From Candidatus Eiseniibacteriota bacterium (GTDB lineage Bacteria; ARS69), in the NCBI GenBank assembly GCA_052390515.1, contig JBQTGV010000120.1, positions 1 to 29,409 on the forward strand: a stretch of DNA of 29,409 bases. Direction: 5' to 3'. The position numbers and the translations under genes are program-made. The notes under the pieces were generated by a model. The model worked only from the letters and a program-made list of their open reading frames with translations. It made no database searches and was not told where the DNA came from. Shown here one piece after another: positions 1-29,409 of the stretch. Every line of letters starts with the position of its first letter. Within the stretch, counting starts at the first letter, position 1.

Positions 1-832
1 TGAACGACTGGGTCAGCGTCAGGTCGCCTCCGCTCACGTCGATCGTCCCGCTGCTCACGTGGTCGGCCGAGGCCTTGCTGATGGTCAGTGGCGCCCCGAG
101 AGAGAGAGTCCCCTGGTTGTCCAGCTGAGCGGCGAGGGTGCGGCCCGTACTGCCGGTGCCGACCAGCACGTCGATCGTCTGGCCCGAGGCATTGACCAGC
201 GTGCCGTTCGTCACGGTCAGGGTGGCCGACGACGAACCGCTGACGGAGGTCAGCTCCAGGGTTCCGTTGTTCGTGAACCCACTCGCCACCGTGAGAGCGC
301 CGCCACCGACGACGTTGCTTCCCTGAACTCTCAGCGTCGACCCCACACCGATCGTGAGCGTCCCGTTCACGGCAGAGGTCCCCTGGATGATCAGCAGGGC
401 CTCGTTGTTGAGAGGCGCGTTCACCGTGCTGCCCGTCAGGGTGAACGTCCCGCTGTTCGTCAGCGGGCCAGTACCGCTCACGGTGCTGCTCGACATGGTC
501 AATGCGCCGTTCGCACTGACCGAAGAGGCGCCGCCGAGCGTCAGCGTGCGGCCCGAGGCGGAGAGCGTCTGCGTCCCGCTCGCTCCTCCCAGCGTGAGAG
601 ATGCCACGGTAGCGTTCACATCCAGCGTGACCGTGTACGTGCCGTCGAGCGTGATCAGAGCGCTGTCGGCAGCGCCGGGCACCCCCGTGTCCCAGTTGCC
701 AGGACTGTTCCAGGCGCCGCCGGACGCATTGATCCAGGTGACGGTCGCGCCCCGGACCGGCGAGATGCAAAGAGCCTGGAGAACGAGGACTGCCGCGACG
801 CCGACCCAGGGACTCGGCCGTGGAGACGCCAT
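1..832 (-). CDS. Large secreted G/S/T/N-rich beta-helix/adhesin-like protein, N-terminal part (runs off the left edge)
   Basis: Not in ORF track (no stop in window). ATG at 832 with GAGGAGG RBS; MASPRPSPWVGVAAVLVLQALCISPVRG-ATVTWINASGGAWNSPGNWDTGVPGAADSALITLDGTYTVTL...; signal-like N-terminus, repeated 'N.GTL.L' strands. Confidence 0.85.
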   Translation of the reverse strand, partial: MASPRPSPWVGVAAVLVLQALCISPVRGATVTWINASGGAWNSPGNWDTGVPGAADSALITLDGTYTVTLDVNATVASLTLGGASGTQTLSASGRTLTLGGASSVSANGALTMSSSTVSGTGPLTNSGTFTLTGSTVNAPLNNEALLIIQGTSAVNGTLTIGVGSTLRVQGSNVVGGGALTVASGFTNNGTLELTSVSGSSSATLTVTNGTLVNASGQTIDVLVGTGSTGRTLAAQLDNQGTLSLGAPLTISKASADHVSSGTIDVSGGDLTLTQSF

Positions 833-1037
833 GTGGGTTCCCTCCTCGGAGAGCACGCCGATGCTGAGCGGGATGGTCGATCCCGCACCTGGCCATCAAT
901 GCGCCGCGGGGGCCCGGAAGCGGACAGGGTCGTTGGCCTGTTTTGGGGGGGCGCGGCCGGCCGCTATTGGCCGGTCGGCTCCGTCGAGGGCGCAGCACCC
1001 CGGGCGCGCGGGGGGAGTCCGCTCCGCGCAGCATGTC

Positions 1038-1172
1038 CCCGACATACAGCAGATTGGCGGGGTCGTCGTCCTCGATCCCGATGAGGCCGGCGGCCGCGTT
1101 CAGCCAAACGATCAGGAATGCACTCATGAGCGCAAGGCCGACAGCCCATCGGTACGCTGTGTTGCGCTGCAT
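1038..1172 (-). pseudogene. 5' fragment of a small membrane protein gene
   Basis: ATG overlaps the P460 stop (TGATG); MQRNTAYRWAVGLALMSAFLIVWLNAAAGLIGIEDDDPANLLYVG, then the frame turns Pro/Arg-rich and non-protein-like. Confidence 0.55.
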
Positions 1173-1738
1173 CACGGCGAGTAACGAGTGAAGACGAAGT
1201 CACGGTCCTTCGCCAGCGCGTGGCAGGCAAAGCAGGTCTTGTGTACCGCTTCGTCGTCAGGCTTCCCATCGGTGAACTGAGCGAACCCCCAGCCGCCGGT
1301 CGCGGCGTACTTCTTCGAGTCCTTCACCATGAACTGGACATTCGTCGGCGGCCCCGCGACGAACGTCGTGGCCAGCAGCTTTTCGATCTGCTCGGGCGGC
1401 AGGCCGCGCTGCTCGGCATCAGCGCGAAAAACCGCGTTGTTCTCCTCGGACGTGACCTGCTGATAAGCGAGCCTGGCGATGATGGCCCCGTCCGGGAACG
1501 AGGTCATGCCCTCCTGGTAGGCGCGCATCGCCAGATCGTTGCCGAGCTTGGCGCGAATGTCGTTCACGGGGCTTCCGAGATTGGCGACGGAGATCAGCTT
1601 CCAATCACGGTATCCCGGTGGGATCTCGATCCCATAGATCGGGGCGGGCTCCGCGCTGCTCCGTTCCGACGCAAGCGCAGCGAGCCCGCCCACCAGGAGC
1701 GTCATAGTCGCAGGGAGGACGAAGGCGCAGCGCGTCAT
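1172..1738 (-). CDS. Cytochrome P460 / cytochrome c'-beta family periplasmic protein
   Basis: Signal peptide, PPGYRDW, FPDGAIIA, FMVKDSKKY..TGGWGF, C-terminal CFACH heme motif, DFVFT; start coupled to the epoxide hydrolase stop (TGATG). Confidence 0.88.
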   Translation of the reverse strand: MTRCAFVLPATMTLLVGGLAALASERSSAEPAPIYGIEIPPGYRDWKLISVANLGSPVNDIRAKLGNDLAMRAYQEGMTSFPDGAIIARLAYQQVTSEENNAVFRADAEQRGLPPEQIEKLLATTFVAGPPTNVQFMVKDSKKYAATGGWGFAQFTDGKPDDEAVHKTCFACHALAKDRDFVFTRYSP

Positions 1739-2940
1739 CAGCGCAGTACCTTGAACGCGGCCCGCACCTCGTCGGAGAAGAGCTCCGGTTCCTCCCACGC
1801 GGCGAAGTGGCCGCCGCGGTCGACCTCGTTGAAGTAGGCGAGGCCGGGGTAGACCGCTTCGACCCAGCTGCGCGGGGCGGCCCACAGCTCGCCGGGGAAC
1901 GTCGTGAAGGCGACGGGAACCTTGACCGGCGGCGGAGCCGCGCCGGACGCCAGGGCTGCGGCCAGAACCTGTCCGAACTCCCAGTACCACCGGGCGGCCG
2001 ATGCGCCGGTGCCCGTCAGCCAGTACAGCGTGATGTTGTCGACGATGCTCTCCCGGGTCAGACCGCCGATGGGCTTGTCGTCTACGAACGCGCGGGAGAT
2101 CTTGTAGTAGCTGTCCGTGTCGTGGTCGAGCAACCAGGCCGCGAGCCCGATGGGTGAATCCAGCAGGGAGTAGCCGATCGTCTGTGGCCGCGTGGATTGC
2201 TCCAGGAAGTAGGCGAAGCCAGTCGCCTTGAACGTCGCGACCGCGTTGAGCGCCGCGCGTTCCTGCTCGGTCTTCGCCGGCAGGTGATCGGCGATGCCCA
2301 ACGCTCCCGTGAGCAGGTTGACGTGGATGCCGAGCAGCCCCTTGGGCCCCTGGCGTCCCATCGCATCCGTGACGTCGGCGCCCACGTCACCTCCCTGGGC
2401 GACGTAGCGCGTGTAACCGAGGCGCTCCATCAGCTCCGCCCACGCGCGGGCGATGCGGCCGGACTCCCAGCCGAGCTCGGTCGGCTGGCCCGAGAAGCCG
2501 TAACCAGGCAAAGACGGCAGCACCAGGTGGAAGGCGTCGTCGGGAGTGCCGCCGTACTTGGTCGGGTCGGTCAGCGGACCGATGGTCTCGAGCAGCTCGA
2601 TGACCGAGCCGGGCCAGCCATGGGTCATGATCAACGGCAACGCGTTCTCATGCCGGGATCTGACGTGGATGAAGTGGATCTCCACTCCATCGATCTTGGT
2701 CGTGAACTGCGGCAGCGCGTTCAGTCGTGCCTCGCACGTGCGCCAGTCGTACTCGTTCGTCCAGAAGCGGGCGAGGTCCTGCAGCGTCTCCAGCTGCACG
2801 CCTTGGCTCCGATCCTCGACGAGCTCCTTGGTGGGCCAGCGCGTCGCCACAATGCGCCGGTGCAAGTCGTCGATCTGCTCCTCTGGAATGTCGACCTGGA
2901 AACTTCGAAGTTCGGCGGCAGTGCCGGCGGTGGTGCTCAT
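1738..2940 (-). CDS. Epoxide hydrolase (microsomal type, EHN + alpha/beta hydrolase)
   Basis: HGWPGS, LPGYGFS, QGGDVG nucleophile Asp, GGHFAAWEEP His; AGGAGG RBS. Confidence 0.95.
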   Translation of the reverse strand: MSTTAGTAAELRSFQVDIPEEQIDDLHRRIVATRWPTKELVEDRSQGVQLETLQDLARFWTNEYDWRTCEARLNALPQFTTKIDGVEIHFIHVRSRHENALPLIMTHGWPGSVIELLETIGPLTDPTKYGGTPDDAFHLVLPSLPGYGFSGQPTELGWESGRIARAWAELMERLGYTRYVAQGGDVGADVTDAMGRQGPKGLLGIHVNLLTGALGIADHLPAKTEQERAALNAVATFKATGFAYFLEQSTRPQTIGYSLLDSPIGLAAWLLDHDTDSYYKISRAFVDDKPIGGLTRESIVDNITLYWLTGTGASAARWYWEFGQVLAAALASGAAPPPVKVPVAFTTFPGELWAAPRSWVEAVYPGLAYFNEVDRGGHFAAWEEPELFSDEVRAAFKVLR

Positions 2941-2949
2941 GATGCCTCC

Positions 2950-3003
2950 TTAACGCAGCGATCTGAACGCAGCATCGATCTCGGTCGTGACGAGGTCCGG
3001 CTC
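2950..3003 (-). pseudogene. 3' remnant of a paralogous epoxide hydrolase
   Basis: EPDLVTTEIDAAFRSLR* aligns with the intact gene's end EPELFSDEVRAAFKVLR*; similarity is lost upstream of 3003. Confidence 0.7.
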
Positions 3004-3296
3004 GTGCCTGGTCGAACATGGTCTGATCCGCGACCGGGCACATCTTAGCTTCTTGCAGTCGGTCTACGGGACACAAACCACCCGAACGGCTTCTCCCAGT
3101 GTTGTGGTTCGGATGGCCGACGCCAGCAAGAACTGATAACAAGCGTGGCCTTCGAGGCGGGGGAACGGATCGACTCCTCGCGCGCCGATTCCATCATGAC
3201 CCCGAGGACGTGTTCTCGATCAAGAGTCCGAGGGCACGAATGCCGTCGGACCCTGCCATGCGCGTCGCCACCTTGAGCCTACAACCTGTCTCAGGC

Positions 3297-3398
3297 GCAT
3301 AACGTGGTGCTGCCTCGGCGGCGCTCACGGCCGAAGGCCACGTCCTGAGCAACGGTCGCGGCAAGTCGCTGTGAGCGGCGGCTTCAAGCGCGTTCTCC
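3297..3398 (-). mobile_element. Degenerate integron attC-like site
   Basis: Minus strand GGAGAAC-GCGCTTGAAGCCGCCGCTCACAGC...GCCGTGAGCG...CACCAC-GTTATGC: GTTRRRY-like R', internal stem CGCTCAC/GTGAGCG, decayed L' box. Confidence 0.5.
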
Positions 3399-3980
3399 AG
3401 GCCTTGCACGCGTTGCGAACGCATCGTCGCGAAGCCCAGTGCACGCGATCGAACGAATCACGAATCCCAACACCAGCCGGACCTTGCGCAACAAAGCACT
3501 CTCGATCATACGGTAGAAGGAGGGGGCCGTGGTTTGTTGCGGAGACGACGACGTGGTCGACCGCCGGGGGGACCCGCTCACGGACAAGCTCGTGAGGCAA
3601 CCGGGAGGAGCACGTCTGGGGTGATGACCCCGGTGGTTGCCTGAGCGAAACGATGGATCCCGCAGCGTTCGAATGGACGGCCGTCCCGCTCCCGAAAGAT
3701 CGGATCGACGCGCGTGCATCCTGCCCCTCGCCGAGCTCGTCACCAACTGGAGAGCGACAACGCTCAGCCCGTCCGTCGTGAGTGAGCCGGAACGAGGGCA
3801 CGAGTGAGTTTCTAGGGCTGCGGGGTGATGCCGCCCCGCACGGGCCGGCCACGCCGGGCCGCGACCCTCGATGCGTGTTTGGTGCAGGACACTGCCTGCA
3901 CCCCTGGGAAACGAAGTCGGGACTACCAGCCGATCCGCAGCGGGCGACGCCGACCAGGCGGACGGGAGGTGAACAACTAC

Positions 3981-4601
3981 CTATTGACCACTGGGGGCCT
4001 CATACGAGTTAGACACCTCCCCTTGCGTGGTGTGCGACGAGTCGGCGCGCGTGACTAGCGCTGTCCGGACGCGATCGAGTCCCTCATTGATCGGCCTCGA
4101 CAGGACGGTCGCGACCGATACCGAAAGCCACAGGGTGAACCAGCGTAAGCCGTGGACCGCGACAAAGCGGCCAACTCTCCCGCGTCCGAGCGGTCCGGCT
4201 GCGAGTCGTGCCGGCACGCCCCACCGCACCTCGGTAACGTGTATCAGAGGAATGTAGACGACTGGACAGAGCACGACGACCATCGTAGTCCGCCACGCGC
4301 CGCGGAACTCAAGCAACGAGTAGGCGAGGACACCAAGGACGGCCAGCGTCAGCAGCTGTCCGAACCAGAACACACGAAGGTTGCCCCTCGCGTCTGGTAG
4401 CCTCCACCACAACTCAAACCACACGAGGAGAGCCAGCGACAAGAATACGAACGAAAGTCCGTACGCGATCACTTTCAGCGGAAGTGATGCCGTGAACACG
4501 GTCAGAGCGGTAAACACACCGAGGACTGTAATGAGACGTTGATTCTCTTCTAAGAACGACGCTAGTGGCGACGATGGACGCGGGTTGTCGTTCTCTGGCA
4601 C
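3981..4601 (-). CDS. Integron-cassette multi-pass membrane protein, unknown function
   Basis: About 5 hydrophobic segments; likely GTG start at 4601 just after R' GTTAGAC; bounded by complementary GTTAGACAC/GTGTCTAAC; frame reads through R''. Confidence 0.75.
   Translation of the reverse strand: MPENDNPRPSSPLASFLEENQRLITVLGVFTALTVFTASLPLKVIAYGLSFVFLSLALLVWFELWWRLPDARGNLRVFWFGQLLTLAVLGVLAYSLLEFRGAWRTTMVVVLCPVVYIPLIHVTEVRWGVPARLAAGPLGRGRVGRFVAVHGLRWFTLWLSVSVATVLSRPINEGLDRVRTALVTRADSSHTTQGEVSNSYEAPSGQ
3990..4014. repeat. Cassette-end motif copy 1
   Basis: ACTGGGGGCCTCATACGAGTTAGAC, 22/25 identical to 5065-5089. Confidence 0.85.
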
Positions 4602-4616
4602 CGTCCTGTCTCCCGT

Positions 4617-4722
4617 GTCTAACGCTCTGCGCTTCGTGCGCGCCACCGCCGAAAGCCTACGCCCACAATCCCCATGACCGCAACGCCGGCGGTGGGCGGC
4701 GCATGCAGGCGCTTAGTTCGAC
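4617..4722 (-). mobile_element. Integron attC site (106 bp)
   Basis: Minus: GTCGAAC-TAAGCGCCTGCATGCGCCGCCCACCGCCG...CGGCGGTGGCGCGCACGAAGCGCAGAGC-GTTAGAC; R''/R' cores, paired arms with an extra base on the left arm; upstream ORF stops immediately after R''. Confidence 0.8.
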
Positions 4723-5078
4723 CGACCACGTGACTTTGGTTCGGGCCGCGCCGAGAGCCTCTCCCGAATCCCGTCGATCTCCGCTCGCACCTTCAGCAGG
4801 TCGTCACAGGTGGCCGCGGCACGGCCACCCTTGTGGAGCGCTGCGTGGCAGCGTGGACAAAGATCAACGAGGTTGCCAGGAGAGTTGTTGTCATGATTGC
4901 CATCCAGGTGATGAACATGAAGCTCGTCGCCCGCTTGGCAAACCAGACACTCGCGATGCCCCAGTGCTGGCGCAGCCACCAGTGGCCCGAGGACTTGCCT
5001 GATACGGTCCGTCTTCTTCCCCTGCACGGTGACTTTCCCAGTGTCAAAGACATTGACCACGCCGACCGGGGGCCTCAT
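4713..5078 (-). CDS. HNH endonuclease with partial N-terminal TBP-like domain, probably 5'-truncated cassette gene
   Basis: CLVC...LHVHHLDGNHDNNSPGNLVDLCPRCH; N-terminal VVNVFDTGKVTVQGK; ATG lies inside the repeated motif. Confidence 0.75.
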   Translation of the reverse strand: MRPPVGVVNVFDTGKVTVQGKKTDRIRQVLGPLVAAPALGHRECLVCQAGDELHVHHLDGNHDNNSPGNLVDLCPRCHAALHKGGRAAATCDDLLKVRAEIDGIRERLSARPEPKSRGRSN

Positions 5079-5089
5079 ACGTGTTAGGC
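5065..5089. repeat. Cassette-end motif copy 2
   Basis: ACCGGGGGCCTCATACGTGTTAGGC abutting the stop of the 5084-5584 gene. Confidence 0.85.
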
Positions 5090-5584
5090 CGCTCCACGTC
5101 GAATAGCCTCCACGGAGAGCCCGTAGTACGAGTTCGTCTTGCTCTCCTCCGCCCACAGGGCTCGGAACGGCTCGCGCTCAAAATACCAGAGCATGCCGGC
5201 ACACCATGATCGCCAAGCCGCGGGGTGGATGTATCCCTCCGAGAAGAAGAGGTATTCCTCAGCACAGAGATTGAAGTAGTCGACGATGGTCTGGCGATGT
5301 GTGCCCTCCAGCTTGGTGGAGTCCGCTTGGCCATCGATCTCGACGAGACGATCATTCAGCCCATCGTAGCGTCGGTTGAACTCGGTGAAGAGGTCCTTGA
5401 AGAGCGTCGTTTCCGAGAGCTTTTGTTGCTGCGCGAAGTAGCAGAAACCCAGAACTGCGACGATCACAGATCCGATGAGTGGCATGCGCTCGTCCCTGGC
5501 GAATAGGAGAATCGCCGCGATCCCAAGCCCTCCACCGAGAATGGCGATCGAGGCGTAGTGCCGGAAGATCACATGACGATTCAT
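5084..5584 (-). CDS. Integron-cassette 2-TM protein with helical C-terminal domain (DUF4760-like, tentative)
   Basis: GAGGAG upstream; FN.RYD.LN and DYFNLCAEEYL...GYI...W..W motifs; stop TAA inside R'' GCCTAAC; flanked by 10-bp complements GTTAGGCCGC/GCGGCCTAAC. Confidence 0.85.
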   Translation of the reverse strand: MNRHVIFRHYASIAILGGGLGIAAILLFARDERMPLIGSVIVAVLGFCYFAQQQKLSETTLFKDLFTEFNRRYDGLNDRLVEIDGQADSTKLEGTHRQTIVDYFNLCAEEYLFFSEGYIHPAAWRSWCAGMLWYFEREPFRALWAEESKTNSYYGLSVEAIRRGAA

Positions 5585-5607
5585 CTACTGATCTACTCCT
5601 CGTTGCG

Positions 5608-5685
5608 GCCTAACTAAGCTAAGACTTCAACTGGTCCGCCACCCGAGTCGTTCGGGAGGCAACGCCGAACAGTATAAGGACCGTC
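5608..5685 (-). mobile_element. Cluster of integron-like core sites upstream of the first cassette
   Basis: Minus: GGTCCTTATACT-GTTCGGC-gttgcct-CCCGAAC-35 nt-GTTAGGC; includes an inverted, diverged copy of the cassette-end motif. Confidence 0.5.
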
Positions 5686-5702
5686 GCCGCGAGCTGCCTC
5701 TT

Positions 5703-5791
5703 GACGAACGGACCGCGCGCCTGCTGCTTCCAGCGTCGGCCCACGACGACGACGAGTCTTCAGCAGATCCGAGCAAGCGCGGACGACAGAC
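5703..5791 (-). mobile_element. Degenerate attC-like site
   Basis: Right arm GCAGCAGGCGCGCGGTCC-GTTCGTC pairs with left arm GCGCTTGCT; R'' lacks AAC. Confidence 0.4.
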
Positions 5792-5825
5792 TGAATAAAC
5801 CGACGCTCGTCGACGCCACTGCATC

Positions 5826-7124
5826 CTACGCCGCGGGCGCCGCCCTCGCCACCGGCAAGTCCACCGGGTCCCTGAAGTGCTCCATCGCCGCGCCCACCGT
5901 GAAGAGCGAACCGGTCACGAATACCCAGCCGCCGCCGCCGGCAAGCCGCGCCGCCTCCTCGCACGCCGCCGCCGGATCGTCTTTCACGTGCGCCTCGATC
6001 CCCGCGGCCGTGAGCGCCGCCGCCGTCTCCTCGGCCTTCCGCGCGCGCACCGGATGCGGCGGAGTCACGGCCACGGCCCGCCGGAAGCGCCGCGCCAGCT
6101 CTTTCGCCATGCCGCCGAGATCCTTGTCGTCCAGCACGCCGAACACGGCGACCGAGCCGTCCGGCACTCCGAGCTGATCGAGGGCCGCACCGAAGGCGCG
6201 CATCCCGCCAAGGTTGTGCGCCACGTCGTACACGCGCACCGGAGTGCCCTCCACGCGCTGCAGGCGCCCCGGCCACCGCGTGTCCTCGAAGCCGGCGAGC
6301 AGTGCCTCCCGCACTTCCTCCCGCGGATCGAACGTCGCCGCTGCGTACGCGGCCACCGCCAGGTTGTCCGCCTGGTGCGGGCCGGCGAGCGGCACGCGCA
6401 CGCCGACCTCGCGGCTGCCCGGCAGTCGGAGCGAGACCTCCGACCCGTCCCAGCCGGACTCCAGCACGCGTACCTTCACTCCCGGATCGACGGCCAGGAA
6501 CGGCGCTCCACGCCGCGCGGCGATCATCTCGATGACCGCACGGGGCTCGGCGTCCATACGGCCGACGACGACAGGCACCGCCGGCTTCACGATGCCGGCC
6601 TTCTCCCCGGCGATCGTCGCGCGGTCCTCGCCGAGCGTCTTCGTATGGTCCAGATCGATCGAGGTGATCGCGGTCACGCGCGGGAAGCACACGTTCGTTG
6701 CGTCGAGCCGGCCGCCGAGACCGGTCTCCAGCACCGCGGTCTCGACCCCTCGCCGCCGGAAGTGCTCGAACGCGACCGCCGTCGTCACCTCGAAGAACGA
6801 GCCGTCGAACGAACCGTCCGGCCGCTCCATCGCCGCCAGGATGTCCGCCGCCTCGTCCTCCCGGATCGGCACGCCGTCGACGCGCACGCGCTCCGACCAG
6901 TGCACGAGGTGCGGAGAAGTCAGCAGGCCGACGCGGTACCCGGCGCGCCTGAGCGCCGCCGCCACCATCGCCGAGACGGAGCCCTTCCCGTTCGTACCGG
7001 CGACGTGCACCGCCGGCCAGTCCCGCTCGGGATGATCCAGTCGGTCCAGCAGCCGGGTGATCGGCGCGAGCCCGAGCTCGACGCTCTGGCCCTGCAGGGC
7101 GTTGAGGCGGTCGAAGACGTTCAC
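5826..7124 (-). CDS. folC: Folylpolyglutamate/dihydrofolate synthase
   Basis: HVAGTNGKGS, TSPHL..ER, ETGLGGRLDATN, EKAGI, WPGR, DVAHN, TGSLF. Confidence 0.97.
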   Translation of the reverse strand: MNVFDRLNALQGQSVELGLAPITRLLDRLDHPERDWPAVHVAGTNGKGSVSAMVAAALRRAGYRVGLLTSPHLVHWSERVRVDGVPIREDEAADILAAMERPDGSFDGSFFEVTTAVAFEHFRRRGVETAVLETGLGGRLDATNVCFPRVTAITSIDLDHTKTLGEDRATIAGEKAGIVKPAVPVVVGRMDAEPRAVIEMIAARRGAPFLAVDPGVKVRVLESGWDGSEVSLRLPGSREVGVRVPLAGPHQADNLAVAAYAAATFDPREEVREALLAGFEDTRWPGRLQRVEGTPVRVYDVAHNLGGMRAFGAALDQLGVPDGSVAVFGVLDDKDLGGMAKELARRFRRAVAVTPPHPVRARKAEETAAALTAAGIEAHVKDDPAAACEEAARLAGGGGWVFVTGSLFTVGAAMEHFRDPVDLPVARAAPAA

Positions 7125-7127
7125 GCG

Positions 7128-8018
7128 CTAATGCGGATCGTCCCGCCGCCGGTGCGGGTGCGTGTCCACCATGGACCCTTCCCCGAAGAACGCGAGGATC
7201 TTCCCCACGGTGGCGCGCATGTCCCGGCGGTGCACGACGCGATCGATGAAACCGTGCTCCAGCAGGAACTCAGAACGCTGGAAGCCCTCGGGCAGCTCCT
7301 GCTGGATGGTCTCCTTGATGACCCGCGGACCGGCGAACCCGATGAGCGCCTTCGGCTCGGCGAGGATGACATCGCCCAGCGAGGCGAAGCTGGCCGTCAC
7401 GCCGCCCGTCGTCGGGTGCGTCATGATGGAGAGGTGCGGTAGCCGCTGCTCGGAGAGCTTGGCCAGCACGGCGGACGTCTTCGCCAGCTGCATCAGCGAG
7501 AAGATCCCCTCCTGCATGCGCGCGCCGCCCGAGCTGGAGATGGTGATCAGCGGCTTGCGGTCGGAGATGGCGCGCTCCGCCGCCCGCGCCACGCGCTCCC
7601 CGACGACCGCTCCCATGCTGCCGCCCATGTACCCGAACTCGAGCGCCGCCACAGCGACCGGCATCGAGCGCACCGTGCCCGACCCGGACAGGATGGCGTC
7701 GTTCATCCCCGTCTTGGCCTTCGCCGCGGTGATCCGGTCCGCGTACTTCTTGGAGTCCCGGAAGAGCAACGGATCCGCCGGCTGCAGCTCCGCGTCCTCC
7801 TCGACGAAGCTCTCCTCGTCCAGCAGATACTCGAGGTACTTCCGGCTGGACACGTGGAAGTGGTACCCGCACTTCGCGCAGGTCCAGAACGACTTGTCCA
7901 TCTCCGGCCGGTAGAGGATCTCCGAGCACTCGTCGCACTTCATCCACACGCCCTGAGGCATGTCGCGCTTGTCGCCGCTGGACTTGATCCCCTTCTTGCC
8001 GCTGCGGAACCAGGGCAT
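7128..8018 (-). CDS. accD: Acetyl-CoA carboxylase carboxyltransferase beta subunit
   Basis: WMKCDEC..CAKC Zn finger, GGSMG, SSGGARMQEG, PTTGGVTASFA, GFAGPRVI; ATG 8018 with GGAGG RBS. Confidence 0.97.
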   Translation of the reverse strand: MPWFRSGKKGIKSSGDKRDMPQGVWMKCDECSEILYRPEMDKSFWTCAKCGYHFHVSSRKYLEYLLDEESFVEEDAELQPADPLLFRDSKKYADRITAAKAKTGMNDAILSGSGTVRSMPVAVAALEFGYMGGSMGAVVGERVARAAERAISDRKPLITISSSGGARMQEGIFSLMQLAKTSAVLAKLSEQRLPHLSIMTHPTTGGVTASFASLGDVILAEPKALIGFAGPRVIKETIQQELPEGFQRSEFLLEHGFIDRVVHRRDMRATVGKILAFFGEGSMVDTHPHRRRDDPH

Positions 8019-8052
8019 CAGACATCCTCCCCGCGGAAACGTCGCCGGAACA

Positions 8053-8871
8053 TCAAGCCGCCTCCGCGAACGCACGCAACACAGCGCGAAGCAGCGCGGA
8101 AAAGCGTCCCTTCGCCGCGTCCATCACCTCGATGACCTCCGCGTGGGAGACCTCCGCGCCCGGCTCGATCCCCGGCGCCTGGTTCGTCACGCACGCGAAC
8201 GCGACCGCCTCCATTCCCAGCGCCGACGCCGCGATCAGCTCGGGCGCCGTCGACATGCTCACGAGATCCCCGCCGAGCGTGCGCACCATGCGGACCTCGG
8301 CCGGCGTCTCGTAAGACGGTCCCTTGGAAGAGAACAGCACGCCTTCTCGGAGCGGAATGCCAGCCTCCGCCGCCGCCTGCCGCGCCAGCCCCGCGAGCCG
8401 CGGCGAGATGAGCCGCCGCGAGCCGATCGGCGGCACCGCACCACGCACCGGACTCTCCAGCATGAAGTTGATCGTGTCGGTCACCAGCACGAGGTCGCCC
8501 ACGCGGTACGTGGGGTCGACGCCGCCGGCCGCGCAGGTCACGACGAGCCTGCGGACGCCGAGCCCGGCCAGCACCGCGACGGCGTTCCCGATCCGTGAGA
8601 GCGGATGCCCTTCGTAGCGGTGCATCCGTCCCTGCATGGCCAGGAACTCCCGGCCGTCGGCGCGCCCGCGCACCAGACGTCCGGCGTGACCCGCCACGCT
8701 GCTGGACCCGAAGTCGGGGATCTCCGAGTACGGGCACGCCGCCAGCACTTCCGTCCCCTCGACGAAGTGCCCCCAGCCCGAGCCGAGCACGAAGCCGACT
8801 CGCGGCCCGGCGAATCCGGCCGAAGCGAGATGCTCGACCGCCGGCGCATTGCCGAGGACCACCTCAGTCAA
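8053..8871 (-). CDS. punA: Purine nucleoside phosphorylase (trimeric PNP/PunA type)
   Basis: VLGSG, GHAG, QGR.H.YEG, GPSYETPAE, MST.PE, VTN; probable TTG start at 8871 overlapping the rimI end. Confidence 0.9.
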   Translation of the reverse strand: MTEVVLGNAPAVEHLASAGFAGPRVGFVLGSGWGHFVEGTEVLAACPYSEIPDFGSSSVAGHAGRLVRGRADGREFLAMQGRMHRYEGHPLSRIGNAVAVLAGLGVRRLVVTCAAGGVDPTYRVGDLVLVTDTINFMLESPVRGAVPPIGSRRLISPRLAGLARQAAAEAGIPLREGVLFSSKGPSYETPAEVRMVRTLGGDLVSMSTAPELIAASALGMEAVAFACVTNQAPGIEPGAEVSHAEVIEVMDAAKGRFSALLRAVLRAFAEAA

Positions 8872-9373
8872 AGCGCCTCTCCGCGGACGGATGCAGCGCG
8901 AGCGCCAGCACGTGCGCGTCTTCCTTGTTGTCGCGGTAGTAGTTGCGGCGCACGGCGATGCGGCGGAAACCGAAACGCTCGTAGAGCGCCAGCGCGCGCG
9001 CGTTCGAGGGCCGAACCTCCAGCGTGGCGAAGACCATCGCGCGGCGACGCCCCTCCTCCAGCACGTGCTCGAGCAGGACGGTGGCAATGCCGCGTCCCTG
9101 GTGCGCCGGCTTCACCGCAATGTTGCCGATGTGCAGCTCGTCCACGATGAACCAGACGACGGCGTAGGCGATCAGCTCCCCGTGCTCGCGCACGACGAGC
9201 GGGTAGCCGATCTCCCTCTTGCGCTCGACCTCGGCCAGGAACGAATCGATCGACCAGGGATCGGAGAAGACCTGTCTCTCCAGCGCGGCCACTTCGCCGA
9301 CGTCGGAGAAGTCCATCCGCACCGGGACGACTTCAGCTCTGGCGCAAGCGCTCTTCGCGGTGGATCTCTGCAT
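8864..9373 (-). CDS. rimI: Ribosomal-protein-alanine N-acetyltransferase
   Basis: LERQVFSDPWS, LHIGNIAV, QGRGIA, LEVRPSN, RRNYY..EDA; start uncertain (9373 or 9316). Confidence 0.92.
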   Translation of the reverse strand: MQRSTAKSACARAEVVPVRMDFSDVGEVAALERQVFSDPWSIDSFLAEVERKREIGYPLVVREHGELIAYAVVWFIVDELHIGNIAVKPAHQGRGIATVLLEHVLEEGRRRAMVFATLEVRPSNARALALYERFGFRRIAVRRNYYRDNKEDAHVLALALHPSAERRFD

Positions 9374-10055
9374 CGGACTTCCTGAGGTAGACAGGCTCCA
9401 GCGCTCCCGGATCGACCGCGTGTCCCTGCGCGGCACGGCGCGCGCCCACCCGGGCCACCGCCGCCGCCTCGGTCCGGCCGAGCCGGGCCGGCGCGCTCCA
9501 GCCCGACCGGGCCGGCAGCATCGGGAGCAGCAACCCCGCGCCGTCGCCCAGCAGGACTCCCGGAGCCCCCGCCCCGGCCGGCAGCAGCTCGGCGAAGCGC
9601 CGGGCAAACGCCGACAGGGATAGGGGTTCCGGCCCCCACAGCCGGGCCGGCGGCTCGCCGCCAGCGACCGCCCGATACAGGGCAGCGTAAACCTCGCCGC
9701 GCCTCGCGTCCACCGAGGGCAGGAGCAGCGTTCCTTCTACGCCCCAGTCCGTGTCCACGGCGGACTCGGCCAGCGCGTCCAGCGTTCCCACCGCCACGGC
9801 CTTCGCCCCGTTCCCGAGGCAGAAACCCTGGGCCAGCGCGACGCCGATCCGAACCCCGGTGAAGGACCCCGGCCCGACCGACGCAGCCACCACATCGACG
9901 CTGCCGGCCGACACCTCCTCCCGCACCAGCAGCGCGGAGAGAGCCGACAGCGCGCCCGCCCCGCGCAGATCCGCGTCGGCCCGCACGATCCGCCCGTCGT
10001 CCCACAGCGCCACGCTGCCGGCCGCCGTCGCCGTCTCGATGGCCACGAGCTTCAC
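9333..10055 (-). CDS. tsaB: t6A biosynthesis protein TsaB
   Basis: LVAIETAT, GPGSFTGVRIG, DARRGEVY, LEPVYLR; GTG start overlaps the tsaE stop. Confidence 0.95.
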   Translation of the reverse strand: MKLVAIETATAAGSVALWDDGRIVRADADLRGAGALSALSALLVREEVSAGSVDVVAASVGPGSFTGVRIGVALAQGFCLGNGAKAVAVGTLDALAESAVDTDWGVEGTLLLPSVDARRGEVYAALYRAVAGGEPPARLWGPEPLSLSAFARRFAELLPAGAGAPGVLLGDGAGLLLPMLPARSGWSAPARLGRTEAAAVARVGARRAAQGHAVDPGALEPVYLRKSDAEIHREERLRQS

Positions 10056-10525
10056 GGCCCACCCGCCGGCTCGAAGTCCCGCAGCTCGACGCCTCCCGGC
10101 ACGTCGATGCGGATCCGCCGGACGTCCTCGCCCTCGGGATCGAGGCGCACGCGCAGCGTCTCTTCGGGCAGCACCGAGATCACGCGGTCCCCCCACTCGA
10201 CGAGCAGGATGGTGTCCTCGTCGACCCGGTCGAACGTGTCCAGCTCCTCCAGCTCGCGGGGCCCGGTCAGGCGGAAGCAGTCGACGTGGATCACGCGGCG
10301 CCCGCCGCCGCCGCGGTACTCGTGCTCGAGGGCGAACGTCGGGCTCGTCACCGGAACCTCGACGCCCAGCGCTTCGCACACACCGGCGGCCAGCAGCGTC
10401 TTGCCCGCGCCCAGCGGACCTTCCAGCGAGACGACGGAGCCGCGGCCCACCGCGCGACCGATGGCCCGGCCGACGGCGCGCGTCTCCGCCGGTCCCCGGC
10501 TCACGATCACGATGCGGCGGCTCAT
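10052..10525 (-). CDS. tsaE: t6A biosynthesis ATPase TsaE
   Basis: GPLGAGKT, VTSPTF, HVDCFRL, VEWG; ATGA overlap with the porX-like gene. Confidence 0.95.
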   Translation of the reverse strand: MSRRIVIVSRGPAETRAVGRAIGRAVGRGSVVSLEGPLGAGKTLLAAGVCEALGVEVPVTSPTFALEHEYRGGGGRRVIHVDCFRLTGPRELEELDTFDRVDEDTILLVEWGDRVISVLPEETLRVRLDPEGEDVRRIRIDVPGGVELRDFEPAGGP

Positions 10526-12099
10526 CGCCGGGGGTGCATGACCGCGATGGGCAGGATCATCTCCTCCATGGAGATGCCGCCGTGCTGGAAGCTGTCGCGG
10601 TAGTGCCTCTCGTACTCGTGATACCGCGTCGGGTAGACGAAGTAGTAGTTCTCCTTCGCCAGGATGTAGTGCGTGTTGAGACCCGGCGCCGGCAGCTTGT
10701 ACTCCTCGGGCTTCTTGATGTGCAGCGCGTTCTTCTCGTCGCAGCCCAGGTTCGTCCCGATCTTGAAGCGGAGGTTCGTCGAGGTGTCCCGGTTGCCGTA
10801 CGCCACCGTCGAGCGGCGCCCCAGCACCGAGCCGTGATCCGTGGTGAGCACGACCAGCGCGTCCTGCCGCGAGATCGCCTTGAGGATGTCGAAGAGTGCC
10901 GAGTGCTTGAACCACGCGGTGGTGAGGGCGCGGAAGGCAGCCTCGTCCGGCGCGATCTCCTGCAGGATCTCGGACTCGCTGCGGCCGTGCGACAGGATGT
11001 CGATGAAGTTGAACACCAGGGCGACGAGCGGCAGGGAGTACAGGCTGGCGATGTCCTTCTTGACCGCCGAGGCCTCGTCGGAGTTGAAGATCTTGATGTA
11101 CTTGGTGGTCGGGTTCACCGGCGTCCCCAGCCGCTCGAGCTGCAGGTCCAGGAACTGGCGCTCGTGGCGGTTCAGGCTGCGCTCGTCCTCGCCGGGCATG
11201 GACCAGAACTCCGGGTGCTTGCGCGAGAGGTCCAGCGGGAACAGGCCGGAGAAGATCGCGTTGCGCGAGAACGACGTCGCCGTGGGCAGGATGGAGTAGT
11301 AGTAGTCCCGGCGAATGTCGAAGTACGGCTCGAGCAGCGCCTCGATCGCCGCCCACTGGTCGAGCCGCAGGCAGTCGATGAGCACGAAGTACACCTTGCG
11401 CTTCTCGCGGAGCGGAGGCACCACGTACTTCCGGATGATGTCCGTGGAGAGCACCGGACGGTCGCTCTCCGACTTCGCGTTGACCCAGCCCTTGTACGCA
11501 CCGGCGACATAGCGGCAGAACTCCACGTTCGCTTCCAGCTTGGCGTCCTCGTGCGTCTGCAAGAGCCCGGCGTCGCGGTGGTTGTCCAGGCGCAGGTCCC
11601 AGTCCACCAGCTTGCGGTACACCTCCACCCACGACTCCGGCGAAGAATCCCCGGCGCGGATGTTGCGAAGCAGCGTGAACTCCTCCACGTAGTCGCGCAT
11701 GGCACCGGTCTCCCGGATCCGCGACCCGTCCAGCAGGCGCTTCGCCGCCGTGTACACCTGCAGAGGGTTCACCGGTTTGACCAGGTAGTTGTCGATGTCG
11801 CGGCGGATGGCCGCGTCGACCAGACCCTCGTCCTCGGACTTCGTCACCATGATGATCGGCACATAGGGATCCACCTGCTTGATGCTCTGCAGCGTCTCGA
11901 TCCCGGAGAGCCCCGGCATCATCTCGTCCAGGATGACCAAGTCGAAGCGGTCCCCGCCCTCGGACGCCAGCGCGATGGCGTCCTCCCCGTTCGTGACGCT
12001 CTCCACCTTGAAGCCGCGGTCCTCCAGGAACTTCACGTGCGGCCGGAGATGCTCCATCTCGTCGTCCGCCCAGAGGATGCGCTTGCGCTCTTCGGTCAT
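10522..12099 (-). CDS. porX: PorX-like response regulator (receiver + PglZ alkaline-phosphatase-superfamily domain)
   Basis: WADDE, LDEMMPG, TKSE, KP receiver; IDCLRLDQW, SILPTAT..SRNAIFSG, FIDILSH, TTDHG, FQHGGISMEEM. Confidence 0.92.
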   Translation of the reverse strand: MTEERKRILWADDEMEHLRPHVKFLEDRGFKVESVTNGEDAIALASEGGDRFDLVILDEMMPGLSGIETLQSIKQVDPYVPIIMVTKSEDEGLVDAAIRRDIDNYLVKPVNPLQVYTAAKRLLDGSRIRETGAMRDYVEEFTLLRNIRAGDSSPESWVEVYRKLVDWDLRLDNHRDAGLLQTHEDAKLEANVEFCRYVAGAYKGWVNAKSESDRPVLSTDIIRKYVVPPLREKRKVYFVLIDCLRLDQWAAIEALLEPYFDIRRDYYYSILPTATSFSRNAIFSGLFPLDLSRKHPEFWSMPGEDERSLNRHERQFLDLQLERLGTPVNPTTKYIKIFNSDEASAVKKDIASLYSLPLVALVFNFIDILSHGRSESEILQEIAPDEAAFRALTTAWFKHSALFDILKAISRQDALVVLTTDHGSVLGRRSTVAYGNRDTSTNLRFKIGTNLGCDEKNALHIKKPEEYKLPAPGLNTHYILAKENYYFVYPTRYHEYERHYRDSFQHGGISMEEMILPIAVMHPRR

Positions 12100-13376
12100 T
12101 CCGTTTCCCGTCTCCCGGGGAGGGGGCGCTTTGCCGGCAGGCTCACCGCGAAGACGGTACGAACCGCGGGAGTGCTCCGCAACAGGCGGATCCGCCCGCC
12201 GTGGGACTCCTCCACGATCCGCCGGGCCAGGGCGAGGCCCAGGCCCCATCCGCGCTGCTTGGTGGTGAACCCTGGCTCGAAGATACGGTTCTGGATGGCC
12301 TCGGGAATCCCCGGTCCGTCGTCCTCGAACAGGATGCGGACCCCGTCGGGGTTCCCGGGCGCGGTGCGCACCATCACCTTGCCACCGTTCTCGCTGCGCA
12401 GGATCGCGTCGATGGAGTTCTTCACGAGGTTCTCGACCGTCCAGGAGACGAGCTCGCGGTCGGCCGGCACCGGTCCCACGTCTCCCAGGTCCTCCACGAT
12501 CTCGACCTTTCGCCCCCGCGTCGGCAGGCGGCGGCGCAGGTAGGCGGCGACCTCGGAGATCACCTCGTTCACGTCGACCGGCTCGAGCTTCGGCTCGGAC
12601 CCGATGCGCTCGAAGCGGCGCGCCACCTGGGAGAGCCGGGCCAGATCCGCGCGCATGTCGCGGATCGTCTCCCGCCGCGCGTGATCCTCCGGAGCCGCCT
12701 CGGACTCGATCAGGTCCACCCACCCCATCATGCTGGAGATCGGCGTGCCGAGTTGATGCGCGGTCTCCTTCGCCATGCCCACCCAGATCGAGCGACGCTC
12801 GCTCTCCCGTACGGAGCGGACGCCGAAGTAGGCGAAGGCCACCAGCGCGCCGGCGATCCCGATCTGGAAGATCGGCATGACGCGGAGCTGCGTCACGAGC
12901 GGCGAGGCGCCGTAATGCACGTACCCGAACGTCTCCCCCGTCTCCGGGTGGATCATCGGGATGGGGCTGCGCTGCAGGTCCATCTCGAACGCCATGCGGA
13001 TGAGGTCCGCGATGGGTCCCGGCGGCGGATCCCGCGGGTCGGTCGCGGAGAAGACCTCGTAGTCGACGGCCTCGATGGAGATGCCCGTTCCCCGCGAGGT
13101 CCAGGGCACGCCGCGGCGGTCGGTGACGATGATCGGGAACGCCATGCGGTCCAGCAGCGAGCGGAAGACCCGCTGGCCCTCCGCGTCCTGCGATGCGGAG
13201 AGCGTGGCGGCGGCGGCATAGCGCGCGAACACGTCGGTGTACACCGCGGTGCGCTGCTCGAGCACGCGCGCCAGCCGGCCGGTGAAGAGCAACGACGCCA
13301 GGGACAGCGCGATCATTCCGACGAAGAGCGCGTTGCGGATGAGCGCGGGAGAGACGGAGAAGCGGCGTCCCGCCAC
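12096..13376 (-). CDS. Membrane sensor histidine kinase
   Basis: Two TM segments; H-box ETAHQLGTP, ENLVKNSIDA, DDGPG, FEPGFTTK, GWGLGL. Confidence 0.95.
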   Translation of the reverse strand: MAGRRFSVSPALIRNALFVGMIALSLASLLFTGRLARVLEQRTAVYTDVFARYAAAATLSASQDAEGQRVFRSLLDRMAFPIIVTDRRGVPWTSRGTGISIEAVDYEVFSATDPRDPPPGPIADLIRMAFEMDLQRSPIPMIHPETGETFGYVHYGASPLVTQLRVMPIFQIGIAGALVAFAYFGVRSVRESERRSIWVGMAKETAHQLGTPISSMMGWVDLIESEAAPEDHARRETIRDMRADLARLSQVARRFERIGSEPKLEPVDVNEVISEVAAYLRRRLPTRGRKVEIVEDLGDVGPVPADRELVSWTVENLVKNSIDAILRSENGGKVMVRTAPGNPDGVRILFEDDGPGIPEAIQNRIFEPGFTTKQRGWGLGLALARRIVEESHGGRIRLLRSTPAVRTVFAVSLPAKRPLPGRRETE

Positions 13377-13387
13377 GGCGCGAGCCC

Positions 13388-14281
13388 CTACCGGTAGCTT
13401 GCCAGGTAGTCCCGCGCGCCGTCGGCCACAAAGAGCTTGGCCAGCCGCACTCCGAGGTCGTCCTCCTCCTCGGCGCGACCGTCCAGATCGTCGCGGAGGA
13501 TGGCACCCGAGACCTCGTCTCCCAGCAGAGCCTCGAGCACGAGCGTCTCGCCCTCGAACGCGCCGTGCACCGCGACCGGGTCGGTGATGCGGACGGCGAG
13601 CTCGCGGAGGAACGCCCGCTCCGCACGGAGAACCTGGTGGCTGACCTTGTGGTCGATGGTCTGCGCGACCTCCCAGGTCTGCTCGTCGCTACGCCGGGCC
13701 ACCACGGCGAAGCTGCCCTGACCGGCCGCCGGCAGGATGATGTCGGGCGGGAACACCTCGGACACGGCGTGCTCCCATCCGAGGATCTCGACCTGCTCGG
13801 CGGCCACGATGAACGCGGCGAACTCGCCGCCGTTCAGCCGGTCCAGCAGGCGGTCCACCGTGCCGGAGATCCTCTCGATGGCGAGGTCGGAACGGAAACT
13901 GGCGATCTGCACGGCCACCCGCGCGGAGTCGACCCCCAGCGTGGCTCGCTCGGGAAGATCCTCGAGCAGCGCTCCCTCCTTGGCGACGAGCACGTCGAAC
14001 GGGTCGCGGCGCTCCGTGCACGCGGCGATGACGACGTCCTCCGGCAGCTCGATCGGGACGTCGCGGGCGCTGCACACGAAGAAGTCGCAGGCTCCCGCCC
14101 CGGCCGCCTCCGCGAGGGTTCCGGCGTCGGTCGCGCCGGCGTCCACCTCGACGATCTCGAACGAGGTGCGCTCCCGCTTCGCCGTGATCCGGTCGAGGAT
14201 GGCCGAGGTCTGCGCTCGGCAGAAGTCGTTGCTCGGGCAACCGACGCGCAACGTGCGTGGCCCAGCCAAGGTCACCTCCAT
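13388..14281 (-). CDS. HemC (hydroxymethylbilane synthase)-like protein with degenerate active site
   Basis: SARDVP, ERRDPFDVLV, PAAGQG, AERAFLREL retained; cofactor Cys and several Arg missing. Confidence 0.85.
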   Translation of the reverse strand: MEVTLAGPRTLRVGCPSNDFCRAQTSAILDRITAKRERTSFEIVEVDAGATDAGTLAEAAGAGACDFFVCSARDVPIELPEDVVIAACTERRDPFDVLVAKEGALLEDLPERATLGVDSARVAVQIASFRSDLAIERISGTVDRLLDRLNGGEFAAFIVAAEQVEILGWEHAVSEVFPPDIILPAAGQGSFAVVARRSDEQTWEVAQTIDHKVSHQVLRAERAFLRELAVRITDPVAVHGAFEGETLVLEALLGDEVSGAILRDDLDGRAEEEDDLGVRLAKLFVADGARDYLASYR

Positions 14282-14287
14282 GTCGTG

Positions 14288-15478
14288 TCAGTCCGCGGCT
14301 CGGGGGTCCTGCCTCCCGGCGACTTCGATGACGTGCTCGCTCGGGTCTCGCTCTTTCGTCCGCCCGCCGTTCTCCGAATGTCTGAGGTCGAAGCGCCGCG
14401 TGTCCGGGACCATTCCCGCCACGGCCAGGGCGTCCGAGAACCCGTCGATGACGACGCCGTCCTCGCCCACCCGAGCGTGCACCGGCGCCTGCCGGGCCAG
14501 ACGGATCCCGAAGCCGAGGAAGCTGAAGAACACGGCGAAGAGCGCGACCACCGTCCCGGGAGGGAACGAGAGATGCTGCAGCACGAGTGCCAGGGCGCCG
14601 AGCGACGCGCAGATGCCGTAGATGGCGATCGCGGTGAGCCGGTCGCTGCCCTTGATCCGCGCCAGGCGGTGGCTGGTGTGATCCTTGCCGCCCTGAGTGA
14701 GGCTCTGGCCGCGCGCGTAACGGGTGATGCTCACGAAGGTGATGTCGAAGATGGGATAGGCCAGGACCGCGACGGGGACCAGCAACGAGAGCGAGAACTC
14801 GGTCTGGCGCGTGGACAGTACGCCGAGCGCAGCCAGCGAGTAGCCGAGGAAGAGGCTGCCGCCGTCCCCCAGGAAGATGCGCGCGGGCGGGAAATTGAAG
14901 CGGAGGAAGCCCATCGCCGCGCCTCCCACCGCCGCCGCGATCACGGCGGTCTCCATCTGCCCTCCCAGCACGGCCAGCCCCACGAACGCGAGCGACACGC
15001 AGGCGGCGATGCCGGCACAGATGCCGTCCATGTTGTCGAGGAAGTTCATGGCGTTGGTGAGGCCGACCACCCACACGAGCGAGAGCACGAGACCGGGCGG
15101 AGAGAGCAGGAAGGCGCCCTCGCCGTTCAGGCTGGCGAGCAGCAGGATGGCCGCGACGATCTGACCGAGCAGCTTCGAGAACCAGCCCAGCACGATCCGG
15201 TCGTCGATGACGCCCATGGTGAAGATGAGGATGGCGCCGCCCAGGAACCCGAGGGTCGGCGTGGGGGGAAGCAGGGCCCGGAACGAGCCCCCGACACCGA
15301 TGCCGATCACGAAGGCGAAGAAGATCGCCACGCCGCCGAGCAACGGCATCGACGTGCGATGAACACCGCGCGCGGACGGATGGGCCAGGAAGCCCGTCCG
15401 CTCGGCGACTCGTCGACACAGCGGCGTGAAGAGCAGCGCTCCGGCGAGGGCGCTCAGGAACGCAACGACGACGGGCAG
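14288..15478 (-). CDS. MraY/WecA family (GT4) polyprenyl-phosphate sugar-1-phosphate transferase
   Basis: PLLGG, GVIDD, NAMNFLDNMDG, FNFPPARIFLGDGGS, DHTSHRL; first TM helix lies upstream of the tracked ATG (15349); inferred CTG start at 15478. Confidence 0.9.
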   Translation of the reverse strand: MPVVVAFLSALAGALLFTPLCRRVAERTGFLAHPSARGVHRTSMPLLGGVAIFFAFVIGIGVGGSFRALLPPTPTLGFLGGAILIFTMGVIDDRIVLGWFSKLLGQIVAAILLLASLNGEGAFLLSPPGLVLSLVWVVGLTNAMNFLDNMDGICAGIAACVSLAFVGLAVLGGQMETAVIAAAVGGAAMGFLRFNFPPARIFLGDGGSLFLGYSLAALGVLSTRQTEFSLSLLVPVAVLAYPIFDITFVSITRYARGQSLTQGGKDHTSHRLARIKGSDRLTAIAIYGICASLGALALVLQHLSFPPGTVVALFAVFFSFLGFGIRLARQAPVHARVGEDGVVIDGFSDALAVAGMVPDTRRFDLRHSENGGRTKERDPSEHVIEVAGRQDPRAAD

Positions 15479-15664
15479 GACCTCGTTCCTCCGTTGCGGG
15501 GCGGCTCGGCTTTGGGGGGCGAGCCGGGACGAACCCTACGCGCTGCGGGGCGGTGCGTCAACGGGGACCCAGCGGGAAACCCTAGCGGGGGGTGAAGGAC
15601 GCGGCCGAGTTGCCGTGGCCGCTACTACTGTAGGTTGCACTCTACTCACGATGGTCCCGAGTGC

Positions 15665-17002
15665 CTACTCCCTAGCCAGCTCGAACGCTGCGAGCCCCTT
15701 CGCCGCGGGGCCGCAGGCGGGACGGGACGACTCCAGACCCGGCAGCAGCTCCAGCGCAACGAAGGTCAGCGCACCGTCGTCCACCTGGAGCGCGGTCCGG
15801 GCCAGGAAGAGGACGGTTCGCGCGGCGTCGTCCCCGGGATCGGCGGTCTCGTGGACGCTCCGGGCGGCCTCCGTCCGGGCCAGCAGCCGCCCTCCCGTGG
15901 CCACGAAGCGCTGCCGGATCGTTCGCGCGATCTGGTGGGCCTTCGCCCGGTCGTCCGGGGAGTCCGAGGCCAGCAGGGCCATGCCCCACTCGGTCCAGTC
16001 CTCGAGGTGCGCTTCGCCCCGGTCCGGACGGGAGCGCCAGCGGCAGAGCCCCATGTCATCGGTGAACGAGCCGGGGATGGCGCGCAGTGCGCGTTCCCCG
16101 ATGCGCACCCAGGGCCTCTCCCCCCACAGCTTCCCCGCCGCGACGAGCGCGGCGGCCGCGCGCGCGTTACCGCCGAGGAACGGCGTCGGGTCGTCGAGGC
16201 CGGCGGCGAAGAGCGCCGTGTCGGGATCGAGCAGCTCGTCGATCAGGAACTCGACCGTGCGCGTGGCCTCGGCGTGGTGCCGCTCGGCGCTGGCCGGCGA
16301 GACCTGCGCGTCGGCCACGAGCACCTCGAGACGAGTCGTCCGGAACGCGAGCGTGGACGGCGGCGGCGCGCACGCGGTCACGCCCGACGAGTCGGCGCGT
16401 TCCGGGTCCGCCGCGGCCGCGGCAGCCAGCCCCGGCGCGAACGTGGCGGGATCGGAGCGGGCCACGCGGATCAGGAAGTCCGTCTCGACCGCTGTGAGGC
16501 GCTGCGCCTCGGCCACACCGAGCAGGTGCCGGCGCCCGCGCGCCAGCATCTCCGCGGCAGTGGAGCGCGGGCGGGTCCCGGGCTTCGCCGGCAGGAGCGG
16601 CTCTCCGCGCCGGACCTCCGCGCCGAGGCGTGAGAGAGTCCGCGCGAGCTCCGCCGGATCGAGCACGCCGGCGCGCTCGAGCTCCCGCCCCGAGGAATCC
16701 AGGAAGAGCAGAGTGGGCAGGCCCTCGTGTCCGCGCGCATGGAACAGTCGGTGCAGGTCCGGCCGCCGCTCGACGTCCACGTGCACGACGAGCCAGCCCT
16801 CGATGGCCAGTGCGACGAGCGGATCGGCGAGCACGTCGCCGTCGAGAATGTCCTCGTCCTCGCACCACGAGGCGGTGAGCTGCACCAGGATCCGCTCGGA
16901 GCTGTTCGCGGTGCGGTCCAGCGCGTCCTCCCAGGCGAGCTCGCCGGCGAGCGCGGGAGCACACCCGGCGGCGAGCGCGACGACGACCGCGCGCAGGATC
17001 AT
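15665..17002 (-). CDS. Exported YyaL/DUF255-like protein (thioredoxin-like domain + partial helical barrel)
   Basis: Signal peptide; ASWCEDE, VHVDVERRPDL, GLPTLLFLDSSG, HLEDW; ATGA overlap with the upstream gene. Confidence 0.65.
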   Translation of the reverse strand: MILRAVVVALAAGCAPALAGELAWEDALDRTANSSERILVQLTASWCEDEDILDGDVLADPLVALAIEGWLVVHVDVERRPDLHRLFHARGHEGLPTLLFLDSSGRELERAGVLDPAELARTLSRLGAEVRRGEPLLPAKPGTRPRSTAAEMLARGRRHLLGVAEAQRLTAVETDFLIRVARSDPATFAPGLAAAAAADPERADSSGVTACAPPPSTLAFRTTRLEVLVADAQVSPASAERHHAEATRTVEFLIDELLDPDTALFAAGLDDPTPFLGGNARAAAALVAAGKLWGERPWVRIGERALRAIPGSFTDDMGLCRWRSRPDRGEAHLEDWTEWGMALLASDSPDDRAKAHQIARTIRQRFVATGGRLLARTEAARSVHETADPGDDAARTVLFLARTALQVDDGALTFVALELLPGLESSRPACGPAAKGLAAFELARE

Positions 17003-18552
17003 CGCGCCGCTCCGATCCGCGCCTGGATCCGCGCGAGGTTGGCCTTCGCCCTGGGGTCCCCGGGCTCCAGTTCGAGCGCGCGGCGGAACGCGGCTTCGGC
17101 CTCGTCGAGGCGGCCGAGTCCGGCCAGCGCGATCCCCAGGTTCCCGTGCGCGTCCGGGTAGCTCGGATCGATGCGCAGGGTCTCCTCCAGGTGTGGGACC
17201 GCCTCGGCGAAGAGCCCTCGGGTGGCCAGCGCCGTCCCCAGGTTGTAGCGGACCTTCGCCGAGCGTGGATCCCGCGCGGCGGCCTCCTCGAACGCGGCGA
17301 TCGCGTCGTCGATCCGCCCCGGCTTCGCCACCAGGCCCGCTCCCAGGTTGAACCAGCCGTCGGTCGCCGCGGGATTGCGGGTCACGACGTGCCGGAAGAA
17401 GCGCTCGTCGTCCTGCCAGATGCTTGCGTGCCGGAAGGTCAGCGCGCCGAGCACGACGAGCACGAGAACTCCGGGAAGCCGCGCGCGCCGGCCGAGCCGC
17501 GCCGCTCCCGCCGCGACGAGGAGGCAGGGGCCCGCGCTCGCCAGGTACTGGAACCGGTCGGCCACGAACGAGTAGCGCATCCACCCGAAGTCCACGAACC
17601 CTGACATCGGCGAAAGCGTCACGAGAAAGAAGAGCAGGGCGGCCAGCGGACCCCTTCCGATCCGGCGGCGGAGGGCGAAGAGGGCGAGCGCGCCGGCGAT
17701 CAGCACGACGGCGGCCGCCCAGGACGCCGCTTCTCCCGGGCCCCACCTCGGGTAGACCGGCATGAGCGGCTCGGGCCAGGCGAGCTTCGCCGCGTAGAAG
17801 GCCGCCGCGCGGGAGGCCACGAGACCGCGGTCGACGACGGACAGCCCGAAGTCCGACGGGGCGACGCGCGCCGCCCGCGTCACGTCGAACACCGCCAGCA
17901 GAGCGAGCACGACGGCGTGCGGCAGCAGCGCGACGAGGTCACGGCGGCGGACGACTCCGTGCTTCAGCCACACGGCGATCCCCATGGCGATGGGGAAGGT
18001 GACGGCGACCGACTTGGACAGCATGCCGGCCGTCACCAGCACGAGGGACAGCGCCCATCGGCCGCGGCCGCTCCCTTCGCGGAAACGCAGGAACGAATCC
18101 GCCGCCGCGAGAACCAGGAACGCCGAGAGAAGGTCCTTGCGCTCGATGATCCACGCGACGGACTCGACGTGCACGGGATGCAGGGCGAAGATCCACGTGG
18201 CCGCGGCGGCGCGCAGCCCGAGCCGCGCGGCGAGCCTGCCCAGCAGGAGTGCGTTCGCGACGTGCAGCAGCACGTTCACGAGGTGCATCCCGGCCGGATC
18301 GAACCCGCCGCGGATCATGCGCTCGAGCCAGAACGTCGTGTAGACGAGGGGCCAGTAGTGGTCCTCGTGCCCGTCGAGCGAGGACGGCTCGAGCCAGATC
18401 CGGCGCAGGCCGTCCGCTTCGCCCAAGACCTCCGCGTCGAGCAGGACGCGGTCGTCCCACACGAATCCGCCTCGGAGTGCAGGCCAGTAAGCCACCAGCG
18501 TGATCAGCGCGACGCCGGCGGCGAGGGGGACCCGCACGAAGGCCGCCGTCAG
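16999..18552 (-). CDS. TMTC-like GT-C membrane glycosyltransferase with C-terminal TPR repeats
   Basis: GFVWDD, YWPL, HPVHVESVAWIIERKD, ADRFQYL, then TPRs; start CTG 18552 or GTG 18537. Confidence 0.85.
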   Translation of the reverse strand: MTAAFVRVPLAAGVALITLVAYWPALRGGFVWDDRVLLDAEVLGEADGLRRIWLEPSSLDGHEDHYWPLVYTTFWLERMIRGGFDPAGMHLVNVLLHVANALLLGRLAARLGLRAAAATWIFALHPVHVESVAWIIERKDLLSAFLVLAAADSFLRFREGSGRGRWALSLVLVTAGMLSKSVAVTFPIAMGIAVWLKHGVVRRRDLVALLPHAVVLALLAVFDVTRAARVAPSDFGLSVVDRGLVASRAAAFYAAKLAWPEPLMPVYPRWGPGEAASWAAAVVLIAGALALFALRRRIGRGPLAALLFFLVTLSPMSGFVDFGWMRYSFVADRFQYLASAGPCLLVAAGAARLGRRARLPGVLVLVVLGALTFRHASIWQDDERFFRHVVTRNPAATDGWFNLGAGLVAKPGRIDDAIAAFEEAAARDPRSAKVRYNLGTALATRGLFAEAVPHLEETLRIDPSYPDAHGNLGIALAGLGRLDEAEAAFRRALELEPGDPRAKANLARIQARIGAAR

Positions 18553-20149
18553 TTCGTCACGCTGTCCACGATCACGATCAGCGTGCCGATCTGAGCCAGG
18601 AAGACGGCGGTCTCTCGGGTGATCTTCCACCAGTCGCGGTCCTGGCTCTCGGGCACCCAGACCAGGTCGCCGGGGTCCACCGCCGTTCCGCCGCCGGCGC
18701 GGACGTGCTCGCCGGTGCGGGCGCGGATGATCTGCGTCTTTCCGGTGCGCGCCCGATCGGTCTTGCCGCCGGCCAGCTCCAGGTAATCCCGCGCATCGCG
18801 CCCGGGCGCCCAGGGCACGAACCCGGGGTTGCGCACGGCGCCCTGCACGTCCACGGCGAGATTCTGCGCCGGCACGGAGATGCGGTCCCCGGCGCGAAGC
18901 ACGAGGTCCTCTCCCCGTTCCTTGCCGATGAGCGCTTCGGCGAGCACCGACGACGCCAGTCCCTCGCGCTGGCGCGAGCGCAGCTTCAGGTACTCGAACT
19001 CGTCGTCGGTCATCTCCTGGATGGGGATGGCCTGCAGACGGCGGAACTCGGGATCGTCCTGCGGCTTGTCGAAGACGTTCGGGCGGTACACCTGCGTCCC
19101 CGAGGGATCGGCGTCCTCGTTGAGGCCGCCCGCGCGCGCGATCAGCTCGCGCAGCGTCTCGCCCTCCTCCTCGATCGCGTAGAGCCCCGGATAGCGCACT
19201 TCGCCGATCAACTCGACGAGCTGCACCCTCCGCCAGTCGGGCTTGGTGCGGATGTACACGCCGTCGTCGGCCTGCGCGGGGATGGCGCCTTCGCCCGCGG
19301 ACACGTCGAGGGTCATCTTGGTCAGCGCGCCCGCCTCCTGTCCGTCGAAGCGGCGAAGCTCCACCGCTTCGGTGTCCGCTCCCGAGTCGAATCCGCCGGC
19401 CAGCTCCACCAGGTCGTCGATCGTGTCCCCGGCGTGGAGCTCGTAGAACCCGGGCCGCGGCACGCGGCCGAACACGAAGACGGAATCCCGCTGGGCCGGG
19501 ACGACGAGGACATCGCCGTCCTCCAGCCATGGGTTCGCCCCGAGATCGCCGAGCAGCCGGTAGCGCACGAGGTCGACGGGCACCGCCGCGCCGCTCTTGC
19601 GGCGCAGCGTCAGGTTACGGAGGCTGGCTCGGGGCGCCAGCTCGGCGCGCGTGTCGAGCAGGTCGGAAGCGCGCTCGGTGGCGGTGACCGCGAAGGAACC
19701 AGGCGCCGCGACCTGCCCGAGCAGATGCACGCGGAAGGTGCGCACCTCGACGACGTCGACGGAGATGCGCGTGCCTTCGTAGAAGCGGGACAGCACGTCC
19801 TTGAGCTTCGTCTCGGCGCCGGCCAAGGTGAGCCCGGCCACGTCCACCGGACCCGCGGCGGCGAGCTGCACGCGGCCGGACGGCGACACGCGCAGCCGCT
19901 CCGCCGGCTGCGATGACCCGGTGTAGGCGATTTCCAGGAGATCGCCGGGGCCGAGGACGTAGGCCGCGCGATCGACCGCGCCTTCCAGCGTGGCACCCTC
20001 CGGGGCCGTGACCGGCGCTCCGACGGCCGCCCGGGCGCGTGCCGCGAGCTCTTCCGTCGTCCGCCCCGCGGCAGGCTGAGCCGCCGCCGGCCCCGCGAGG
20101 AGGCTCAGCACCGCGCCCGCTAACGCGGCCGACGCGCGCGCGAGGCGGA

Positions 20150-20153
<4 letters not shown>
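18549..20153 (-). CDS. Polysaccharide export protein with multiple SLBB domains (Wza/KpsD-like)
   Basis: YVLGPGD, GQVAAPG, GRVPRPG, GEVRYPG, GAVRNPG, LAGG repeats; signal peptide ending AAAQ; inferred CTG start. Confidence 0.88.
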
Positions 20154-21082
<929 letters not shown>

Positions 21083-21089
21083 GGCGCGG

Positions 21090-21095
21090 AGCATA
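21090..21095 (-). promoter_or_regulatory. Putative -10 box for a leaderless uxs transcript
   Basis: TATGCT 7 nt before the ATG; no SD. Confidence 0.45.
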
Positions 21096-21205
21096 GCGGG
21101 GTTCCGCCGGGCGGGCAAGAACGTCGGGACGCAGGGAGCCGGAGGCGCTACATTGGAGCGGCGCTGCGTCGGCACGCGCCGACGCTCCTCCGGAGGTCCG
21201 CAGGG

Positions 21206-21655
21206 ATGGCGATCCACGAGAACGTGACCCGCGCGCTCACCGAAGCGATGCGTGCCAAGAACTCCGCGCGAACGAACGCGCTCCGCAACATTCGCGCGGC
21301 TCTCCTGACGGAGATGAAGAAGGACAACTCCGAGTCGGTGGCCGACGAGGTCTGCGTGCAGCTCCTGCGCCGACTCGAGAAGCAGCGCCGGGAGAGCATC
21401 GAGGCGTTCGAGGCGGCGGGGCGGACCGAGCAGGTCAAGGCCGAGCGCGCCGAGCTGGACGTGATCGGGGAGTTCCTGCCGCGGCTCGCCGACGAGGCCG
21501 CGACCCGGACTTGGCTCGAGGCCGCCATCCGGGAATCGGGCGCGAAGGCGCCGGCCGACGCGGGCAAGGTGATGGCCGCCCTGATGAAGGTGCACAAGGG
21601 CGAGGTGGACGGCGCGCTGGCGAAGCGGCTGCTCGGAGAACTGCTCAAGGGCTAG
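21206..21655 (+). CDS. yqeY: GatB/YqeY domain protein
   Basis: [43 protein letters not shown]. Confidence 0.93.
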
Positions 21656-21661
21656 GGGTTT

Positions 21662-21718
21662 GCGTCACGAAAGAAACGCTCAGATGGCCTCGCCATCTGA
21701 TCGTTTCTTTCGAGACGC
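21662..21718. repeat. 57-bp palindrome, copy 1 (REP-like / bidirectional terminator candidate)
   Basis: 27-bp arms with 2 mismatches around a CTC loop, between convergent yqeY and msrC. Confidence 0.85.
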
Positions 21719-21722
21719 TACT

Positions 21723-22208
21723 CTAAGCGCCGAACCGCTGTCCGAGCCGCCCACACAGCGTTTCGAGGGCTTCACGGTCGTCGTCGCGGAAGTCCGCAGG
21801 GCGGTTCGAGTCCACGTCCAGCACCGCGAGCACGGTGCCGTCCGGGCGAAGCACCGGCACGACGATCTCCGACAGGGACCTCTCGTCGCAGGCGATGTGG
21901 CCGGGGAACTCCCGCACGTCGTCGACGACGACGGTGCGCCGGGTGGCCGCAGCCGCGCCGCAGACCCCCTTCCCGAATGCGATGCGCAGGCAGCCGTGGG
22001 TGCCCTGGTACGGACCGATCACTAGAAGGGCCTCGCCCACGGCGCGGTAGAACCCGACCCAGTCGTAGTGGTCCAGCCCCTGCTTGAGCTCGCAGACCAC
22101 GGTGGCCATCGCCGCGATCCAGTCCGTCTCGCCCTCCAAGAGCAGATCGATCCGCTCGAGCACCTCCTGGTAGGCCGCGGCGCGGGCGGAACGCTGTCGG
22201 GTCGACAT
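21723..22208 (-). CDS. msrC: GAF-domain free methionine-R-sulfoxide reductase
   Basis: DWVGFY, GPYQG..GC, GKGVCG, HIACD, SEIVVP, VLDVDS; three Cys present. Confidence 0.88.
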   Translation of the reverse strand: MSTRQRSARAAAYQEVLERIDLLLEGETDWIAAMATVVCELKQGLDHYDWVGFYRAVGEALLVIGPYQGTHGCLRIAFGKGVCGAAAATRRTVVVDDVREFPGHIACDERSLSEIVVPVLRPDGTVLAVLDVDSNRPADFRDDDREALETLCGRLGQRFGA

Positions 22209-22214
22209 GGGTTC

Positions 22215-22220
22215 ATCATA
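22215..22220 (-). promoter_or_regulatory. Putative -10 box for a leaderless msrC transcript
   Basis: TATGAT 6 nt before the ATG; no SD. Confidence 0.45.
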
Positions 22221-22286
22221 CCGGATACCGGAGCCGCCGTTCAAAGTCGCACCGGACCCTGCCGATGCGGAGATCAGGAGGACGCC

Positions 22287-24224
22287 ATGGATCGACCCGC
22301 ACCCTCCGGTCACGACGAGGCCCGCGAGCTCGCCGAGGATTCCCGCCAGCCGGAGTGGACGTCGAGGAGCTTCGCCGCGGATCTCTTCCTCGGCCGATTC
22401 CGGCCCGAGCTCGTCGTCCCGTTCCCGGAGCAGGATCCCGCGGACCGCCGCGAAGGCGACGCGTTCCTCGCCGAGCTGGACCGCTTCCTCAGGGAGCGCG
22501 TGGATCCGGAGGCGAACGACCGCGAGGGCCGTATGCCGGAGAGCGTGATCCGGGGGCTCGTCGAGCTCGGCGCCTTCTCGATGAAGATCCCGAGGGAGTA
22601 CGGCGGTCTCGGCTTCAGCCAGCTGAACTACAACCGCGCGGTCGCGATGATCGCCAGCCGCTGCGCGTCCACCGCGGTCTGGGTCTCCGCGCACCAGTCC
22701 ATCGGCGTGCCGCAGCCGCTGAAGCTGTTCGGGACGAGCGAGCAGAAGAAGAAGTGGCTGCCGAAGCTCGCCGCCGGCGCCATCTCCGGCTTCGCCCTGA
22801 CCGAGCCCGAGGTGGGCAGCGATCCGGCGAAGATGTCCACCACCGCCGTGCTCTCCGAGGACGGCCGCGAGTGGATCCTGAACGGCGAGAAGCTGTGGTG
22901 CACGAACGGACTCGCCGCCGACATCCTCATCGTGATGGCGCGCACGCCGTCGAAGACGGTGAACGGCCGCGAGAAGAAGCGGATCTCCGCCTTCATCGTC
23001 GAGACGGACACCCCGGGCTTCGAGATCCTGCACCGATGCCAGTTCGTCGGACTTCGAGCCATCGCCAACGGGCTGATCCGCTTCCGGGACGTGCGCGTGC
23101 CGGCGGAGAACCTGCTCGGCGGCGAAGGGCGAGGCCTCAAGATCGCGCTGGTGACGCTGAACACCGGACGGCTGACTCTCCCCGCGGCGTGCGCCGGAAC
23201 GGCGAAGCAGTGCCTCTCGATCGCGCGGCGCTGGGCGGCGGTGCGCAGCCAGTGGGGCCGCCCTGTCGGGCAGCACGAGGCGGTCGGCGCGAAGCTCGCC
23301 TGGATGGCCGCGACCACGTTCGCCATGGAGGCGGTCTCGGACTACGCCTCCGGACTCTCGGTGCAGGAAGGTCGGGAGATCCGACTCGAGGCGGCATTGG
23401 CGAAGCTGTTCTGCTCGGAGGCGGCGGAGGCGGTGGCCGACGCGACGCTGCAGATCCGCGGCGGCCGCGGGTACGAGAACGAGAAGTCGCTGGCCGAGCG
23501 CGGCGAGATCCCGTTCCCGGTCGAGCGCATCTGGCGCGACTGCCGCATCAACACGATCGTCGAGGGCACATCCGACATCATGCGGCTCTTCATCGCGCGG
23601 GAGGCGCTGGATCCGCACCTGGGCAAGGCCGGCGCGCTGCTCGACGCGCGCAGCACCCTGGCCGCCAAGGCCGGCGCGGCGCTGCGCTCCGCGGCCTGGT
23701 ATCCGGGGTGGTACCTGTCCCTCTGGATGCCGTGGGCGCCCGCCGTCCCGTCCGTCGTTCCCGCCGAGCTCCGCGGCCATGTCGCCTTCGTCGGCCGCGC
23801 GGCCCGGCGGCTCGCGCGTTCGCTCTTCCACGCGATGGTAACGGTCGGTCCCGCGCTCGAGCGGCGCCAGGCGCTGCTGGGCCGCTTCGTCGACGTCGGC
23901 ACGGAGCTGCTGGCCATGTCCGCCACCGTGTCCCGCGCCGCCTCGCGCGTGCAGGCCGAGCCCGGCGACAAGAGCCCGGTGGAGCTCGCCGACCTGTTCT
24001 GCCGGTCCGCGCGCCGGCGCATCGACCGCTCCTTCCGCGCCGTCCGGAGCCACGACGACAAGCCCGCGCGCGCCGTCGCCACGGGCGTCCTGGACGGCCG
24101 CTACGCGTGGCTCGAGGAAGGCATCCTCCCGGCGGCGCCCGGGGCAGCGCCGGCCCCGGCTCGCGGCGACCGGCCCGAGTCCGGCATGCGCCCGCGGGCC
24201 GCCGAGACGATCGCGTCGTCCTGA
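22287..24224 (+). CDS. Acyl-CoA dehydrogenase, long ACAD9/VLCAD-like form
   Basis: AHQSIG, FALTEPEVGSD, GEKLWCTNG, LNTGRL, QIRGGRGY, RINTIVEGT; AGGAGG RBS. Confidence 0.95.
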   Translation: MDRPAPSGHDEARELAEDSRQPEWTSRSFAADLFLGRFRPELVVPFPEQDPADRREGDAFLAELDRFLRERVDPEANDREGRMPESVIRGLVELGAFSMKIPREYGGLGFSQLNYNRAVAMIASRCASTAVWVSAHQSIGVPQPLKLFGTSEQKKKWLPKLAAGAISGFALTEPEVGSDPAKMSTTAVLSEDGREWILNGEKLWCTNGLAADILIVMARTPSKTVNGREKKRISAFIVETDTPGFEILHRCQFVGLRAIANGLIRFRDVRVPAENLLGGEGRGLKIALVTLNTGRLTLPAACAGTAKQCLSIARRWAAVRSQWGRPVGQHEAVGAKLAWMAATTFAMEAVSDYASGLSVQEGREIRLEAALAKLFCSEAAEAVADATLQIRGGRGYENEKSLAERGEIPFPVERIWRDCRINTIVEGTSDIMRLFIAREALDPHLGKAGALLDARSTLAAKAGAALRSAAWYPGWYLSLWMPWAPAVPSVVPAELRGHVAFVGRAARRLARSLFHAMVTVGPALERRQALLGRFVDVGTELLAMSATVSRAASRVQAEPGDKSPVELADLFCRSARRRIDRSFRAVRSHDDKPARAVATGVLDGRYAWLEEGILPAAPGAAPAPARGDRPESGMRPRAAETIASS

Positions 24225-24306
24225 CCGAGCGCCGGCAGAACGCACCCGTCGCGCGCGCCGCCGCCCTGCGGTAAGATTCCCGGCCCGCGTTTCCCCCGGA
24301 GCACCC

Positions 24307-25086
24307 TTGATCTACGTCGTCCTCGGAATGCACAAGTCCGGCACGACGCTCGTGTCCCAGATCCTGCACCACTCCGGGATCAGCATGGGCGAGATCGACA
24401 CGCAGTGGGACTACGACTCCGCCAACAAGTACGAGGACCAGGAGTTCCTGCACCTCAACATGGAGCTGATCCAGGCGCCCGACTACGAGGTGCTGTACGT
24501 CCCGCCGCCGGAGAACCTCACCGCCACCCCCGAGCAGCGCCAGCGGATGCGTCGCCTCATCGCGGAGCGTTCGGCGCGGCACGCCGACTGGGGCTTCAAG
24601 GATCCGCGCACGACCCTGGCGTATCCGCTGTGGGCCGAGGAGCTTCCCGAGCACCGCATCATCGCGGTGTGGCGTCCGCCGGAGGAGATCTGGCCGCGGT
24701 TCGCCGCGCCCGGCCCCCCGCTCTGGCACGAGGAGCCGAAGCGGGCCTGGAACTTCGTGCTCCGCTGGTGCGAGCACAACCGGCTGATGGCCGACTCCCT
24801 GCGGGCGACGAGCCGGGACTACTTCCTGATGAACTACGGCGACTTCATGGCCGGCGACGGCGCGCTCCGCCGCCTGGAGGAGTTCGTGGGCAGGCCGCTC
24901 GATGATCAGCGCCGCAAGGATCTGTACCGCGGCAGGCGCAAACGCCATCCGTCGTACGAGATCGCCAAGCAGCTCGTAAAGTGGCGGACGGGAAACGACC
25001 CGGACACGGTGGAGAAGGAGCTGCGGGCGCTGCCGCCGGTGCGATCGGCCCGGTCCGCCGGCGCCGCATCTCCGAAGGAATCGTGA
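24307..25086 (+). CDS. Sulfotransferase-family P-loop protein
   Basis: VLGMHKSGTT, WGFKDPR, W..HN; TTG start with GGAG RBS. Confidence 0.8.
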   Translation: MIYVVLGMHKSGTTLVSQILHHSGISMGEIDTQWDYDSANKYEDQEFLHLNMELIQAPDYEVLYVPPPENLTATPEQRQRMRRLIAERSARHADWGFKDPRTTLAYPLWAEELPEHRIIAVWRPPEEIWPRFAAPGPPLWHEEPKRAWNFVLRWCEHNRLMADSLRATSRDYFLMNYGDFMAGDGALRRLEEFVGRPLDDQRRKDLYRGRRKRHPSYEIAKQLVKWRTGNDPDTVEKELRALPPVRSARSAGAASPKES

Positions 25087-25095
25087 CGCGGCCGC

Positions 25096-26118
25096 TCAGC
25101 CCCGCGTGATCTCCGCGTACTGCTTCCGGTAGTACTCCAGGAACTCGCCGGACTTGATCTTGCGCCACCACGCCTCGTTCTCGACGTACCAGCGCACTGT
25201 CTCCTCGATGCCTTGCTCGAACGTGGTGTAGCGCAGCTTCCATCCGAGGCGTTCGCGCAGCTTCCGCGCGCTGAGCCAGTAGCGCCGGTCGTGTCCCTGC
25301 CGGTCGGTCACGTGGCGGATGAGGTCCTTCGGCTTGTGGAGCGCCGAGAGGATCCGGTCGGTGATGGTCAGGACGTCGAGCGCGTTCTCCGCCGCCACGT
25401 TGAAGACCTCGCCGTCGACGGCGCCGGCATCCGCGTACAGGATGAGGCGAAGCGCCTCCGCGTGATCCAGCACGTGGATCCAGTCGCGAATGTTCTCGCC
25501 GCTCCCGTACACCGGGAGCGGCTGGTCGTCGATGGCGTTGGTGGCGAAGAGCGGGATGAGCTTCTCGGGGTACTGGTACGGTCCGTAGTTGTTCGTTCAG
25601 CGGGTGACGACGACCGGGAAGCCGTACGTGGCCCAGTAGGACCAGGCCAGGCGGTCGCCGCCGGCCTTGGACGCCGCGTACGGATTCCGCGGCATGAGCG
25701 TGGACTCCTCGTCCGCGGCCGACTCGAGCCGTTCGCCGTAGACCTCGTCGGTGGAGATCTGGATGAAACGGCGCACGCCGAGGTCCTTCGCCGCCTCCAG
25801 CAGCACGTACACGCCAAACATGTCGGTCTGCACGAACTGTCCCGGGTTCTCGATCGAGCGGTCCACGTGGGACTCGGCGGCGAAGTTGAGCACCACGTCG
25901 CAGCCGCGCATGGCCGCCCGCGCCTTCTCGTCGTCGCAGATGTCGCCCTTGACGAACGTGTAGCGCCGGCTCTTCGCCACGTCGGCCAGGTTCTCCGGAT
26001 TCCCGGCGTAGGTCAGCTTGTCGAGGACGACGACCTCAAGCGAGGGATCCGCGTTCATCACGTGGCGCACGAAGTTCGAGCCGATGAACCCCGCGCCGCC
26101 GGTGACGAGGATCCTCAA
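25096..26118 (-). CDS. rmlB: dTDP-glucose 4,6-dehydratase interrupted by one in-frame TGA (recoded, pseudogene or sequence error)
   Basis: The two tracked ORFs share a frame; GGAGFIGSN, AAESHVDRS, STDEVYG, YAASK, TR*TNNYGPYQYPEK, RDWIHV.DH, DRQGHDRRY. Confidence 0.92.
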
Positions 26119-27476
26119 CTCTCCTTCTCCACCGCGTCGCGGATGAGCACGTCCTCCATCGCCCAGGGCGCGGACGCCTCCACGCTGCGCCCGACGCCGA
26201 CGTACTCGAAGCCGGCGTCACGGACGTCGCGCGGATCGTAGATGTTGCGGCCGTCCACGAACGCAGCCCGGCGCATCAGCGTGCCGAGCCGAGCGAAGTC
26301 CAGGTTGCGGTACTCGTTCCACTCGGTGAGCAGGACCAGGCAGTCCGCGCCGCGCGCTGTGTCGTAGGCGTCGCTGCACCAGCTCACGCCCTTCAGCGCG
26401 TCGAGGCCGCCGACGATCGGGTCGTGGGCGCGGATCGATGCACCGAGCCGCTGCAGCGCGGGCACGATGTTCAGCGACGGCGCGTCGCGGACGTCGTCGG
26501 TGTTGGGCTTGAACGTGATTCCCAGGACGGCCACGACCTTGCCCTTCGGATCGCCGAGGAGCGCGCGCACCTTGTCGACGATTCGCTGCTGCTGCAGCCG
26601 GTTCACCTCCAGCACCGCCTCCAGGATGCGCAGGCGATAGCCGGCGCTCTCGGCGATGTGCGTGAGCGCGAGCGTGTCCTTGGGGAAGCACGACCCGCCG
26701 TAGCCCGGACCGGCGTGCAGGAACTTGGAGCCGATCCGTCCGTCCAGACCCATCGCCCGCGCGACGACGGTGACGTCCGCGCCGACCGCGTCGCACAGGT
26801 TCGCGATCTCGTTGATGTAGGAGATCTTCATCGCCAGGAACGCGTTGGACGCGTACTTGATCATCTCCGCGTTCGTCACCGTGGTGCGGACGATGGGCGT
26901 GCCCAGCAGGTAGAGCGGCCGGTAGATCTTCTCCATGACGTCCATGGCTCGCTCGGAGGACGCACCGATGACGACGCGGTCCGGCCGCATGAAGTCGCCG
27001 ATGGCCGATCCTTCGCGGAGGAACTCGGGGTTGGAGACGACGTCGAAGTCGGCGTCGGGGCGGTGGTCCCGGATGATCGAGGAGATCAGCTTGCCGGTGC
27101 CGGTCGGAACGGTCGACTTGGTGACGACCACGGTGTAGCCGTCCATGTGGTCGGCGATGGCCTTCGCCACTTCCCGGACGTAGGTCAGGTCGGCGTGCCC
27201 GTCCGCGCCCGGCGGCGTCCCCACGGCGATGAAGACTACGTCCGCCTCCCGGACCGCCGCCGCGATGTCCCCGGTGAAGCGGAGCAGCCCGCGCTCGCGG
27301 TCCCTCTGCACGAGCTCCTGGAGCCCGGGCTCGAAGAAGGGGATGCCGCCTTCCTCCAGGGTGGCCAGCTTGCGGGGGTCGTTGTCGACGCAGGCCACCC
27401 GGTTGCCGAAGTCCGCGAGGCAGGCGCCGGTGACGAGACCGACATAGCCGGTCCCCACGACGGTGATGTTGACCAT
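26115..27476 (-). CDS. ugd: UDP-glucose 6-dehydrogenase
   Basis: GTGYVGL, KSTVP, NPEFLREG, KYASN, GYGGSCFPKD, FKPNTDDVR, DGRN; GGAGG RBS. Confidence 0.96.
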   Translation of the reverse strand: MVNITVVGTGYVGLVTGACLADFGNRVACVDNDPRKLATLEEGGIPFFEPGLQELVQRDRERGLLRFTGDIAAAVREADVVFIAVGTPPGADGHADLTYVREVAKAIADHMDGYTVVVTKSTVPTGTGKLISSIIRDHRPDADFDVVSNPEFLREGSAIGDFMRPDRVVIGASSERAMDVMEKIYRPLYLLGTPIVRTTVTNAEMIKYASNAFLAMKISYINEIANLCDAVGADVTVVARAMGLDGRIGSKFLHAGPGYGGSCFPKDTLALTHIAESAGYRLRILEAVLEVNRLQQQRIVDKVRALLGDPKGKVVAVLGITFKPNTDDVRDAPSLNIVPALQRLGASIRAHDPIVGGLDALKGVSWCSDAYDTARGADCLVLLTEWNEYRNLDFARLGTLMRRAAFVDGRNIYDPRDVRDAGFEYVGVGRSVEASAPWAMEDVLIRDAVEKES

Positions 27477-27511
27477 CCAGGTCCTCCGAGGGTTCGGGCA
27501 GGCCGCGGACG

Positions 27512-27560
27512 ATTCTATCACCGCGCCGGCTTGCCGGGCGGCCGTTCACCCCCGTACTCT
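27512..27560. promoter_or_regulatory. Divergent sigma70-like promoters
   Basis: Minus: extended -10 TGATAGAAT (27512-27520) for ugd; plus: TTGCCG-N18-TACTCT for the HTH gene. Confidence 0.45.
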
Positions 27561-27585
27561 CCCCCATTCGGAGGCGAAGGGCGCC

Positions 27586-28023
27586 ATGGAGAGCTCGATC
27601 ACGCGGGAAGAGGGTCATGCTCACGTGGCCGCGGTGCGGGTGCTCCGCTGGCGGCTGGGGCGGCCGCCGACCCTCGAGGAGATCGCCGAGGTCCTGGGCT
27701 CCAAGGTGGAGATCACGAACCACCGGATCCGCCGCCTGGTCGAGCTCGGGGCGCTCCACATCGTCGAGAACCCGTTCAACGTCCACGTCTCGGTGGCCGA
27801 CCACCGCGTCGTCGACGACCTGCCGGAGACCGCCAATGAGGACGTCCTGAAGGACGCGGTGCAGGACTTCAAGAAGAGGCAGGCAGAGAAGGCCGAGGAG
27901 ATGGTCCGCACCTTCGAGAGGGACGACGAGGGGGCGGAGCGACGCGAGAAGCACGACCGCATCGCCGAGGACCTCAAGCGGTTCCGGCCGAAGAAAATGA
28001 AGAAGGCTCCCTGGGAGAAGTGA
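27586..28023 (+). CDS. Winged-HTH protein with charged helical C-terminus
   Basis: GRPPTLEEIAEVLG....NHRIRRLVELG resembles the LexA DNA-binding domain; no peptidase domain. Confidence 0.75.
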   Translation: MESSITREEGHAHVAAVRVLRWRLGRPPTLEEIAEVLGSKVEITNHRIRRLVELGALHIVENPFNVHVSVADHRVVDDLPETANEDVLKDAVQDFKKRQAEKAEEMVRTFERDDEGAERREKHDRIAEDLKRFRPKKMKKAPWEK

Positions 28024-28285
28024 AGCCGGCCCGAACCCGGACCTCGCTCCGCGCGGACATTTCGGACTCCCGCTCGGCGGGGCCGGCGCGTCGGACGGGG
28101 AGCCGAGCCAGCCTGGAGTTACAACTCCTCGCCTCTCTTCCCGCTGCGGCGCCCTTCACCGCCACAATCGCCCCGATTCCGCGAAAGTCCTGCTAACCCT
28201 CCCAGAAGGCGCAAATCGCGCTCAACAGGCGGCCCGCCGCGGCCGACGAGCATGGGTACCCGCGCTCCGGGGGGGAGGTATCCAG

Positions 28286-28642
28286 ATGCTCTTCCGAATC
28301 AGGGTCATGGGGGACACGGTGGATTCCAGGGCCAAGGCGTTCCAGGCGTCGGGGGCGATCGAGGAGACGCCGAGGGCCGAGATCGAGCGGCTCGCCAAGG
28401 AGCTCGAGGCCGGAGCCGCAGCGCGATTCTACCGCGGCGGGCAACCCCACGGCCGGGTCGTCACCGCCCGCGCCACCGCGGACGGCCTCTGGCTCAAGAT
28501 CCGCATCACAGCTCGTGATCCGGAGATCTGGCGGCTGGTCGAGACCGGGGCGGTGAACACGATCGAGCTGCAGGTTCTGCCGCGCGGCGTGGACGTGTTT
28601 CTCAAATCCGTCGCGGCGACCTACCCGGCGGCGATGGCGTAG
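28286..28642 (+). CDS. Hypothetical protein, weakly like the phage prohead-protease fold
   Basis: Strong GGAGGT RBS, GC3-rich codons; PHGRVVTARATADGLWLKIRI...IWRLVETG. Confidence 0.7.
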   Translation: MLFRIRVMGDTVDSRAKAFQASGAIEETPRAEIERLAKELEAGAAARFYRGGQPHGRVVTARATADGLWLKIRITARDPEIWRLVETGAVNTIELQVLPRGVDVFLKSVAATYPAAMA

Positions 28643-28666
28643 GCGGGGCTCTCCGCCGCTGGTGTC

Positions 28667-28721
28667 GCGTCCCGAGAGAAGTGAACAGATGGCCTCGCCA
28701 ACTGATCACTTCTTCGAGACG
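28667..28721. repeat. Palindrome copy 2
   Basis: GCGTCCCGAGAGAAGTGAACAGATGGC-CTC-GCCAACTGATCACTTCTTCGAGACG, between convergent genes. Confidence 0.85.
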
Positions 28722-28727
28722 GAGGCG

Positions 28728-29409
28728 TTAGCGGGGGTCGTCCCTTCGATAGACCACTGTCGGGGGAATCCACGCGCACACGGAGTACCCCACGTCTCTC
28801 AAGTACGTCGCGATGACCGAGCGTGCGATCCCGTCCAGGGATCGGTGATCGTCTTCCACGAGCGCGAGCTCGGGCCGGTACCTCGACCAGTCGAGTGATC
28901 GAAGGACTTGCAGGTCGTGGCCCTCCGCGTCGACCGAGAGGAAGTCGATACCCGACGCCGGCGGAGGGTGCTCGTCCAGCACCGACGTGAGGGTGCGGGT
29001 CGGAACGCGAATCTCCCTCGGCGTGACTCCGCTCAGCCTCTCGTGCTCCCTCGCGTGATCGGCCGATAGCGTGTTCGTGTACGCGTGCGTCGACCAGAAA
29101 TAGAAGGACATCTCACCTGCGGTCTCGGAGATCGCCACCTCCAGATTGACATCGCGTCTCCGAGTCCAGCGAAACGCTTCCATCGAACCGGGAGCTGCAT
29201 CGATGTTGATCCCGCGCCATCCCCTTCGATAGAAGAAGTACGTGTTGGATGCTTCCTTCGGTGAGAACGCGCCGACATCGACATAGAACCCCTTCGAGAT
29301 CGTCGGTCTCGCAAAGGGAAGGCGGACGCCTCTGTCCAACTCGAAAGCCTTCGCTTCGAAATAGCCCTGGAGGAAGGCATCCTCGCCGAATTGGCTGTAG
29401 AAGTCCCGC
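28728..29409 (-). CDS. FkbM-family methyltransferase (start lies beyond the right edge)
   Basis: Frame open to the window end: YSQFGED, FYVDVGA..P..SNTY.FY..GWRGINID, IDFLSVDAEGHDL.VL. Confidence 0.92.
   Translation of the reverse strand, partial: RDFYSQFGEDAFLQGYFEAKAFELDRGVRLPFARPTISKGFYVDVGAFSPKEASNTYFFYRRGWRGINIDAAPGSMEAFRWTRRRDVNLEVAISETAGEMSFYFWSTHAYTNTLSADHAREHERLSGVTPREIRVPTRTLTSVLDEHPPPASGIDFLSVDAEGHDLQVLRSLDWSRYRPELALVEDDHRSLDGIARSVIATYLRDVGYSVCAWIPPTVVYRRDDPR

Follow-up and report, generated by a model that had tools for sequence, protein, structure and literature searches.

Two integron cassettes abutting the probable right end of a decayed IS1111-type insertion sequence in an Eiseniibacteriota genome

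The window analyzed here, that is, the whole stretch of 29,409 nucleotides, carries a short integron-type cassette array on its minus strand. An attI-like region comes first, followed by cassette A, then by an HNH cassette that is truncated and has a normal attC, and last by cassette B. The attI-like region (5615–5800, the end being approximate) contains CGGTCCTTATACTG, with a -10-like TATACT, and GGACCAGTTGAAGTCTTA before GTT, and it meets cassette A at a GTTAGGC box (5608–5614). Homologous sequence is found on C221 and on contig C66, the only contig with an intI-like gene, where it lies immediately 3' of that gene; the sequence is conserved at three loci, namely beside the intI-like gene and at two other array heads, and the gene preceding it in the window is not intI but a Mur-ligase/FolC-like one. 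Cassette A (5084–5584) encodes 166 amino acids with only a faint SLATT_6 hint (E 0.055), and its R'' box, GCCTAAC at 5083–5089, contains the stop codon of this ORF. The HNH endonuclease gene (4713–5066), recognized by a weak Pfam HNH match and by its homologues P0001 and P0002, is missing its 5' part and is followed by a canonical attC (4617–4722), which runs from GTCGAAC through paired arms to GTTAGAC, has its R' joined to cassette B, and in a constrained fold places 66% of its positions in one spanning stem. Cassette B (3981–4601) has no Pfam family match, and its start is likely a GTG near 4601, as read from the GGGAGA-type ribosome site that precedes it. Its R'' box, GTCTAAC at 4008–4014, is one base from the end of what we describe below as an insertion sequence, and its reading frame passes through R'' and ends inside that stub at a TAG (3983–3981), so that the C-terminus of its product (...LTRMRPPVVNR) would be encoded by foreign sequence.

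The plus strand of the window has exactly two occurrences of a common motif, GGGGGCCTCATACG-N-GTTAGRC, and both abut the R'' box of a cassette on the minus strand. The 14-mer GGGGGCCTCATACG is found exactly at 3993–4006 and 5068–5081, followed in each case by one variable base and then by GTTAGAC (4008–4014) or GTTAGGC (5083–5089); when up to three mismatches were allowed, the window yielded five matches, the three inexact ones, at 6344, 12997 and 17793, having three mismatches each. The whole window holds four GTTAGRC/GYCTAAC boxes, all within 4008–5614, compared to a mean of 1.67 in shuffled sequences, where four were reached in 10 of 100 shuffles. A second shared sequence, ATTGACCAC, is directly adjacent to the motif at 3983–3991 and lies six bases further off at 5052–5060, so that the minus strand reads GYCTAAC-N-CGTATGAGGCCCCC-R-GT...GTGGTCAAT. 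A complementary partner of the 14-mer was found neither nearby on the same strand nor elsewhere in the window or the genome, and the stretch before the next R' (4624–4650) has no complementarity to it. What the earlier note had seen here is real, both the motif beside R'' in two places, with no fold-back partner and with ATTGACCAC adjacent or 6 nt off, and the joining of a fixed sequence, one base before GTT and facing against the genes, to variable cassette ends.

The motif is also present outside the window. Its 11-mer core, GGCCTCATACG, occurs exactly at six places in the 4.27-Mb assembly, and a search at up to one mismatch gave 35 matches, including a seventh homologous copy (on C188, with one mismatch) and 28 others in unrelated sequence. 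A search with GGCCTYATAMGNGTT gave six matches in this genome, none with the reversed control, and none in the 11 other genomes of the phylum. Four further stubs, on C101, C66, C221 and C188, are 87–91% identical to the repeat of the window's copy 1, and together with copy 1, two short stubs (5065–5081 in the window, and one on C36) and the metagenome contig L021 they provide eight junctions. Similarity between copies stops after ...CATACG in all eight, and the sequence beyond is N-GTTAGAC, N-GTTAGGC (three junctions), N-GTTGGGC, N-GTTTGGC, N-GTTGGGG or N-GCTAGCT. The right end is one base from the complement of R'' in both window copies and on C66, C101, C221 and C36, and the cassette ORFs at these junctions are on the opposite strand, with a stop codon in or beside R''. 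In public metagenome contigs a gapped pattern retrieved six stretches, of which only L021 is homologous, the others being coding-sequence coincidences; in public genome contigs the gapped pattern retrieved four stretches, none homologous, and a 21-mer retrieved none, while a BLAST search of 60 other genomes with the stub gave no real match, its sole match being 25 nt long (E 3.4e-4, in G026).

Such a motif could be the R''-side arm of the genome's own attC family, in which case the element would begin left of GGGGGCC and the 17-nt stubs would be native. Two loci (5065–5081 in the window and 3677–3693 on C36) do keep a nearly equal short length next to R'', the short canonical attC on C188 also starts GCCTAAC-ACG, and a guide-like segment discussed below matches across the whole junction, which means that the target may contain CATACG-T-GTT. 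The 14-mer, however, is invariant at seven of the eight junctions (with one mismatch on C188), whereas the R'' box varies at four of its seven positions, and a fixed part that changes less than the adjoining R'' box resembles the end of a mobile element and not an attC arm. Both canonical attCs lack CGTATGAGG; no complementary arm exists anywhere; and full-length relatives whose ends are defined by the motif give TTGACN-17-GATACT, with extensions near the 7-nt/3-nt rule given in the available text of PMC11187229. We therefore regard the attC-arm explanation as quite improbable, and the view of the earlier note that the motif is not an ordinary attC arm agrees with its absence from the two canonical attCs found (window 4617–4722 and C188 3888–3948). 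A strict version of our attC finder gave a single, spurious match, and a looser version gave 29 candidates, of which only C120 4617–4722 and C188 3888–3948 were convincing and C27 4175–4303 was possible, so the statement that canonical attCs lack the motif rests on two sites.

IS1111-type elements have a DEDD recombinase gene, a downstream guide-RNA region (seekRNA or bridge RNA) and subterminal inverted repeats of 7–17 bp, and the IS110 recombinase is a DEDD (RuvC-like) protein recognized as PF01548 plus PF02371, or as NF033542. On C101 and L021, the last 25–43 codons of an IS110 transposase (...LGRAVFHMLKRRKAFDM..FLAS*) are found directly upstream of the repeat, with about 480–520 nt between the transposase stop and the end of the element. 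The L021 remnant matches positions 311–342 of the 343 in NCBIfam NF033542 (IS110 family RNA-guided transposase) with an E of 0.0056, and by tblastn against plasmids it retrieved 29 records, 19 among the 25 matches listed falling under CDSs annotated as IS110 family or transposase. When plasmid transposases served as the query, nothing in this genome other than C101 2266–2364 gave a plausible match (E 0.027); both of these matches (E 0.0056 and 0.027) are weak because the remnants are short. A GTCTAAC at the left of the C101 copy was considered as a flanking R'' and rejected, as it lies inside the element and its conservation extends to every relative; the window copy has lost this GYCTAAC part or has other sequence in its place. 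Neither a transposase gene (PF02371 with no matches, and tblastn) nor the left end of the element was found in the assembly, which has 223 contigs and is about 95% complete, and we therefore infer the left end, the subterminal repeat pair and the junction promoter from relatives that share only blocks of similarity with this lineage. Every detectable stub retains the right end, and the left part survives in none of them, a pattern that simple random decay does not predict.

Full-length elements of the same layout were found on plasmids of Vibrio, Alteromonadales and Nitrospirota. The gene of L030, although frameshifted, contains PF01548 plus PF02371, and L031, L040, L042, L043 and L044 carry CDSs annotated as IS110 family transposase. 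The left end of these relatives starts as GATACTN-ATTGAGCC-type, and the gene is followed by a non-coding region of about 460–520 nt, with GAACGYCTAACTGG about 25 nt past the stop and an internal segment, CCTC.ATA(C/A/T)GTGTTTG, plus a hairpin. Their right end consists of TTGACN, a spacer (17 nt in L030, L031, L040, L042 and L043, 16 nt in L044) and the element end, ...CAT-A(C/A/T)G, after which come T-GTTRRRY and an antisense cassette ORF. In five of the six relatives the right flank is T-GTTATGT, T-GTTAGGT (twice), T-GTTAGGA or T-GTTCGGC, with a 22-nt repeat of the end intervening before T-GTTAGGT in L040, and in L031, L040, L042 and L044 the flank marks the start of an annotated opposite-strand ORF. 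Beyond the left end, L042, L044 and L040 can be read as what would be the rest of an attC ending GTTAGGT, GTTATGC or GTTATAT. In L030, L031, L043 and L044, GATACTN plus AT(T)GAGCCTTCT pairs with AGAAGGCTCAT plus ATG over 8–11 matching bases, a 1-nt offset being needed, and the inverted repeat of L042 is a poor match. Across the circle junction the relatives give TTGACN-16/17-GATACT, and by analogy the left end in the lineage studied here would be 7 nt plus a ATGAGGCCCCC-like repeat.

The terminal triplet of the element co-varies with the internal segment across three lineages, being ACG, AAG or ATG. In the lineage of this genome the element ends in ACG, and three of five copies have ATACG as the segment (the window has ATGCG and C66 has ATACC); the Nitrospirota lineage has AAG with ATAAG (3/3), and the marine lineage has ATG with ATATG (5/5). 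The ends of the Nitrospirota element are not definable from other copies, as the locus and its flanks are the same on the two other plasmids. A tblastn search of 72,556 plasmids with the Vibrio transposase (E up to 1e-30) gave 32 records, with no Enterobacterales among them. A single Pseudomonas aeruginosa plasmid record (33% identity) was considered as a named IS1111-attC member and rejected, with no integron gene among its annotated neighbours. Rfam, applied to the loci of four relatives, recognized nothing in the non-coding regions; elsewhere in these sequences, it matched an unrelated group II intron in L031, with an overlapping and lower-scoring group II-D5, and a sub-threshold STnc400 in L042.

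In the window, copy 1 (3519–4006, plus strand) is a stub of this IS110-family (IS1111-type) kind, antisense to the cassettes, made of the non-coding region 3' of the transposase gene and the right end, with no transposase gene and no left end. Its length is 440–490 nt, with a start at about 3519 or 3569. By BLAST, homology to other copies begins at 3569, with 86.7% identity to C101 over 443 nt and matches to C66, C221 and C188 as well, and a 10-nt match of GAAGGAGGGG to C101 suggests that the stub may reach back to about 3519; the assignment also draws on alignments with C101, L021 and the Nitrospirota plasmid element L030. The internal segment CCTCGATGCGTGTTTGG (3866–3882, plus strand) mimics the right-end/target junction, the lineage consensus being CCTC-N-ATACG-T-GTTTGG, with a G in the window copy where the consensus has A, and this segment is a candidate for the guide segment of the element's RNA. 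Directly 3' of it, a hairpin with the form GGTGCAGG-loop-CCTGCACC is predicted at 3881–3902 on the plus strand. Single-sequence folds, and not covariation statistics, place such a hairpin at the same position in all 13 sequences, from three lineages with differing stem sequences, and loop-only differences are seen there among the genome's own copies. RNAalifold found no consensus structure for the 13 right-end regions because the loops misalign, and the whole-length stub did not fold better than shuffles (z = -1.67 and +0.66).

Closer to the tip of copy 1 is TTGACC (3984–3989, plus strand), a -35-like hexamer located 17 nt from the last base of the element; in relatives with a left end starting GATACT, a -35-like hexamer has the same 16–17-nt spacing, and TTGACC is a candidate, by analogy with IS1111-type elements, for the right-end half of a circle-junction promoter. 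The motif itself (3993–4006, plus strand) would consist of the right subterminal inverted repeat, GGGGGCCTCAT, and a 3-nt terminal extension, ACG; similarity between copies stops after this ACG. The 14-mer GGGGGCCTCATACG, in other words, would be the right subterminal repeat of the element plus its 3-nt tip, and the variable base plus GTTAGRC would be the insertion target, i.e., the complement of R''.

A different explanation for a repeat with these properties would be the remnant of a group IIC-attC intron, or another structured RNA gene residing in attC sites. The geometry is indeed the same, as the available text of PMC3001079 places group IIC-attC introns at the 5' end of attC in antisense orientation, and the hairpins of the repeat, which show loop-only and compensatory differences, would fit an RNA gene. 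Rfam 15, however, recognized no group II intron or other family in the non-coding region (window 2500–6200, E up to 1), even though the same method did detect a group II intron elsewhere in L031; GUGYG/AY ends are lacking; and what remains upstream comes from an IS110 transposase and not from a reverse transcriptase. The stub shares with such introns the target region and the orientation, but is without intron RNA domains or a reverse transcriptase, and we find this explanation hardly credible.

Copy 2 of the motif belongs to a 17-nt stub, ACCGGGGGCCTCATACG (5065–5081, plus strand), which is identical to the last 17 nt of a C101-type right end. To its left, everything is replaced by the truncated HNH gene, which is missing about 39 codons of its homologues at the 5' end: BLASTP homology starts at the window's G-V-V-N, corresponding to residue 40 of P0001, and a whole-genome search matched residues 39–143 of the HNH homologue at 4752–5066. 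A 147-aa frame that spans the motif and equals the homologues in length was rejected as a full-length HNH gene, because its local alignment begins only with residue 32 and a conserved stretch lacks nine residues. The 9-mer GTGGTCAAT (5060–5052) encodes V-V-N of the HNH gene, where the homologues have I-V-N, and matches the next bases of the element six nucleotides out of register. This match is beyond chance if the codons are native to the HNH gene, at about 1e-4 by our estimate, and the one explanation we can offer is a microhomology patch at a deletion joint. The short stub on C36 (3677–3693) has almost the same length as copy 2 and carries a partial duplication.

The earlier note had proposed an attI-like or otherwise new recombination site, with cassettes captured through their R'' end by inverted integration. 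Such a proposal has its merits, as a fixed half next to GTT is joined to variable cassette ends at eight junctions, two imperfectly inverted boxes may be seen in GCCTCATAC-G-N-GTTAGGC, and one copy is on C66, the contig with the only intI-like gene. In common with attC and attI sites, the motif abuts a GTTRRRY/RYYYAAC box, where IntI also acts. Unlike attC, however, it has no paired second arm, and unlike attI it is neither beside intI nor the sequence conserved next to intI in this genome. The attI-like sequence of the genome is in fact a different one, conserved at three loci and located 3' of intI on C66, where a cassette and the attI-like region separate the motif from the intI-like gene; the search for a copy next to intI that had been suggested thus led to a motif on the far side of the cassette. 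In addition, the fixed half extends 440–550 nt into a transposase remnant, and unrelated plasmids have IS110-type elements with the same end, no integrase being annotated in the plasmid stretches examined. Inverted capture, for its part, is contradicted by the cassette ORFs, ribosome sites and stop-in-R'' arrangement, which all fit the normal orientation. We hence consider this proposal very improbable, and neither an undescribed class of site nor inverted capture was borne out, the fixed half being an IS1111-type right end of a kind that, according to the available text of PMC3001079 and PMC11187229, is known to target attC. That the junction at the R'' end was made by site-specific recombination, as the earlier note had also supposed, did find support.

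We favor, with a probability of roughly 0.88, the interpretation that an IS110-family insertion sequence of the IS1111 type, oriented antisense to the cassettes, supplies the motif as its right end, with RNA-guided insertion and later deletions; as the tip of a decayed attC-homing insertion sequence, the motif would be a commonplace relic rather than a site of a new type. The homology of the stubs to elements with an IS110 transposase, the geometry of the junctions and the truncation of the HNH gene were observed directly, and from here on the history is our reconstruction. An IS1111-type element would have inserted twice, antisense to the cassettes, through an RNA-guided and site-specific reaction one base after the cassette's R'' box, at the 5' end of its attC. 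The recombinase gene, the left end and the remainder of each attC would later have been lost through deletions, presumably of the ordinary kind. About 440–490 nt of the element would be left behind cassette B and 17 nt behind cassette A, where the loss would have extended into the HNH gene.

IS1111-type elements that insert close to the 5' end of attC and in antisense orientation to the array are described in the available text of PMC3001079 and PMC11187229, where the IS1111-attC group (ISPa21, ISPst6, ISKpn4; Tetu and Holmes 2008 and Post and Hall 2009, as cited there) likewise shows such insertion and an IS110-family recombinase with a long downstream non-coding region. The host here, however, belongs to a small, high-GC phylum (12 species genomes) and not to Pseudomonas or Enterobacterales, and the nearest full-length relatives found are on plasmids of marine Gammaproteobacteria and Nitrospirota. 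The plasmid search hints that members on clinical plasmids are no near kin of these relatives, and that the lineage may be a clade separate from the ISPa21/ISPst6 group. Degenerate footprints at the ends of chromosomal cassette arrays in Pseudomonas were reportedly described by Tetu and Holmes in 2008, and the window shows the same situation. As far as the available text of PMC11187229 goes, the subterminal repeats of IS1111 elements carry terminal extensions, 7 nt long on the left and 3 nt on the right; their gene is followed by a non-coding region from which a seekRNA is made, and a promoter arises where the ends of the circle meet. The available part of PMC11208160 places a bridge RNA in the right end. 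The element studied here resembles those of both papers in its right-side non-coding region, in its presumed subterminal repeat with a short right extension, in the -35-like box of the right end at promoter distance from the tip, and in the target-matching segments of its RNA region, GYCTAAC just past the stop and CGTGTTTGG further on. In contrast to the seekRNAs of 70–100 nt reported there, however, the region here measures about 460–520 nt, with two target-like segments about 330 nt apart.

A bolder possibility is that the short right-end stubs are products of the element's own RNA-guided recombinase, and that the element is an active remodeller of cassette arrays. Behind this idea, which we judge unlikely, are the short stubs and tip copies, namely the 17 nt beside R'', the C36 stub and the 22-nt tandem tip in a Catenovulum plasmid. 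Because the internal segment matches the element's own right-end/R'' junction and co-varies with it, this junction could itself be a substrate. If that were true, recombination at the junction would lead to deletion or duplication of neighbouring DNA and to the fusion of cassettes, of which the truncated HNH gene would be an example, and there would be a mechanistic reason for the presence of the right end in all stubs. In a weaker form of the idea, there may be a second IS110-family clade, separate from ISPa21/ISPst6, that targets attC across several phyla.

The understanding of integron recombination itself is unchanged by our finding. Its consequences are for annotation, as integron finders based on the attC fold call such cassettes attC-less or miss the array, and recognizing the tip (the right repeat plus 3 nt, then N-GTTRRRY) explains cassette ends of this type with no need for a new site. 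The interplay of IS1111-type elements and integrons is also extended to a poorly sampled phylum, with one end architecture common to relatives on marine and Nitrospirota plasmids, and the co-variation of the terminal triplet with the internal segment offers a small lead on a guide RNA that would read both the element's own end and its target.

The motif shared by the two cassette ends marks stubs of an attC-targeting insertion sequence of the IS1111 type within the IS110 family; what the earlier note reported was observed correctly and has an ordinary explanation. The plus strand reads ...CTATTGACCACTGGGGGCCTCATACG-A-GTTAGAC at positions 3981-4014 and ...ACATTGACCAC-GCCGAC-CGGGGGCCTCATACG-T-GTTAGGC at 5050-5089. 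When the window was searched with up to 3 mismatches allowed, the 14-mer GGGGGCCTCATACG was found exactly at two sites, ahead of both boxes, and the three further matches were distant and weak; the claim that both cassettes end in a common motif is thus borne out, and so is the missing fold-back partner beside it. GTTAGRC or GYCTAAC occurs only four times in the 29.4-kb window (at 4008, 4617, 5083 and 5608), and these boxes pair round two ORF-bearing segments, as TTAGAC...GTCTAAC and TTAGGC...GCCTAAC, which is the boundary pattern of integron cassettes. Both ORFs lie on the minus strand: that of cassette A at 5584..5084, with its stop within GCCTAAC, and that of cassette B, from the ORF scan, at 4646/4601..3981.

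Within the assembly, a fragmented one of 223 contigs (4.27 Mb, ~95% complete), the 11-mer core of the motif is exact at six sites, and a seventh site with one mismatch has a clearly homologous context. At five of these seven sites (window 3996 and contigs C66, C101, C221 and C188) the core closes, on the right, a conserved non-coding repeat of ~440 nt, whose copy in the window is 87-91% identical to the others; contigs C66 and C221 both start and finish within it. Similarity reaches ...CATACG and ends there at every copy, followed by one variable base and a copy-specific GTT-box. An invariant block beside a variable R'' box is diagnostic of the end of a mobile element and not of an attC arm. 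On C188, the stub (6752-6868) adjoins GCTAGCT instead of a GTT box. A gapped pattern also retrieved the repeat, with another flank, from the metagenome contig L021. The search of genome and relatives that the earlier note had proposed was fruitful at home, with seven sites, and drew a blank in the rest of the phylum (11 genomes), where neither the motif nor, by BLAST of the stub, the repeat was found. The copies diverge from each other by 9-13% and look old.

The identity of the element was provided by what precedes the repeat. In C101 and L021 this is an open frame ending ...LSILAHRLGRAVFHMLKRRKAFDMKIFLAS*, which matches the extreme C-terminus (positions 311-342 of 343, E 0.0056) of NCBIfam NF033542, "IS110 family RNA-guided transposase". 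By tblastn, the same frame recovered 29 plasmid records, at the 3' ends of genes annotated as IS110 family transposase; among the matches listed, 19 of 25 fall under a CDS so annotated. With plasmid transposases as query, the 33 codons on C101 were the sole transposase fragment in the assembly, where neither a Transposase_20 match nor a left end of the element was found. Repeats are frequently left unbinned in assemblies, and because this one is fragmented and ~95% complete, intact copies may have escaped it. Between the epoxide-hydrolase-like gene (1738..2940, minus strand) and the stub, the ~580 nt at window 2941-3519 have no family match and no second copy in the genome.

Full-length relatives reside on plasmids. 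The best match, on a Candidatus Manganitrophus plasmid (L030), is a whole element whose frameshifted gene carries PF01548 and PF02371, and whose non-coding region 3' of the gene aligns with our repeat up to the repeat's end in conserved blocks (CTGCCCCTC, AACTGG, CGAGGGCAC, TTTCTAGG, GTGTTTGGTGCAGGAC..CCTGCACC, AAGTCGG and TTGAC). Intact relatives of ~1.58-1.66 kb with the same plan are found on Vibrio campbellii pVIBHAR (L031) and on Alteromonadales plasmids (L040, L042-L044), while the copy on L041 is interrupted by an IS3 element and no right end was found for it. The plan comprises a left end of GATACTN plus AT(T)GAGCCTTCTCC, followed by the gene; a block GAACGYCTAACTGG ~25 nt after the stop; a non-coding region of ~460 nt holding CCTC.ATATGTGTTTG and a hairpin; and a right end of TTGACN plus 16-17 nt, ending AGAAGGCTCAT-ATG. 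To the right, these elements are flanked by T-GTTATGT, T-GTTAGGT, T-GTTAGGA, T-GTTAGGT and T-GTTCGGC, and in L031, L040, L042 and L044 the flank coincides with the start of an ORF annotated on the other strand. Beyond the left end in L042, L044 and L040, we read the sequence as the remaining attC, ending GTTAGGT, GTTATGC or GTTATAT, and then the start of the next gene. About 1.9 kb from the element in L031, positions 4961-5037 (minus strand) match the Rfam Intron_gpII domain V/VI model (66.7 bits, E 1.5e-11), possibly a group II intron within the same cassette region.

Among the features described for IS1111-type elements are inverted repeats that lie subterminally, set in from the tips by 7 nt at the left end and 3 nt at the right end, a seekRNA from the non-coding region downstream of the gene, and a promoter assembled across the circle junction (PMC11187229; PMC11208160), and the layout of the plasmid relatives is consistent with them. 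By analogy, the 14-mer in the window would combine the subterminal repeat of the right end (GGGGGCCTCAT) with its three-base extension, ACG; a TTGACC (3984-3989) is spaced exactly 17 nt from the tip. When 72,556 plasmids were searched by tblastn with the Vibrio transposase (E up to 1e-30), only 32 records came back, mostly from marine Gammaproteobacteria, Burkholderiaceae and Manganitrophus and none from Enterobacterales; this hints at a clade separate from the named ISPa21, ISPst6 and ISKpn4.

The non-coding region of each of the three lineages also holds a segment mimicking the junction of right end and target, the middle triplet of which varies together with the terminal triplet of the element. 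It reads ATACG-T-GTTTGG in C101, L021 and C221 of this lineage (end ...CATACG; the copies in the window and on C66 deviate, with ATGCG and ATACC), ATAAG-T-GTTTGG in 3/3 Nitrospirota copies (end ...TATAAG), and ATATG-T-GTTTG in 5/5 marine copies (end ...CATATG). Just after the stop codon, GYCTAAC, the complement of the target's GTTAGRC, is conserved; in the window copy this part is absent or replaced, left of 3569. Segment and GYCTAAC together fit a putative RNA-guided recognition of end and target. Single-sequence folds predict a hairpin directly 3' of the segment in 13 of 13 sequences, with stems that differ among the lineages. These sequences represent only three independent lineages, and because RNAalifold on a MAFFT alignment gave no consensus structure, the conservation of the hairpin is suggestive and does not amount to a covariation test.

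The proposal that the motif is an attI-like site did not hold, as the attI-like sequence of this genome is another region of ~200 nt, unrelated to the motif, found at window 5615-about 5800, C66 (L003) 882-1065 and C221 (L004) 2990-3188. Its features are CTTACAC direct repeats, a TATACT box and, preceding GTT, GTTGAAGTCTTA; at each locus it heads a one- or two-cassette array ending in an insertion-sequence stub. A FolC-like gene precedes it in the window and an MFS transporter gene in C221; only in C66 does an intI-like gene adjoin it. That gene (1065-2123, minus strand), the only one of its kind recovered from the assembly with TIGR02249, is split over three frames (SAM-like N-terminus, middle and catalytic C-terminus; 63, 166 and 152 bits, none alone above the 265-bit cut-off), and is either a pseudogene with two frameshifts or the product of frame errors in the assembly. 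The minus-strand order on C66 is intI-like gene, conserved region, GTTGGGC, GIY-YIG-type cassette, GCCCAAC-C and stub; a cassette and the attI-like region therefore separate the motif from intI, next to which the earlier note had suggested looking for it. Elsewhere, the cassette before the stub at C101 (L001) 1467-1790 carries a BrnA-type antitoxin ORF (Pfam PF14384) and, on our reading, the end of a candidate BrnT-like partner, and is a toxin-antitoxin cassette, a kind common in chromosomal integrons. At C188 (L002) 3239-3948, a short cassette holding two small ORFs ends in a textbook 61-nt attC (GCCTAAC-ACG...GTTAGCT); the genome has just one other attC that is convincing.

At copy 2, only ACCGGGGGCCTCATACG (5065-5081) matches the element, being identical to the last 17 nt of a C101-type end. 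Its left-hand neighbour is an HNH gene by a weak Pfam match. The two database homologues of this gene (146 and 151 aa) have 39 extra N-terminal residues; the local alignment starts at G-V-V-N in the window and G-I-V-N in the homologue, and the whole-genome search placed residues 39-143 at 4752-5066. The element therefore struck the attC of cassette A, and a later deletion would have taken its body, the remaining cassette A attC and the first ~117 nt of the HNH cassette. The second block pointed out in the earlier note, GTGGTCAAT, lies within the portion of the frame that aligns with the HNH homologues and is identical to the nine bases that come next in the element, with the register shifted by six nucleotides. 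This is beyond chance, and the best account we can offer is a similarity patch at which the deletion joint may have formed. The HNH cassette retains a normal attC (4617-4722), the R' of which is joined to cassette B, and the cassette B frame passes through R'' into the copy 1 stub, with its stop at 3983..3981. On the minus strand of window 4713-5156, the stub holds an ATG (5078..5076) that shares the reading frame of the truncated HNH gene. This frame stays open as far as a GTG at 5156 and so overlaps the 166-aa ORF at its end. Because no ribosome-binding site was seen for this extended frame, the truncated gene is probably dead.

The right end is strictly kept in all stubs, and very short ones recur, in window copy 2, in C36 and as a 22-nt tandem tip in L040. 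At C36 (L005) 3650-3697, a 17-nt right-end stub adjoins GCCTAAC, with GGCCTCA in partial direct duplication; by our reading, the stub contains the stop codon of a candidate GNAT-like ORF, and a candidate short-chain-dehydrogenase-like gene fragment terminates at the R'' box. On the Catenovulum plasmid L040 (NZ_CP109967, ~2845-2894), the right end's terminal 22 nt (GACCTCGGGGAGGCTCATATG-T) stand in two tandem copies ahead of T-GTTAGGT, an independent case of a very short stub adjoining R''. At C101 2240-2900, the stub, past its truncated transposase remnant, adjoins a plus-strand frame resembling the mid-part of a larger gene, perhaps one for a DNA-binding protein of the Schlafen/AlbA_2 type; if so, the deletion there reached into a chromosomal gene. 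The kind of element described here is already known, and what is unusual is its host.
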